DNA of 64,000 bases, from the NCBI GenBank assembly GCA_963666735.1, contig OY762926.1, positions 2,752,001 through 2,816,000 of the forward strand, given 5' to 3'. A model generated the notes under the pieces. The model was not told where the DNA came from. It saw only the letters and a list, made by a program, of their open reading frames with translations, and did no database searches. A program made the translations under genes and the position numbers. This DNA is from Gemmatimonadota bacterium (GTDB lineage: Bacteria > Gemmatimonadota > Gemmatimonadetes > Palauibacterales > Palauibacteraceae). Shown here piece by piece: positions 1 to 64,000 of this stretch. Within the stretch, counting starts at the first letter, position 1. Each line of letters opens with the position of its first letter.

Positions 1-65
1 CGGAGACGCCAAGCCACGCGAAGCTGTTCGGCGTGAACGGGAACCGCAACATCGGATTTCAACAC

Positions 66-1439
66 ATGTTCGATTTCGCTGCCTACATCGACCGCGAACT
101 CACGCGGTTCCACGAAGAACTGGAAGCCTTTCTCCGCATTCCCAGCATCAGCACCGATCCCGGGCATGCGGGCGACGTCCGCGCCTGCGCGGACTGGGTC
201 GCGGAGCACGTCCTCGCGGCGGGGCTGCACGAGGCCGAGGTCATCGACACCGGGGGACATCCCATCGTCGTCGGCGAGCGGATCCACTCCGAAGAGGCCC
301 CCACGGTGCTCGTGTACGGGCACTACGACGTGCAGCCCTCGGAGCCCGACGAGTTGTGGACGAGCCCGCCGTTCGAGCCGGAGGTTCGCGACGGCCGCCT
401 GTATGCGCGCGGATCGATCGACGACAAGGGGCAGGTCCACATGCACATCAAGGCGCTCGAGGCGCGGCTGGCGTCCGGGGCGGATGTGCCCGTGAATCTC
501 AAGCTCGTCATCGAGGGCGAGGAGGAGGTGGGAAGCCGCCACCTGGCGGCGTTCCTCCATGAGCACGCCGAGCGGCTCGCCTGCGATGCGATCCTCGTCA
601 GCGACACCGGGATGTTCTCCCCCGAGTTGCCGTGCATCACGACGGGGCTGCGGGGCATCGTCTACACCGAGATCAACGTCCACGGCCCCCGGTCGGACCT
701 GCACTCCGGCACCTACGGCGGGGCGGTCGTGAACCCCGCCAACGCCCTGGCCGCCATCCTCGCCGGCCTCCGGGACGAACAGGGCCGGGCCACCGTGCCG
801 GGATACTACGATACGGTCCGGCCCATCAGCGCTCGCGAACGGGCGGATCTCGAACGCCTCCCCATGGATGAAGAGACGCTCCGGATGGGCGTCGGAGCGT
901 CGGCGCTCGGCGGGGAAGCCGGCTTCTCGGCGCTGGAGCGGCTGTGGTATCGCCCGACGCTCGACGTGAACGGACTCCTCAGCGGCTTCACCGGCGAAGG
1001 TTCGAAGACCGTCCTCCCCTCGCATGCGATGGCGAAGGTGTCGATGCGGCTGGTTCCGGATCAGGATCCGGCGCAGGTGATCGAGGCCTTCGAGGCCCGC
1101 GTGCGCGAACTCGCGCCGGACGGAGTGACTGTCGAGATCAAGCGCTCGCACGGCGGCGCGCCATGGGTGGCCGACACCGAACATCCCATCTTCGACGCCG
1201 CCTCCGCCGCGCTCGAATCGGGTTTCGGGGCCCCGCCCGCGTACATCCGCGAGGGCGGCTCGATCCCCATCGTGCAGGAATTCGAGGACACGTTCGGCGC
1301 TCCCGCGCTCCTCATCGGATTCGCGCTTCCCGGATGCAACATGCACGCGCCGGACGAGTGGATCGATCTCGGGGTGTACCGAAAGGGGATCGCGGCCCTC
1401 GCCGACCTCTACGGCCGTCTCGGCGACCACCTGGCCTGA
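66..1439 (+). CDS. M20 family dipeptidase (ArgE/DapE/Acy1-like metallopeptidase)
   Basis: Motifs YGHYDVQP, ARGSIDDKGQ, EGEEEVGS, DLHSG and NMHAPDE. ATG at 66 is preferred over GTG at 33. Confidence 0.92.
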   Translation: MFDFAAYIDRELTRFHEELEAFLRIPSISTDPGHAGDVRACADWVAEHVLAAGLHEAEVIDTGGHPIVVGERIHSEEAPTVLVYGHYDVQPSEPDELWTSPPFEPEVRDGRLYARGSIDDKGQVHMHIKALEARLASGADVPVNLKLVIEGEEEVGSRHLAAFLHEHAERLACDAILVSDTGMFSPELPCITTGLRGIVYTEINVHGPRSDLHSGTYGGAVVNPANALAAILAGLRDEQGRATVPGYYDTVRPISARERADLERLPMDEETLRMGVGASALGGEAGFSALERLWYRPTLDVNGLLSGFTGEGSKTVLPSHAMAKVSMRLVPDQDPAQVIEAFEARVRELAPDGVTVEIKRSHGGAPWVADTEHPIFDAASAALESGFGAPPAYIREGGSIPIVQEFEDTFGAPALLIGFALPGCNMHAPDEWIDLGVYRKGIAALADLYGRLGDHLA

Positions 1440-1444
1440 ACCGC

Positions 1445-1466
1445 CTCAGCCACCCTCTGGGCTGAG
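1445..1466. terminator. Hairpin between convergent genes (possible terminator)
   Basis: CTCAGCC...GGCTGAG inverted repeat in the 38-bp gap between two convergent stops. There is no U-tract. Confidence 0.35.
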
Positions 1467-1477
1467 CCGCCGCGAGT

Positions 1478-1945
1478 TCAGGCCACGGGTACGACGTCGA
1501 GTTCCGTCGTGATCTCTATGCAGCCGGAAAGCGTTCGGTAGACCGGACACTTCGGCGGATGGGCTTCGAACGCGCGCCGAATCGCATCGGCGTGCGTCTC
1601 ATCCGCCTGGAGACGATACCGGGTCCGGATCCGCCGGATCACGAGCACGCCCTCGTCCGTCTCGATCTCGCCCTCCACGTTCGCCACCAACCGTCCCTCG
1701 TCCGCCTTGACGCCACGCGCTTCCAGCGCGCCCCCGAAGGTTCCGGCCAGTCAGCCGCCGGTCGCGGCAATGACGTAGTCGAGCGTGGTGGCGATGTCGC
1801 GCTGGCCGCTGACTCCGTAGTACGCGGCGATCGCGGAGTGGACGCCGAACTCGACCGGCGCGTCCGTGGCGGGGATCTCCGCCGTGCGGTATGGCCCCTT
1901 CTGTCGCACGATCTTCACGTGCGAGCGGTATACGACGTCACTCAT
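1478..1945 (-). CDS. OsmC/Ohr-like protein, probable selenoprotein (in-frame UGA at 1751-1753)
   Basis: ORFs 1751..1945 and 1478..1690 are in the same frame. Joined, they read ...TLDYVIAATGG-U-LAGTFGGALEARGV...HPPKCPVYRTL. The UGA falls at the first conserved OsmC Cys and the second Cys (KCPV) is intact. The ATG overlaps the upstream Nudix stop (ATGA). Confidence 0.8.
1715..1731 (-). promoter_or_regulatory. Candidate bacterial SECIS hairpin
   Basis: The mRNA reads UGA CUGGCCGGAACCUUCGGGG GCGCGCU-GGA-AGCGCGU. This is a 7-bp stem with a G-leading apical loop starting 27 nt 3' of the UGA. Confidence 0.6.
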
Positions 1946-2568
1946 TGGCTGGTTCTCTCCGTGATGATGTCGAGGAAGTTCATGACGACCCGGTGGGTGA
2001 GCCCCCAAATGGCGTCGCCCTCGAACAAGATGCAGGGCCACACGTGTTCGCGGCCACCATCCGGGTAACGGACCTCGGAGCGCAGAGCCGGGTCGCGCAG
2101 CGCGCGGAGCGGCGCCCAGACGTGATATTGCACCTCCGCGTTCGTCGAGACCCGGGTGTCCTCCCCGTGCCAGGCGACGAAGGGAGAGATGAGGATCGAA
2201 GGGATCCGGCGCGTCACCGGGTGCAGATCGTCGAGCCGGCCCAGGTACCCGCTGCGCGGAAGATCGAGCCCCACTTCCTCCCGCAACTCGCGGCGCGCCG
2301 TCTCCAGGAGATCCGCATCCGCCGTGTCCCGGTGCCCGCCGGGAAGCGCCATGTGGCCGGACCACGGGTCGCCCGGGACCTCCGCCCGCCGGACGAACAG
2401 CACCTCGAGGTCATGGTCCCGCGGACGGACCACGAGCGTCACGGCGGCGTGGCGCTCCGCCGCGCCGGGGTCGACGACCGCGTGACCCTCCGCCGCCAGC
2501 CGACGGGCGACCCCCGCCGTGCTCCAGCCTTCGCTCGCCGATCCTTCGCTCACCGGCCCTTCGCTCAA
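1942..2568 (-). CDS. Nudix hydrolase, CoA pyrophosphatase-like
   Basis: DPWSGHMALPGG...ETARRELREEVGL Nudix box and C-terminal IWGLT. The TTG start overlaps the rsgA stop; start position uncertain. Confidence 0.88.
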   Translation of the reverse strand: MSEGPVSEGSASEGWSTAGVARRLAAEGHAVVDPGAAERHAAVTLVVRPRDHDLEVLFVRRAEVPGDPWSGHMALPGGHRDTADADLLETARRELREEVGLDLPRSGYLGRLDDLHPVTRRIPSILISPFVAWHGEDTRVSTNAEVQYHVWAPLRALRDPALRSEVRYPDGGREHVWPCILFEGDAIWGLTHRVVMNFLDIITERTSQ

Positions 2569-3536
2569 CGCCCCTTCTCCGCCTCGCCGAGGAGGCGCAG
2601 GTAGCTCTCCAGCCGCCGCCGCTCGATCTTCCCATCCTCCACGGCCGTCCGAACCGCGCAATCCGGCTCCACCCGATGGCGACAGTCCGCGAACCGGCAG
2701 CGCTCGCCCGCCGCGGCGATCTCGACGAAGCCGTCGGCGAGTTCCGCGGGATCCAGCCCCCACAGCGCGAGGTACTGCAGGCCTGGCGTGTCGGCTACGT
2801 AGCCGCCCGCCGGGTATCGATAGAGCGCCGACGCCACCGTCGTGTGCCGCCCGCGCCCCCGCCGCTGGCTGATCTCCCCCACGCGCAGGTCGAGTTCCGG
2901 CACGAGCGCGTTCAACAGGCTCGACTTCCCCACCCCCGACTGGCCGCTGAGCACCGTGATCCGTCCTGCGAGGCGTCCGGCGAGCGCCTTCAGCCCCGCC
3001 CTCGATTCCACGCTCGTCCGCAGCGTTTCCACGCCGAGCGCCGCGTACTGTTCGAGGCCGTCTCCGGTTGCGGACTCCCCGAGGGCAGCGCCGGGGCTCG
3101 CCGAGTTCGATGCACGCTCCGCCGGCCCCGTCAGCTCCGACAGATCCGTCTTGTTCACGACGAGGAAGGCGTCGATGCCGCTCAGCGCCGCAAGCGCGAG
3201 CAGGCGGTCCACCATGAGGAAATCGGGATCGGGCGCCGTTACCGAAACGACGACCGCGACCTGGTCCACGTTCGCGACGATCACCTGCTCGCGCCGCTTG
3301 GAGACACCGTGCCGGGACAGCGCGCCGCCTCGCGCACGGAGCCGAACGATCCGCATTTCGTCGCCGACCCGTTCGAGTTCGACGAGATCGCCGACCGAGA
3401 CGATGCGTGAGTCCGTCCGCTTCAGGCGTCCACGCAGCGACGCCTGCACGACAGTCGTGGAATCGTCCACGTGATAGACCCCACCCGCGATCCGCAGCAC
3501 GCGGCCGACGGTAGCGGAGGGACCGCCGGAGGTCAC
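2565..3536 (-). CDS. rsgA: Ribosome small subunit-dependent GTPase A
   Basis: ANVDQ, NKTDL, GQSGVGKSSLLN, GRHTT, DTPG and zinc finger CRFADCRHRVEPDCAV. Confidence 0.95.
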   Translation of the reverse strand: MTSGGPSATVGRVLRIAGGVYHVDDSTTVVQASLRGRLKRTDSRIVSVGDLVELERVGDEMRIVRLRARGGALSRHGVSKRREQVIVANVDQVAVVVSVTAPDPDFLMVDRLLALAALSGIDAFLVVNKTDLSELTGPAERASNSASPGAALGESATGDGLEQYAALGVETLRTSVESRAGLKALAGRLAGRITVLSGQSGVGKSSLLNALVPELDLRVGEISQRRGRGRHTTVASALYRYPAGGYVADTPGLQYLALWGLDPAELADGFVEIAAAGERCRFADCRHRVEPDCAVRTAVEDGKIERRRLESYLRLLGEAEKGR

Positions 3537-3570
3537 GCCGAGCCGCAGCTTCCGTCCGCAGTCGCCGGGC

Positions 3571-4068
3571 TCACGCGGAGGCGCCGTCGGCGTCCGTCCC
3601 GCCGCCCAGTTCCTCGAGACAGTTCCACGCCAGCAGCGCGCACTTAATGCGGACCGGAAACTTCGAGACCCCCGCCAGCGTGCGCAGATCGCCGAGGTCG
3701 TCGTCCGACAGCATCGTTCCGTCTCCGTGCAGGAGGTGGGTGAACTTACCGGAGAGTTCCAGCGCCTGCTCGAGCGACTTTCCCAGCACGCGTCCCGTGA
3801 GCATCGACGCCGACGCCTGGCTGATCGAGCATCCGCGGCCCAGGAAGCGCACCTCCGCGATGCTCCCCCCCTCCACGCGCAGCATGAGTTCGATCACGTC
3901 GCCGCAAAGGGGGTTGTTCATCGTGATCACATGCGTGGCTTCGTCCAGGTGTCCCTTGTTCCGGGGTTTCCGGTAGTGATCGAGGATGACTTCCTGGTAC
4001 AGCTGGTTGAGCGACGAAGGGATCTCCCGGTCGATGGTCCCGGGCGTCCTCGAGCGGGGTTCGATCAT
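3571..4068 (-). CDS. sufU: SUF system NifU-family sulfur acceptor/scaffold SufU
   Basis: LYQEVILDHY, NPLCGD, GCSISQASAS and RIKCALLAW; immediately downstream of sufS. Confidence 0.93.
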   Translation of the reverse strand: MIEPRSRTPGTIDREIPSSLNQLYQEVILDHYRKPRNKGHLDEATHVITMNNPLCGDVIELMLRVEGGSIAEVRFLGRGCSISQASASMLTGRVLGKSLEQALELSGKFTHLLHGDGTMLSDDDLGDLRTLAGVSKFPVRIKCALLAWNCLEELGGGTDADGASA

Positions 4069-4072
4069 GGAT

Positions 4073-5431
4073 TCAGGCGATGCCGCCGAAGACTTCGGCG
4101 GCCATGGCCAGGCCATCGCACAGCACGTCGATCTCCTCCGGCGAATTGTAGAAGTAGAAGCTCGCCCGGGCCGTGGCGCTGATCCCGAAGTGGTCCATCA
4201 GCGGCTGGTTGCAATGGTGTCCGGCCCGGATCGCGATTCCCCGCTGGTCGAGGATCGTGGAGAGGTCGTGCGGATGCACGTCGCCGTACGTGAAGGAGAA
4301 GACCGCGGTTCGCTCTTCGCGCGGGCCGTACAGGCGAAGTCCCTCGATCCCGTCGAGTCGCTCGAGAGCGGCGCGCTTCAAGGCGTCTTCATGCGAAGCG
4401 ATCGCCTCCGGCCCGAGGTCCGCGAGGAAGCGGGCGGCTTCGCCGAAGCCCACGACGCCCGAAATGTTGGGCGTTCCGGCCTCGAACTTGTGCGGGACCT
4501 GCGCCCAGGACGATCCCTCGAGCTTCACCTCCGAGATCATCTCGCCCCCGCCCTGGTACGGAGGCATCTCGTCCAGGAGTTCGCGTCTGGCCCACAGCGC
4601 CCCGACGCCGGTGGGACCGCACATCTTGTGGCTGCTGAACGCGTAGAAGTCGCACCCGAGCTTCGCCACATCGGTCAGCATGTGGGGCGCGGCCTGCGCT
4701 CCGTCGATGAGCGTCAACGCGCCGGCGGCGTGCGCCCGGTCCACGATCTCCCGGACCGGATTGACGGTCCCCAGGCTGTTGGAGACGTGTGTACAGGCGA
4801 CGAGCCGGGGTCGCGTTGCGAGGAGCCGGTCGAGGTCGTCCAGGTCGAGCGTGCCCTCGGGCGTGACGTCGACGAAGCGGAGATCGCACCCCGTGCGGCC
4901 CGCGAGCAGTTGCCACGGCACGAGGTTCGAGTGGTGCTCCATCTTCGTGAGCACGATCTCGTCGCCCGCGCCGATGAACGCGTCCCCCCAACTCGACGCG
5001 ACGAGGTTCACCGCCTCCGTCGTGCCGCGCGTGAAGACGATCTCCGCCGGGTCCCCCGTACCCGCATGCGCCGCCACCGCGCGGCGCGCGCCCTCGTAGG
5101 CCTCCGTCGCCTCCGCGCTGAGTTGATGCACGCCGCGGTGCACATTGGCGTGCTCCTCGCGCAGGTAGCGCTCGACCCGGTTCAACACGCGGAGCGGTTG
5201 CTGTGAACTCGCCGCGTTGTCCAGATAGGCCAGGGGGTGGCCGTTGACTTCCCGCGAGAGAATGGGGAACCGCGCCCGGATCGCCCCGAGATCCCAGCCG
5301 CCATCCTCCGAAGCCTCACCCGCATCGCCGCGGTCGGCGGCCGCGGAGGGACTCCCGGCCGCAAGCACGCCCGTCGCGTGCCTCGGTTCCATCATCGCCG
5401 CCGCCGCCGCCGTCTTCGCCGTCTTCGCCAT
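4073..5431 (-). CDS. sufS: Cysteine desulfurase SufS
   Basis: YLDNAASSQ, NVHRGVH, SSHKMCGPTG (PLP Lys) and RAGHHCNQP (group II catalytic Cys). Low-complexity N-terminus, start uncertain. Confidence 0.95.
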   Translation of the reverse strand: MAKTAKTAAAAAMMEPRHATGVLAAGSPSAAADRGDAGEASEDGGWDLGAIRARFPILSREVNGHPLAYLDNAASSQQPLRVLNRVERYLREEHANVHRGVHQLSAEATEAYEGARRAVAAHAGTGDPAEIVFTRGTTEAVNLVASSWGDAFIGAGDEIVLTKMEHHSNLVPWQLLAGRTGCDLRFVDVTPEGTLDLDDLDRLLATRPRLVACTHVSNSLGTVNPVREIVDRAHAAGALTLIDGAQAAPHMLTDVAKLGCDFYAFSSHKMCGPTGVGALWARRELLDEMPPYQGGGEMISEVKLEGSSWAQVPHKFEAGTPNISGVVGFGEAARFLADLGPEAIASHEDALKRAALERLDGIEGLRLYGPREERTAVFSFTYGDVHPHDLSTILDQRGIAIRAGHHCNQPLMDHFGISATARASFYFYNSPEEIDVLCDGLAMAAEVFGGIA

Positions 5432-5460
5432 CGGGGCCCCGGTCCTCGGCTGGGTTCCGC

Positions 5461-5772
5461 TCAGCCGAGGTCGACCTGAATGTCGTCCCCGTCGATCCGC
5501 ACATCAAAGCGCCGGACCGGCATGACCGCCGGGAGCGCCCTCGGCGCGCCGGTCGCAAGGTCGAAGCGCGCCCCGTGGAGGAGGCAGGTGATCTCGCCCG
5601 CCTCGACCTCGCCGTCCGAGAGCGGGAATTCCTCGTGGGAGCAGCAGTCCTCGAGCGCGTAGATTTCGCCCCCGCTCCGGATGAGGGCGATCGCCAGGTC
5701 CTCGGCCATCACGCCGCACGTTCCGTTCTCCGGCACGTCGTCCACCCTGGCCACCGTGACGAACCGGCTCAT
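5461..5772 (-). CDS. Rieske [2Fe-2S] ferredoxin
   Basis: CSHEE...CLLHGARF Rieske motif. The ATG overlaps the sufD stop. Confidence 0.9.
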   Translation of the reverse strand: MSRFVTVARVDDVPENGTCGVMAEDLAIALIRSGGEIYALEDCCSHEEFPLSDGEVEAGEITCLLHGARFDLATGAPRALPAVMPVRRFDVRIDGDDIQVDLG

Positions 5773-7100
5773 AGCCCGATCTTCTCCTCGATCGCTTCGC
5801 GCACGCGCGCTCGCACCCCCTCCATCGGAAGGCGCCCCAGCACCTCGTCGAAGAACCCGAACACGAGCAGGCGCTCGGCCTGGCGCCGCGTGAGGCCGCG
5901 GCTCATCAAGTAGAAGAGCTGTCCATCCTCCACCTGCCCGATCGTCGCCCCGTGCGAGCAGCGGACATCGTCGGCCTCGATCTCCAGGTTGGGAAGCGCG
6001 GAGGCACGAGAGCGCTCGCTCAGCAGCAGGTTGCGGTTCGTCTGGTAGGCGTCCGTGAGCTGGGCTCCCTTGTCGACCCGGATCAGCCCGCGAAAGACGC
6101 TCGACCCCGCGTCCGTCAGGGCCCCCTTGAACAGCAGGTCGCTGTGCGCGTGCGGCGCCGCGTGATGCTGCAGCGTGTGGTGGTCGAAGTGCTGGTCGGA
6201 GTCGCCGAACCAGAGGGCGAGCATCTCGCTGTCGCTCCCGGGGCCGTCGAGACGGCTCGTCACGTCCGCCCGCGACAGGTCGCCGCCCAGCGCCACATTG
6301 AAGGTGACGACCCGCGAGTCGCGGCCCGCGACGACGTGCTGCGTCGAGAACCGCTTCACGCCCCGGCCGAAGCGCTGGAGCGCGACGTAGTCGATGCCCG
6401 CGCCCCCCTCCCCCGTGATCGTCGCCCCGTGAAGCGAGACCGTCTCCGCATCGAGGTCGTCGGAGAAGAACTCGTCGATGACCGCGGCCCGGGCGCCCGA
6501 CTCCCCGTACACGAACGAATGAGTCGAGGAGAGCGTCCCCGCCCGTTCGACGATGTGGAACGCGTGGATCGGCGCCGGCATCTCCACCCCGCGCGGCACG
6601 TAGAGGAAGTAGCCTCCGCCCAGGAGTGCGAGGTGCAGCGCCCAGAGCTTCTCCTCCGCGGGGCCCGGTTGCGCCTCGAGCAGCGCGCGCCTCAGCACCT
6701 CCGGATGCCGGTCCGCCGCGTCCCGGATCGACGACAGGACCACGCCGCTCCGCGCCACCTCGGGTTCGAGTTCGAGATGCGCGACCCGCCCCTCCCGCAG
6801 CACGACCACGCCCGCGCGCTCGCCGGAGCGTCCGAGCACCTCGCGCACGTCCGCCGACAGCGTTTCCGCCGTTGCGGGCGCCGGGACCACCGGCGTGAGC
6901 GCTTCGAAGCCGACCTTCGTGAGGTCCGTGTACCGCCATTCCTCCGACTTCTTCGTCGGCCAGGGAAGGGAGGTGAACCGCGCCCATGCGGCGGCCCGCG
7001 CCGCCGCGATCACGTCCGGCTCCGTCAGCCCGCCGGCAAGCGTATCGAAATCCGCCGCGGCCAGCGTCGACTCCGCAGGCCCGGCCGTCATCGTGCTCAT
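5769..7100 (-). CDS. sufD: Fe-S cluster assembly protein SufD
   Basis: EEWRYTD, TDAYQTNRNLLLS, PNLEIEADDVRCSHGAT and FYLMSRGL. Confidence 0.95.
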   Translation of the reverse strand: MSTMTAGPAESTLAAADFDTLAGGLTEPDVIAAARAAAWARFTSLPWPTKKSEEWRYTDLTKVGFEALTPVVPAPATAETLSADVREVLGRSGERAGVVVLREGRVAHLELEPEVARSGVVLSSIRDAADRHPEVLRRALLEAQPGPAEEKLWALHLALLGGGYFLYVPRGVEMPAPIHAFHIVERAGTLSSTHSFVYGESGARAAVIDEFFSDDLDAETVSLHGATITGEGGAGIDYVALQRFGRGVKRFSTQHVVAGRDSRVVTFNVALGGDLSRADVTSRLDGPGSDSEMLALWFGDSDQHFDHHTLQHHAAPHAHSDLLFKGALTDAGSSVFRGLIRVDKGAQLTDAYQTNRNLLLSERSRASALPNLEIEADDVRCSHGATIGQVEDGQLFYLMSRGLTRRQAERLLVFGFFDEVLGRLPMEGVRARVREAIEEKIGL

Positions 7101-7149
7101 ATCCTGAGAACCCCTCGTCGTCTGTGTCAGGGAGTGGGAGTCCGGGTCG

Positions 7150-8565
7150 CTATCCGACCGACCCTTCCATCTCCAGCTCGATCAGCCGGTTCAGCTCGAT
7201 CGCGTACTCGAGCGGCAACTCCTTGGCCACCGGCTCGATGAAGCCGCGTACGATCATCGCCATCGCCTCCGCCTCGTCGAGCCCCCGACTCATCAGATAG
7301 AAGAGCTGCTCGTCGCCGACCTTCGAGACCGTGGCCTCGTGTCCGATCGACGCCGTGTTCTCATCGATCTCGATGTAGGGGTAGGTGTCCGTCCGCGACC
7401 GTTCGTCGAGCAGCAGGGCGTCGCACTCGACGTTGGACTTCGCGCCCACGGCGCCGTCATACACCTTGCACAGTCCGCGGTAGGAGGAGCGCCCAAGCCC
7501 CTTCGAGATCGACTTCGAGGTGATCTGGGATGTCGTGTTGGGGGCGGCGTGGATCACCTTGCCGCCCGTGTCCTGGTGCTGGCCGTCCCCCGCGTACGCG
7601 ATGGAGAGGATCTCGCCGTGCGCCCGCTCTCCGACCAGGTAGCACGACGGATACTTCATCGTGAGCTTCGAGCCCAGGTTCCCGTCGAGCCACTCCATCT
7701 TCGCTTCCTCGTGCACGAGCGCCCGCTGCGTGACGAGGTTGTACATGTTGTTCGACCAGTTCTGGATCGTGGTGTACCGGAAGCGCGCGCCCTTCTTGAC
7801 CACGATCTCGATGACCCCGGAGTGGAACGAGTCCGTCGAGTAGACCGGTGCCGTACAGCCCTCGATGTAGTGGGCTTCCGCCCCCTCCTCGCAGATGATG
7901 AGGGTGCGCTCGAACTGGCCCATGCGCTCGGCGTTGACCCGGAAGTAGGCCTGGAGCGGGATCTCCACCTTCACCCCCTTCGGGATGTAGACGAACGACC
8001 CGCCCGACCACACGGCCGAGTTGAGCGCGGCGAACTTGTTGTCATGCGTGGGGACGACGGTCGAGAAGTACTGCCGAAACAGATCCGGGTGCCTGGCGAG
8101 CCCATCCTCGATCGACTCGAAGATCACGCCCTGCTCCTCCCACTGCTCCTTCAGCGAGTGGTAGACCATCTCGGATTCGTACTGGGCCCCGACCCCGGCG
8201 AGCGCCTTCCGCTCCGCCTCGGGAATCCCGAGCTTCTCGAACGTGTCCTTGATCTCCTGCGGGACATCGTCCCAGGACCGCTCCATCTGGTCCTGCGGCT
8301 TGAGATAGAAATAGATCTCGTCGAGCGTGTCCTCGAGCCTCGAGAGGTCGCCGCCCCACTTCGGCATCGGTTTCGAGTAATAGACCTCGAGCGCCTTGAG
8401 TCGGAACTCGAGCATCCACTCCGGCTCTTCCTTGTGATGCGAGATCTGTCGGACGATGTCGCTGGAGAGGCCGGGGACGGCCTTGAAGACGGGCTTGTCC
8501 TCCGTGACGAATCCGTACTTGTACTCGTCGAGTCCGAGTCCGCTGATCGTCTCGTTCCGGGGCAT
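7150..8565 (-). CDS. sufB: Fe-S cluster assembly protein SufB
   Basis: [41 protein letters not shown] and C-terminal LEMEGSVG. Purine-rich RBS before the ATG at 8565. Confidence 0.97.
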
Positions 8566-8596
8566 GTCAATTCCTTCCTTTATGGCCTTTACGGCC

Positions 8597-9370
<774 letters not shown>

Positions 9371-9439
9371 TCGTGTCCTCTTGTGTTGCAAAAGGCCGGT
9401 CACCCAGGGGCGCCGGCCTGGAACCACAGCGATCAATTC

Positions 9440-9480
9440 AAGATGAACCGATAACCAAGATGAACCAATAACGATTATCG
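9440..9480. promoter_or_regulatory. AT-rich 17-bp tandem repeat overlapping a Fur-box-like site upstream of sufC
   Basis: AAGATGAACCGATAACC / AAGATGAACCAATAACG. The minus strand of 9466-9480 reads CGATAATCGTTATTG, similar to the 7-1-7 Fur core TGATAATnATTATCA. Confidence 0.45.
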
Positions 9481-9521
9481 ACCGGACAACGTACGCGGCG
9501 CGCGGCCCCTTATCAAGCCTT

Positions 9522-9540
9522 GTTGAGACCCGTTCTCAAC
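9522..9540. promoter_or_regulatory. Palindromic operator, Fur-family-like
   Basis: Perfect inverted repeat GTTGAGA-N5-TCTCAAC in the intergenic region between sufC and the divergent dehydrogenase. Confidence 0.6.
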
Positions 9541-9620
9541 TGTTGCGGTCGTGTCTCCGCCCACTTCGGAGGGGTCGGCGGCCCCTGCACGGGCCGCGGC
9601 GCGACCGTAGGTTGGCGGCC

Positions 9621-10655
9621 ATGAAAGCGGCCTACTTCGAACGACACGGGGGGCCCGACGTCATCCGCGTCGGAGACCTGCGCGAGCCGACGACCGGCCC
9701 CGGCGAAGTGCTGATCCGCGTGCGCGCGGCGGGGCTCAACCACCTCGACCTCTGGACGCGGCGCGGCCTGCCCGGACTCACGCTGAAGATGCCGCATATC
9801 GGCGGGTCGGATGTGGCGGGCGAGATCACGGCGGTCGGGGATGGCGTGGAGGACTGGGTCCCCGGCGACCGGGTCGCGGTGAACCCCGGCCTCTGGTGCG
9901 CCCGCGCCGACTGCGAGTGGTGCGTCCGTGGCGAGCATCCCCTCTGCGCTTCGTACCGCATCCTCGGCGAACACGTACCCGGCGGCTTCGCCGAGCAGGT
10001 TGCGGTCCCGGCGCGCAACCTGGTCCGGCTCCCCGACGGCTTCCCGTTCGCGACCGCGGCCGTCGCCCCGCTCGTATACCAGACGGCATGGCGCGGACTC
10101 CTCTCGCGAGGGCGGCTGGCGCCGGGAGAGACGGTCCTCGTCACCGGAGCGTCGGGCGGCGTCTCGACCGCCGCGATCCAGATCGCGAAGCACCACGGGG
10201 CGCGCGTGTTCGCGGTCACGAGCGGACCCGCGAACGTGCGGCGCGTGGAGGCGCTGGGAGCGGACCTCGCCATCGACCGTCTCGAGGAGGATTTCTCGCG
10301 GCGCGTCTGGGCGGAGACGAAGAAGCGCGGCGTCGATCTCGTCCTCGACAGCGTGGGCGCGGCGACGTGGGAGGGCTGCGTTCGCACGCTGGCGCGCGCG
10401 GGCAGGATGGTCGTCTACGGCGCGACGACGGGACCGCGGGGCACGCTCAACATCGCACGCCTGTTCTGGAGTCAGACATCGATCATGGGGACGACGATGG
10501 CGACGCGCGCCGAGTTCGAAGCCGTGATCGGGCTCGTGCTGGACGGGACTCTCACGCCGGTGGTCGACGACGTGTGGCCGCTGGACCGGGCGCGGGAGGC
10601 CCACGAGCGGCTGGAGGCCGGGGGAGTCTTCGGGAAGCTCGTTCTCGAGCCGTGA
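9621..10655 (+). CDS. Zinc-binding alcohol dehydrogenase / MDR-family oxidoreductase
   Basis: GLNHLDLW, HIGGSDVAG, structural Zn cysteines (C-ARAD-C-EW-C...C), TGASGGV and FGKLVL. Confidence 0.9.
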   Translation: MKAAYFERHGGPDVIRVGDLREPTTGPGEVLIRVRAAGLNHLDLWTRRGLPGLTLKMPHIGGSDVAGEITAVGDGVEDWVPGDRVAVNPGLWCARADCEWCVRGEHPLCASYRILGEHVPGGFAEQVAVPARNLVRLPDGFPFATAAVAPLVYQTAWRGLLSRGRLAPGETVLVTGASGGVSTAAIQIAKHHGARVFAVTSGPANVRRVEALGADLAIDRLEEDFSRRVWAETKKRGVDLVLDSVGAATWEGCVRTLARAGRMVVYGATTGPRGTLNIARLFWSQTSIMGTTMATRAEFEAVIGLVLDGTLTPVVDDVWPLDRAREAHERLEAGGVFGKLVLEP

Positions 10656-11528
10656 CCCCGGCGGCGGCTCCGGGCCGCGCCGAGCGGTTCCGGGACCTCG
10701 CGGAGACCGCCTTCGACATCCTCGTCATCGGCGGCGGCGTTTCCGGCGCGGCCATCGCGTGACGCGGCCCGCCGCGGTTTTCGCACCGCTCTCGTCGAAG
10801 CCGCGGATTTCGCGTGGGGCACGAGCAGCCGTTCCTCCCGCCTCGTGCACGGCGGCCTGCGCTACCTGGAGCACTTCGAATTCGACCTCGTGTTCGAGGC
10901 GAGCCAGGAGCGGCGGACCCTGCTTCGCATCGCGACCCACCTCGTTTGGCCGCTGGAGTTCCACTTTCCGATCTTCCGGGACGGTCGCATCGGCCGAAGG
11001 AAGCTGGACGCGGGGATGTGGCTCTACGACGCGCTCTCGCTGTTCCGGAACAGCGAACGCCATCAGACGACGCCGAGGCCATGCTCGCCTGCGAACCGGG
11101 GCTGCGTGCCGAGGGGCTTCTGGGCGGCGCGCGCTACTTCGGTGCCCAAGTCGACGATGGACCGCCTGCAGGCGTTCCTTGCGCCGGCTGGCGTGAAGGC
11201 GCTTCGGAAGGTGGACGCGGACAAGGTTCCGCTCCCCGGCGAGAGGGTCGTCGCGGAGAGGCCGCACCTTCTGGCCGAAGCGGTGTATGCGGTGCGGAGC
11301 GAGATGGCCCTTCACGTCGAAGACATTCTCTTTCGGCGGATGCGGGTCGGCCTCGAGACGCGCTCCGGGACGCCGGAGGCGGCGCGCCGCGTCGCCGAAG
11401 TCGTGGTGCCGGAGCTGGACTGGACAGGCGAACGGAAGGCGGAGGAAGTGAAACGGGCGCTGACATTCAGGGCAGTGGACGACGGCGCGATCCGCGAACC
11501 GGCCGCCCGCGCGCAGGGGGTCCGCTGA
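10652..11528 (+). pseudogene. glpD: Glycerol-3-phosphate dehydrogenase/oxidase, frameshifted and internally deleted
   Basis: DILVIGGGVSGAAIA is followed by a frameshift at about 10760. The next frame gives DAARRGFRTALVEAADFAWGTSSRSSRLVHGGLRYLE. A further shift near 11065 gives EPGLRAEGLLGGARYFGAQVDD, which then jumps to C-terminal AEAVYAVRSEMALHVEDILFRR. Only about 880 nt remain. Confidence 0.85.
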
Positions 11529-12232
11529 ACGGGCGGCCTTTCCGGTCGGGCCGCACTCTCTCTCCGCTTGTGTGGCTCGCGGCGGCCTGCGCCCCGGCCG
11601 ACGACACCTCCGATTCGTCCGCTGTCCCGCCCGACTCCGTGCCGCCTGACGAGGCCGCAGCGGCCACCTCGCTCCCGGGCGAGGGTCCAACCCGCGAATA
11701 CCGGATTCTCCTGGTCAATCCGCTCGAAACCGATGCGTACGTCTCCGCCGCCGCCGGCGCCGGGAGCGTGGTGCTCGATACCGTGCCCCGCCGCGATTCG
11801 GTCCGTGTGAACGTTCGGGTGCGAGCCGACCTCGTTCGGCTCGAGGCGCGTGACGCGGGAGGCCTGCTGCTGGCGGAGGTCGACCTCGCGCTGGCACGGG
11901 ACATCCTCAACCGCTGGGTCATCGACGGCGACGCCTCCGCCGGACCTGTCACCATCGGGCCGGAGAGTTCGTTAATCGGCAGGGAGGCCTTATATTGTGG
12001 GAGCGATCTGTGTCGGGATTCGGCGTTAGATGCGGCGTTGGGTGCAGGGACGATGGGGGAGGGGGGACGCCATGAAGAAGTTCAGGATCGCGCTGGCGCT
12101 CGTCGCGAGTATCGCGATGATCGTCGTCGGGCAGCGTCAGGTGGGCCAGAAGGAAGTGCGGACGCAGAAGGCCGACATCCAGGGAGTCGATTCCGAGAAC
12201 GAGGCCTTGTTCATCTAGCTGCTGGCCGATGA
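11525..12232 (+). CDS. Putative lipoprotein, possibly degenerate (start and stop uncertain)
   Basis: Lipobox-like VWLAAAC followed by globular-looking sequence (YRILLVNPLETDAYVSA...NRWVID). The only candidate start is a CTG overlapping the glpD stop, and the frame runs on through the downstream small ORF. Confidence 0.4.
   Translation: MNGRPFRSGRTLSPLVWLAAACAPADDTSDSSAVPPDSVPPDEAAAATSLPGEGPTREYRILLVNPLETDAYVSAAAGAGSVVLDTVPRRDSVRVNVRVRADLVRLEARDAGGLLLAEVDLALARDILNRWVIDGDASAGPVTIGPESSLIGREALYCGSDLCRDSALDAALGAGTMGEGGRHEEVQDRAGARREYRDDRRRAASGGPEGSADAEGRHPGSRFRERGLVHLAAGR
12072..12218 (+). CDS. Small 48-aa protein with N-terminal hydrophobic/signal segment
   Basis: G-rich RBS, ATG and GC3-rich codons. 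Sequence MKKFRIALALVASIAMIVVGQRQVGQKEVRTQKADIQGVDSENEALFI. A TATATT -10-like element lies at 11991-11996. Confidence 0.65.
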   Translation: MKKFRIALALVASIAMIVVGQRQVGQKEVRTQKADIQGVDSENEALFI

Positions 12233-12300
12233 CCGGCGGCCTCGCCGGTCCTTCCGTCTGAAGAGCCGTCGGGCACTCTCGCGTCGGACGGTGACGGAGC

Positions 12301-13578
12301 ATGACAGGTGCGAGGCACCGGATGAGTCCAGCCAAGTGTAGCGTCGCCCGCCGGATCGGTTTGCGTGGTCGCGTGCTCCGAATCGCCATGCTGCTGCCGG
12401 CGGTGGGGCTCGCCGCATGCTCCGGAGAGAGCTTCGGACCGCTGACGGGGTTCTCGAACTGCTCGCTTCCGCTCACGAACTTCACGGACGCCGGCGTCGA
12501 GCGCTCGAGTATTCCGGCGCTCACGAACCCGGAGGTCGCCACCAGGCTCATCGCGCCCCACGTCGGCTACGTCAATCGCAGCGATCTGGTGATCGGCCTC
12601 GAGTTCAACGGCCAGCCCCTCGCCATACCCCTGAAACTCCTCTGGTATCACGAAGTTCTGAACCTGCAGGCCGACGTCGACTCGACCGTTGCGGGTGCGG
12701 CGGGAGAACGGCTCACGGTCACCTATTCGCCCCTTACGGGGTCGGTCAGCGTCTTCGATCCCGAGCCGAGCGGCACGCCCGACTTCGCCGTGTCCAGCTA
12801 CGTGCTCGACAACAACCTCGTGATGGATGATGGTTCCGGGACGCTCTACCCTCAGTTGACGCGCTCCGCCACCTGCGGCCCGCAGGACGGCATCAGCCTG
12901 AAGCGCGTTCCGTACGAGTTGATGGTGTACGGGGCCTGGCTCCAGGTCTTCCAGGACACCTGGATCGCAACGCGCGTGACGGGGCACGACTTCCTATACA
13001 CCCTCTACCCGTACGGGAACTATCGGGATCCGGACAACGCATCGCTCTTCTATCCGACGTCCGCCCCGATCGACTTGCGACGAAGGCCCAAGGAGCGCGT
13101 GGTCGGAATCCCGTCGGGGACCGGCGGCTACGCGTTCGCCATCTCGGACCTGAGAGAGGTGGCGGCGCGGGACCAGGAAGGGCAGAACTTCACTGTCTGG
13201 GCCGCGAGTGCCAGGGTCGGCGGCGAACCCGTGGTTGCCTTCTGGAACTCCATCGCGCAGAGCGCGCGGATCTACCATGCCCGTGTCAACGGGCGGTCTC
13301 TCACGTTTGAAGTCATCGACGGTCGCCGACAGGACGTGGAAACGGGGAGCGTGTGGAACTTCGGCGGCGAGGCCGTGGCGGGCCCGCTCGACGGAGAAAG
13401 GCTCGAGCCTCATCCCGAGGCGTACCACGCATTCTGGTTCGCCTGGGCGGCGTTCCAGCCGGACACGGAGGTGTGGGTCCCTCCGATTCCTCTCACCGGC
13501 TCCGCGGATTTCGTGCCGGCGGACGACGCGACGCTGCTGCCGCCGGATCCGGATCTGATGAGACGGCGGCCGCGCTGA
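12301..13578 (+). CDS. DUF3179 domain lipoprotein
   Basis: Lipobox LAAC; SIPALTNP, LWYHEVLN, VTYSPLTGS, DVETGSVWNFGGEAVAGPL and FWFAWAAFQPDT. The start may be 12322 or 12388. Confidence 0.82.
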   Translation: MTGARHRMSPAKCSVARRIGLRGRVLRIAMLLPAVGLAACSGESFGPLTGFSNCSLPLTNFTDAGVERSSIPALTNPEVATRLIAPHVGYVNRSDLVIGLEFNGQPLAIPLKLLWYHEVLNLQADVDSTVAGAAGERLTVTYSPLTGSVSVFDPEPSGTPDFAVSSYVLDNNLVMDDGSGTLYPQLTRSATCGPQDGISLKRVPYELMVYGAWLQVFQDTWIATRVTGHDFLYTLYPYGNYRDPDNASLFYPTSAPIDLRRRPKERVVGIPSGTGGYAFAISDLREVAARDQEGQNFTVWAASARVGGEPVVAFWNSIAQSARIYHARVNGRSLTFEVIDGRRQDVETGSVWNFGGEAVAGPLDGERLEPHPEAYHAFWFAWAAFQPDTEVWVPPIPLTGSADFVPADDATLLPPDPDLMRRRPR

Positions 13579-13627
13579 GTCGCGGCGCCTCCGCTGTTCG
13601 AGGCCGGGTCGGTAGGGTCCGGCGGCG

Positions 13628-14824
13628 TCAGCGCGTCCCGGGCAACGTGGGCATCGGATATTTCTCGAGCCAGGCGAAATCGAATTCGTCGCTTCGCACC
13701 AGGTAGGCGCTTGCCGCGCCGAAGGTGACGAGGCGCCGGTCCTCGGGCAGTTCCACCCGGGCGACTCGCTGCCCGCCCGCGTCGAACACATCGTACAGGT
13801 GCGGCTCGCCCGCGGGCACATGACGCCGAACCCACGCCCGGCCTTCCCCATCGACCGCGACCGCCCCGGCCGGGATCACCGGCTTCACGTCGGGCCACTC
13901 GAAGTCGGAGGGATCCGCGGCGCTCGAGCCTGAAGGCGCACGGCTCATGGACATCCGCATCCCGCCGCCGTCGTCCGTGGCCTCGACGCGCAAGCCTCCT
14001 CCGAGGCCCTCGATCCACTCATCCTGGTCCGCCCGGCGCACGCGTACCGGTTCGTAGGCGATCTCGGGCCCCCGCGTGACCCCGCCCGCCGGATCCACCC
14101 ACTCGAGCCGGTAGCCGTCCGCGCGGGCGATCGCCACCCGGCCGTCCCAGGCCACGTTCCACGCATCCTGGTTGGAGAACGGCACGGGCCGGATGTTCAC
14201 GCTGCGGTTGTTGGCGTCACCCGACTCCACCCGCGTCTGTTCCGCCAGCCGGACCCGGCCGGCCTCGGAAATCTCGCCGGAGGCCGGATCGAAGCGCGCC
14301 ACGACCGCCGAATCCGACGTGCCCGCCATCCCGTCTAGTCGCCGCTGGAAGTAGATCCCGCCGTCGCGGTCGGTCCCCACCGGAATCATCATCGTCATCC
14401 CGGTATTCGGGGCTCCGTGCGCGATGGGCCACGTCTCGCCGAAGCTGAGGTCCGCCTCGATGCGGGTGAGCCGGGCGTTGCCGAGGTCGACGAGGAGCGT
14501 CCCGCCGTCCGGAAGGGGGAAGAGACCGTCCGGCGTCCGGTATTCCTCCGGACCCTGACCCGTGTTGGTCAGCGTGTCCGCGCCGCTCCCGGGCATCCAC
14601 ACGATGACGGCGGCGCCGAAGCCGTCCGCTATGAGTACGCGCCCGTCTTCGAGTTCGCGCACGCCACGCATGGAGCCGAGCCCGTCCTCGAAGGTTGCGG
14701 TCGCCGTCCCGAACGAAACCTGCGGCGCCTCCTGTGCCGCGGCCACGCCAGCCGCCCCCACGCCGGCCGCCGCCGCCGCCAGCCCGACGCGGATCATACC
14801 GGTGTTCGCTGCCGTCCTTGTCAT
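13628..14824 (-). CDS. Secreted 6-bladed beta-propeller-like protein
   Basis: Signal peptide ending AAAQ; GQGPEEYRTP, LLVDLGNARL and AVDGEGRAWVRR, YDVFDAGG are typical of this secreted family. Confidence 0.7.
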   Translation of the reverse strand: MTRTAANTGMIRVGLAAAAAGVGAAGVAAAQEAPQVSFGTATATFEDGLGSMRGVRELEDGRVLIADGFGAAVIVWMPGSGADTLTNTGQGPEEYRTPDGLFPLPDGGTLLVDLGNARLTRIEADLSFGETWPIAHGAPNTGMTMMIPVGTDRDGGIYFQRRLDGMAGTSDSAVVARFDPASGEISEAGRVRLAEQTRVESGDANNRSVNIRPVPFSNQDAWNVAWDGRVAIARADGYRLEWVDPAGGVTRGPEIAYEPVRVRRADQDEWIEGLGGGLRVEATDDGGGMRMSMSRAPSGSSAADPSDFEWPDVKPVIPAGAVAVDGEGRAWVRRHVPAGEPHLYDVFDAGGQRVARVELPEDRRLVTFGAASAYLVRSDEFDFAWLEKYPMPTLPGTR

Positions 14825-14852
14825 CGTATTTCCTGCGGGTCTGCGGGTCCTC

Positions 14853-15089
14853 TTACCAGTTCTCTTCGGGCTCGTCCCATGTCTGGGCCCAGAATTCGTC
14901 CTCCTCGGCCCTGACCGCCTCGAGATCCACCGGTTCAACGTCCTCCGCGTCCACGCGGCCCACCGTCTCGATGCGCTGCACGATTTCGTCCGTCACGCCG
15001 CTCCGGGTCTCGCGGCGCAGTCGGCTGCGAAGCCTCCAGCCGGTCACCGCCACCAGCACCGCAAGCGCCATGAAAATGTAACCGGTCAC
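14853..15089 (-). CDS. Small membrane-anchored hypothetical protein
   Basis: N-terminal transmembrane helix, acidic C-terminus (EEDEFWAQTWDEPEENW) and GC3 bias. Confidence 0.7.
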   Translation of the reverse strand: MTGYIFMALAVLVAVTGWRLRSRLRRETRSGVTDEIVQRIETVGRVDAEDVEPVDLEAVRAEEDEFWAQTWDEPEENW

Positions 15090-15185
15090 CGTTTCTCACC
15101 GCCCTCGACTGCCGGCCGACGGGTGTGGGGCCGCGGTAGTACCTCGGCTACCCGGGCGCCGATGCCTTCCTGCGCCGCGGCACCG

Positions 15186-17893
15186 CTAGAGCCCCAGCCA
15201 GTGTTCGAACTTGACCAGGAAGATATTGGTGGAGGGAATCCGCGCGAGGTCGGTCAGGTCGTCGCCGAAGCGGAACGAGCCATCGTTGACGAACGACTGC
15301 TGGTCGCGGCTCCAGACCAGGAACACGGTCGAGCCGGGCCGATACTGCCAGCGCAGGACCAGGTTGGAGCGGAACGACTTCACGTTGAAGTCGGGATCGG
15401 CAAAGCCGAAGTCCGCTCTTCCGTCCCGGTCGGAGTCGACCTCGTAGAGCCCGCGGCCGTTCGCCTCCACCCGCCGGATCTCGTTCTCGCCGTACGTCCG
15501 GAAGCGATCGGAAAAGGCGGAAGCCCGCGGATCATCGACCTCCATGAAGCGGTCGTAGCTCCCCGCGCTCACGAAGGGCTGGGCGTAGAACTGAAGGGAG
15601 AGGTCCGGGCTGAACGTGTAGTTCAGGCGGGTCGTGATCGAGACCGTCTGCTGGCTCAGACGCGCGAACACGTAGCGCGTCCCGTCCGACGCGCCGGGCC
15701 GCGAGACGAACTGCCACGCCCGATCGTTCCACTGCAGACTCGGGCCGAAGTTGAGCTGGAGACGGCTCGACGGCTGGAGCATCACGTTCGGCGACAGGCC
15801 CAGGCGGCGGGTCGCGGTGCTGTACTCTCCTCCCGCGTTGAATACGGCTCCGAGCCGCACGGGCTTGCGGGAGTCGGTGAACACGCCGCCCCAGCTGCTC
15901 CACTGGCTGGGCTGGTAGAGGGAAGGCCCTCCGCGCAGTGCCGTGGTGGCGATTCCCGCCCACTCCTGGTTGAACCCGGCGAAGCCGCGCCAGAAATTCT
16001 TGAGCTGAAAATTCCCGTTCACGTTGCCGCCCGTGAACTGCCGTTCGCCGGCGAACGTCCAGCCGGACCACGTCGCCGCGTTCACGCCCCAGTTCCGGAA
16101 CGGCCCCTGCGGCCGGAACTGCTCGTAGTTCACCCAGGCCGCCCCGACCCGGTAGTCCGAGTTCTGCTGGAAGCCGAGGTCGTTGGACTCGAAGCCGGGC
16201 GACCGGTTCTCGCCGAACAGTCCGTAGCGCCAGTTCCCGCCTCCGACCCTTGAGAAGCTGATCGTCGACGTGCTGCCCGAGAGACGCGTGCGGGTGGGGT
16301 CCAGTCCGTGCCTCGAGTCCGGGCTCTGGAAGTAGTGGACGGAGGAGCGCTGGATGCGCTCGATCGCCTCCGGACTCCCGCTCACCGTGCTCCCGATCAG
16401 GTGACCGTCGATCTGATAGTTCCCGTTCCCGAACCGGTGGCGGAAGTCGATCCCTCCCGTGTACGCGGCGTCCGTCAGGAAGACGAGCGGCCCTCCGGCG
16501 TCCAGGTGCCGGTTCGTGGCGGTGCCGATGACGCCGATCGCGCTCTCTCCGTCGCGGAAGTCCTTGATGACCCGCGCCACGGCGTAGTGGTCATCGGCTC
16601 CACGAGCTGGTCGCCGGAGGCGCCTCCCGGCGAAATGAAGCGGGCGTTCTCACTCGAGGTGAGGGCATCGAGGAACCCGATCGACCAGCCGTCCGCCGTC
16701 TTCCCGGACAGTTTCGCGGCTCCGAGAATGCTCGTCGCCTTCGGCACGTCGCGGTAGGCCGCCGGGCTCGTCACGGACCCCTGGGGCGTCCGCCCGACCC
16801 GGCGGCTGTAGAAAAGCGACTCGTTGTTATCATCGCCCGCCCCGAAGGAAAAACCGAAGATGTCCGATCCCTCCTGGAAGAACGGCCGCTTCTCGGGAAA
16901 GAACGTTTCGAACGCCGTGAGGTTCACGACGGACGGATCCGCTTCGACCTGCCCGAAGTCGGGGTTGACCGTCACATCGAGCGTGAGGTTCTCCGTGATC
17001 CCGTACTTCAGGTCTCCCCCCACCGTCTGGCGCAGGGCCGTGGCCGCGTAGAACGGATCGTCAGCCGAGCCCGGCGTCCGCGTGGCCGAGGAGAGGACGT
17101 AGGGCCGCACTTCCAGATTGCGGCGCGGCTGGAGACCCCGCAGGTCGCGCAGCGTGCCGAACGCGGACACGACCCGCGAGCGGTCCTCCGGCAGGGGAGA
17201 CCACGCGCTCGACTCCTCCAGGCGGGCGATCTCGCGCAGGAAGTTGATGCCCCACGTACTTCCGGCGCCGTCGGAGGATCCGGCGAACCGGAGCTGCGAG
17301 AGGGGGATCCGCAGTTCCGCAGTCCAGCCCGTTTCGTCCGAGCGCGTCGCGCTTTCCCACACCGCGTTCCAATCGCCGTCCTCCTCGGTGTCGGAGAACA
17401 TCAGCGCGTCGCTCTGGACGCCCGCCACGCTGACGGAGAAGCGGAACGCCGTGCGGTGATCGAAGTAGCTGTCGAGCGCGACGTGAAAGGCGTCCGTCGT
17501 CACCTGCTCGTCGCGGCGCGCGAGCCGGCGAATAATCCCGTCGGGATCGCGGTCGTGCATCCGCGCGCCGATGTAGACGGCGTCGTCCGTATAGAGGACC
17601 CGGACCTCGGTGCGCTCGCTCGCCGGCGCGCCCGGGTCGGGCTGGACCTGAACGAAGTCGGTGGCAATCGACGCCCCGTTCCACGCGGGTTCGTCCAGCC
17701 GCCCGTCGATCTGCGGCGGCTCCGTCGCCCGGACGGCTTGGAGCGCCGGGGCCGCGGCGGCCCGCGCGTGTGTTTCGCCGCCGATCGCGGAATCCTGTGC
17801 CGCGAGCGGCGCGGCCAGGCCCATCAACAGCACGAAAGCCGCCAGCCGGCGCAGCGGGGCGGCGGAATCTATCAAGAACGAGGAGAACCCCAA
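15186..17893 (-). pseudogene. CBM9-like/DUF5916 outer-membrane protein split by a 1-nt frameshift at about 16588
   Basis: The N-terminal part has IDGRLDEPAW, ERTEVRVLY, NPDFGQVEAD and FFPEKRPFFQEG. The C-terminal part has GFESNDLGF, NLVLRWQYRPGS and KFEHWL. The junction reads ATG ACC AC TAC GCC GTG GCG, one base short. This could be a sequencing error. Confidence 0.8.
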
Positions 17894-18018
17894 GGTGACC
17901 TTCCTTAAGCAGCCCGAACCCTGAAACCTGCGAATTAGGACGCGTCGAGCCGTCGAAAGGTTGCGGTCCGCCGCGTTCCTGACGGGAACGATGCCGGTGA
18001 GGAAAAAGTTGCAGGGGG

Positions 18019-18996
18019 TCAGCCGCCCGCGTCGGCCTCCAGGCGGGCGATCTCCGCCTCCGACGCGATGTAGCCGAACCCGGCCCACCCGGAACCCTCG
18101 AGAATGCGGCGGTACATCTCCACCGCCCGCGCCTCGCGGCCGTTGTAGAGGTGCCAGGTCGCGACGCCGTAGGCGACCGCCACGCCCGCCGGATCTCCGC
18201 TCGCGGGATCCCACAGTTCGTCGGCAGCGAGTTCCCCCTTGTACATGAGGAGGAGCCGGTGATAGCTGGTGTTCTCGATGACGTCGAGGTCCGCCGTCAC
18301 GGGTTCGAGGACCTCCGCCGCCTCCGCGTCGCGGCCCAGACGGCGGAGCGCCATGTACCACCAGTGCGAGATCGCCACGAGCTGGTCGGGGTTCGTCGTC
18401 ACCGCCCCGTAGTTCTCGTAGGACGGCAGCGCCCCCTCGAAGTCGCCCTGGAGGTAGCGGGCCAGCGCCAGGTGGTAGTGGATGTTCGACTGCAGCGTGC
18501 TCGTCGGTATGCCGCGTGCGTTGGGCTGGCCGTCCGGCTCGACCTCGTCCTCCTCGCCCCGGACCAGGCCGGCGGCGTACGAAAGGTCCTCGATCGCCCG
18601 GTCGAACTCGCGCACGCTGATCCAGCGGTGCCCGCGATGACGGTACATCCTCGCGTCGTCCGGGTGCTTCTCGATCCCCTCCGAGAAGATCTCGATCGCG
18701 TCGCGAAAGGCCCCCGTGTACCCGACGCGCCGGCCGAGCCAGATGATCGCGTCGGCGTCATCCGGATCCGCGTCGTAGTCCGCGCGCGCGGCTTCGACGT
18801 CGCGCGCCTGCTGCGCCGCGACCTCCGCCGCGGCGGGGGACGGATGGAGCGGTTCGCCCAGGAGCGAGATCGCCTCCGCCCCCTCCGGGAGTCCGTCCCC
18901 GCCGCCGGATGTTCCGGCGTCGTCCGCCGGCTCGTCGCAGGCCGCGAAGCCGAGCCCGAGCGCGAGAGCGCCGAGTTCCGTTCGATAGCGTTTCAT
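18019..18996 (-). CDS. Tetratricopeptide-repeat lipoprotein
   Basis: Lipobox GFAAC and TPR-like helices (IIWLGRRVGY, YRHRGHRWI, HYHLALARYL). Confidence 0.82.
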   Translation of the reverse strand: MKRYRTELGALALGLGFAACDEPADDAGTSGGGDGLPEGAEAISLLGEPLHPSPAAAEVAAQQARDVEAARADYDADPDDADAIIWLGRRVGYTGAFRDAIEIFSEGIEKHPDDARMYRHRGHRWISVREFDRAIEDLSYAAGLVRGEEDEVEPDGQPNARGIPTSTLQSNIHYHLALARYLQGDFEGALPSYENYGAVTTNPDQLVAISHWWYMALRRLGRDAEAAEVLEPVTADLDVIENTSYHRLLLMYKGELAADELWDPASGDPAGVAVAYGVATWHLYNGREARAVEMYRRILEGSGWAGFGYIASEAEIARLEADAGG

Positions 18997-19150
18997 CGTT
19001 ATTCCTCGTTATCCCCTCGTTACGCTTGGGAAGCGGGTTTCCGCGCGGCTCGCAAAACCCGGACCGGATGACGAGCGTACGGCGCACTGCCAAGATCCAA
19101 CATCAAGCCAGACTCGCGGGCGCGCCGCAAGAGCCGCAAGAGAGGTGGAC

Positions 19151-19432
19151 ATGACCGAGGAACACAGGGTGCCGGGTGAGAACCTCGTCCGGAAGATCAA
19201 GGAGATCATCCGGGAGGGGAACGTACGCCGCATCTCGATCCGGAACGAAGACGGAAAGGAGCTCATCGAGGTTCCGCTCTCCATCGGTGTCGTGGGGACG
19301 TTGATGCTGCCCGCCTGGGCGGCGATCGGCGCCATCGCCGCGCTCGTCACGAACTGCTCGATCGTCGTGGAACGCGAAGAACCCGAGGCGGAGGGAGCTG
19401 GCGAGCCGAGCGAGGTGCCTACCAGCGAATGA
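19151..19432 (+). CDS. DUF4342 domain protein
   Basis: LVRKIKEIIREGNVRRISI...IEVPLSIGVVG...WAAIGAIAALVTNCSIVVER, with a GAGG RBS. Confidence 0.88.
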   Translation: MTEEHRVPGENLVRKIKEIIREGNVRRISIRNEDGKELIEVPLSIGVVGTLMLPAWAAIGAIAALVTNCSIVVEREEPEAEGAGEPSEVPTSE

Positions 19433-19481
19433 GGCGTAGGGCTAATCAAAAAAAAGAGATTCGGAGCTGCTATAGCGCACC

Positions 19482-20022
19482 TGGAGCTGTCCCGCTTTCA
19501 CGGACGGTTGATTTCTGTGGTTGATCACCTCGGGTTCTGCTCCCTTCGGTCTCTCTCGGACGCGGGAGAGAGGCTCCGGGTGCGCGCCCGCGGTGCGCCT
19601 CATGCCGCATGGTTCCTCTCGTAGCTGGCCGGCGACTCGTAGCCGAGGGCCGAGTGCAGCCTGCGCGTGTTGTAGAAGCCCTCGATGAAGCCGAACACCT
19701 CTCGCCGGGCCTCCGACGCCGTGCGGAGCGAGAGCGCCATCGCCAGAGCGGCCTCGACGAGCTCGGTCCGCATGTGGGTCGCCATGGCCCAGCCGACGAC
19801 GCGGCGGATCCAGACGTCGAGCACGACGGCCGGATACAGCCAGCCCGCCCACGTGGGCACGTACGTGATGTCGGCCACCCACAGCTGGTCGGGCCCCGAG
19901 GCCGTGAAGTCGCGCATCACTTCATCAGCCGCCCCACGGGCTTCCGGCCCACCCGCTCGCCCTCGGCCCTCAGCGCCGCGTGGATCCGCGGACGACCGTA
20001 CGTCTCGCCGCTGAGCCTCTCG
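19482..20022 (-). mobile_element. IS3-family remnant (truncated orfB with internal deletions, one terminal IR retained)
   Basis: TYGRPRIHAALRAEG (HTH), RDFTASGPDQLWVADITYV...WLYPAVVLD and FIEGFYNTRRLHSALGYESP. The central HSD/E region is missing. An IS3-like end TGGAGCTGTCCCGCTTTCACGGACGG starts at 19482. Confidence 0.85.
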
Positions 20023-20650
20023 ACGGGCGGGAGCGCCATGGTGCTGGACGCGGTCATCGAGCGCGGGAACCCAGCCGACAGCTAACGCCTGATCCAGATG
20101 CTCGAGCGGCACGCGGAGTGTACGGGGTGGCGCCGGCGCCGGCGGCGCGCGACGGGCCTACGCGAGCAGGGCGAACCTGCGCGATGCGAAGCGCCGGGCA
20201 TCGTCGACATGATGTTCCACAAGAGGCAAAGGGGCCGGCCCCGGTGGAGGTGGCGTCCTCGGCGGGCGTCTACGGGCGGCTCAAGCGGTTCCGGGCCGGG
20301 ATGGAGGCGGCGATCGCGTGCCTGAAGCGCAGCTTCGGGCTTTAGCGGTGCAACTGGCGGAGCCTGAGCACTTCCGGCCCTACGCGTGGTCGGCCACCGT
20401 CACGCACAATCTCGTTGTCCTTGCTCAAAGCCGGCTGAAACTCCAGCCGGCGTAGCGCCGGCCCCCTTCGATGAACCGCAAGGCTGACTCGCAAGAGTTG
20501 GGCGCTTCCGCGCTTCGCGGGTCAAGCAGACGCGCCTGAGGTGCGCGAAACCACCCCAGCCGACCGTTCGGAGTACCGAGACGGGCAGAATCGAGGGGTG
20601 AGAGCCTCGCGGGACATCCCGGGAATCCGTATTTATTGAACGGGAACTAG
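20010..20650 (+). mobile_element. ISNCY/IS5-like transposase 3' remnant with putative right end
   Basis: Fragments LSTGGSAMVLDAVIERGNPADS*, VYGRLKRFRAGMEAAIACLKRSFGL*RCNWR and HNLVVLA with stops and frameshifts. An AT-rich end-like sequence TTTATTGAACGGGAACTAG finishes at 20650. Confidence 0.7.
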
Positions 20651-20750
20651 TACAAGGGAAACAAATGTCGCGCCGCTCGGTGTCGGATGCTTGACGCGAC
20701 GGCGGCGGAGCGACTGATCCCGGCCCCATCTTGAACAGACTGGAGGAGCC

Positions 20751-21218
20751 ATGAATAAGCGTTTGCTCACACTCTGTGTGCCGGTTGTCGTCGCCACGCT
20801 TGTCGCGGGTTGCGGCGGCGACGACCCCATGGACACGGAGCCGCCCGCGGACGCGGGTCCGCCCAACCTCTCGGGCACATACAATCTCGTGTCCCTGTCC
20901 GGCGCCATCACCGGGGGGATTACCTTTGCGCCACCCGTTGCCGTGGGGACGTTTACGCTGTCGCAGGACGCGACTTTCGAGGGCAGCGCGACAGGGACCC
21001 TCACGCTGAGCATCACGGTGACGAACCCGCTGGATGGCTCGGTGATTCAAACCATCGAGGACCAGGGAACGTTCACGGTGCGCACGGACGGGAGCTGGGA
21101 GCAGACGGGAGAGACGGCGCAGAACATCGGGACCTACTCGCTGGCGGGGAACGTCCTCACCGTCACGGTGACGGAGCCCGCGCCCAACGTCTCGACGACC
21201 GTTTGGCAGCGGCAGTAA
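20751..21218 (+). CDS. Lipocalin-like beta-barrel lipoprotein (hypothetical)
   Basis: GGAGG RBS, lipobox VAGC, LSGTYNLVS and GTYSLAGNVLTV. Confidence 0.75.
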   Translation: MNKRLLTLCVPVVVATLVAGCGGDDPMDTEPPADAGPPNLSGTYNLVSLSGAITGGITFAPPVAVGTFTLSQDATFEGSATGTLTLSITVTNPLDGSVIQTIEDQGTFTVRTDGSWEQTGETAQNIGTYSLAGNVLTVTVTEPAPNVSTTVWQRQ

Positions 21219-23368
21219 CAGTCGGTGCCCGCCGATGTCTCGCGGCAAGCACGGCGCTCGCCGCCTTCCTGGCGAGCGGCCGGCTTGCCGCCCAGGCCCA
21301 GGATGTCGTACGCGGCCGCGTTCTGGACGCGGAGACGGGCGCGCCCCTGGCCGGGGCCACCGTCCTCATCCGCGACACCCCGTTACGCGCGACGACGCGG
21401 GCCGATGGCGGGTTCGCGATCCCCTCCCCGTCCGATGGCGCCTTTACGCTGATCGTGGTCGCGGAGGGCTTCCGCGCCTCCGAACGCCGGATCGAGCCTG
21501 ATACGCCCGTAGAACTCAGCATCCTGCTCGAGCGCCGAATGCTCGACGTTCCCGAGTTGACCGTAACCGCGAGCCGCTCCGCCGCCCGGTCCGGAGAGGC
21601 CCCGGTAAGTGTCGCCGTCATGAGCGGCGACGAGCTCGGCAACCGCGACATCGTGACGCTCGACGAAGCGCTTCCGTTCGCGCAGGGCGTGATCTTCAAT
21701 TCCGGCCAGATGGACATCCGCGGCGCCACCGGTCTGGCGCGGGGCGTCGGCAGCCGCGTTCTCATGCTCCTCGATGGCCACCGCGTGCTCTCCGGGGTGG
21801 GCGCTTCCATCGATTTCAGCGGTCTCCCCGTGCTGGACGTGGACCGGATCGAGATCGTGAAAGGTCCACATTCCACCCTGTGGGGGACGAATGCGCTGGG
21901 CGGCGTCGTGAACGTGATCACGAAGCGGCCCTCCGCCGAGCCCGAGACCATCGTGCGCGGGTACGTCGGCCTCTTCGACACGCCGGCCCGGCATTCGTTC
22001 ACGGAGGAGAGGCTGAGCAGGGAAGGGATCGCGCTCCAACACTCCCGCCGCCTGGGCGATGCCGGCGCCACCCTGTTCCTCGCGCGCGAGGCATCGGACG
22101 GGTTCCGGCAGAACGGCGCGCTGGAACGCTGGCGGGTGCGGCTCAAGACCGTCTTCCCGGCGGAATCCTCCAATCCATGGGAGATCTTCGTCAACTGGAA
22201 GCGGAAGGACGAGGAGGAGTTCTTCACCTGGCTGTCGGCAGATCGTCCGCTGGAGGTCGACCCGGCCGAACTCGGAGACTGGATTCGCACGGACGATGTC
22301 GTCCTCGGCGTGACAGCCAATCCGATCGTCACGCCGAAACACCGCGTGCAGGTGCGGCCGCACGTCTACCACGCGAGATCCCGGAACCATTTTCACAACA
22401 ACGAGGATTTCCACCGCTCCACGAGAGTCGGCGCCGACATTCAGTGGTCCCTCTTCCCCAGCGGGTCGCATTCTCTGACGATCGGGGGCGAGGGCGCGCG
22501 GACGGACGTCGAGTCCAATTTCCTCGACCCCGCGCCCGAGGTGACGGACCTGGCCGTGTTCGCACAGGACGAGATCGCTTTCTCCGACCGGGTTCGCGGC
22601 TCTGTGGGCCTGAGGCTGGACTACCACGAGGCCACGGCGGCGATGAGGGATGTCGTGCTCAACCCGAAGCTCGGCCTCGTCTATCAGGCGAGCGAGCGGG
22701 TGAGCCTCCGAGGGTCCTTCAGCCGCGGCTACCGGTCACCGAGCGTGTCCGAGCAGTTCACGTCGACGACCCAGTTCGGCTTTCGCGTCATCCCCAATCT
22801 CGAGTTGCGGGGAGAATCGGCTTGGGCCCGGGAGGTCGGAGCGACCGTGACCCTCACCGATCGCGTCTGGCTCGATGCGGGATTGTTCTGGAGCGACTAT
22901 ACCGACCTCATCGAACCCTCGCCCGCGCCGAACAACGTGTTTGTGTTCCAGTTCCGCAACGTCGCCGAAGCCATGGTGCGAGGCGTCGACGCGGGCCTGC
23001 GGATCGGGGTGATACCGGATCGTCTGGATCTCCGCACGAACTACACGTTCCTCGACACGGAAGACCATCGGAGCGGGCGCGCGCTCCCCTACCGTTCGCG
23101 TCACAACTTCACCGCGACCGCCACCGGCTGGAGGGGCGCCGTCGCGGTCGACTTCCGCCACCGGAGCCGAGTGGAGCAGGTGCTTGCCTTCCCGCTCGAT
23201 GAGCGCAACGCGATCACCCTTGTCGACCTTCGTGTGGGCACCCGGATCCTGGGGACCCGCGTACAGGCGAAGATCGAGAACCTGTTCCAGACCATTTACG
23301 TGGATGTGCAGGAACGGAGTCCCGGACAGAGCCGGAGCTTTCGCCTCACCGTAACCCCCCGCTTCTAG
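21203..23368 (+). CDS. TonB-dependent receptor with N-terminal carboxypeptidase-regulatory-like domain
   Basis: RGRVLDAETGAPLAGATV, TonB box LTVTASR, plug IRG...LDG...RIEIVKGP..TLWG.NALGGVVNVITK, ENLF and terminal F. Start uncertain (TTG at 21203). Confidence 0.9.
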   Translation: MAAAVTVGARRCLAASTALAAFLASGRLAAQAQDVVRGRVLDAETGAPLAGATVLIRDTPLRATTRADGGFAIPSPSDGAFTLIVVAEGFRASERRIEPDTPVELSILLERRMLDVPELTVTASRSAARSGEAPVSVAVMSGDELGNRDIVTLDEALPFAQGVIFNSGQMDIRGATGLARGVGSRVLMLLDGHRVLSGVGASIDFSGLPVLDVDRIEIVKGPHSTLWGTNALGGVVNVITKRPSAEPETIVRGYVGLFDTPARHSFTEERLSREGIALQHSRRLGDAGATLFLAREASDGFRQNGALERWRVRLKTVFPAESSNPWEIFVNWKRKDEEEFFTWLSADRPLEVDPAELGDWIRTDDVVLGVTANPIVTPKHRVQVRPHVYHARSRNHFHNNEDFHRSTRVGADIQWSLFPSGSHSLTIGGEGARTDVESNFLDPAPEVTDLAVFAQDEIAFSDRVRGSVGLRLDYHEATAAMRDVVLNPKLGLVYQASERVSLRGSFSRGYRSPSVSEQFTSTTQFGFRVIPNLELRGESAWAREVGATVTLTDRVWLDAGLFWSDYTDLIEPSPAPNNVFVFQFRNVAEAMVRGVDAGLRIGVIPDRLDLRTNYTFLDTEDHRSGRALPYRSRHNFTATATGWRGAVAVDFRHRSRVEQVLAFPLDERNAITLVDLRVGTRILGTRVQAKIENLFQTIYVDVQERSPGQSRSFRLTVTPRF

Positions 23369-23371
23369 CTT

Positions 23372-25609
23372 TTGATTCGGCTGATTCGGCTGATTCGGCG
23401 CAAACCGGGCGCCCGGCTGTCGGCCGGCGCACTGCTCACCGTCTGCGCACTGTCGGCGTGCGAACCGCCGCTCACCGGGAACGCCGGGAGCGGAGCCGGC
23501 CGTGTCACGCGGGATCGACTGCTGGCGACCGACACCGTCCCCGCGGAGTGGATGACGTCGGGCCGCGACTTCGGTGAAACCCGCTACTCTCCGCTCGGGC
23601 GCATTCACGTCATGAACGCGGTTGCCGTCGGTCTCGCCTGGGAGTACGAGTGGCGATCCCATGTCGGGTCCGTGCACTGGGGGCTCGAGGCCACGCCCGT
23701 CGTCGTCGACGGCGTGATGTATTCGCCTGGCCCCTGGGGAAGCGTCGCGGCGCTCGACGCGGCGACGGGAGAACTCGTGTGGCGCCACGACCCCGACGTC
23801 GACCCGAGCTACACGCGCAAGGGTTGCTGCGGCCCCGTCAACCGCGGACTCGAGGTGTGGGAGGGCCGCGTCTACACTGGCACCTTCGACGGCTGGCTGG
23901 TGGCGCTCGACGCCGCGACGGGCGAGGAGGTGTGGCGCGCCGACACCTTCATCGACCGGTCGCTCTCCTACACGAGCACCGGCTCGCCGCAGATCGCCGG
24001 CGATGTCGTCGTCCTCGGCAACGCCGGCGGCGACTTCGGTGTGCGCGGGTACATCACGGCCTACGATCTGGAGACCGGCGAGGAGGCGTGGCGCTTCTTC
24101 ACGGTTCCCGGCGATCCGGCCGATGGCTTCGAGCACCCGGAGATGGAGGTGGCGGCCGCCACGTGGGACCCGGATTCGGCCTGGGAGGGCGGACTCGGGG
24201 GCACTGTGTGGGGCGAGATGGCCTACGACCCCGTGCTCGACCTCCTCTACGTGGGGACGGGGAACTCCTACCCGTACCCGATCTGGCACCGCAGCCCATC
24301 GGGGGGCGACAACCTCTACCTCGTCTCCATCCTCGCCATCGACCCGAAGACCGGTCGTCTCGTCTGGCACTACCAGACGGTGCCGGGCGAGATCTGGGAC
24401 TACACCGCGACGCAGAACATCATCCTGAGCACGGTCACGATCGACGGCCGGCCGCGCGAGGTTCTGCTCCAGGCTCCGAAGAACGGCTTCTTCTACGTGC
24501 TCGACCGCGCCACGGGCGAACTGCTGCAGGCGGAGAACTTCGTGACCGTCACCTGGGCGCAGGGGATCGATCTCGATACGGGCCGGCCGGTCCCGAACCC
24601 CGCCGCGGACTATCGCGACGAGCCGCGCGTCGTCTTCCCCTCCTCCGCGGGCGGGCACAACTGGCAGCCGATGTCCTTCGATCCCGAGACGGGCATCGCC
24701 TACATCCCCGCCCGCGAGCAGGCCATGCTGTGGCGGTCGCTGGACGAGTTCGACCATCGCCCCGAGGTCGCGTACGAAGGCTTCACGGCCTCCTGGCCTC
24801 CGTTCCCGGAGGAGTTCGCGCACCTCGCGGAGGGTCTCCCGGATATCGGTCCGAACGAGTTTCTCCTCGCGTGGGATCCGGTCGCGGGGCACGAGTTGTG
24901 GCGGGTTCCGCGCGGGAGCATGTGGAACGGAGGCACCCTCGTGACGGGCGGGAACCTCGTCATCCAGGGGACGGCGGCGGGCACGCTGGACTTCCACCAG
25001 GCCGACACCGGCGAACGCATCCACAGCATCCATCTCGGCAGCGGCGTGATGGCGGGGCCCATGACGTACGAGGTCGACGGCGTGCAGTACATCGCGGTCA
25101 TGGCGGGCTACGGCGGGCCGAGGGGATCCGCCTATCCGCCCGGTTCGGCGGCGTACGACTACGAGAGCACGGGACGGCTGCTCGTGTTCAGGCTCGACGG
25201 CGGGGCGGTGCCGCTACCGCCCGCGCAGGTCGTGCCGACGACGCCGGAACCGCCGGATCTGGCGCTCGACGCGGCCAGGGTCCGGCGCGGGGCGGAACTC
25301 TTCGGGGTCCACTGCAGCATTTGCCACCGGGCCTCGGACGAACATCTCTCCGCCTATCCGGATCTGCGCCGCATGGACGGCGGCGCGTGGGAGAGTTTCG
25401 ACGCCGTGGTGCTTGGCGGCGCGCTCGCCGTGAACGGCATGGCGGGGTTCGGCGACCTGCTCTCGATAGAGGACGCGACCGCGATCCGGCACTACCTCAC
25501 GAGCGAGCAGCGGCGCCTGTGGGAGGCGGAGTTCAGTCGGGGGGCGGCCCGGCGGGTCCCTCCGCCTTCGCCACGTCGAGTTCGACCGTCCGCTTCAGGT
25601 CCTGGTTGA
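23372..25609 (+). CDS. PQQ-dependent quinohemoprotein alcohol dehydrogenase (type II) with C-terminal cytochrome c
   Basis: RYSPL, GLEATPVV, vicinal CC (GCCGPVNRG), WDYTATQ, APKNGFFYVLDR, GGHNWQPM and heme motif CSICH. Start uncertain. Confidence 0.92.
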   Translation: MIRLIRLIRRKPGARLSAGALLTVCALSACEPPLTGNAGSGAGRVTRDRLLATDTVPAEWMTSGRDFGETRYSPLGRIHVMNAVAVGLAWEYEWRSHVGSVHWGLEATPVVVDGVMYSPGPWGSVAALDAATGELVWRHDPDVDPSYTRKGCCGPVNRGLEVWEGRVYTGTFDGWLVALDAATGEEVWRADTFIDRSLSYTSTGSPQIAGDVVVLGNAGGDFGVRGYITAYDLETGEEAWRFFTVPGDPADGFEHPEMEVAAATWDPDSAWEGGLGGTVWGEMAYDPVLDLLYVGTGNSYPYPIWHRSPSGGDNLYLVSILAIDPKTGRLVWHYQTVPGEIWDYTATQNIILSTVTIDGRPREVLLQAPKNGFFYVLDRATGELLQAENFVTVTWAQGIDLDTGRPVPNPAADYRDEPRVVFPSSAGGHNWQPMSFDPETGIAYIPAREQAMLWRSLDEFDHRPEVAYEGFTASWPPFPEEFAHLAEGLPDIGPNEFLLAWDPVAGHELWRVPRGSMWNGGTLVTGGNLVIQGTAAGTLDFHQADTGERIHSIHLGSGVMAGPMTYEVDGVQYIAVMAGYGGPRGSAYPPGSAAYDYESTGRLLVFRLDGGAVPLPPAQVVPTTPEPPDLALDAARVRRGAELFGVHCSICHRASDEHLSAYPDLRRMDGGAWESFDAVVLGGALAVNGMAGFGDLLSIEDATAIRHYLTSEQRRLWEAEFSRGAARRVPPPSPRRVRPSASGPG

Positions 25610-25949
25610 TGAAGATCGGAAACGTGTACCCGCCGTATTTCTGGAACGTCAGGTGGTTGATGCCCACGACGTGATTGAAGGTGGCCGCCTTCCCCGGCGG
25701 GGCCTGGACGGAGAAGCCGCCCGTCACCTTGAAGAGTTCCTGTCCGTCTTCGTCCATGCACCGGATTTCCAGCGCGTGCTGCCGGTCGGTCTCGGAGGGC
25801 TCGGCCCGGATCCTCAGGACCAGTTGCATGGACGGGTGGGTCACCGGCATCGCCCCGGCGTAGAGCGTGTCGAAGAGGCCCATCAGATTGAGCTTGCCAT
25901 CGCTCGAGGTATTGGCGGCATCGGCCAGTGTGGCCAGCACGATTTCCAT
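25533..25949 (-). CDS. Conserved hypothetical protein (DUF6941-like)
   Basis: LADAANTSSDGKLNLMGLFD...HP...FQKYGGYTF pattern. Converges with and overlaps the ADH 3' end. Confidence 0.72.
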   Translation of the reverse strand: MEIVLATLADAANTSSDGKLNLMGLFDTLYAGAMPVTHPSMQLVLRIRAEPSETDRQHALEIRCMDEDGQELFKVTGGFSVQAPPGKAATFNHVVGINHLTFQKYGGYTFPIFINQDLKRTVELDVAKAEGPAGPPPD

Positions 25950-26040
25950 TCGGCGGTTCTCCAGGGGGCGTATGGGTGCAAGGAGTTCGGCGGACCGGAA
26001 GTGTAACGGTTGGGGCGTCTCGGCGAATCCGGGGCGGGTG

Positions 26041-26715
26041 TCAGCCGAAGATGCCTCCCACGATTTCGAGGATCGCCTCGAACACGCTCCCCGCCGCCTC
26101 TCCCACGGCCTCGAGCGCGGCGGGCGCCGCTTCCGCCGCCGCCGCCACGGCGTGGCCGGCGACGTGCGCGCCCACGAAGACGAGATCCGGTGCCCAGAAG
26201 AGCGTCTCGAACAGGACATCCGCGCCGGTGTCCGCGGTGCGCGCGACCGCGCCGTCGCGCCCCCGCCGCGCGACGAGCCGGTCCCTCTCCATCTCCCAGA
26301 TCGCCTCGAGCTCATGGTGGTCGAACCACACGCCCTTGCACCGCTTGCACACATCGAGCGTGAGCGAGGACGGGCTCACCTGCAGCATTCGCGTGTCGCA
26401 GGCCGGACAGTTCAGCCGCGTCTTCGCCCCGCACGCGGGGCATTTCGGCGCGTCACGGTCCACGAAGGCGCGACACGTGTGGCACTGGGCCCGGTGCCGC
26501 TCCTCCCGCGCCGGAATCCGCGCCCACAGCGACTCGGGCCGTTCGGAACGGAGGCGCTGCACCTCCCCCAACTCGAACCACATGCCGCCGCAACGGGCGC
26601 AATGGTCGAGCGTCAGCGGACCCGACGCGTCTCCGGCCCCGGTCCCCAGAGACGTCTTCTCCATCTTGACCCCGAGACAGACGGGGCACGGCCAGCGCGT
26701 CTCGCTCACGACCAC
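26041..26715 (-). CDS. zf-TFIIB-like multi-zinc-ribbon protein
   Basis: CPVC...CARCGGMWFELGE, CHTC...CPAC and CPAC...CKRCKGVWFDHHEL. Confidence 0.85.
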   Translation of the reverse strand: MVVSETRWPCPVCLGVKMEKTSLGTGAGDASGPLTLDHCARCGGMWFELGEVQRLRSERPESLWARIPAREERHRAQCHTCRAFVDRDAPKCPACGAKTRLNCPACDTRMLQVSPSSLTLDVCKRCKGVWFDHHELEAIWEMERDRLVARRGRDGAVARTADTGADVLFETLFWAPDLVFVGAHVAGHAVAAAAEAAPAALEAVGEAAGSVFEAILEIVGGIFG

Positions 26716-26725
26716 GGCCCTCCCG

Positions 26726-27178
26726 TCACGGCTCCAGGAGGCCGCGGGCGGTTTCCTTCTCCGACAGGTGCCGCACGTCGTGGAAGGTGTACACGAGCAG
26801 ACCCGAATCGGTGATCTCGATGTCGGCCATTTCCCGCGCCATCAGTTCGTTCAGAAGCTCCTCGGCCAGCGTCGCCGGCACCGCCAGTTCCCCGGCGACC
26901 TCGACCGCCGTCAACCGCCCGCCGTGGCGCCCCGCCATCGTCAGGATCTCGGCCTCGAGGGTGTCGCGGCGGAGTTCTTCCCGCCGGCCTTCGATGCGGC
27001 GTCCGACCCCGAAGTGGCGCGCAAGGAGAAAGCCGCCGCCGGCCGCGGGCAGTCCGGCCGCGATGAAGAGCGCGAACAGCGTCCTCAGGGCGAACGGATC
27101 GGCGCCCGAGCGCAGGAACCCCACGACCATGAACAACGCGAGCGCCAGGAGAGCGACGCCTCCCACGAGTCTCCCCAC
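26726..27178 (-). CDS. Two-TM membrane protein with winged-helix-like C-terminus
   Basis: Two hydrophobic helices followed by GGRLTAVEVA...ITDSGLLVYTF. Confidence 0.75.
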   Translation of the reverse strand: MGRLVGGVALLALALFMVVGFLRSGADPFALRTLFALFIAAGLPAAGGGFLLARHFGVGRRIEGRREELRRDTLEAEILTMAGRHGGRLTAVEVAGELAVPATLAEELLNELMAREMADIEITDSGLLVYTFHDVRHLSEKETARGLLEP

Positions 27179-27199
27179 CGCGTCAACCCCCGGCCGCGC

Positions 27200-28693
27200 T
27201 CACGCGGGGTCGCCCTCGTACACGAAGCGTTCGACCGCGCCGTGGATCCGCGACACGGTCACGTCGCTCGGCGGGAGCGTGAACCGGCTCACGACCCACG
27301 TCACGGCGAAGTTCACCAGCAGTCCCCACACGCCGCCGTGCAGCCCCAGCGGGTGGGGCACGAGGATGAGGGTGACGCACAGCGTCGCGAGGCCCGCCCC
27401 GATGCCCGCGATGACCCCGGCCTTCGTCGTCAGACGGCGGCTCGGGAAGCAGACGCCGAGGATCGCCGGCATCAGTTGCAGCGCCCCCGAGCCCGAGAGC
27501 GCCACGAGTTCCACGAGGAAATCGAACGTGCTCACGGAGAGGAAGTACCCCACGGCCAGGAGGGCCACGACGATGAGCCGGCCGATGAGGATGTAGTGGT
27601 CCTGGCTCGCGCCGGTGCGGATGTAGCGCTGGTACACATCGCGCGTCAGCACCGTCATGTTCGCGTGCAGCATCGAGTCGAGCGTGGACATCGCCGCCGC
27701 CGTCGCGCCCGCCAGAATCGCACCCGTGAGCCAGGGCGGGGCATACGCGAAGAGCATCTCCGGGAAGATCCGGTCCGGGATCGCGATGTCCGGCATCACG
27801 AGCGCGCCGCCCAGGCCGACGAGCGCCGCCGGGATGTAGAGCGTCATGAGGTAGATCGGCGTCGTGGCGCCCAGCAGCTTGATCGTGCGGGCCGAAACCG
27901 CCGTGTAGTACCGGATGAGGAGGTGCGGCTGGAAGATGATCCCGAACGAGAGCACGACGATCATCCCGAACCACATCCCCGGCGTGAAGAAGCCCTCCGG
28001 CCCCGGCAGCGTGAGGAGGTCGGGGCGCTGTACCGCGACCTGCCGCCACAGCTCGAACGGTCCGCCGAAGAGCTTGAAGGCGAGGACCAGAGCGCCCGCC
28101 CACACGGCGATGTACATCCACACGCCCTGGATCACATCCGTCCAGTAGACCGCCCGCAGACCCCCCGCGATGAGGTAGCCGGCGGCGACCACGAGCAGGA
28201 TCAGCGTCCCCAATTCGAACGAGATCCGATCGCCGGACGCGACCGACAGGATGTAGCCCAGCCCCACCGCCTGGACCTGGATGTAGAGGATGGTGAACAG
28301 GACCGACACGATGGCGGTCACCACCCGCACCGCATCCGACTCGTAGAAGTCCGCCAGCAGATCCGCCGGCGTGATGTAGCCGAACGTCTTCCCCAGCGCC
28401 CAGATCCGGCTCCCGAGCACGTAGGTGATCGCGCCGACGAGCACCGTCCACGCGCCCGCCGCCCAGAACCCGATCCCGTGCGTGTAGAAGAAGCCGCCCG
28501 AACCGAGGAAGGCGAACGCGGAATGGTAGGTGGCGACGACCGTGAGATAGAGGACGATGAACCCGGCCTTGCGTCCGTAGAGGAGGAAGTCCTCCAGGTC
28601 CACGGACATGCGCCGGTTCGCGATCGCCCCCAGCACGATGGTTGCGAGGAGGTAGACGAAGATGAGACCGGTCGCGACGACCCAGGCCTCCAT
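27200..28693 (-). CDS. Sodium:solute symporter family protein
   Basis: About 13 TM helices; SAFAFLG, GYITPAD, GGLRAVYWTDVIQG and AAAMSTLDS. Confidence 0.93.
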   Translation of the reverse strand: MEAWVVATGLIFVYLLATIVLGAIANRRMSVDLEDFLLYGRKAGFIVLYLTVVATYHSAFAFLGSGGFFYTHGIGFWAAGAWTVLVGAITYVLGSRIWALGKTFGYITPADLLADFYESDAVRVVTAIVSVLFTILYIQVQAVGLGYILSVASGDRISFELGTLILLVVAAGYLIAGGLRAVYWTDVIQGVWMYIAVWAGALVLAFKLFGGPFELWRQVAVQRPDLLTLPGPEGFFTPGMWFGMIVVLSFGIIFQPHLLIRYYTAVSARTIKLLGATTPIYLMTLYIPAALVGLGGALVMPDIAIPDRIFPEMLFAYAPPWLTGAILAGATAAAMSTLDSMLHANMTVLTRDVYQRYIRTGASQDHYILIGRLIVVALLAVGYFLSVSTFDFLVELVALSGSGALQLMPAILGVCFPSRRLTTKAGVIAGIGAGLATLCVTLILVPHPLGLHGGVWGLLVNFAVTWVVSRFTLPPSDVTVSRIHGAVERFVYEGDPA

Positions 28694-28917
28694 TAGAGCC
28701 CCCGCCTCTGCACCCGGATCAGAACGCCGATGAGAAGGACGTAGAAGACGAGCAGGTACACGTAGAGGAAGGGCATGCCCCCGATCCACGGCTCGACGCG
28801 GTTGCCGATCCAGTACACGAGCGGTGGCTGCGTGAACGCGAACAGCACCAGAAAGAGGGCGACGAGCCGGCGGCCCGTCGGCGTTCGCGGCAGGAAGTGC
28901 GACCGGAAGCGTGTCAT
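28693..28917 (-). CDS. Small 2-TM SSS-accessory membrane protein (DUF3311-like)
   Basis: NRVEPWIGGMPF motif; translationally coupled to the SSS gene. Confidence 0.82.
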   Translation of the reverse strand: MTRFRSHFLPRTPTGRRLVALFLVLFAFTQPPLVYWIGNRVEPWIGGMPFLYVYLLVFYVLLIGVLIRVQRRGL

Positions 28918-29005
28918 GACCGCCAACCTAGCAGCCCGCCGCTGGGTCTTGCCACGGGCTGCCGGCCGCTGGGTCGCGCCAACGGACAGCCGTCCGGGGC
29001 CGTCG

Positions 29006-30160
29006 TCAGCGGCCGGCGTCCTCGCCCACGATCGTCACATCGAAACGGTCGAGCACGAGGTCGATCGGGTTCGCGATCGTGAGCCGGCCGTCGCCGGCGA
29101 AGAGCAGCGCGACCGGCTTGCGGTCGTCCGGGCCCGCGTTCCCGTCGCGATCCAGGTCGCGCGCCACGATCAGCGAGCCCGAATCGCCGCCCTTGCTGAA
29201 GTTGCAGCAGACCATGATCTGACCGACAAAGCGGGCCACCTGCGAACCGGCCGACCCGTAGGTCACGTTGATCGACGCGTTGACCGCCTCCACTTCCCCG
29301 ACCGTGAGGCGCGTCGTCCGCCCGTACTTCTGGACCTGCAGCCCCGGCTTCGCCGCCATCGTCGTGCTGCGCGGCGACCCGTAGCCCCCCACCGGCGTCT
29401 CCGGCAGCACCTCGTCCGTGCGCGCGATCGCCGCATCGATCCGGTTGGACGCGAACGGCGACAGAGACACCGGCTCGAATGCCGCCAGCGTGGCGATCGC
29501 GTCTCCGGGATCCGCGCCGCCGTCCACGGGGCCCGGTTGCAGGAGATTGTCGCCCACCTGTCCCTCGCCGCCCGGCACGAACACGTGCCAGTTGCTGAGC
29601 GCGTACCGGCGCTCGCCATCCGTCACGACGGCACCGATCGTGCCCGCCGTGGAGCGTGTGTGCCCCGTGGACACGCCCATGGGCACCGGTCGATCGAAGC
29701 GTCCCGTGGGTACCGGTCCTTCGTCTCCTTCGTCCGCCGCCGCCGGAGCGGCGGGTTCCGGCGGCAGAACGCGGAACGGGCCCGCCGGCGCGACGGTGAC
29801 GGGAAAGAGACCGAGCGTCTCCGGGATGCCCTGGAGGCCACGGGATGCCGGGGACGCACCGGGGTCGACGAAGACCTTGATCGTCGGCATCCCGGCGTCG
29901 GTGAAACCGATCCCCACGCCGACCACGCCCGGCAAGGCGAAGAGCGTCGATTCGTAGTCGCTCTGAAGCTGCATGGCGGCGGCGAGCAACTCCTGAGCGG
30001 AGGTGCCCGGGGGACGCAGCGGCGGACGGGTTGGCAGCCGCGGCGGCGGCAGCGTCGGGGGCCGCGGCGGCCAGGACGCCAGCGTCCAGTGGATGCCGAC
30101 CCCCACGCACGTGACGACCGCGATCGTGATCGCAAGAACGAGGTTTCGACGCGGCGTCAT
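29006..30160 (-). CDS. Secreted/membrane-anchored trypsin-like (clan PA) serine protease with N-terminal prodomain
   Basis: Catalytic triad motifs LSNWHV, IDAAIA and GGDSGS; AGTIGAVV, LLQPG and KYGRTT; N-terminal hydrophobic segment and Pro-rich linker. Confidence 0.85.
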   Translation of the reverse strand: MTPRRNLVLAITIAVVTCVGVGIHWTLASWPPRPPTLPPPRLPTRPPLRPPGTSAQELLAAAMQLQSDYESTLFALPGVVGVGIGFTDAGMPTIKVFVDPGASPASRGLQGIPETLGLFPVTVAPAGPFRVLPPEPAAPAAADEGDEGPVPTGRFDRPVPMGVSTGHTRSTAGTIGAVVTDGERRYALSNWHVFVPGGEGQVGDNLLQPGPVDGGADPGDAIATLAAFEPVSLSPFASNRIDAAIARTDEVLPETPVGGYGSPRSTTMAAKPGLQVQKYGRTTRLTVGEVEAVNASINVTYGSAGSQVARFVGQIMVCCNFSKGGDSGSLIVARDLDRDGNAGPDDRKPVALLFAGDGRLTIANPIDLVLDRFDVTIVGEDAGR

Positions 30161-30179
30161 CGCCTGTTCTCTCCGCCCG

Positions 30180-30425
30180 TCACGCGCTGCCGGCCAATGG
30201 GCCCGGCGGCCCGTTCCCCTGCGCCCGGAACGGGCCCCCGCCGACCACCCGCACCGGGTGTCCATCGTAGCGGTCGGGAATCGATTTCCGGGAGGAGGAC
30301 CCGGACAGGTAGACCTTCAGGCACGGGTCTCCGTTGTCGGCCCCGATGCCCACGGCGGACACGTCACTGCGCGAGAGCAGCTTCTCGGCGAGTCGCTGCT
30401 GCGCATCTTCGATCGAGCGTTTCAT
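30180..30425 (-). CDS. Small protein homologous to the N-terminal domain of the adjacent protease
   Basis: AAGGAGG RBS. VSAVGIG..GDPCLKVYL...IPDRYDGHPVRVVGGGPFR aligns with VVGVGIG..GMPTIKVFV...IPETLGLFPVTVAPAGPFR in the protease. Confidence 0.8.
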   Translation of the reverse strand: MKRSIEDAQQRLAEKLLSRSDVSAVGIGADNGDPCLKVYLSGSSSRKSIPDRYDGHPVRVVGGGPFRAQGNGPPGPLAGSA

Positions 30426-30504
30426 GCGCCTCCTTACGAGAGCCTGGCTCCCGGAGTGTCGCTGTGACCGCGAATCGTCGCGCCGGCGGCGAAGGATCGC
30501 CGTT

Positions 30505-31827
30505 TCACGGAGTCCCCGCGAGCGGTCGGTGCCGGTAGACGATCCCGCCGCGCATGACGAGCACCACATGCTCGAGGGCGCCGATGTCGGCCGTCGGATC
30601 GCCCGCCACCGCGATCACGTCGGCCTCGAACCCCGGCGCGAGCGTGCCCACGGTCTCCTCGAGCTCCAGCGAAGCCGCCGCCAGGCTTGTGGCCGAGACG
30701 ATCGCCTCCATCGGGTTCTGCCCGCCCTCACTCACCCGGTACACCAGTTCCGTCCAGTTGCGCCCGTGCGCTCCGGCTACGGCGTCGGTCCCGAACACGA
30801 TGTCGAGCCCCTCGACGTCGAGGGCCTCGCGGAAGGCGCCGAGCGCCGTCGGCACCGCCTCGCGCATCTGGCGGAATCCGTCTTCCGTGTAGTTTCCGAT
30901 GCCGAGGTAGCGGTCCTGGTTCGCGAAGTAGTTCTCGAAGATCAGGTGCGTGTGTGGGTCGTAGTAGAGATCGTGTTCGGCCAGGAGTTCGAGCGTCTCG
31001 CGGTCGAGCAGGGCGCCGTGCTCGATCTGCCGGCAGCCGGCGAGGGCCGAGCGCTGCGCGCTCTCGGGACCGTGGGCGTGGACCACGGCGCGCAGTCCGT
31101 GCTCGCGCGCCTGGCCGCAGGCGGCGTCGAGCTGCTCCTGGCTCAGCGTGGGCGCGCCGCCGACCCTGATGCTGGCGGACCCGAAGATCTTGATCACGTC
31201 CGCGCCCGCCTCCGCCAGTGCGTCCACGCGGGCCCGGATCTCCTCCGGTCCGCCGCTCCCGGACGTGATGGGCTGGATCGAGGTCAGGACCCGCGGTCCC
31301 GGCAGCGATCCGCGCGCGATCGCTGCCCGGACCGGGACGTCCTCCGGTCCGCCCAGACTCTGCACCGTCGTGACGCCGCTCGCGAGCATGTTCCAGGCGT
31401 TTTCGGCCGCGTAAAGCACGCGATCCTCCGCCGTGTCCGTCGACTCCGCGCTATGCAGCCGTCCCGTCTCCGCGTCGAAGTGCCAGCCGAGATGGACGTG
31501 CGTGTCGATGAGCCCCGGCAGCACGGTCGCCCCCGGGAGTTCGTACACCACGGCGCCTTCCGTGGCCCCCTCGTCGGCGATGGCCTCGATCCGCCCCCCG
31601 CGCACCACGAGCTCCCGGCCCGTGAGCACGGTGCCGCGTCCGTCGAGGATCCGGTCCGCCCGGATCACCACCGCGTCGTCCGGACCCGCCGGCCGGAGAC
31701 CCGAGGCGTCCTCTCCCGCGTCCGTCGCGCATCCGCTCGCGCCCGGGATCGCGAGGACCGCGACGGCGGCCGCCCGGGCCATCAGAGCCCTGTGGCTTCG
31801 CGTCGAATCAGCGGCGCATGGGGGCAT
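30505..31827 (-). CDS. Amidohydrolase family lipoprotein (Xaa-Pro dipeptidase-like)
   Basis: PGLIDTHVH, GVTTVQSLG, DVIKIF, HAHG, IEHG, FGTD and ADVIAVAGDP. Start 31827 or 31783. Confidence 0.9.
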   Translation of the reverse strand: MPPCAADSTRSHRALMARAAAVAVLAIPGASGCATDAGEDASGLRPAGPDDAVVIRADRILDGRGTVLTGRELVVRGGRIEAIADEGATEGAVVYELPGATVLPGLIDTHVHLGWHFDAETGRLHSAESTDTAEDRVLYAAENAWNMLASGVTTVQSLGGPEDVPVRAAIARGSLPGPRVLTSIQPITSGSGGPEEIRARVDALAEAGADVIKIFGSASIRVGGAPTLSQEQLDAACGQAREHGLRAVVHAHGPESAQRSALAGCRQIEHGALLDRETLELLAEHDLYYDPHTHLIFENYFANQDRYLGIGNYTEDGFRQMREAVPTALGAFREALDVEGLDIVFGTDAVAGAHGRNWTELVYRVSEGGQNPMEAIVSATSLAAASLELEETVGTLAPGFEADVIAVAGDPTADIGALEHVVLVMRGGIVYRHRPLAGTP

Positions 31828-31964
31828 GACATCCTCCGGAGCGGGAACAGGGCCCGGGATTCGAAGTCCCGGCGCGGGAGCCTTCAGAACACTAGTTGCT
31901 CGCGGGCGGCGCAGGTAGGATCACGCGACACCCACAGCCCCAGCCGTCCGACCCCGAGGAACCC

Positions 31965-32516
31965 ATGATGAACCTGATGAACAACGCCGGTCTCCGGTCG
32001 CGTCACCCCCTGGCTCCCCTGGCTCGTTCCCTGGCTCGCCTGGCCGTCTTCGTTTTCCTTATCGCGCCGGCGCTCCCGACCGTGCACCTCGCCGGGCAGG
32101 ATGACGCCCGGTCCGAAGTCTCCGCGATCCTCGACGCGCTCCACGAGGCGGCCTCGGAGGCCGACTTCGACCGCTACTTCAGCCTCTACGCCGGCGAGTC
32201 CGTCTTCCTCGGCACCGACGCAACGGAGCGCTGGACGCGCGAAGAGTTCATGGACTACACGAGGGCCCGTTTCGACACGGGCACGGGCTGGACCTACCAC
32301 ACGCTGGAGCGCCACATCGCCATCGCCCCCGGCGGGCGCACCGCCTGGTTCGACGAGCGTCTCGAGAACGCCAACCTCGGCGAAACGCGCGGCAGCGGCG
32401 TGCTCGTAATGGAAGACGGGGGTTGGAAGGTCGCGCAGTACAACCTCACGATCCCGATTCCCAACGAGCTGGCGCGCGAGGTTGCCGCGCGGATCCGGGC
32501 GCTGACAGGCGGATGA
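31965..32516 (+). CDS. SnoaL/NTF2-like secreted protein
   Basis: LDALHEAAS.ADFDRYF, FLGTDATERW, AWFDERL, RGSGVL and WKVAQYNL. Confidence 0.88.
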   Translation: MMNLMNNAGLRSRHPLAPLARSLARLAVFVFLIAPALPTVHLAGQDDARSEVSAILDALHEAASEADFDRYFSLYAGESVFLGTDATERWTREEFMDYTRARFDTGTGWTYHTLERHIAIAPGGRTAWFDERLENANLGETRGSGVLVMEDGGWKVAQYNLTIPIPNELAREVAARIRALTGG

Positions 32517-32582
32517 GGCCTGCTCGAGCGGGACGGCGCCCCGTCGTACGGGGCAGCCCGCCGCGGCGAGCGGCTCCGGCTT

Positions 32583-35500
32583 CTACCGGCTACCGACCAG
32601 CGCGCCGCTGGCATCGATCACGACCTCCAGCGGCGTCGGGGCTCCGAGAGGGGTCACCGTTTCCGAGCCGTTCGGCCAGCGCACCCACACGGCCGTCGGA
32701 CTCGAGGCCGGATCCGCGGCGAGCCCCATGACCTGCACCGGGTCGTCCTGCGACCAGTAACCTCCGCCCGCGCGGATCTCGCGCAGCGGCCCGCGCCTCT
32801 CGCCGTACTCGAGCCGGATCGCGCTGCCGATGGCGGCCGGATTCTCCTCGCTCCCTCTCAGCCGGACACGCAGCCCGGGCTTCGCGCCCCGGTTGCGGTA
32901 CAGCTTCGTCCCGGCCCCGTTCTGGCTGACGAGCACGTCCACGCGCCCATCTCCATCGTAGTCCGCGAAGGCGGCCCCGCGCTGCTCGCCGTACACCGCG
33001 ATGCCAGACCGCTGCCCCGGGACCGGCGTCAGCGCCCCCGTCCCGTCGCCTCGCAGCCACAGGCCGCGGCCCCCGTCGTTCCGGGCCGCTTCGCCGCGTA
33101 GCGCAAACAGGTTCTGGCTCAGGAAGACATCCTCGTGCCCGTCCCCGTCCACGTCGGCCACACCCGCGTGAAACGCCGGCGCCAACTGCGCTTCGCGCGG
33201 CAGCTCGAACGCCTCGAACGACCCCCCGCGGTTGATGTACACGGTGTGCGCCAGTGTCGTCGCCTCGACCGTCGGCAGGAGGTGCGCGGGCTGCTCGAGG
33301 ATCTCGTTCACGCCCAACTGCCCGTAGTGCTCGAACCCCTGGATGCGGCCGCGAAGGAAGGGGAGGCCCCCGGCGAGCGTGAGGAGTCCCCGCACCGGCA
33401 CCATCGAACGCGTGAACTCGTCGTAACGCGCCTCGATCACATCGCGGAAACCATCGTTGTCCAGATCGGCGTGATAGGCGGTCGCCGGATGCTCCGGGCT
33501 CGCGGTGAACTGCGAGTTGAGTCCCCGGTTGGAGGCGATGAGGTCGGGCAGCCCGTCTTCGTTCAGGTCTCCCGTCGTCACCCCGTTCCACCACCCGGTC
33601 CGGGACTCGAGTCCGAAGGCGGCCGTCGCGTCCTCGAAGCGGCCGTCGCGATTGACGAGGAGCCGGACGGGTCCCCACTCGATGGCGAGCAGGAGATCCG
33701 GGTCTCCGTCCGCGTCCACGTCGCTGAACACGGCGCCGGACACGAGACCCACGTCGGTCAGGGCCGCCGCGTTCGATTCGTCGAGGACGTAGCGGCCGCC
33801 CTCGTTGAGAAAGAGGCGGGAGGTCGCCGCGGCCGGATACTGGCCGGGGATCACGCGGCCGCCCGCGAAGAGATCGACATCGCCGTCCCCGTCGTAGTCT
33901 GCCGCCGCGAGAGGGCCGGTGCTCGCCTCGGCCCCCGGAAGACTCTGCGCCTGCGTGAGCGTCGTACTCGAGGCCCGCAGCACCGTGGCCGAGGGGGCCG
34001 CCCGGTCTGCGCCGTCGTACGTCGCGGTTCCGACGACGACCGAGGCGCCGGCCCGGCCGGGGAGGATGACGAGGCCCGTCTGGTCGCCCGGGGATGGCGC
34101 CGGCCCAACCGCCCCGCTGTCGCGCGCTCCCCGGTCCGGCGAGAACCCGCCCTCGCCGTCGCCGCGGAAGACCGAGAGGCCGGCGCCGCCTCCACCGCCG
34201 ATCAGGGCGTCCGCGTCTCCGTCACCGTCGATGTCGCCCCACGCGACGCCCGGGCCGCCCTGTCCCAGGCGCCACGTGATGAGCGGCTGCTGCGCGAAGT
34301 CGTCGAACGCGTTCTCCCGGTGACGGTGCTCGAGCAACCCGGACACATCGTCGAACAGGGGTGTCTCCGACTCCGCCGCCTTGGAAGCCGCCGCCGGAGC
34401 CGCCGCGGAAGCCGCCGCCGTGCCGCCGGCCGCCGGTTCCCGGATCTCGTAGATCCGGTTCGCCCGGACGCCCTCCACCCGGCTCATCGTCCCGTCCCGC
34501 CACACGACCTCGAGCGTCAGTTCCCCGTCGCCCGCCGCGAAGCTGGCCATCGCCTCCGAACCGGAGAGATACAGGCCCCCCGCGACGATCTCCTTCGTCT
34601 GCGCCGGCAACTCGCCCCCCGACAGACGGACCCGCGCGCCGACCCCTGCCGTGTTGGGTCCCCGGCCGAGGAGCCGCACGGCCACTCGCGGCGCTCGTCC
34701 CACGTTCCGGTACACCCCCGCCGGCGCCAGCAGCCGGTTCGTGACGATGTCCAGGTCCCCGTCCCCGTCGAGATCCGCCGCGGCCATCCCGTGCGAGATG
34801 TCTTCGTCCCCCGCGAACCCCCACGCCTCTCCCACCTCCTCGAAGGTCAGGTCTCCGCGGTTGCGGAAGGCGATGTTGGAGAGGCGCAGCGAAGGGAAGC
34901 CGAGGATCCGCTGCCGCCAGTCCATCGATCCGACGCGTTGCGCCGCGTCCTTGTCCATCGCGTCGTAGAAGTGGCCCGTCCCCACGAGCAGATCCTCGTA
35001 GCCATCGAGATCCACGTCCACGAACGTGCTCCCCCACGACCAGCCCGACGCGTCGAGGCCCGCGAACTGCGCCGCTTCCGCGAAGGTTCCATCCCCCCGG
35101 CTCAGGTAGAGCGTGTTGCGCGGCGTCTGCGGCCGGTTATCGAACCGCCCCGCGAACTGCGGATCGGCCTCCCCGCCGACCATCTGCTTCATGCGCAGCC
35201 GCTGCTCCCGGCTCAGCATCTCCACCACGAAGAAGTCCGTGAACCCGTCCCGGTCCACATCCGAGAAATCCACCCCCATGGACGCGAAGCTCGTGCTCCG
35301 CATGGCGAGCGGCGCGAGCATCCGGAAGCCCCCGTCCCCATCGTTGATCCAGACGTGATCGGGGCTGTGAAAGTCGTTGCAGACGTACAGGTCCGGATCT
35401 CCGTCCCCGTCCATGTCCTGGAAACGGGCCGCGAGTCCCCACTCCATCGGCTCGGACTCCAGCGGCCGGCCCTCCCCGTCGAGGAACGCGCCCTCCGTCC

Positions 35501-36338
35501 ACGGCACCGGCGTGAACCGTCCCGTCCCGTCGTTCAGGTAGAGCCGGTCGGGCTCCGCCAGTTCGAGCCGGGGGACCATCCCCTCCCGGACCTCTCCGAG
35601 CGTAAAGTGCTCCCGCCACTCGGGGAGAAGCTCGAACCCGTCCTCCGTCCGCCGGTAGATCTTGCTCGGCTGGAGGACCTCGGGCGGGAAGAGATCCTGC
35701 ACCGTCGCGACCTTGTTGTTCACCACGTACAGGTCGAGGTCCCCGTCCCCGTCGATGTCGGCGAGCGTCATCGACATGCTCCCGAGCGTCGAGGTGAGCC
35801 GCGCCGCCTCCGTCCCGTCCGTGAACCGTCCCGTCCCGTCGTTCAGGTAGAGCGCGTTCGGCCCTCCGAGCGCGTTGACGAGCAGGTCGAGATCTCCGTC
35901 CCCGTCCACATCCGCGAACACGGCGCCCGTCGAGAAGCGGTCCGCCGCGGCGACCCCCGCCTCCTCGGCGATGTCCTCGAAGCGCCAGCCGCCCAGATTC
36001 CGGTAGAGCCGGTTCGGCCCGTCCATCCCGGCGAAGTAGAGATCGACGCGGCCGTCGCCGTCCACGTCCCCCGCCGCGACGCCGGACCCGTTCAGGTAGT
36101 GGCTGTTGTCGATGTACTGCTCCTCGGTGACCACGTTCTCGAACGAGATCCCGGTCTCCGAAGGGGCGAGTCGCTCGAACCCCGGCTCGTCCTCGCCCGG
36201 CACCCGAAGCTCGGCCCAGCGGTATCCGCCCTCCTCGACCCAGTCCGGCGCGCCCGGTCCGCACCCGCCGCAGAGCGCGGCGGCCGCCAGCAGCGTGACG
36301 CGGACGAGGGAACGGGCGTCGTGATGAATGTCGGGCAT
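32583..36338 (-). CDS. FG-GAP/VCBS repeat lipoprotein with ASPIC/UnbV domains (CRTAC1-like)
   Basis: Many DxDGDGDxD repeats, NxLYxN motifs and two ASPIC-like segments (GGLYLSGS, GGGYWSQ). Confidence 0.9.
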   Translation of the reverse strand: MPDIHHDARSLVRVTLLAAAALCGGCGPGAPDWVEEGGYRWAELRVPGEDEPGFERLAPSETGISFENVVTEEQYIDNSHYLNGSGVAAGDVDGDGRVDLYFAGMDGPNRLYRNLGGWRFEDIAEEAGVAAADRFSTGAVFADVDGDGDLDLLVNALGGPNALYLNDGTGRFTDGTEAARLTSTLGSMSMTLADIDGDGDLDLYVVNNKVATVQDLFPPEVLQPSKIYRRTEDGFELLPEWREHFTLGEVREGMVPRLELAEPDRLYLNDGTGRFTPVPWTEGAFLDGEGRPLESEPMEWGLAARFQDMDGDGDPDLYVCNDFHSPDHVWINDGDGGFRMLAPLAMRSTSFASMGVDFSDVDRDGFTDFFVVEMLSREQRLRMKQMVGGEADPQFAGRFDNRPQTPRNTLYLSRGDGTFAEAAQFAGLDASGWSWGSTFVDVDLDGYEDLLVGTGHFYDAMDKDAAQRVGSMDWRQRILGFPSLRLSNIAFRNRGDLTFEEVGEAWGFAGDEDISHGMAAADLDGDGDLDIVTNRLLAPAGVYRNVGRAPRVAVRLLGRGPNTAGVGARVRLSGGELPAQTKEIVAGGLYLSGSEAMASFAAGDGELTLEVVWRDGTMSRVEGVRANRIYEIREPAAGGTAAASAAAPAAASKAAESETPLFDDVSGLLEHRHRENAFDDFAQQPLITWRLGQGGPGVAWGDIDGDGDADALIGGGGGAGLSVFRGDGEGGFSPDRGARDSGAVGPAPSPGDQTGLVILPGRAGASVVVGTATYDGADRAAPSATVLRASSTTLTQAQSLPGAEASTGPLAAADYDGDGDVDLFAGGRVIPGQYPAAATSRLFLNEGGRYVLDESNAAALTDVGLVSGAVFSDVDADGDPDLLLAIEWGPVRLLVNRDGRFEDATAAFGLESRTGWWNGVTTGDLNEDGLPDLIASNRGLNSQFTASPEHPATAYHADLDNDGFRDVIEARYDEFTRSMVPVRGLLTLAGGLPFLRGRIQGFEHYGQLGVNEILEQPAHLLPTVEATTLAHTVYINRGGSFEAFELPREAQLAPAFHAGVADVDGDGHEDVFLSQNLFALRGEAARNDGGRGLWLRGDGTGALTPVPGQRSGIAVYGEQRGAAFADYDGDGRVDVLVSQNGAGTKLYRNRGAKPGLRVRLRGSEENPAAIGSAIRLEYGERRGPLREIRAGGGYWSQDDPVQVMGLAADPASSPTAVWVRWPNGSETVTPLGAPTPLEVVIDASGALVGSR

Positions 36339-36471
36339 GCGCCTCGCGAGGGTTCGGGATCGACTCGCTCCGTCCTGCACCAGACACAACGCGCGAGCGG
36401 GCTGTATCATATCACCTGCCAACGTCACGGGAATGCGCGGCGCCCGCCGCCAACCGGAGGAGGATCGTCAC

Positions 36472-37062
36472 ATGAGACAGAGGTTCATCGCCGCGCTCGT
36501 CGTCGCCGGAGTGCTGGCCCCCGCAGGTCTGTTCGCCCAGGATGGCGGCGTCTCGGATGCCGGCGGGATCCACGAAGCGCCGCCGGTCCCCGCGGCGACG
36601 GATCCGACCGCCATCCGGGACGAGATTCTCGACCATTTCCAGCGCTCCAGCCGCAAGATTTCCGAACTCGCGCGCGTGATGCCCGCGGAAAAGTTCTCCT
36701 GGGCGCCCGGCGAGGGCGTGATGCAGGTGGGCGAGGTCTACATGCACATCGCCCGCTACAACTTCATGTACCTCGACCAGAACCTGGGGATCGCGCCCCC
36801 GAACGGGTTCGACTACGCGGACATCGAGTCGATCCGCGACAAGGAGAGAGTGCGCGAGATCCATGAGATGTCCGTCCGCCACGTCATGGAGCAGGTGGGC
36901 GCGCTCACCGGGGCGAAACTCGACGGGCAGACCGAACTCTACGGCCGCACCGTGCAGGGCTGGGCCGTGCTCCTGCAGCTCGTCTCGCACATGAACGAAC
37001 ACGTGGGGCAGTCGGTCTCGTACGCCCGCATGAACGGCATCGTCCCCCCGTGGTCCCGCTGA
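36472..37062 (+). CDS. Secreted DinB family protein
   Basis: GGAGGAGG RBS, signal peptide, MPAEKFSWAPGEGV...MHIA and HMNEHVGQSVSYARMNGIVPPWS. Confidence 0.88.
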   Translation: MRQRFIAALVVAGVLAPAGLFAQDGGVSDAGGIHEAPPVPAATDPTAIRDEILDHFQRSSRKISELARVMPAEKFSWAPGEGVMQVGEVYMHIARYNFMYLDQNLGIAPPNGFDYADIESIRDKERVREIHEMSVRHVMEQVGALTGAKLDGQTELYGRTVQGWAVLLQLVSHMNEHVGQSVSYARMNGIVPPWSR

Positions 37063-37109
37063 CGATACGGCGGGGTCTCGACGGGGGCGCATGGAGTAGT
37101 CCATAGGCC

Positions 37110-37604
37110 ATGATCAACGCGATTCGCCGCGGTTCGAGGGCGGCGGTCCCGGTCGCCCTGCTCGCGGCGCTCGCTGGCTGTCGGTACACGACGGATCCGG
37201 CCGACATGCCCGTCACGGGGAACTGGCTCGGCCACATCCCGCGCCTCGATGGCGGGCTCGCCTGGGAGTTCCGGCTGCATGAAGACGGGTTGGGCAACGT
37301 CTCCGGCACCGTCAGCCGAACGGATTTCGTCCGGATCCCCGCGCCGAGCGAAACCGTATCCCCCGGAACCGTGGAAGGCGTCCACGCCTCGTCCGAAGTC
37401 AGGCTGATTCTCGACTACGGATCGCATTCCGAGGCCTATGAGGGGCGCTTCAGGTCCGACGACCGTATCGAGGGCTTCATCGTTCGCGGCACGGTCGTGC
37501 GGAATATCGGCACCCTGGAACTCAGACGGATCGCCCGGGGCTCCGACGATACGGCCGACGGTGCCACAATCCCCGCCAACGGGGGTACCACGTCAGGCAA
37601 CTGA
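37110..37604 (+). CDS. Hypothetical lipoprotein
   Basis: Lipobox LAGC, VTGNWLG, beta-rich sequence and GGAG RBS. Confidence 0.7.
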   Translation: MINAIRRGSRAAVPVALLAALAGCRYTTDPADMPVTGNWLGHIPRLDGGLAWEFRLHEDGLGNVSGTVSRTDFVRIPAPSETVSPGTVEGVHASSEVRLILDYGSHSEAYEGRFRSDDRIEGFIVRGTVVRNIGTLELRRIARGSDDTADGATIPANGGTTSGN

Positions 37605-37643
37605 ACACGTGACCGCGCGACCCACACCGCACGGGTTTCTCGC

Positions 37644-38450
37644 ATGGACCGTCAGCACCCTTCCAATCGGACGATTCTCGTCACCGGGGCGAGTGGCTAT
37701 GTCGGGGGCCGCCTCGTCCCGTCGCTCGAGGAGCGCGGCGAACGGATCCGCTGTCTCGCCCGTAACCCCGGGTCCCGCAACGAGACGGTGGTTCGCGACG
37801 ACGCGGTTCTGGAGCGCTTCCCGGTTCGTCCCCTTGGGGTGGGCGAGGCGATCGCCCGCGCGCTGCGAGACGAAGACCGGGAGATGGCCCGGACCCGTTG
37901 GAGCGACGCCGTGTCTTCCAGTGGCCGGGGACCGCTCTGGGGCGGAAAACGCTTCGGTTCGCGGATCGTCGACCGGCAACAGGCCGAGGTCCCGGCCGAG
38001 ACGGCGCGTGCTTTCGCCCCGATCCAGCGCATCGGCGGCTCCCGGGGGTGGTACTTCGCGAACTGGTTGTGGGGGCTGCGGGGTGCCGCGGACCTGCTCG
38101 TAGGCGGCGTCGGCATGCGCCGCGGCCGACGGCATCCGGTCGACATTCGGCCGGGAGACCCGCTCGATTTCTGGCGCGTCGAGGCCTTCGAGCCCGACCG
38201 CCTCCTGCGTCTGCAGGCCGAGATGAAGGTGCCCGGCCGTGCCTGGCTGCAGTTCGAGGTGGAACCCGCGAAGAAGGGGAGCCGCGTCACCCAGACAGCG
38301 GCCTTCGACCCCCTCGGTCTGGGCGGATTGCTCTACTGGTACGGCCTGTACCCCATCCACTGGCTGATCTTCCGCGGCATGCTTCGGGGAATCCTGCGCC
38401 GTACCGCGCCCGGCGCGGACCGGAGAAACTTGCAATCAGCCGAGAGGTAA
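37644..38450 (+). pseudogene. YbjT-like SDR/DUF2867 protein with large in-frame internal deletion
   Basis: ILVTGASGYVGGRL...CLARNP joins directly to (S)RNETVVRD and the DUF2867 region (IGGSRGWY, LDFWRVE, AEMKVPGRAWL, GLLYWY). Most of the Rossmann domain is absent (268 aa). Confidence 0.72.
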
Positions 38451-38465
38451 ACTGGCAATCAGCCG
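38426..38465. repeat. 17-bp direct repeat (1 mismatch), period 23
   Basis: AAACTTGCAATCAGCCG (38426-38442) and AAACTGGCAATCAGCCG (38449-38465). Confidence 0.8.
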
Positions 38466-38528
38466 CTCCTCTACCGGGACCGCCGCGACTTCGCGATCCG
38501 AAAAGGCGACACGGGCAAACGCGGGTAA

Positions 38529-38915
38529 CTACCAGAGACGGTCCAAGCCGTAGCGGTCGAACACTCGATCGGCTGACACGACGACAAGACGGCGTGCGAG
38601 GGCTTGCGCTGCCAGCATGCGGTCGAACGGGTCACGATGCGGTCCCGGAAGGCGCCCCGCGCGTTCCGCGTCGCTGACGCTGATCGGAAGCTCGTCGAAC
38701 CCCTGGCCGGCTATGTGGTGGCCCACGTCCAGGGCCACTGCCTCACCACCCGGTAGTTTGCCGATCCGGTGCTTCGTCGCGATTTCCCAGGCTGATGCCG
38801 CGCTGACCGCGATGTCGTTGGTCTCGTCCGCGATGAGACGCCAGGCCTTCCGGGACAGGCGCCCGCTGTCCGCGATCCACCAGAGAAGCGCATGCGTGTC
38901 CAGCAGCACGCGCAA
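38529..38915 (-). CDS. vapC: VapC-family PIN-domain toxin
   Basis: LLDTHALLWW, SAASAWEIATK, HRDPFDRML and VVSAD. Confidence 0.93.
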   Translation of the reverse strand: MRVLLDTHALLWWIADSGRLSRKAWRLIADETNDIAVSAASAWEIATKHRIGKLPGGEAVALDVGHHIAGQGFDELPISVSDAERAGRLPGPHRDPFDRMLAAQALARRLVVVSADRVFDRYGLDRLW

Positions 38916-38918
38916 CGG

Positions 38919-39155
38919 CTACCTGCCTTCCCATGCGGCCAGTTCCTCCTCCGGCAGCGGATCGAAGAAGCTGTCAGGAATCACGAACCGGTCCTTGAGA
39001 ACATCCGGCCGGCGCTTACCGACCGGCTTGCAGGCTACCAGCCGTGCGACCGGCTCGCCTCGTCTCGCGATCACGACGTCCTCCCCATTCTCGACTCGCG
39101 CCAGCAGACGCGAGAGCTGTGTCTTCGCTTCATGAACGTTCACGACGTGTGACAT
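38919..39155 (-). CDS. Phd/YefM-family antitoxin
   Basis: VNVHEAKTQLSRLL.RVE.GEDVVIARRGEPVARL; directly upstream of the toxin. Confidence 0.93.
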   Translation of the reverse strand: MSHVVNVHEAKTQLSRLLARVENGEDVVIARRGEPVARLVACKPVGKRRPDVLKDRFVIPDSFFDPLPEEELAAWEGR

Positions 39156-39168
39156 CTCCCCTCCGGAA

Positions 39169-39197
39169 CCTGGTATCTAGCTAAGAATCTAGCCAGG
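39169..39197. promoter_or_regulatory. Putative TA autoregulatory operator
   Basis: CCTGGTATCTAGCTAAGAATCTAGCCAGG: terminal CCTGG/CCAGG inverted repeat with repeated TCTAGC, just upstream of the antitoxin RBS. Confidence 0.55.
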
Positions 39198-39364
39198 CCG
39201 CGAGCGGGATCAAAGACGCCCGGCGCTCCGGAAGAACCGGGCGAAGCGTCGGCGCCACGCCGGGCGCTGGTTCCCTACACCGGGCGAACATGGCAGGTTA
39301 CCGCGCCCGCTGGAGCGGTCGCCGCACGGAAGGCGGCGGTCGCGCACTCACAACGGAGTCTCCC

Positions 39365-39871
39365 ATGATTGCTCAACAGACCCTCATGCAGTTCGACCAC
39401 ATCGTGACCGGCTGCCGCGCCACGCTGGAAGCCGTGCCGGATGACCGCCTCGACTGGCGTCCGCACGAGAAGTCGTGGACCCTTGGCGAGTTGGCGACCC
39501 ACGTCGCGATGATCCCGAACTGGACTGTGGCATCGCTGACCATGTCCGAGTTCGACGTCGCTCCGGAGGGCGGTGGCCCGCCGCAGAATCCCGTACTCAC
39601 GTCTTCGGCCGAACTCGTTGCGGCGCTCGACCAGAGTGCGGCCGCGGCCCGGGAGACGATCGAGGCCACTTCGGACGAGACCTTCGCCGGCACGTGGACG
39701 CTGAAAGTGGCGGGCGAGGATCGCTTCACGATGCCCAAGGCGGTCGTGGTCCGGAGCTTCGTCCTCGACCACCTGATCCACCACCGGGCGCAACTGGGCG
39801 TCTACCTGCGGCTGCTCGACGTGCCGGTGCCCCAGATGTTCGGGCCCACGGCGGACTATCCGGATATGTGA
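39365..39871 (+). CDS. DinB family protein
   Basis: WRPHEKSWTLGELATHV and DHLIHHRAQLGVYLRLLDVPVP. Confidence 0.9.
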   Translation: MIAQQTLMQFDHIVTGCRATLEAVPDDRLDWRPHEKSWTLGELATHVAMIPNWTVASLTMSEFDVAPEGGGPPQNPVLTSSAELVAALDQSAAAARETIEATSDETFAGTWTLKVAGEDRFTMPKAVVVRSFVLDHLIHHRAQLGVYLRLLDVPVPQMFGPTADYPDM

Positions 39872-39892
39872 CGGGAAGGAGCGGCGGCGCGC

Positions 39893-40115
39893 TCAGTCCA
39901 GCAGCTTCAGCCAACTCCGCAGTTCGCCCGCCTTATCGGCCTGGCGGCTGATCGATTCGCGGTTCACGTCGTTCAACTCGGTGGGACCGCGAGTGGGCAT
40001 GGCCCCCATCTCTTCGTGGCGTTGGCCAGCGCCCGATACGCCGCGCGTCGTAAGCCTCTTCCCTGGACATCGCCTTCCGGTAGGCGTCGAGGGCTCTCTT
40101 CGCCGGATCCTTCAT
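39893..40115 (-). pseudogene. Possible frameshifted small gene remnant
   Basis: RBS AAAGGGG plus MKDPAKRALDAYRKAMSREEAYDA. Helical-looking continuations appear in two other frames (AYRALANATK; EMGAMPTRGPTELNDVNRESISRQADKAGELRSWLKLLD*). Confidence 0.3.
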
Positions 40116-40209
40116 CTCGCGTCCCCTTTGACGGTGCCGCCTGCGACCGGACCACCGCGGGGAAGATAGCGCGCGAACTCGGCTGGCGGACACCTCCAAT
40201 CGGAGTTCT

Positions 40210-41349
40210 CTACCGGAACCGGCTTCGGTCGATGCCGGGGATGATGCGGAGCGCGTTCTCGAAGTACACCTTGCGCAGGATCTCGTCCGGGAGGTCGAGG
40301 CCGTACATGCGCCAGAAGGCGTGGTACTTCCGGTAGTAGGGGAAGTACTCGTCCGCGGTCTCCAGCACGCGGAAGTAGGTGGGGTACTCGTCCGGCGCCC
40401 AGGAGTCCTTCCCCATCAGAATCCGGTCCTGGTACTCGATGAAGAACTCGCGGGCGAAGCGCGGCTGTCGGCCCGGCTCGTAGATCACCGCGCCGAGCCC
40501 GACGTTCATGTTGGGGATCTCGTCCAGCAGGCGCCCGAGACGGCCGAGATCGTGGCCGAGCCACGCGAGGTGCGCGGCGATGAAGGTCGTCTCCGGGTGT
40601 CGGCGGAACATGTTCAACTGCTCGCCCAGCACCTGTTCGAAGGAGGGCGGGCCGCTCTGCCGGCGGCGGGGCCGCAGGCGAAGCTCGAGCCAGCGCTCGT
40701 TGTGCTCGTCCATCGGCTCCCAGAACTCCGCCGGGTCCGCCGAGTGGATGAGAACCGGAATCCCGAGTTCGCCCGCCTTGGCCCAGATCGGATCGAGGCG
40801 GGGGTCGTCGGCGGAGACGCGCTGTCCGGCCGCGTCGGTGATCCACAACCCGAGGCTCTTGAAGATCTTGAGGCCCCGGGCGCCGGCCTCCACGTCGGCC
40901 TCCAGGCGAGCCGCGGCGAGCGCCCCGAACTCCGGATCCGCGATGTCGCCGAAGTCGACGTTCGCGAACACGACGAAACGCCCCGGATACGCCGCTTCGA
41001 AGGCGTCGATCTGCCGCGCGAGCTGCGTGCCGGTCCCCCCGCTCAGGTTCACGCCGACGGCAAGGTTGAGCGCGTCCATGTCGCGCACGAGTTGGTCCAT
41101 CTGCGTCGGGGGCATCATCCCGTTGAGGTGCAGGTGAACGTCGACGAAGGGGAAGGCGGCGCGCGAGACCGGGTTCTCGGGCACGACGAGGGTCGAGCGG
41201 GGGTCGTACGCCTCGACCGTCATCGGCGGGGATGTGTCGGGGGGCACGGGCGGCGGGCCGCGCCGCGCCTGGGCCTCGGCCGGGGTCGCGACCGGCCACA
41301 CGCCGCCCAGCATGACCGCGATCAGCGCTATCGTTCGTCCATCCCTCAT
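40210..41349 (-). CDS. Secreted amidohydrolase family protein (Amidohydro_2)
   Basis: Signal peptide, VDVHLH, GLKIFK, PVLIHSADP, IAAHL and RILMGKD. Confidence 0.9.
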   Translation of the reverse strand: MRDGRTIALIAVMLGGVWPVATPAEAQARRGPPPVPPDTSPPMTVEAYDPRSTLVVPENPVSRAAFPFVDVHLHLNGMMPPTQMDQLVRDMDALNLAVGVNLSGGTGTQLARQIDAFEAAYPGRFVVFANVDFGDIADPEFGALAAARLEADVEAGARGLKIFKSLGLWITDAAGQRVSADDPRLDPIWAKAGELGIPVLIHSADPAEFWEPMDEHNERWLELRLRPRRRQSGPPSFEQVLGEQLNMFRRHPETTFIAAHLAWLGHDLGRLGRLLDEIPNMNVGLGAVIYEPGRQPRFAREFFIEYQDRILMGKDSWAPDEYPTYFRVLETADEYFPYYRKYHAFWRMYGLDLPDEILRKVYFENALRIIPGIDRSRFR

Positions 41350-41394
41350 CCCTGCATCTCCCTCTCCAGATCCGAGCCGGAATCCGGCGCGGCG

Positions 41395-42153
41395 CTACCT
41401 CGCGAAATGCGCGGCGATACGGTCGGCCAGCGCGGCGATCATCTTCTCGCCGAGTTGCGCCGTCGCGCCGCGGGCATCGCCCAGGATGCCGTTCGGCGTC
41501 ACGCTCGCGAATCCGTCGCCCAGCACGCGCCGGATGAGTTCCGGTTCCTCTTCCGGCGTCGTCAGGCGCCCGCACTCGGCCAGTTCCTCGCGGACGATGC
41601 CCTCGTGCATGGCCATCATGATCGAGGTCTCGGCGATATCGGCGTGGCCACCCACGCGGGCTCCGCGACCTGCCTCCGCCTCCGCGACCCCGCGCCAGAC
41701 CCCGATGACCCCGGGGAGGTCCGCGTACACGTCCACGGAACAGCCGGGCCCCGCCGCCTCGTTGAACGCGTCACGCGCCTCGGCGAGCGGAGCGAAGTTC
41801 CCGCCGTGCGAGGGGACGAAGCAAACGCGCCGGAAGCCGTGGTGCGCGAGGCTCGAACAGTAGTCGCGGCAGACGGCGAGGAAGGTGTCTCTCCCGAGCG
41901 TGACGGTGCCGGGGAACGCCATGTGGTGCGCCGACCAGCCGACGCGGATCGTGGGAGCGACGAGCGCGCCACCGAGCCGTCGGGCGACCTCGACCGCCAG
42001 CCGGTCGCCGTGCTCGGCATCCATGAACAGCGGCAAATGCGGCCCGTGCTGCTCCACCGCCCCCGCCGCGACGACGACGGTGGTGACCCCGGCCGCGATC
42101 GCCGCCCCGATCTCGGGCGAGGTCATCCGTTCCATCCGTATTTCGGCAGACAT
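41395..42153 (-). CDS. Creatininase family protein
   Basis: GAVEQHGPHLPLFMD, SAHHMAFPGT, SHGGN, GGHADIAETS and NGILGD. Confidence 0.92.
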   Translation of the reverse strand: MSAEIRMERMTSPEIGAAIAAGVTTVVVAAGAVEQHGPHLPLFMDAEHGDRLAVEVARRLGGALVAPTIRVGWSAHHMAFPGTVTLGRDTFLAVCRDYCSSLAHHGFRRVCFVPSHGGNFAPLAEARDAFNEAAGPGCSVDVYADLPGVIGVWRGVAEAEAGRGARVGGHADIAETSIMMAMHEGIVREELAECGRLTTPEEEPELIRRVLGDGFASVTPNGILGDARGATAQLGEKMIAALADRIAAHFAR

Positions 42154-42263
42154 GGGTGACGCTCCGGCTCGCTGGAGGGGAGAGAATCTCCGTTCGCGTG
42201 CAATATCGCGCCGAAGATCCGGCGATGCGGAGGTCTACGCCACCCTGGGACGCGTGGGATCCG

Positions 42264-42632
42264 TTATCCCTCCTCGAGGATCGTCCGCAGGCGCTCGATC
42301 TCCTCCGGGGCAAGTTTCTCGTCTTCGATCAATTGCGTGATCATGGGGACCAGCGAGCCCCCCGTGATGCGGTCGGCCAGCGCCTCCAGCCGCCCGGACG
42401 CGTACGCCTCGCGGCTGATCTGTGCCGAAAAGAGCTGAGTCCCGAGACTGCCGTCACGGTGGACGAAACCCTTGTCCTCGAGCCGCTGCAGGAGTCGCTG
42501 GATGGTGCCGTGCGCCGACCTCGTGGCGTCCGGATAGAGCTGTTCGCGGAGTCGGCGCGCCGTGAGGCGCCCCTCCTTCCAGAGTTGCTCCATGACCGCG
42601 AGTTCGGCGTTGGCCAGACGCGGCGTCGTCAT
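42264..42632 (-). CDS. BlaI/MecI/CopY family transcriptional repressor
   Basis: LANAELAVMEQLW, TIQRLLQRLEDKGFV and GGSL...EEIERLR. Confidence 0.92.
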   Translation of the reverse strand: MTTPRLANAELAVMEQLWKEGRLTARRLREQLYPDATRSAHGTIQRLLQRLEDKGFVHRDGSLGTQLFSAQISREAYASGRLEALADRITGGSLVPMITQLIEDEKLAPEEIERLRTILEEG

Positions 42633-42684
42633 GTGGATCCCCTTCTTGATCGGCTTCGGCACGGGGGCGTCGACCCCCGCACCA

Positions 42685-44265
42685 TCATCTCTTGAGGCGC
42701 AGCTTCACACACGTCATCGCGCCGGTGACGCCGACGCCATCGGAAGAACTCACGATCGAGCCGTCCGCACCGCTGCATTCGATGTGCAGCCTACCGAGGA
42801 ACCCGTTCACCGCGAGGGGACGCACGCGCAGGTGGCGGGCGAGTTCGGCCCTCACCGCCGCCGCTTGCGGCGAGAGCCCGGCCTCCAGCATCGCGGATCG
42901 AAGACCCGCGAGGTCCAACTCAACGACCTTGTGGTCTCCGGCTCCGTCGTCCGGCGTCACGGCCAGGAACAGGTCGGCGGGAGTGCGGTCGGAGAGGGCC
43001 GCCTCCCCGGCGGCACGCACGGCCCTGGCGAGTTCGACCGGGAGTGCGTGCTCCGCCGCGAATGCCTCGAGTTGGTCGCCGAGCGTGCGCAGCTGCAGGG
43101 GTCGGTCCGCAGCCGGACCGTCACCCCCTCCATCGAGCTGCGCGATTGCCGCCTCCTGATCCGAGCGCGGGTAGAAACCGCTCGGCGCGAGATCCAGATC
43201 GCCGACGCGCGTGTCCAGGTTCTTCGAAACGATGGCCGGGTCGACGGAGGTGAGGTCGGACTGATCAGTGCAGTAGATGAGGCCGCCCGCGAGCAGGCAG
43301 ACGGCTCCCGAGCGCAGGGCGACGCGGAGCCAGCGCGGGGTGGGGGTCGGGGTGCGGGTCGTCATGATCACGCGAAATCTCCTTTCAAGCCGTGACGCTC
43401 GGCCGCAGCGGTCGAGCGTGCTCGCGAAGGTGAGGGGGCCCGGCGCCGGAGTCTTCGACATGAAGTCGATCACTCGGAGTAGCGCCCCGGCGTAGGCGCG
43501 GGGTTCGGCTTCGATCGTCGCGACGGCGAGAGCGTCGCAGCACAACTCCTCGGACGCCCTCAACCGCCGGCGGGCCCACCAGGCCACCGGGTTCCACCAG
43601 AAGGCCGCGCAGGCGAGCCATTCGAGCCAGCGCACGACGTGGTCGCGGCGCCGGACGTGGGCGAGTTCGTGCGCCAGGATGCAGCGCAGTTCCGACGCGT
43701 CCATGTCGCCCAGAAGCTCCGAGGGGAGGAGGACCCGGATTTTCCCGCCGGCCCACCACACCATCGGCGACAACTGCGCGCGCGTCGCGTACACGGTCGG
43801 GGCCGGGCCGAGTCCGATCCTGTGGGCGACCTCCCGCGCGAGGCGCTGGACCTCGGGCGGCGCGGTTTGCGATGCCCTCGCGAGCGAGCGATGGAAGCGC
43901 AGCGTGCGCACGAGCGTCCATCCGAGTATGGAAGCCGTGCCCGCGAGCCATAGCCAGACAAGCGCTTCCTTGCCGTGGCTCCCGAGCCAACCGAGCAGCA
44001 TGGCCCACGCCGATGGCGCCGGTTCCGCCTGCGGAAGGCCGACCGCAGCCAGCGGCCCGACCGGATTGACTTCCGCCGACCAGACCGGAATCGAGACGAC
44101 CGGCGGTACGAGCAGGACCGCGAGCGGCAGCAGCCACAGCCCGTGCGCCAGCGGAGGGCTCCCGAGGCGCCGCGCCACGAGCCGCGCCACGATCCACGCC
44201 ACTCCGGCAAGGCCGATCGAGATCGCCAGCTTGCTGGCCCCGATCTGGAGAATCACGTCCGTCAT
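42685..44265 (-). CDS. M56 family (BlaR1/MecR1-like) membrane metallopeptidase/sensor
   Basis: TM helices, ILAHELAHVRRRDH, FWWNPVAWW, EELCCDALAV and YAGALL. The C-terminal extracellular region is not recognisable. Confidence 0.9.
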   Translation of the reverse strand: MTDVILQIGASKLAISIGLAGVAWIVARLVARRLGSPPLAHGLWLLPLAVLLVPPVVSIPVWSAEVNPVGPLAAVGLPQAEPAPSAWAMLLGWLGSHGKEALVWLWLAGTASILGWTLVRTLRFHRSLARASQTAPPEVQRLAREVAHRIGLGPAPTVYATRAQLSPMVWWAGGKIRVLLPSELLGDMDASELRCILAHELAHVRRRDHVVRWLEWLACAAFWWNPVAWWARRRLRASEELCCDALAVATIEAEPRAYAGALLRVIDFMSKTPAPGPLTFASTLDRCGRASRLERRFRVIMTTRTPTPTPRWLRVALRSGAVCLLAGGLIYCTDQSDLTSVDPAIVSKNLDTRVGDLDLAPSGFYPRSDQEAAIAQLDGGGDGPAADRPLQLRTLGDQLEAFAAEHALPVELARAVRAAGEAALSDRTPADLFLAVTPDDGAGDHKVVELDLAGLRSAMLEAGLSPQAAAVRAELARHLRVRPLAVNGFLGRLHIECSGADGSIVSSSDGVGVTGAMTCVKLRLKR

Positions 44266-44296
44266 CCGTCTCCCGCTCGATTCGGAACAGTCTTTC

Positions 44297-44336
44297 TCAC
44301 GACGACATGTCGTAATCTTACGACGAAATGTCGTGA
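44297..44336. promoter_or_regulatory. Tandem BlaI-type palindromic operators
   Basis: TCACGAC-GACAT-GTCGTAA and TTACGAC-GAAAT-GTCGTGA (ACGAC-N5-GTCGT twice, 21-bp period), about 30-70 bp upstream of the M56 start. Confidence 0.8.
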
Positions 44337-44515
44337 ACATCAAGCGGGGCCGGCGAAGGCCTTCTCGCACGCGAGGTCGCCGGAGACCCCCGTTTCAGAT
44401 TCCGGTGGGTTCATCTATTGTATCCAAGCTGTATGGTCGGGTGGGGTGGCCGGTGTCGGTTCCTTCGCCCGTGCCCTCCCTCCCGCAGAACCCCCAGTCG
44501 AACGAGGTATGGAAC

Positions 44516-47500
44516 ATGCGTACGCGCTCAGGGCTCCCGGTGTCTCTGTCTCTTCTCGCGGTGCTCGCCCTCACCGCGGCCCCTCTTCCCGCTCTCGCCC
44601 AGGACGCCGGTCTGCAGGCGGCCGTCCAGGCGCTCGAATGGCGTGAAATCGGCCCCACGATCATGGGTGGCCGGGTCGCCGACATCGCGGTCGACGAGGC
44701 CGATCCGTCCACCTTCTACGTCGGCGTGGCGACGGGCGGCGTGTGGAAGACGATCAACGGCGGGTCGACCTTCGAGTCGATGTTCGACGACCAGCCGATG
44801 CTGTCCGTCGGGGACATCACCCTCGCCCCCTCGAACCCGAACGTCGTGTGGGTCGGGTCGGGAGAGCCGCAGAACCGGCAGTCCTCCCCGTGGGGGATGG
44901 GCGTGTTCCGGTCGACGGACGCCGGCCGGACGTGGACACATCTCGGACTCGAGGCGACGAACCACATCTCCCGCATCCAGGTGCACCCGCGGAATCCGGA
45001 CGTGGCCTACGTGGCGGCGATGGGTCGCCTGTGGGGCCCGAACCCCGAGCGCGGCGTGTACCGGACGATGGACGGAGGCGAGACGTGGGAACTCGTCCTC
45101 CATGTCGACGAGCACACGGGTGCGATCGACCTCGCCATGGATCCGGGCGATCCGATGACGCTGTTCGCGGCGATGTACCAGCGGCAGCGGACGCTGTGGG
45201 GCTTCAACGGCGGCGGACCGGGCGGCGGCATCTACCGGACGATGGACGGCGGCGACAACTGGACGAAGCTGGCCGGCGGCCTGCCGGAGGGTGACGTCGG
45301 CCGCATCGGGCTCGACATCTACCGCCGGGACGGCAACGTCGTGATGGCGATCGTCGAGGCCGACGCGCGCGCCCCCGGGGGCGGTGGCGGTCCGCAGGGT
45401 CCCGGAGACCCCGACCGCAAGACGGGGACCTACAAGTCGACCGACCGCGGCGAGACGTGGGTGCAGACCAGCACGACCAACAACCGTCCCATGTACTACA
45501 GCCAGATCCGCATCGACCCGAACGATCCCGAACGGATCTATCTGGGCGGATCGAGCCTGTACCGCTCCTCGGATGGCGGGAACAACTTCACGCCCGACGC
45601 GGCCTCCGAGGTCCACTCCGACCACCACGCGCTGTGGATCGACCCGGCGAACTCCGACCACCTCATCCTCGGCGGCGACGGCGGCGTCTCGATCAGCTGG
45701 GACCGCTCGGACAACTGGCGTCAGCTGACGAACCTTCCGCTGGCGCAGTTCTACGAGATCGGCGTGGATAACCGCGATCCCTACCACGTGTGCGGCGGTT
45801 TGCAGGACAACGGCTCGTGGTGCGGTCCCTCGGACACCTGGTCCAACCAGGGGATCCGGCCCCGCGACTGGTACAACATCGGGAGCGGCGACGGCTACTT
45901 CACCGTCCTCCACCCCAACGGCGAGACGATGCTCGCGGAGTCCCAGAACGGGAACCTGATGCGGACGAACCTCAAGACGGGCGAGCGCCTGCGGATGCGG
46001 CCGCTGGGACGCCCCGGGGAAGGTGAGGAGGATCCGCCCGGCTACCGCTGGAACTGGGACACGCCGATCGAGGTCTCGCCGAGCGACCCGAACACGGTCT
46101 ACTACGGCGGCAACGTGGTGTTCAAGTCGACGGACTACGGGCAGACGTGGGAGCAGATCTCCCCCGACCTGACGAAGGCCATCGACCGCCAAACGCTCGA
46201 GATCATGGGCGTCCTCGGCTCCGAGCCGATGATGTCGGCCAACGACGGGACGTCGACCTTCGGCAACATGATCTCGATCGAGGAATCGCCGCTCGATCCG
46301 ATGGTCGTGTACGCGGGCACCGACGACGGAAACCTGCAGGTGACGCGGGATGGCGGCGCGAATTGGATGAACGTGGCGCCGAACATGCCGGGCGTGCCGG
46401 ATCAGCTGTACATGACTCGCATCGTGGCCTCGCACGCCGACGCCGGCACCGTGTGGGTGGCGGGGGACAACCACCGCAACGACGACATGGCCCCGTACCT
46501 GTACGTGTCGAACGACTTCGGCGAGACGTGGCGCGCGGTAAGGGACGGGATCCCGGACGGATGGTCGCTGAACGCGCTGGCGCAGCACCCGCGCGCGGCG
46601 AACCTCCTCTTCGCCGGCAACGAGATCGGCACCTACTTCTCGATCGACGCCGGAAACTCGTGGCACCCGCTGCTGCGGAACATGCCGCCGGCGCCGGTGG
46701 ACGACATCAAGATCCAGGAGCGCGAGAACGACCTCGTCATCGGCACGCACGGACGCGGGATCTGGATCATGGAGGACATCACGCCGCTCGAGGAGCTGAG
46801 CCAGGCCGTGCTCGCCTCCGAGGTGCACCTGTTCTCGACGCAGTCGGCGGTCGCCTACAACCCGTACACGCCGCAGGGCTGGACGCCGGGCGTATGGGAG
46901 GCGGACAACCCGCCTCCGGGTGCCCGGATCCGCTACTGGCTGGGCAGCGACCTGCCGGAGGCCCCGATGGCCGACGAGGAAGGCGGCGACAGCGGCGAGC
47001 GCATCGTCACCAGCGGCGGGCCGTCCGCCAACGGCGATGACCCGGCGCCGATGTCCGCGATGGCGGGCAAGGCGACGGTCGCGATTCTCGACTCCGACGG
47101 CTCCGTGATCCGGGAACTCGAGGGCGGCGGCGGCCGCGGCCTCAACGAGGTCATGTGGGATCTGCGCTACGAGCCTCCGCCGGCCGCGCCGGGCGGTGGC
47201 GGGTTCTTCCGCGCCGGCGCCACGGCGCCCAGGATCCTGCCCGGCACGTACACGGCCCGGCTGGAGGCGGCCGGCCAGACGATGGAGACATCGGTCACCG
47301 TGCGGCTCGATCCGCGCGTGAACATCAGCAATGGCGACTTGATGGCGCGGCAGGAAGCGCTCATGAGCGCCTATGCGCTGGCGAAGCCGACCAACGAGGG
47401 ACTGCAGGCGCTGAGCCGGATGCGCGAACACCTGTCTTCCATCGAGGACCAGCTCGAGGACCACGACGTGTCCGAGTCGCTGACGGCGGACGTCGAAGCC

Positions 47501-47773
47501 GCGGGCGAGGAACTCGACGAGATCGGCGAGGAGCTCGGGACGGCCCGGGCGGGTGCCGGAGTGTCCGGCAGCCTGTCCGGCTACCACACGGCGCCAACGG
47601 CCGACATGCTGTATCAGCTCGAGCGCGGCTGGGGCGCGCTGCCCGGCGCCATCGACCGCCTCAACGCCGTCATCGAGGACCGCATGCCGGCGCTCTACGC
47701 CGCGCTGCAGGCGGCGGGGGTCCGTCCGGAGCTCGGCGATCCGGTGGAAGTTCCGATGCCGCCGATGCGCTGA
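44516..47773 (+). CDS. Secreted VPS10/sortilin-like BNR (Asp-box) repeat protein
   Basis: WREIGP..MGGR, repeated S/T-x-D-G-G-x-T-W Asp boxes, DHHALWIDP, GGLQDNG and GTHGRG. Confidence 0.9.
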   Translation: MRTRSGLPVSLSLLAVLALTAAPLPALAQDAGLQAAVQALEWREIGPTIMGGRVADIAVDEADPSTFYVGVATGGVWKTINGGSTFESMFDDQPMLSVGDITLAPSNPNVVWVGSGEPQNRQSSPWGMGVFRSTDAGRTWTHLGLEATNHISRIQVHPRNPDVAYVAAMGRLWGPNPERGVYRTMDGGETWELVLHVDEHTGAIDLAMDPGDPMTLFAAMYQRQRTLWGFNGGGPGGGIYRTMDGGDNWTKLAGGLPEGDVGRIGLDIYRRDGNVVMAIVEADARAPGGGGGPQGPGDPDRKTGTYKSTDRGETWVQTSTTNNRPMYYSQIRIDPNDPERIYLGGSSLYRSSDGGNNFTPDAASEVHSDHHALWIDPANSDHLILGGDGGVSISWDRSDNWRQLTNLPLAQFYEIGVDNRDPYHVCGGLQDNGSWCGPSDTWSNQGIRPRDWYNIGSGDGYFTVLHPNGETMLAESQNGNLMRTNLKTGERLRMRPLGRPGEGEEDPPGYRWNWDTPIEVSPSDPNTVYYGGNVVFKSTDYGQTWEQISPDLTKAIDRQTLEIMGVLGSEPMMSANDGTSTFGNMISIEESPLDPMVVYAGTDDGNLQVTRDGGANWMNVAPNMPGVPDQLYMTRIVASHADAGTVWVAGDNHRNDDMAPYLYVSNDFGETWRAVRDGIPDGWSLNALAQHPRAANLLFAGNEIGTYFSIDAGNSWHPLLRNMPPAPVDDIKIQERENDLVIGTHGRGIWIMEDITPLEELSQAVLASEVHLFSTQSAVAYNPYTPQGWTPGVWEADNPPPGARIRYWLGSDLPEAPMADEEGGDSGERIVTSGGPSANGDDPAPMSAMAGKATVAILDSDGSVIRELEGGGGRGLNEVMWDLRYEPPPAAPGGGGFFRAGATAPRILPGTYTARLEAAGQTMETSVTVRLDPRVNISNGDLMARQEALMSAYALAKPTNEGLQALSRMREHLSSIEDQLEDHDVSESLTADVEAAGEELDEIGEELGTARAGAGVSGSLSGYHTAPTADMLYQLERGWGALPGAIDRLNAVIEDRMPALYAALQAAGVRPELGDPVEVPMPPMR

Positions 47774-47976
47774 CGCAGCCGCCGGACTGCCGGGGCCGGG
47801 CGTTGAACCCGGCTCCAGCCGAAGCCGCCCGCCGCGAACCCGGAGATTCGGGCTCGCCGGCGGGCGGCGGCGCTTCCGGCCGGGAGGACTTTGGCTTCCG
47901 GGTACGCCGTCGCCATAATGGGTGCCGAAACTCTGCACACGATTCGCGCCACGATTCGCGCAAGGAGAGTCCGCAA

Positions 47977-50826
47977 ATGTCGTTTTCCGCCCCCCACCGG
48001 GCTTTCGCCCGCCGCGTCCCGCCGGCCATCGCGATCGTCCTCGGAGCCCTGGTCGCCCGACCCGGCGTCGCGCAGGAGCTGACGACGCCCGAGGCGTTCT
48101 TCGGCCACCGGATCGGCGCCGACTACGAACTCCCGGACTACGGCGACCTCACCCGCTACTGGGAGACGCTGGCCGCCGAATCGCCGCGCATGACGCTGCA
48201 GTCGATCGGGACGACGGCCGAGGGCCGCGAGCAGCTCATGGCGATCGTGACCTCGCCCGAGAACCACGCGAACCTCGACGACTACCGGGAGATTTCCCAA
48301 CGCCTGGCGCTCGCGAGGGGTGTGTCGGAGGAAGAGGCCCGGGCCCTTGCCCGGCGCGGCAAGGCGGTCGTGTGGATCGACGGCGGCCTCCACGCGACGG
48401 AGGTGCTGGGCGCGCAGCAGCTGATGGAGACGCTGTGGCAGTTCGTGAGCGGGACCGACGACGAGACGATGCGGATCCTCGACGACGTCATCATCCTCTT
48501 CGTCCACGCGAACCCCGACGGGATGGACCTCGTCTCGAACTGGTACACGCGGATCGAGGAGAAGACGGAGCGCAGCACGCGCGGCATCCCCGTCCTCTAC
48601 CAGAAGTACGTGGGGCATGACAACAACCGCGACTTCTATTCGTCCTTCCAGCCGGAATCGGAGAACATGAACCGGCAGATGTACCGGACGTGGTATCCGC
48701 AGATCGTCTACAACCACCACCAGACGGGGCCCACGGGGACCGTCCTCTTCGCGCCTCCCTTCCGCGATCCCTTCAACTACAACATCGACCCCATGGTCAT
48801 TACGGGGATCGATCTCGTGGGGTCGGCCATGCACTCGCGCTTCACGGAGGAGGGGAAGCCGGGAGCGACGCGGCGGCGCGGCGCGAACTACTCCACGTGG
48901 TGGAACGGCGGCCTGCGCACGACGCCCTACTTCAAGAACATGATCGGGCTCCTCACGGAGACGATCGGAAACCCGACCCCGATGGAGATCCCGCTCATCC
49001 TCGAGCGGGTGCTGCCCAACGACAATCTGCCCGCCCCGATCGAGCCGCAGCCGTGGCACTTCCGGCAGTCGGTCGACTACTCGGTGACCGCGAACAAGGC
49101 GGTGCTCGACGTCGCCTCGCGCTACCGGGAGACGTTCCTGTACCGCATCTGGCGCATGGGGATGAACTCGATCGAGCGGGGAGGCGAGGACAGCTGGACG
49201 ATCCACCCGAGGCGCGTGGACTGGCTGCGCCAGGAGATGCGGGCCGGGGCGGGCGAGACGGACTTCGCCCGCAACGTCGGCGGCTTCGGCGGCAGCCGCG
49301 GTACGCGCGCGGACTACGAGAAGCTGTTCGACTCCGACCTGCGCGACCCTCGCGGGTACATCCTCCCCTCGGACCAGGCCGACTTCCCGACCGCGACGAA
49401 GTTCGTCAACGCGCTGCTCGAGAACGGCGTCGCCGTGGAGCGCGCGACCTCGGACTTCGCGGTCGGCGCGGAACAGTATCCGGAGGGCTCGTATGTGGTG
49501 CGGGCCGCGCAGGCGTTCCGGCCGCACGTGCTCGACATGTTCGAGCCGCAGGACCACCCGGACGACTTCCCTTATCCGGGGGCGTCCCCGACCCCGCCGT
49601 ACGACAACGCGGGGTGGACGCTCGCGATCCAGATGGGGGTCGAGTTCGACCGCATCCTGGAGGGCTTCGACGGGCCCTTCGAGGAGATCACCGACTGGAA
49701 CGCGAGCCCGATGCCGGGCGTCGTCGCGGACGCGGACGGGGCGGACGGCTTCCTGTTCAGCCACGAGGCGAACGACGCGTTCACGGCGATCAACCGGCTC
49801 CAGGCCTCGGGGCACGAGGTCTACTGGCTCACTTCCGCGCTGCGCGAAGGCGGTCGGATGCACCCGCCCGGGACCTTCTACGTCAAGAACCGGCGCGGCA
49901 CGGGCGACGCGGTCGCGGAGCTGGCCGCCGAACTGGGAATCGGTTTTCGGGGTCTGGCGAACGACCCGGACGCGGAGGCCCTGCGCCTGCGGGCGCCCCG
50001 GATCGCGCTCTGGGACACGTACGGCGGCTCCATGCCGTCCGGCTGGATTCGCTGGATCCTCGAGCAGTTCGAGTACGCAGACTTCGAACTCGCCTTCCCG
50101 CAGCGGCTCAACGCGGGAGATCTGAGCGACGACTACGATGTCATCATCTTCCCGCAGGGCGCCATCGGTTCGCAGTTCGAGGAGGTCTTCGCGGGCGTTC
50201 CCGACTCCGTCCGGCAGCGAATGATGCGCCAGTTCGGGTTCGGCGCGCCGGATCCGGAGACGATTCCCGAGGAGTACCGGGACCGGCTGGGCCGGGTCAC
50301 CCCCGATGCGACGATGCCGGCGCTGATCGAGTTCCTCGAGGACGGCGGCTCGATCGTCACCATCGGCGGTTCCACCTCTCTCGGACAGGGGCTGGGACTC
50401 CCGCTGGAGGACCACCTCGTGAAGGATGGGCAACCGTTGGGCCGGGAGGAGTACTACGTGCCCGGATCGATCCTGGAGGTCACGGTGGACAACTCGCGGC
50501 TCGTCACCACGGGGGTGCCGTCAACGCTCCCGGTATCGTTCAACAACAGCCCGGTGTTCAGCGTCACGGCGCTGGCGGCGGGAGACAACGGTGCGAGCGG
50601 CGTGACGCCGCTCGCCTGGTTCGACACCGACCAACCGCTCATCAGCGGCTGGGCCTGGGGCCAGGAGTACCTCCAGGGCGGCGTGACGATGGCGGAGGCC
50701 GAGGTGGGCGACGGGCACCTGTACCTGTTCGGCCCGCTCATCACGCGGCGCGCCCAGCCGCACGGCACCTTCAAGTTCCTGTTCAACGCGATCGCGCTCT
50801 CGACCGCCGAGCCCGAGCGCCCGTAG
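47977..50826 (+). CDS. Secreted M14 family zinc carboxypeptidase
   Basis: AAGGAG RBS, IG.T.EGR, GLHATE (HxxE), NPDG, HDNNRD and YNHHQ. Confidence 0.9.
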   Translation: MSFSAPHRAFARRVPPAIAIVLGALVARPGVAQELTTPEAFFGHRIGADYELPDYGDLTRYWETLAAESPRMTLQSIGTTAEGREQLMAIVTSPENHANLDDYREISQRLALARGVSEEEARALARRGKAVVWIDGGLHATEVLGAQQLMETLWQFVSGTDDETMRILDDVIILFVHANPDGMDLVSNWYTRIEEKTERSTRGIPVLYQKYVGHDNNRDFYSSFQPESENMNRQMYRTWYPQIVYNHHQTGPTGTVLFAPPFRDPFNYNIDPMVITGIDLVGSAMHSRFTEEGKPGATRRRGANYSTWWNGGLRTTPYFKNMIGLLTETIGNPTPMEIPLILERVLPNDNLPAPIEPQPWHFRQSVDYSVTANKAVLDVASRYRETFLYRIWRMGMNSIERGGEDSWTIHPRRVDWLRQEMRAGAGETDFARNVGGFGGSRGTRADYEKLFDSDLRDPRGYILPSDQADFPTATKFVNALLENGVAVERATSDFAVGAEQYPEGSYVVRAAQAFRPHVLDMFEPQDHPDDFPYPGASPTPPYDNAGWTLAIQMGVEFDRILEGFDGPFEEITDWNASPMPGVVADADGADGFLFSHEANDAFTAINRLQASGHEVYWLTSALREGGRMHPPGTFYVKNRRGTGDAVAELAAELGIGFRGLANDPDAEALRLRAPRIALWDTYGGSMPSGWIRWILEQFEYADFELAFPQRLNAGDLSDDYDVIIFPQGAIGSQFEEVFAGVPDSVRQRMMRQFGFGAPDPETIPEEYRDRLGRVTPDATMPALIEFLEDGGSIVTIGGSTSLGQGLGLPLEDHLVKDGQPLGREEYYVPGSILEVTVDNSRLVTTGVPSTLPVSFNNSPVFSVTALAAGDNGASGVTPLAWFDTDQPLISGWAWGQEYLQGGVTMAEAEVGDGHLYLFGPLITRRAQPHGTFKFLFNAIALSTAEPERP

Positions 50827-50902
50827 GGCCGTAGGGGCGCTCAAGGGCTCGGACGGAACGATTCGGGGGATCCGGTCGTCGTTGGCCGGCCGCTTCCCCC
50901 CC

Positions 50903-51784
50903 ATGCCGTCGTCCTCTCTGTCCGTCATCCTCAGCACCTACAATGCGCCGGACGAACTGGAACGCACGCTCTGGGGCTATTTGGCGCAGACGCGCACGGA
51001 TTTCGAGGTGGTCGTCGCCGATGACGGCTCGGGGCCGGAGACCAGCGACCGGATCGAGCAACTGCGGGCACCGACCGGTCTGGCAATCTCCCACGTCTGG
51101 CAGAAGGATGACGGGTTCAGGAAATGTCGCATCCTGAACCGGGCGATCGTCGAGGCCCGGGGAGAATACCTCATCCTCAGCGACGGCGACTGCATCCCGC
51201 GCGACGATTTCGTGAGTACGCACGCCCGGCTCGCCAGACGGGGGTTCTTCCTTTCGGGCGGGAGAGTTCGCCTCTCCAGCGCGGCTGCGGCGCGCATCGA
51301 GAGGGACGATGTGCTCGACGGATCGCTGTTCGAGGCGTCGTGGCTCCGTGGCCGCGAGGCGCTCTTGCGCGGGCGCGACCGGAGCAAACTGATCCGCTCA
51401 CCGCGGCGCGCCGAGTGGTTCGACCGCTTGACGACGACCCGCGCGACGTGGAACGGACACAACGCGTCGGCCTGGAAGACCGATCTCCTGCGCGTGAACG
51501 GCTTCGATGAGCGCATGACCTACCCCGTCGAAGACCGCGAACTCGGCGAGCGCCTCCGCAACGCCGGGGTTCGTCCCCTCCAGGCTCGGCATCGGGCGGT
51601 CTGCGCTCACGTCGAGCACGACCGTCCGTGGCTCGATACCGAAGCGCAGGCAACGAACGAACGGCTGCGCGCCGAGACCCGGGGCATGCCCCGCCCGCTC
51701 CGGATCCTTCAAGGCCTCGCGCGCGGTCGCGACTGGACCGAGCACGGGATCCGCAAGGGTCCGCGACCCGCGGCTCACAAGTAG
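50903..51784 (+). CDS. Glycosyltransferase family 2
   Basis: SVILSTYN, VADDGS, SDGDC and VNGFDE...EDREL. Confidence 0.9.
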   Translation: MPSSSLSVILSTYNAPDELERTLWGYLAQTRTDFEVVVADDGSGPETSDRIEQLRAPTGLAISHVWQKDDGFRKCRILNRAIVEARGEYLILSDGDCIPRDDFVSTHARLARRGFFLSGGRVRLSSAAAARIERDDVLDGSLFEASWLRGREALLRGRDRSKLIRSPRRAEWFDRLTTTRATWNGHNASAWKTDLLRVNGFDERMTYPVEDRELGERLRNAGVRPLQARHRAVCAHVEHDRPWLDTEAQATNERLRAETRGMPRPLRILQGLARGRDWTEHGIRKGPRPAAHK

Positions 51785-52596
51785 CGGTCGATGCCCCGTT
51801 CAACGCGGACCGCGTCGGATCGAACCCGGCGCTCGAAGCGCTCGCGGCTGGCGGGACCGGGCGGGCGCGACTCGTGCCAGAGGTGGAGGACGGGGACGGC
51901 GTAGCGGCCTTCCTTGCGGCGTACTCCGTTTCGGATAAGGCGAACGACGAGATCGTTGTCCTCGAAGCCCCAGCCCCGGAAGCCCTCGTCGAACCCGTTC
52001 ACCGCCAGGAAGTCCGAGCGCCACAGCGCGAGATTGCACCCCTTGACGCCGCGCCACCGTCGCGGCGATACGCGGCGCAGAGGTCCCAGCGGCAACCGCA
52101 GAAGCGGGGTGAACCGGTCCACGCGCCCCCGGAGCCATTCGCCGAGCCAGCGGGCGGCGCTCCAGCGCCCGATTGCGGGCCCCTGCTCGATCGCGCTCCG
52201 CGAGAGTCCGGGCTCGAGCCTCACCCGGCTGCCGTGGACGAAGTGCCCCGCCTCGGCGAGCCGTGCGTGTCGTCCCACGTAGTCCGGCCGCACGAGACAG
52301 TCGCCGTCTAGGAAGATCAGGTACGGCTGTTCGGTCGCGGCGGCGGCCCGGTTTCGGATCGCGGCCAGCCGATACCCGCGGTCCTCCTGCAGCACGTGCA
52401 GCACGCGCGGGCCGGGGTCTTCGGCCCGGCGCGCAACGAGTGCGCGCGTGTCCGGTCCCGAGCCGTCGTCCGCCACGACGATCTCGAACCGTCGGTACGT
52501 CTGTTCGGCGAGACTCCGCAGGACCGCGTCGAGAGCGTCGGGCCGGTTGTAGGTCGAGACGATGACCGCGATGCCGGGGCCGTCGGGCGCCTTCAC
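51775..52596 (-). CDS. Glycosyltransferase family 2
   Basis: VIVSTYNRP, VADDGS, FLDGDC, GCNL, VNGFDEGF.GWGFED and HLWH. Confidence 0.92.
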   Translation of the reverse strand: MKAPDGPGIAVIVSTYNRPDALDAVLRSLAEQTYRRFEIVVADDGSGPDTRALVARRAEDPGPRVLHVLQEDRGYRLAAIRNRAAAATEQPYLIFLDGDCLVRPDYVGRHARLAEAGHFVHGSRVRLEPGLSRSAIEQGPAIGRWSAARWLGEWLRGRVDRFTPLLRLPLGPLRRVSPRRWRGVKGCNLALWRSDFLAVNGFDEGFRGWGFEDNDLVVRLIRNGVRRKEGRYAVPVLHLWHESRPPGPASRERFERRVRSDAVRVERGIDRYL

Positions 52597-53534
52597 GCGA
52601 GGTAACCCGCGCGCTCCATTACGGGGCCGAAGGCGGCTTCGATCCGGGCCGCGTCCGCCGGATCCATCTCATCCTTCCAACCCTCCGTCTGCCCCCGCCG
52701 AATGAACCGCCCTTCGCCCCGAGCCCGCCCGGCGTAGGCCTCCGCGCCGTGGCGCCCCTCCACCTCGCGCATGGCCTCGAAAGATCCGCGCGCCACTGCC
52801 CGGGACAGCCTCGCGTCGAACCCCGGGGACGTTGCCGCGGGAAGGTTCTCCACGAACTCCGCGACCCGCCGGAGGCCCGCCTCCCGATCGTGCACCAGAT
52901 CCTCGTAGCGCACGACGCACATTCGCTCACCGCGTTCCGCGCGCCGAAGCGCGGCCCCGACCTGCCGGTCCCAGCGCCCCAGGTGCCGGTGCCAGTCGTC
53001 GAACGGGGCGGCGCCCGAGAGGTACCCGTCGACGAACCTCGAGAGCGTCATGTCACGGTCGTCGAACATCGTCGCGAACATGTGCCAGAAGGAGACCAGG
53101 ACCGCCCGCGGGTCGCGCACGAGATAGAGGGTCCCCGGATAGCGGCGCGGATAGCGGGGGTATTCGTTCCGGAACACCCTCGGATCCGGGAGATGGCCGT
53201 ACGCGGCGATGGCATGGTCGTGACCGTGCACGAAGGGGACGAGGTCGCCGACGTTGTACAGGTTCACCTCGTCATCGCGGTCGTCGGACAGAAACACGGC
53301 CAGCATGTAGGCGAGCCACGTGTTCCCCGATTTCGGGTGTCCCAGGAGGAACACATCCGTGGGGCGCAGGGAACGGCGGAATCGAGGCTCCCGCAGCCGG
53401 TTCCGCAGCCCGTCGCGCAGCCGGTAATACCCGATCCGGCGCTTGCCGCGACCGAACCAGCGCTTGAAGGCCGGGACCGGGCGGTGCCGAACCCGGGGCG
53501 GGTCGAGCTTCGGGGGCCGGTTCAGCGGGACCAC
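52593..53534 (-). CDS. PAPS-dependent sulfotransferase
   Basis: DVFL.GHPKSGNTWL (5'-PSB), YLVRDPRAVLVS (3'-PB), RYEDL and FIRRG..EGWK. Confidence 0.9.
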   Translation of the reverse strand: MVPLNRPPKLDPPRVRHRPVPAFKRWFGRGKRRIGYYRLRDGLRNRLREPRFRRSLRPTDVFLLGHPKSGNTWLAYMLAVFLSDDRDDEVNLYNVGDLVPFVHGHDHAIAAYGHLPDPRVFRNEYPRYPRRYPGTLYLVRDPRAVLVSFWHMFATMFDDRDMTLSRFVDGYLSGAAPFDDWHRHLGRWDRQVGAALRRAERGERMCVVRYEDLVHDREAGLRRVAEFVENLPAATSPGFDARLSRAVARGSFEAMREVEGRHGAEAYAGRARGEGRFIRRGQTEGWKDEMDPADAARIEAAFGPVMERAGYLA

Positions 53535-55177
53535 GGAACCTGCCGTCCGATGAGTTCCGAGACTTCGCCGGCGTCGAACGCGTACGCCCGTTCGAGGTGG
53601 TCGCGTACCCAGTCCGGCATGGGGACCGGAACCGAAGCGTTCACCGGCTGCTCCAGCGACTCCGCGTCCGCCACGACGAGCTTCGCCTCGAGGAATTCAA
53701 GGAGATCGCGTATCAAGGCCCCGGGCTCTTCGCGAACCTCGTCCAGGAAGCCGAAGAAGAAGTGGTCGCGCGGGAAGTGCTCGAGCCAGGCGCGCAGGCA
53801 GGTCGCGTAGTCGCTGCGCCGGCGGACCGGGTCGCTGTCGAGGAACGAGACGAGTTCGTCGCGGCCCACGGACTCCAGGGGCTTGCCGCGCCACCGCGGA
53901 AAGCCGTTTCGCGCCTGCGACCAGGCGCGCTCGACCGGGTCACGCATCATGAAGATCAATCTGACGTCGGGCATCCACTCGGCGACGCGCCGGATCACCT
54001 CCGGTTCGAGCACCGCATACGCGGGCGTGATCTCGCCCCGGATCCCGCCGCCGCCCCGCGCCCGGACGAAGCGCGCGAGATACCTGAGCTGATTCGCTCG
54101 ATCCCGCGCGGAGCCGCTCGTGCCTGGCGCACCGAGTTTCCGGTCGAAGAAGTGGATTTCCTTGCGGCCCATCCGGATCTGCGGGTGCGCCGCGAGGTGC
54201 GCCGCCACCCAACTCGTGCCCGCGCGCGTGGCGCCAATCCCCAGAAACCGAGGCATCCAGCGCGACACCGCACGTTTGCGCGCCGGGGGCCCGCTCGGTC
54301 TCTCCCCGCCCGACTCGCTCGGCCCGGTCGCATCGATCTGGTCGTCGAGGAAGGTCGCAGGCAGGCTGTGAACCGCGCCGTCCGCCGGACCCTCGCGCAG
54401 CCGCTCAAACGAGGCCCATTCCCGCCGCTTGCGGGGCGACGGAAACTCCGTCGTCGACCAGTGATCGAACTCCCCCTCGTCCAGAAACTTTAGTTCGTAG
54501 AAGCAAACGGGCGCGAAGTGGTGCGTGCGCAGGCAGCGGGGACGGATCAACTGCTCCCAGTGTTGGCGCTTGTGGAATCTGGCGGGATAACCGCAGGGGG
54601 CGATCCGCACCTCCCGGTTCACCTCCCCGCGCGGGGCCAGGAAAGACCCGCCAGCCGTCCGATACACCGTCTGCCCGGCGAGGGACCCGGCGGCGGGCCA
54701 TCCGCGCCCGAGTTGGGCGAGGAGGCCGGCGAAAGCGCCCCGCTGCCTACGGGCGAGCACCATGTCCGCGTCCCACTTGCAGGCGTACCTCCGGGTGCAG
54801 CGCGACAGCGCCCAGTTCGTGAAATAGACGAGGGAATGCAGCGAGTCGGCGGAGGTCTTGTCGTGTTCGGGCCCGAACCGTCCCAGGGCGAAGGGATAGG
54901 AGTGAAGACGGATCTTCGCCCCCCCGGCGGCGGACGCCTGCACGCTCCGCACGATCTCGGCCGTGTCGTCGCGGCTGCCGTTGTCGATCACATGGATCTC
55001 ATCGAACACCGGGAGGATCGAGCGCAGGCAGTATTCGAGTTTCGATTCTTCGTTCTTCGCCCGCACGAAGGCGCTTGTCCCCGGCGCATGATTCCTCCGC
55101 GGGAGGGAGAACGCGTACTCCTCGTTCCCTTCCCGGTTTCGGAACTCCATTCGGCTGGGGCGCGGCAACAGTGGCAT
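53522..55177 (-). CDS. Glycosyltransferase family 2 - sulfotransferase fusion
   Basis: N-half: AFVRAKNEE, IDNGSRD, KWDAD. C-half: FLGIGATRAGTSW, KEIHFF, GEITPAY, MRDPVERAWS. Start 55177 or 55150. Confidence 0.85.
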   Translation of the reverse strand: MPLLPRPSRMEFRNREGNEEYAFSLPRRNHAPGTSAFVRAKNEESKLEYCLRSILPVFDEIHVIDNGSRDDTAEIVRSVQASAAGGAKIRLHSYPFALGRFGPEHDKTSADSLHSLVYFTNWALSRCTRRYACKWDADMVLARRQRGAFAGLLAQLGRGWPAAGSLAGQTVYRTAGGSFLAPRGEVNREVRIAPCGYPARFHKRQHWEQLIRPRCLRTHHFAPVCFYELKFLDEGEFDHWSTTEFPSPRKRREWASFERLREGPADGAVHSLPATFLDDQIDATGPSESGGERPSGPPARKRAVSRWMPRFLGIGATRAGTSWVAAHLAAHPQIRMGRKEIHFFDRKLGAPGTSGSARDRANQLRYLARFVRARGGGGIRGEITPAYAVLEPEVIRRVAEWMPDVRLIFMMRDPVERAWSQARNGFPRWRGKPLESVGRDELVSFLDSDPVRRRSDYATCLRAWLEHFPRDHFFFGFLDEVREEPGALIRDLLEFLEAKLVVADAESLEQPVNASVPVPMPDWVRDHLERAYAFDAGEVSELIGRQVPWSR

Positions 55178-55319
55178 GAACCAGGGCTTGGATGAGGGTG
55201 ACGGGCCAGGACGGGTCTCAGCGAGCGTTGCTGGGACACAACATTATCATGCAGGATCACTCGGGGACTCTGAAACCGGACAGCCGCGGAGATACAGCGG
55301 AGATACAGGAGAAGAACGG

Positions 55320-56255
55320 ATGAACATACACGGGCCTCGAAGGCTTGGTCCCACGGCCGCCGGCTTGGCGGCCGCGATCCTCGTGGGAGTGCTCGCGACG
55401 GTGATCCCGCCGAGCGCCAGCGCCCAGGCGAATCCGGACATCCTTGTGAGCGGCGATTGGCTCGTCGAGCATCGGGACGACCCCGGCGTCGTCGTCCTGC
55501 ATATGGAGATGGCGCGAATGGGTGGTGTCGATGAGTACGTCCAGGGCGCGCATGCCCTCGAGTACCACGACATCGCCGTGGACACCGAGGATCTCATCAC
55601 CGAACTCGCGCCCGTCGAGGATCTCGTCGAGGTCTTCCGCGCGGCGGGCGTCTCCAACGAGAGCCATGTCGTCGTCGTGGGTGACCCCGGCCTCCACGCG
55701 GCCCGCGTCTTCATGACGCTGGATTACCTGGGCCACGGCGACCGCACCTCCGTGCTCGACGGCGGGATGGCGGCGTGGAAGGCGGCCGGGGGAGCCGTTG
55801 CCGCCGAGCCGGCCGTGCCCACCCGCGGCGATTTCGAGGCGGACGTCCGGGAAGACATGCTCGTCACCGCGGAATGGATCCACGAGCGTCTCGACGACCC
55901 CGGCACGACCCTCATCGACGCGCGGCCCGAGAACGAGTACACGGGGGAGCGGCCGGGCCGGGACTTCCTGCGGGGCGGCCATATCCCCGGCGCCTACAAT
56001 CTCTACTGGCAGGACCTTACGGGTGAGGATGTTCCCAGGCTGATCGACCTCGACGAAGTGAAGGCGCGTTTCGACGAAGCCGGGGCGTCCACGGACGGCG
56101 TCGTCGTCAGCTACTGCCTTATCGGCATGCGCGCGAGCTACACCTACATGATTTCCAGATATCTCGGGTACGAGACGAAGTTCTACGACGCGTCGTGGAA
56201 CGACTGGGGCCGGCGGGAGGATCTCCCGCTCGTCACCGGCCATGCCCGCAGATAG
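55320..56255 (+). CDS. Exported tandem-domain rhodanese/sulfurtransferase
   Basis: Signal peptide, VLDGG..AW, IDARP..EY.G, GGHIPGA, active-site YCLIGMRA and YDASWNDW. Confidence 0.9.
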   Translation: MNIHGPRRLGPTAAGLAAAILVGVLATVIPPSASAQANPDILVSGDWLVEHRDDPGVVVLHMEMARMGGVDEYVQGAHALEYHDIAVDTEDLITELAPVEDLVEVFRAAGVSNESHVVVVGDPGLHAARVFMTLDYLGHGDRTSVLDGGMAAWKAAGGAVAAEPAVPTRGDFEADVREDMLVTAEWIHERLDDPGTTLIDARPENEYTGERPGRDFLRGGHIPGAYNLYWQDLTGEDVPRLIDLDEVKARFDEAGASTDGVVVSYCLIGMRASYTYMISRYLGYETKFYDASWNDWGRREDLPLVTGHARR

Positions 56256-56316
56256 CTTGCGGGCTTCAGGTCCGCTGTCGGATCGAAGGCGCAGCAAGCT
56301 TGCAGGAGGTTGAAAA

Positions 56317-57858
56317 ATGAAAACCATCTCCGGAGTAGTCGCCGGGCTCGTCATCTCCGCTGGTGCCGTGCTCCTCCTCCTCGGCACGAACCGCGGCGAA
56401 GCGGCCGCGACGGAGGCCGCCCCGCCCGCCGCCTCCGGGGCTTCTTCGTCGGCTCCCGTGTCGCTTGTCTCGCCCGCCCCGCACTCGATCGAAGCGGGTC
56501 CCGAGTCGCCGGTCGAGCTCGTGCTCACGCAGCCGCTCGATCCCGGCGGGTTCGACCCGTCCGCGCTGTCCGTGTTCGGTCGCTGGAGCGGCGTGATGAG
56601 CGGCTCCGTGCAGCTCTCGGACGATGGCCGGCGCATCCGCTTCGAGCCCGGCGAATCCTTCCATGCCGGCGAATCGGTCACGGCTTCGTTGCGCGCCGGG
56701 GAGAAGCTGGCGGTCGGCGGGGCCATGGAAACGGGGTTCGCGTGGAACTTCTGGATCCGGCCTCGGGCCGGTTCGCTCGACATGGTCGACCGCGGCGCGC
56801 GGACCGTCCTCGACGACGGCGAGAAGCACGTGCAGCCGTACGGGGCCTACGCCGGCGACTTCAACGGCGATGGGTACCCGGACATCGCGATCCCCAACGA
56901 GGTGTCCGCGGACGTCCGCGTGATGTTCAACGACGGCAAGGGCGACTACAGCGAGTTCCGCGTCCTCGACATCCCGGGCGGGAGCTGGCCGAGCCCGAAC
57001 GAGGGAGCGGACTTCAACGGCGACGGCCTCACCGACTTCGTCGTCGGCAACGCCGGCAACGATCTCGTGTCGGTGTTCTTGGCCGACGGCGAGGGCTGGT
57101 TCGAACTGGGAAGCAACATTCAATCGGGCCGGAACGTGCGCGGCGTGTGCATCGGCGACTTCGACCAGGACGGCTGGCCGGACGTGGCGGCGGTGAACAT
57201 GTCCGTCGGTCCCGAGGAATCGCGCGGCAACGTGGCCATGCTGCTCAACAACGCGGACGGGACTGGCAGCCTGCGGCGCGCCTCCGAGATCGCTTCGCCG
57301 GGCCAGGGCGAGAAGACGTGCGCGACGGCCGACGTGAACAACGACGGCCTGCCCGACCTGCTTGTCGGAGCCTACTTTACCGACGAAGTGCTCACTTACC
57401 TGGGCGACGGGCGCGGCAACCTCGAACTGGGCGCGCGCGTGCGCGCCGGCGGCAAGCCGTGGATGATCGTGTCGGGCGACATGAACGGCGACGGCAAGGT
57501 CGACGTGATGTCCGCGAACCGCGAGGGGAACAACGTGGCGGTGCTCATCGGCGACGGCTCGGGCGGCTTCGCCGATGCTGTCGAGTACGAGACCGGCGAC
57601 GCCCCGCTGGCGGTCGACGTGGGCGACATCGATGGCGACGGGGATCTCGATGTCGTCACCAGCGACTTCGAGGGCAACAGCTTCACCGTGCACGAGAACG
57701 CCGGCGACGGAACGCTCGCGAACCCCCGGACGTATCCCGCGAGCACGAACGGCTCGTGCGTCGTCATCCACGACCGGGACCTGGACGGGGATCTCGATCT
57801 CACCGGCGTGGATGAGACGGACGACAAGATCTTCATCCTGGAGAACCCCGGCCGGTGA
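56317..57858 (+). CDS. Ig-like domain plus FG-GAP repeat protein
   Basis: GGAGG RBS, N-terminal anchor, Big_5-like segment (F.PGES.H.GESVT) and about 7 DxNGDGxxD repeats. Confidence 0.85.
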   Translation: MKTISGVVAGLVISAGAVLLLLGTNRGEAAATEAAPPAASGASSSAPVSLVSPAPHSIEAGPESPVELVLTQPLDPGGFDPSALSVFGRWSGVMSGSVQLSDDGRRIRFEPGESFHAGESVTASLRAGEKLAVGGAMETGFAWNFWIRPRAGSLDMVDRGARTVLDDGEKHVQPYGAYAGDFNGDGYPDIAIPNEVSADVRVMFNDGKGDYSEFRVLDIPGGSWPSPNEGADFNGDGLTDFVVGNAGNDLVSVFLADGEGWFELGSNIQSGRNVRGVCIGDFDQDGWPDVAAVNMSVGPEESRGNVAMLLNNADGTGSLRRASEIASPGQGEKTCATADVNNDGLPDLLVGAYFTDEVLTYLGDGRGNLELGARVRAGGKPWMIVSGDMNGDGKVDVMSANREGNNVAVLIGDGSGGFADAVEYETGDAPLAVDVGDIDGDGDLDVVTSDFEGNSFTVHENAGDGTLANPRTYPASTNGSCVVIHDRDLDGDLDLTGVDETDDKIFILENPGR

Positions 57859-57860
57859 TC

Positions 57861-58271
57861 ATGAAGTCGAAATCCACGAAATCGAAGCAAGAGTGGCGGG
57901 AGGCGCTTCCCGAGCAGGCCTACAAGGTGCTGTTCGAGGAAGCGACGGAACGGGCGGGCACGAGCCCCCTGAACGACGAGAAGCGTCCCGGCACGTTCGC
58001 CTGCGCGGCCTGCGGGCGGGCGCTGTTCACGACCGAGATGAAATACGACAGCGGCACGGGGTGGCCGAGCTTCTTCGAGACGCTGCCCGAGGCCTTCGAG
58101 ACGAAACGCGACTTCAAGCTCATCCTCCCGCGTACCGAGTACCACTGCTCCGGCTGCGGGGGGCACCACGGCCACGTCTTCAACGACGGCCCCGAGCCCA
58201 CGGGCAAGCGCTTCTGCAACAACGGCGTCGCGCTCCGGTTCATCCCGGACGACGATCCGCAGGACGACTGA
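57861..58271 (+). CDS. msrB: Peptide-methionine (R)-S-oxide reductase
   Basis: TERAG, CAAC, KYDSGTGWPSF, RTE..CSGCGGH.GHVF.DGP.PTG.RFCNNG. Confidence 0.95.
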   Translation: MKSKSTKSKQEWREALPEQAYKVLFEEATERAGTSPLNDEKRPGTFACAACGRALFTTEMKYDSGTGWPSFFETLPEAFETKRDFKLILPRTEYHCSGCGGHHGHVFNDGPEPTGKRFCNNGVALRFIPDDDPQDD

Positions 58272-58299
58272 GCCGGTCGCCCGGGAGGGGCGCGGCGGC

Positions 58300-60612
58300 G
58301 TGCTCGGGGCTCTGCTCGGCGGCGTGCGCGTCCTGATCCGGCGCCCGGCGCCGGCGCTGACGGCCGGCGTGTTCGGCCTGCTCGCGGCGGCGTCCGGCGT
58401 GCAGGGCCAGCTTCCGGGCTCCAGCGGAGCCTGCGAAGCCCGTGGCGCAGAAACTCGCGCCGCCGGAGCCGCCGGGGCGCTCACGGACACGTCGACGGGG
58501 CGGGTCGCGGCCGACCTTCACTGCATCAGCCTCTACTCCACGGCGCGCGGCGGCGACGCGCAGGGGTTCGTCGAACTGGGGCGGGTGCCGTCGCCGTTCG
58601 GCGTCACGGTGACGCCGTCCGGGCACCATGTCCGCGCGCTGACCGCGCACATCGAGGGCCTCCCGCCGCCCGGAAGCCTGGGGCCGTACACGGTCTACAT
58701 GGCGTGGGCGACGCCGCTCGAGCTGGCTCCCGTGGTGCCGCTGGGCCCGGTCGGGAACGGCGAGCACGCGCTGGGGCGCGTCGCGTTCAACAAGTTCCTC
58801 GTGATGGTCAGCGCGGAGGCGTCGGCCGATGTGGAGGAGCGCGAGGGGCCGCTCGTGCTGCGGGGGCGCTCGCCGTCCGCGCTCATGGAGGCGCACGACC
58901 TCCTGGCCCTCGCGCCCTCGGCGACGCGGCGGGCGGCCGACCGGGCCCCGACGCGCTGGGACGCGCCACCGGCGTACCCCGGCATCGCCATGTTGCCCGG
59001 CGTGATGGACCTCGAGCCGCGCGCCCGCCCCGCGAGCCTCGGTAGCGCGGCCGACCTGCCCCCGTGGGAGTCGCTCCCCGAGGCCGCCCCGCGCCAACTC
59101 GTCGATCTCCCCGACGGCGGCACGCTCGACCTCGAGGCGACGATCATCCGGCGCGAAATCGAAGGCCGCCGACTCGCCATGCTCGCCTTCAACGGCCAGC
59201 ACCCGGGACCCCTCATCCGGGTCCCGGAGAAGTCCACCATCTTCGTGAACTTCACGAACCGCACCCCGTACCCCACCGCGGTGCACTGGCACGGCATCCG
59301 GCTCGACAACGAGTTCGATGGCGTCCCCGGCCTCACCCAGGACCCGGTCGAACCCGGCGGCTCGTTCCAGTACCGGATCTTCTTCCGCGACGCGGGCATC
59401 TACTGGTACCACCCGCACCACCGCGAGGACATCCAGCAGGAACTCGGCCTGTACGGGAACCTCCTCGTCGACCCCGCGGCCGCGGACTATTACGGTCCCG
59501 CGAACCGGGAGGAAGTCCTCATGCTCGACGACATCCTCCTGGACGAGGAAGGGCTCGTGGACTTCGGGGAGGAGTCGGCGAACTACATGCTCATGGGCCG
59601 GTTCGGAAACCAGACTCTGGTGAACGGCGAGCCCGGCTACGAGCTCGACGTCGACCGGGGGGAGGTCGTCCGCTTCCACCTCACGAACGCCTCCAACACG
59701 CGCACCTTCAACCTCTCCTTCGTCGACATCGAAGGCGGCGGGGTCCCCGATCCCGACCAGCGCGTCGCGGACCCCGACATCGAGGATCCCCATCGTCTTC
59801 CGGTGAAGGTCGTGGCTTCCGACGTGGGCCGCTTCGAGCGGGAGGAATGGGCCCGGAGCGTCGTCCTCGCGCCGGCGGAGCGCTACGTGATCGACGTCCG
59901 CTTCGACCGACCCGGTACGCACGCGCTCGTCAACCACGTGCAGGGGATCAACCACCGCCAAGGCGTGTTCCGCGCCGAATTCCGGACGCTCGGCACCGTG
60001 AGCGTCGCGTCACAGGCCGCAGCCCACGACCACGGGGCCGCGTTCGCGACCCTGCGCGAGCACGCGGACGTGATCGCGGATATCGACCGCTACCGGCCCC
60101 GCTTCGACGACGAGCCCGACCGCGAACTCGCGATGACGCTGGAGACCGAGGATCTCCCGCTCTCCATCGAACGATCGATGGCCTACGACTGGGTCTACTT
60201 CAATCCGGTCGAGTGGACCGGGACGATGCCGCGCATGAACTGGGCCACGACCGGAAGCGAGGTTCGCTGGGTGCTGCGCGAGACCGCAACCGGGCGCGAG
60301 AACGACGAGATCGATTGGAACTTCGCGGTCGGGGACGTGGTGAAGATCCGCGTCGTCAACGACCGCGGCGCCTTCCACGCGATGCAGCACCCGTTGCACA
60401 TCCACGGCCAGCGCTTCCTCGTCCTGTCGCAGAACGGGGTGCCGAACGACAACCTGGTATGGAAGGACACGGTCCTGCTGCCCGCCGCATCGACGACGGA
60501 CATCCTGCTGGAACTGTCGAACCCCGGCCGCTGGATGATCCACTGCCACATCGCGGAACACCTCGAGTCCGGGATGAAGATGGTGATGAACGTCGCGGAA
60601 GCGCCCCCGTGA
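58300..60612 (+). CDS. Multicopper oxidase with long N-terminal extension
   Basis: All four Cu motifs: VHWHG, WYHPH, HPLHIHG and HCHIAEHLESGM. Start uncertain. Confidence 0.9.
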   Translation: MLGALLGGVRVLIRRPAPALTAGVFGLLAAASGVQGQLPGSSGACEARGAETRAAGAAGALTDTSTGRVAADLHCISLYSTARGGDAQGFVELGRVPSPFGVTVTPSGHHVRALTAHIEGLPPPGSLGPYTVYMAWATPLELAPVVPLGPVGNGEHALGRVAFNKFLVMVSAEASADVEEREGPLVLRGRSPSALMEAHDLLALAPSATRRAADRAPTRWDAPPAYPGIAMLPGVMDLEPRARPASLGSAADLPPWESLPEAAPRQLVDLPDGGTLDLEATIIRREIEGRRLAMLAFNGQHPGPLIRVPEKSTIFVNFTNRTPYPTAVHWHGIRLDNEFDGVPGLTQDPVEPGGSFQYRIFFRDAGIYWYHPHHREDIQQELGLYGNLLVDPAAADYYGPANREEVLMLDDILLDEEGLVDFGEESANYMLMGRFGNQTLVNGEPGYELDVDRGEVVRFHLTNASNTRTFNLSFVDIEGGGVPDPDQRVADPDIEDPHRLPVKVVASDVGRFEREEWARSVVLAPAERYVIDVRFDRPGTHALVNHVQGINHRQGVFRAEFRTLGTVSVASQAAAHDHGAAFATLREHADVIADIDRYRPRFDDEPDRELAMTLETEDLPLSIERSMAYDWVYFNPVEWTGTMPRMNWATTGSEVRWVLRETATGRENDEIDWNFAVGDVVKIRVVNDRGAFHAMQHPLHIHGQRFLVLSQNGVPNDNLVWKDTVLLPAASTTDILLELSNPGRWMIHCHIAEHLESGMKMVMNVAEAPP

Positions 60613-60624
60613 GCTTGATCCATT

Positions 60625-60644
60625 GGTTATACTGCGGTATTACC
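60625..60644. promoter_or_regulatory. Putative TA operator palindrome
   Basis: GGTTATAC-TGCG-GTATTACC (1 mismatch) immediately upstream of the antitoxin ATG. Confidence 0.6.
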
Positions 60645-60649
60645 ATGGT

Positions 60650-60883
60650 ATGAAAACAGCGATTTCTCTTCCGGACGAGCTGTTCGCCTCGGCAGATTCG
60701 CTCGCAAAGCGGATGAGCGTCTCGCGAAGCGAGCTCTACGCAACCGCGGTGGCCGAATTCGTGGCGAAACATCGCAGCGAGGACGTTACTGCGAAGCTGA
60801 ATGCCGTGTACGCCGACTTGTCTGGCGACGTCGACCCTGCGCTCCGTCGGGCGCAGGCCCGATCGGTCGCCGAAGAATGGTAG
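60650..60883 (+). CDS. RHH antitoxin (MazE/ChpI-like)
   Basis: MKTAISLPDELF...SRSELYA.AV; overlaps the toxin start. Confidence 0.88.
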   Translation: MKTAISLPDELFASADSLAKRMSVSRSELYATAVAEFVAKHRSEDVTAKLNAVYADLSGDVDPALRRAQARSVAEEW

Positions 60884-61221
60884 TTGCGCGACGAGAGGTC
60901 AGGTGGGCGGACCTGGACGAGCCGAGAGCGTCGGAGCCGGGGTTCCGTCGTCCGATTCTCATCGTGCAGGCCGACGCCTTCAATCGAAGTAGGCTCAGAA
61001 CCGTGATCGGCGTAGCCCTGACGTCGAACACGCGCTACCTGGACGCTCCGGGCAACGTTCTCCTGCCGGCCTCGGGAACGGGGTTGCCAAGGGATTCCGT
61101 GGCCAACGTGACCCAACTCGTGACCATCGATGAAGATTACCTGGGGGACCGGTGTGGCCGGATCTCGCCCAAGCTCATGAGTCGGGTCGAAGCCGGGCTG
61201 CGGCTGGTCCTGGATCTGTAA
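60877..61221 (+). CDS. mazF: PemK/MazF family toxin
   Basis: SEPGFRRPILIVQ.D.FN, LTSN, GLPRDSVANVTQLVTID and GLRLVL. Confidence 0.92.
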   Translation: MVVARREVRWADLDEPRASEPGFRRPILIVQADAFNRSRLRTVIGVALTSNTRYLDAPGNVLLPASGTGLPRDSVANVTQLVTIDEDYLGDRCGRISPKLMSRVEAGLRLVLDL

Positions 61222-61361
61222 GGGCCTGCGGGCCACTTCGAACTGGAACCGAAGCCGCCACACGGTGCGGTTGCCCGCCGCATCGACGGGGAGCATGATG
61301 CTTGAGCCGTCGAACCCCGGCCAATGAACGATCCACGGCCACGTCGCGAAAGGACGCCTCG

Positions 61362-62810
61362 ATGACCGCCGCCCGCCTCCACCGCGCCCCGCTCCTCGCG
61401 CTCGCCGCGACCATCCCGTGCCTCGCGGCCGGCCTGCCCTCCGGCGCTCGGGCGCAGGAAGCGATGGAGGACTTCATCGCGGTGCAGGCGCCCACCGTCG
61501 CACTCGCCAACGTGAAGGTGATCGATGGGACCGGAGGTCCCGCCCTCGAAGGGCAGACCATCGTCATTCGGGACGGCCGCATCGCCGACATCGGCCCCGC
61601 CGACGAGGTCGCGGGACGGATCCGCAACGCGCAGGTCCTCGACCTTGAGGGTCATACCGTCATTCCGGGTCTCATCGGACTCCACAACCACAGCTACTAC
61701 ACGGGCGGGAACGGACGTGCCGCGCAGCTCTCCGTCTCGGGGTCCCGGCTCTACCTCGCTTCGGGCGTGACGACGATCCGGACGACCGGCGCGCGCGCAC
61801 CGTACGAGGAGATCAACCTCAAGCGCGCGATCGACGAGGGACGGGCCATCGGCCCCAACATGTTCACGACCGGGCCCTACCTGACGGGGCAGGAGGGCGC
61901 CCAGTCGATGGCGCAGCTCGACGGGGCGGAGCAGGCGCGCCGTCTCGTCCGTTACTGGGCCGAGGAGGGCGTGCCCTGGTTCAAGGCGTACACATGGATC
62001 AGCCGCGAGGAACTCGGCGCGGCGATCGACGAGGCGCACCGGCACGGCGTGAAGGTGACGGCCCACCTCTGCTCGGTGGGATACCGGGAGGCGGTGGCGC
62101 TCGGGATCGACAACCTGGAACACGGCCTGCTCGCGAACAGCGAGTACTTCCCGGGCAAGGAGCCGGACGACTGCCCGTCCGGGTTCCGGAACGGCTACGC
62201 CGACCTCGATGTGAACTCCGAGGACGTCCAGGAGACGTTCCGCATGATGATCGAGAACGACGTCGCGATGACCTCGACGCTCGCGGTCTACGAGATCTCC
62301 GTCCCCGGCCGGGGACCGATCGACGAGCGGATCTACGACATCCTCGCCCCGGAAATCGCGGCGGAGGTGCGAGAGATCGCGGACCTGCGGCGGAACGCGA
62401 CGCTCGACTCCGGGATCGGGATCCACCCCGACATCTACCGGAAGGCGCTCGAGTACGAGTACGCCTTCGTGCAGGCGGGAGGCACGCTCGCGGCCGGCGT
62501 CGACCCGACCGGATACGGGGCCGCTCCGCCCGGTTACGGCGACCAGAAGAACTACGAACTGCTGCTCGAGGCCGGGTTCACGCCCGCCGAGGTCGTGCGG
62601 ATCATGAGCGCGAACGGCGCCAGGGTGCTGGGGATCGAGGACGAAAGGGGGACGATCGAGGTCGGCAAGGTCGCGGACCTCGTCGTGCTGGAGGGCGACC
62701 CGGAAGCGGACGGGCACATCCGCGAGACGCGCATCGTGTTCAAGGGCGGCGTGGGCTGGGACGCGCCCGCGCTCATCGAGTCGGTCCGCGGCATCGTCGG
62801 CATCCGCTGA
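61362..62810 (+). CDS. Secreted amidohydrolase family protein
   Basis: Signal peptide, PGLIGLHNH, GVTTIRT, FKAY, TAHL, LEHG and GKVADLVVL. Confidence 0.9.
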   Translation: MTAARLHRAPLLALAATIPCLAAGLPSGARAQEAMEDFIAVQAPTVALANVKVIDGTGGPALEGQTIVIRDGRIADIGPADEVAGRIRNAQVLDLEGHTVIPGLIGLHNHSYYTGGNGRAAQLSVSGSRLYLASGVTTIRTTGARAPYEEINLKRAIDEGRAIGPNMFTTGPYLTGQEGAQSMAQLDGAEQARRLVRYWAEEGVPWFKAYTWISREELGAAIDEAHRHGVKVTAHLCSVGYREAVALGIDNLEHGLLANSEYFPGKEPDDCPSGFRNGYADLDVNSEDVQETFRMMIENDVAMTSTLAVYEISVPGRGPIDERIYDILAPEIAAEVREIADLRRNATLDSGIGIHPDIYRKALEYEYAFVQAGGTLAAGVDPTGYGAAPPGYGDQKNYELLLEAGFTPAEVVRIMSANGARVLGIEDERGTIEVGKVADLVVLEGDPEADGHIRETRIVFKGGVGWDAPALIESVRGIVGIR

Positions 62811-62823
62811 CGGGCCGTCCCGG

Positions 62824-64000
62824 GTGAACTCACGAGGAGCAGGGCGAGTCCGGCTCTCGGGCCTGACGATCGTCGCTCTCCTGGCCGCTGTCCTCAGCGG
62901 CCCGCACCCTGCCGCCGCCCAGCCGACCGCCGCAGATGCCGCTGCGGTGCTCGTCGCGACGGCGGGCGACTTCGAGGAGCGGGGCGAACTCGACGTGGCC
63001 CGAGCCCTCTATGAGGAGGTCATCCGCCGCTACCCCGACACCCCCGGTGCAGGGATGGCCCGGGTTCGACTGGAACGGCTGGGGGTGCCGGAGGGCCCGA
63101 CGCCGGTGCGGCTGGCGCAGGGAGATGCCCCGCGAGATCCCCCGCCCGACCGGCGCGGCGACACGGAGTTCCGCGTCTGGTCGACACTCTACGGGCTGTG
63201 GCTGGGCGTCGCGGTGCCGATGCTCGCGGATGCGGAGGGCTCCGAGTCCTACGGCGCGGGTCTCCTGCTCGGCGGGCCGACAGGCTACCTCGCCGGACGC
63301 GTGTTCTCGCGTTCCCTCTCGGTGGGACGGGCACGCACGATCAGTTGGGCCGGCACGTGGGGCACCTGGCAGGGCGTGGGCTGGGCGAACGCCCTGAACC
63401 TGGGGGCCGAGGCGGGCTGCGAATCCTGCGGGCCGGGCGAGAAAGAGGTTGTGGCTACCGCACTGGCCGGCGGCCTGACCGGCATCGTCACGGCCGGCCT
63501 CCTCTCACGCGACGTCACGGAGGGAACAGCTGCGGCGACCTACCTGGGCAGCCTGTGGGGGACGTGGTTCGGCCTCGCGGGGGCGACCGTGCTGGATCTG
63601 GACGACGAGGCGATGTGGGCGAGCACGCTGCTCGTGGGCGACGCGGGCCTGATCGCCGGAGCGCTGGCCGGGAGCCGCTTCGACTTTTCCTCCCGTCGTG
63701 CGCACATGATCAGCCTCGGAGGTCTCATCGGCGGTTTCGGTGGGGTCGGCATCGCGCTCATCACGAAGCCGGACGGCACCGAAGCCGCGTTCGCGATTCC
63801 GCTTGCGACGAGTCTCGCGGGTCTGGGCTTCGGGGCCCTGCTGACACGGGACGGCGCGGACGCCGCCGGAGGGGAGTCGAGCGCGGCCCGCGCGGGGTCC
63901 GGCTCGGCGCCGCCGGCTCTCCTGACCTGGTCGCATGGCACACAACCTGCGGTTGGCCTGCCGATGCCGTTCCCGACCACCGTCCCCGACCCGGAGCGGA
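62824..64000 (+). CDS. Partial membrane protein with N-terminal TPR-like helix pair (runs off the window)
   Basis: Open frame from GTG at 62824 with a signal peptide, ARALYEEVIRRYPDTP and many Gly-rich hydrophobic segments. No stop seen before the window end; absent from the ORF track. Confidence 0.75.
   Translation, partial: MNSRGAGRVRLSGLTIVALLAAVLSGPHPAAAQPTAADAAAVLVATAGDFEERGELDVARALYEEVIRRYPDTPGAGMARVRLERLGVPEGPTPVRLAQGDAPRDPPPDRRGDTEFRVWSTLYGLWLGVAVPMLADAEGSESYGAGLLLGGPTGYLAGRVFSRSLSVGRARTISWAGTWGTWQGVGWANALNLGAEAGCESCGPGEKEVVATALAGGLTGIVTAGLLSRDVTEGTAAATYLGSLWGTWFGLAGATVLDLDDEAMWASTLLVGDAGLIAGALAGSRFDFSSRRAHMISLGGLIGGFGGVGIALITKPDGTEAAFAIPLATSLAGLGFGALLTRDGADAAGGESSAARAGSGSAPPALLTWSHGTQPAVGLPMPFPTTVPDPER

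Follow-up and report, generated by a model that had tools for sequence, protein, structure and literature searches.

An in-frame TGA in an OsmC-fold gene

The question raised by this locus is whether a TGA codon lying inside an OsmC-like reading frame marks a broken gene or a site of selenocysteine (Sec) insertion. The locus is located near one end of the window, by which we mean the whole stretch of 64,000 nucleotides of Gemmatimonadota contig OY762926.1 that was analyzed. Two pieces on the open reading frame track (1751..2365 and 1478..1690, both on the minus strand) were found to share one common frame. As claimed in the original prediction, they are parted only by the TGA at 1751-1753, and the read-through product of 155 residues could be reproduced, with a single internal stop within the motif AATGG-U-LAGT and a second cysteine, Cys133, within the motif KCPV. 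The same letters were observed in contigs from two public runs of two different studies (identical over 1300-2600 and 1300-2037), either of which may be the source sample, indicating that the TGA is not an assembly slip.

We conclude that the gene very likely encodes a selenoprotein of 155 residues with UGA65 at the position of the first catalytic Cys, predicted to be a small selenol/thiol redox enzyme and most likely a peroxidase, a reading to which we assign a probability of about 0.9. The features of the locus are summarized in Table 1. All of them lie on the minus strand, a detail absent from the original prediction. Scanning of the gene locus for promoters and terminators gave none. Two contigs from RNA runs cover the gene, one only partially and the other representing a relative about 92% alike; such contigs, in which DNA may be present, cannot reveal strand, level or read-through.

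Table 1. Positions, within the window, of the selenoprotein gene and associated features
Feature	Position	Strand	Remarks
OsmC-fold (Ohr-like) gene	1478..1945	minus	155 codons with internal UGA as Sec; PF02566, 47.9 bits
Start ATG of the OsmC-fold selenoprotein gene	1945-1943	minus	
Final TGA of the OsmC-fold selenoprotein gene	1480-1478	minus	
In-frame TGA, codon 65	1753-1751	minus	first (peroxidatic) Cys column; Sec inferred
Upper stem (7 bp) of predicted bacterial SECIS, GCGCGCU/AGCGCGU	1731-1715	minus	20-36 nt after UGA
GGA apical loop of predicted SECIS	1724-1722	minus	26 nt past UGA
His36 codon	1838..1840	minus	candidate active-site helper (from conservation)
Asp56 codon, TLDY motif	1778..1780	minus	conserved acid 9 residues before Sec; candidate active-site helper
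Cys133 codon (TGT), KCPV motif	1547..1549	minus	second cysteine, at the resolving position
ATGA overlap, stop of upstream NUDIX-like gene and start of selenoprotein gene	1942..1945	minus	
sufC, sufB, sufD, Rieske ferredoxin, sufS, sufU, rsgA, NUDIX run	1942-9436	minus	upstream of selenoprotein gene

Conservation of TGA and Cys at column 65

A comparison of orthologues had been proposed as a check, TGA or Cys being expected at this column with both flanks conserved. In a survey of 61 genomes (the organism's own and its relatives), matches were detected in 40; all of the 73 near-full-length matches carried one TGA, while five weak partial matches carried none. When individual loci were aligned, codon 65 was TGA in 110 out of 110, over a range of 49-99% protein identity and with no other stop inside the match. 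This collection consists of 30 loci from the genome survey, including that of the window, and 80 of 93 from the database, the two sets overlapping; it reduces to 92 distinct sequences, of which 47 at less than 90% nucleotide identity were used as representatives. The loci were drawn from Gemmatimonadota, Acidobacteriota, Chloroflexota and Calditrichota, and TAA, TAG and TGG were absent from column 65 of all 110. A profile search of the phylum gave matches in 31 of 151 genomes, and each of the 50 matches carried one TGA (two of them also a TAG). The TGA is thus not private to this assembly among relatives carrying TGC or TGT; it is kept together with both flanks.

Homologues with a Cys codon were also identified. 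A metagenome search with a Cys-bearing protein yielded 12 loci, nine of which span the column, and all nine have TGT or TGC there, five of the Cys-codon loci being more than 90% identical to the query. At the protein level, the best 150 of 1334 distant matches include 84 full-length proteins, 68 of which have Cys at the column. In a quick tree of 105 rows, Sec and Cys forms were interleaved with seven label changes; this tree, of weak support and built on biased sampling, may be compatible either with one Sec origin followed by losses or with two gains.

Selenocysteine machinery and genetic code of the genome

The original prediction required selA, selB, selC and selD in the genome, and all four were found above cut-off, so that a complete Sec pathway exists. 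The profile search gave selA (490.9 bits; position 858230), selB (372.9 bits) and selD (373.1 bits; 537977-538903 of genome contig C1), each over its curated cut-off, together with a tRNA-Sec of anticodon TCA (79.7 bits, over cut-off; C1:805245-805340). The selD gene carries an in-frame TGA of its own (GAG-U-ACKL), followed by a 9-bp hairpin with a GG loop. The genes for tRNA-Sec, tmRNA and SelB are aligned on one strand within 8 kb (C1:805245-812738), with selA and selD (starting at 537977) located at a distance. TGA is the commonest stop codon, terminating 754 of the 1127 long ORFs of the genome as well as the selenoprotein gene itself, and codes 4 and 25 are excluded on this ground.

An unbiased genome-wide search for TGA codons open to read-through, with coding-like flanks and a GG-loop stem, gave seven hits, among which the window gene and its OsmC-like paralogue (see below) ranked 1 and 2; the scan is not exhaustive, selD having been missed. 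Two other hits, both with a GG-loop stem and named from their motifs, are presumably a peroxiredoxin-like UxxC protein (GHW-U-PYC; C1:2342702, plus strand) and a formate dehydrogenase alpha-like protein (CSRA-U-HAPT; C1:2723743, minus strand). With the two OsmC-like genes and selD, the genome has at least five candidate selenoproteins.

Among the relatives, selA was over cut-off in 58 of the 61 genomes, and selB in all 18 of the more distant carriers chosen, including members of Acidobacteriota, Chloroflexota and Calditrichota. Since selA is nearly universal, no Sec-less relative is available for a test of co-loss. One carrier genome (G009; 90% complete, 290 contigs) has two copies of the TGA gene and no selA over cut-off. 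A single-contig genome of the same genus (G021) has selA, but with the query used neither OsmC-like selenoprotein gene was matched in it.

The SECIS-like hairpin downstream of UGA65

The bSECIS model, taken from the legend to Fig. 2 of PMC13188914, describes an apical loop of 3-9 nt with G in the initial two positions, an upper stem of 4-16 bp, a loop position 16-37 nt after UGA and a folding energy of at most -7.5 kcal/mol. The hairpin at this locus lies inside all of these ranges (3-nt GGA loop, 7 bp, 26 nt and -15.4 kcal/mol for a 41-nt fragment). Against shuffled sequences, five fragments gave z values from -0.47 to +0.55, that is, no extra stability, and folding energy with z about 0 was rejected as proof of a SECIS. 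In this genome of 68% GC, a stem of at least seven pairs with a GG loop follows 36 of the 754 genuine TGA stops (a G loop follows 96 of the 754), and an equally long GG-loop stem follows 164 of 4496 Cys codons. The hairpin originally proposed 20-36 nt downstream is correct in position, but taken alone it remains within chance; it counts as evidence because it is conserved across homologues, and not because of the stem itself.

The stem was whole in 43 of the 47 orthologue representatives, and 325 of 329 cells were paired, compared with 16-67% when the 3' arm was slid. The loop was GGA in 42 representatives, GGC in three and UGA in two. Pair 4 is C-G in 29 representatives and U-A in 18, and in this switch the Ala-to-Val change at codon 73 always occurs together with a synonymous GCG-to-GCA change at codon 76. 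Pair 1 is flipped to C-G in one locus of Acidobacteriota, and pair 5 is G-C in the window gene and A-U in 18 of 20 loci of the paralogue described below. The 18 U-A cases count as one event, because all belong to one clade; all told, independent changes on both sides of the stem appear to number about three. At codons 72-74 the synonymous divergence was 0.04-0.12, whereas the mean over 56 comparable columns elsewhere was 0.61; 10 columns within codons 66-78 had a mean of 0.36, with a nominal p of 8e-4 that is overstated because the sequences are related.

In the Cys-codon loci, the whole stem was found in none of nine, 4-6 of the seven pairs being kept, and the GG loop in two. The ALEARG peptide is, however, kept in many distant Cys homologues as well, indicating that the conservation of the stem is in part a protein constraint. 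The idea that ALEARG exists solely for the SECIS was dropped: 13 of the 16 Cys forms among the matches listed lose the peptide, but many distant Cys forms retain it. Taken together, the machinery, the conservation of TGA, the Cys homologues and the conserved, covarying hairpin support Sec as the meaning of this UGA, and UGA65 is almost certainly decoded in this way.

Database records and other readings of the UGA

The matches listed number 120 (of 198); 82 of the 83 short ones begin right after the UGA. The RefSeq entries WP_419163731.1 and WP_420633988.1 (Ca. Palauibacter) are C-terminal pieces of 90 residues. That standard pipelines split this gene, as anticipated, is thus borne out by the half-proteins in the databases. 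In the 37 full-length proteins among the matches listed, column 65 is W in 19, C in 16, G in one and R in one. One W-bearing cluster also contains members of 66 residues stopping just before the column, and for this reason the W is probably a code-4 guess of the gene caller. The present reading would correct a systematic annotation error, in which database entries give this branch either as half-proteins or as proteins with an active-site Trp.

Halves stored separately, together with a hairpin that by itself does not exceed chance, are in line with a nonsense mutation or sequencing error that produced a pseudogene, or else two independent small proteins. This explanation is very improbable, as TGA is retained at every one of the loci from four phyla and again in a paralogue clade of 30% identity, the column never holds TAA or TAG and elsewhere holds Cys, the two conserved halves make one fold, and identical contigs were obtained in two runs. 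The records with W, G or R at the column would agree with UGA being translated under codes 4 or 25 as Trp or Gly, or passed by leaky read-through, instead of specifying Sec. The chance of this is just as slight: TGA serves as the main stop of the genome and ends the same gene, TGG does not occur at the column in any of the 110 loci, a tRNA-Sec with the matching anticodon is present, and the Trp itself is probably an artifact of gene calling. Both a nonsense mutation and code 4 are rejected.

Fold, family membership and active site

The read-through protein scores well above the PF02566 cut-off of 27.5 bits. Its two halves, both conserved, together form one predicted fold with pLDDT of 95.4, for which the top structural matches all came from the Ohr/OsmC family. 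Sec65 aligns with Cys57 of Thermus thermophilus OsmC (1ukk) and with the first Cys of canonical OsmC, and the pair of U65 and C133 aligns with both Cys residues of 1ukk and of canonical OsmC. The description of the product as an OsmC-like protein with Sec at the catalytic Cys therefore holds for the fold and the column, but not for membership in classical OsmC or Ohr, nor in the curated Sec-OsmC model NF041052. The score was 19.8 bits on TIGR03562 (cut-off 85.8), and TIGR03561 (Ohr) was absent from the family matches listed for the protein. On NF041052 it was 16.6 bits (cut-off 95; residues 47-150, E 0.006), lower than that of the ordinary YhfA-like protein of the same genome (24.7 bits); the best E-value among 27 family members was 2.8e-06, and none of 151 genomes of the phylum gave a match over the cut-off.

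Gly is found three residues after Sec in 47 of 47 orthologue representatives, and this group is hereafter referred to as the UxxG branch. The column of Cys133 holds Cys in all 47 representatives and in 93 of the 99 distant homologues that span it. His36 and Asp56 are both present in 27 of 27 rows of the family alignment, and in 93 of 109 and 109 of 112 distant homologues, respectively. Asp56, at Cys-9, and Arg/Lys20 are conserved in the family. In a weak alignment (probability 33%), no Arg of the protein lies opposite the Arg of OsmC, and Leu55 takes the place of the Glu at Cys-10, the position that we take to be that of the catalytic Glu. The classical Arg/Glu pair is apparently missing from the UxxG branch. 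Canonical OsmC or Ohr was not found in the genome, and no Ohr match was detected in 41 genomes examined.

Paralogue and genomic neighborhood

A second OsmC-like gene with an in-frame TGA, 30% identical to the first, was identified at C1:1222550-1222993 (L131:5550-5993, minus strand). In its clade, all of the 20 fetched loci have the TGA, the whole stem at equal spacing and the GGA loop, and most members of the genus possess both copies. About 3 kb downstream of the paralogue, an internally deleted partial copy of its 5' end, 96-99% alike and retaining the TGA and the hairpin, was found at L131:2866-3037 (C1 about 1219865-1220036). A 106-nt repeat is located nearby (L131:1905-2010 and 3036-3141), and a permease-like gene and a PIN-like gene, named from their translations, lie between the paralogue copies. 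The partial copy and the repeat look as though sequence was duplicated at the borders of an insertion.

The window gene itself follows a run of suf, rsgA and NUDIX genes (Table 1; names from translations, not from a family scan), and its ATGA overlap suggests coupled translation where this suf-rsgA-nudix run ends. A dipeptidase-like gene ending at 1439 converges on the run. Neighbors of suf type were found in 20 of 80 loci, and 19 of these 20 are at least 82% identical. Next to 26 more distant loci, no common redox or sulfur theme was detected by Pfam in 96 crudely called flanking ORFs, many of which gave no hit. A functional tie to the suf operon was therefore rejected, and the suf context is probably incidental, being confined to these loci with variable neighbors at distant ones. 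One record titled Acidimicrobiia (L051) contains a 98%-identical gene with five neighbors as in Ca. Palauibacter, and is probably a mislabelled or mis-binned contig.

Proposed mechanism and function

By extension from the established pathway of bacteria (PMC13188914), UGA65 would be decoded by SelB in complex with Sec-tRNA and with the GGA-loop hairpin. Sec65 and Cys133 very probably act as a redox pair. On the analogy of Ohr/OsmC enzymes (PMC5384416), Sec65 would attack a hydroperoxide within an assumed homodimer, Cys133 would resolve the oxidized Sec65 to form a selenenylsulfide, which would then be reduced again by a dithiol, for instance a lipoyl group. The role of the missing Arg/Glu pair may be taken over by the conserved His36 and Asp56. 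According to the account in PMC5384416, one study saw no activity in an Ohr-like protein lacking Arg/Glu, while another found it active. Because this pair is apparently absent, peroxidase activity is graded as likely and not higher, and peroxides are slightly favored as the substrate of the Sec65 enzyme.

It is also conceivable, if rather unlikely, that the selenoprotein is not a peroxidase and that Sec65 and Cys133 serve in sulfur or selenium transfer, in disulfide or persulfide reduction or in redox sensing, possibly for the adjoining Suf Fe-S machinery. The narrow distribution of the suf context, the lack of common redox or sulfur neighbors at the distant loci and the location of the paralogue elsewhere in the genome all argue against this alternative, as does the retention of the two redox positions of the peroxidase scaffold. 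For the peroxidase, a wider proposal can be offered tentatively: the UxxG proteins may form an ancient, as yet uncatalogued subfamily, present in at least four phyla as two Sec paralogues of one SECIS design, in which a His/Asp-assisted Sec-Cys center replaces the Arg/Glu-assisted Cys pair, with selenium making up for the lost thiolate-activating residues, and the gene pair may represent the main peroxide defense of Ohr/OsmC type in Palauibacter-like bacteria that lack canonical OsmC/Ohr.

Relation to known OsmC-like selenoproteins

Sec-containing OsmC-like proteins had been assumed to be already reported, and the published surveys confirm this, with Sec at the same position (PMC1088965). They describe OsmC-like selenoproteins with Sec at the catalytic position and the motif UxxT, in 2005 (PMC1088965) and 2008 (PMC2398784), as a family from the Sargasso Sea and GOS surveys assigned to COG1765/PF02566. 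In the consulted text of the 2026 review and of the deep-Sep supplement (PMC13188914, PMC12013277), a single OsmC-like entry, MCS5647933.1, is given. Within the accessible text of the literature on OsmC selenoproteins, Gemmatimonads, Palauibacter and deep-Sep (including PMC1976440, PMC8945050, PMC13326102 and PMC13745706), no description of the UxxG branch was found, and a term search of the descriptive paper on the Palauibacter order (PMC10469786) detected no mention of selenium. Members of the branch may already be included in BSepDB, since its description states that known representatives were used there in a tblastn screen (E 0.01) of Ca. Palauibacter genomes.

Compared by eye with the 2005 form, the UxxG protein shares the OsmC fold, the UGA at the first Cys column, the downstream SECIS and the existence of Cys homologues, and its second Cys likewise lies about 68-70 residues after Sec. 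In contrast, the motifs GIGF-U-LLT and GCFAE of the 2005 form correspond to ATGG-U-LAGT and KCPVY here, so that UxxT is replaced by UxxG with T one place later (U-L-A-G-T), and the GxH and TLDY motifs of the UxxG branch are absent from the published 2005-form sequences. The match to NF041052 (OsmC_like_Se, "OsmC-related (seleno)protein") is weak, as noted above. From these comparisons, the gene is very likely a sequence-distinct variant of the known OsmC-like selenoproteins.

The UxxG branch appears to extend the selenoproteome of bacteria by one subfamily, and suggests that Sec is used throughout an order of uncultured Gemmatimonadota. No general principle is altered, as this way of decoding UGA and a Sec residue at this position are both known already. 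With natural forms that carry either Sec or Cys at the peroxidatic position of this Ohr-like scaffold, the contribution of selenium to the fold can be tested cleanly, as can the function of the poorly characterized Ohr-like group.

In comparison with the classical lipoyl-dependent peroxidases OsmC (TIGR03562) and Ohr (TIGR03561), the first Cys is replaced by Sec, NPEEL of OsmC becomes TTLDY, no Arg is located at the OsmC position, and an extra helix is predicted at residues 37-43. Members of the Ohr-like/YhfA-type group as defined in PMC5384416 (Ta0195 2onf, 1ml8, Aq_1549 and Psyc_0566 2pn2) are 10-17% identical to the Sec protein, which differs from them in having Sec and its own conserved His36 and Asp56. 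Outside the UxxG subfamily, other OsmC-like matches with one in-frame TGA were observed in four genomes of the phylum (G085, G113, G119 and G120), the first two of which have no UxxG-family profile match listed; these possibly represent a further form of Sec-OsmC.
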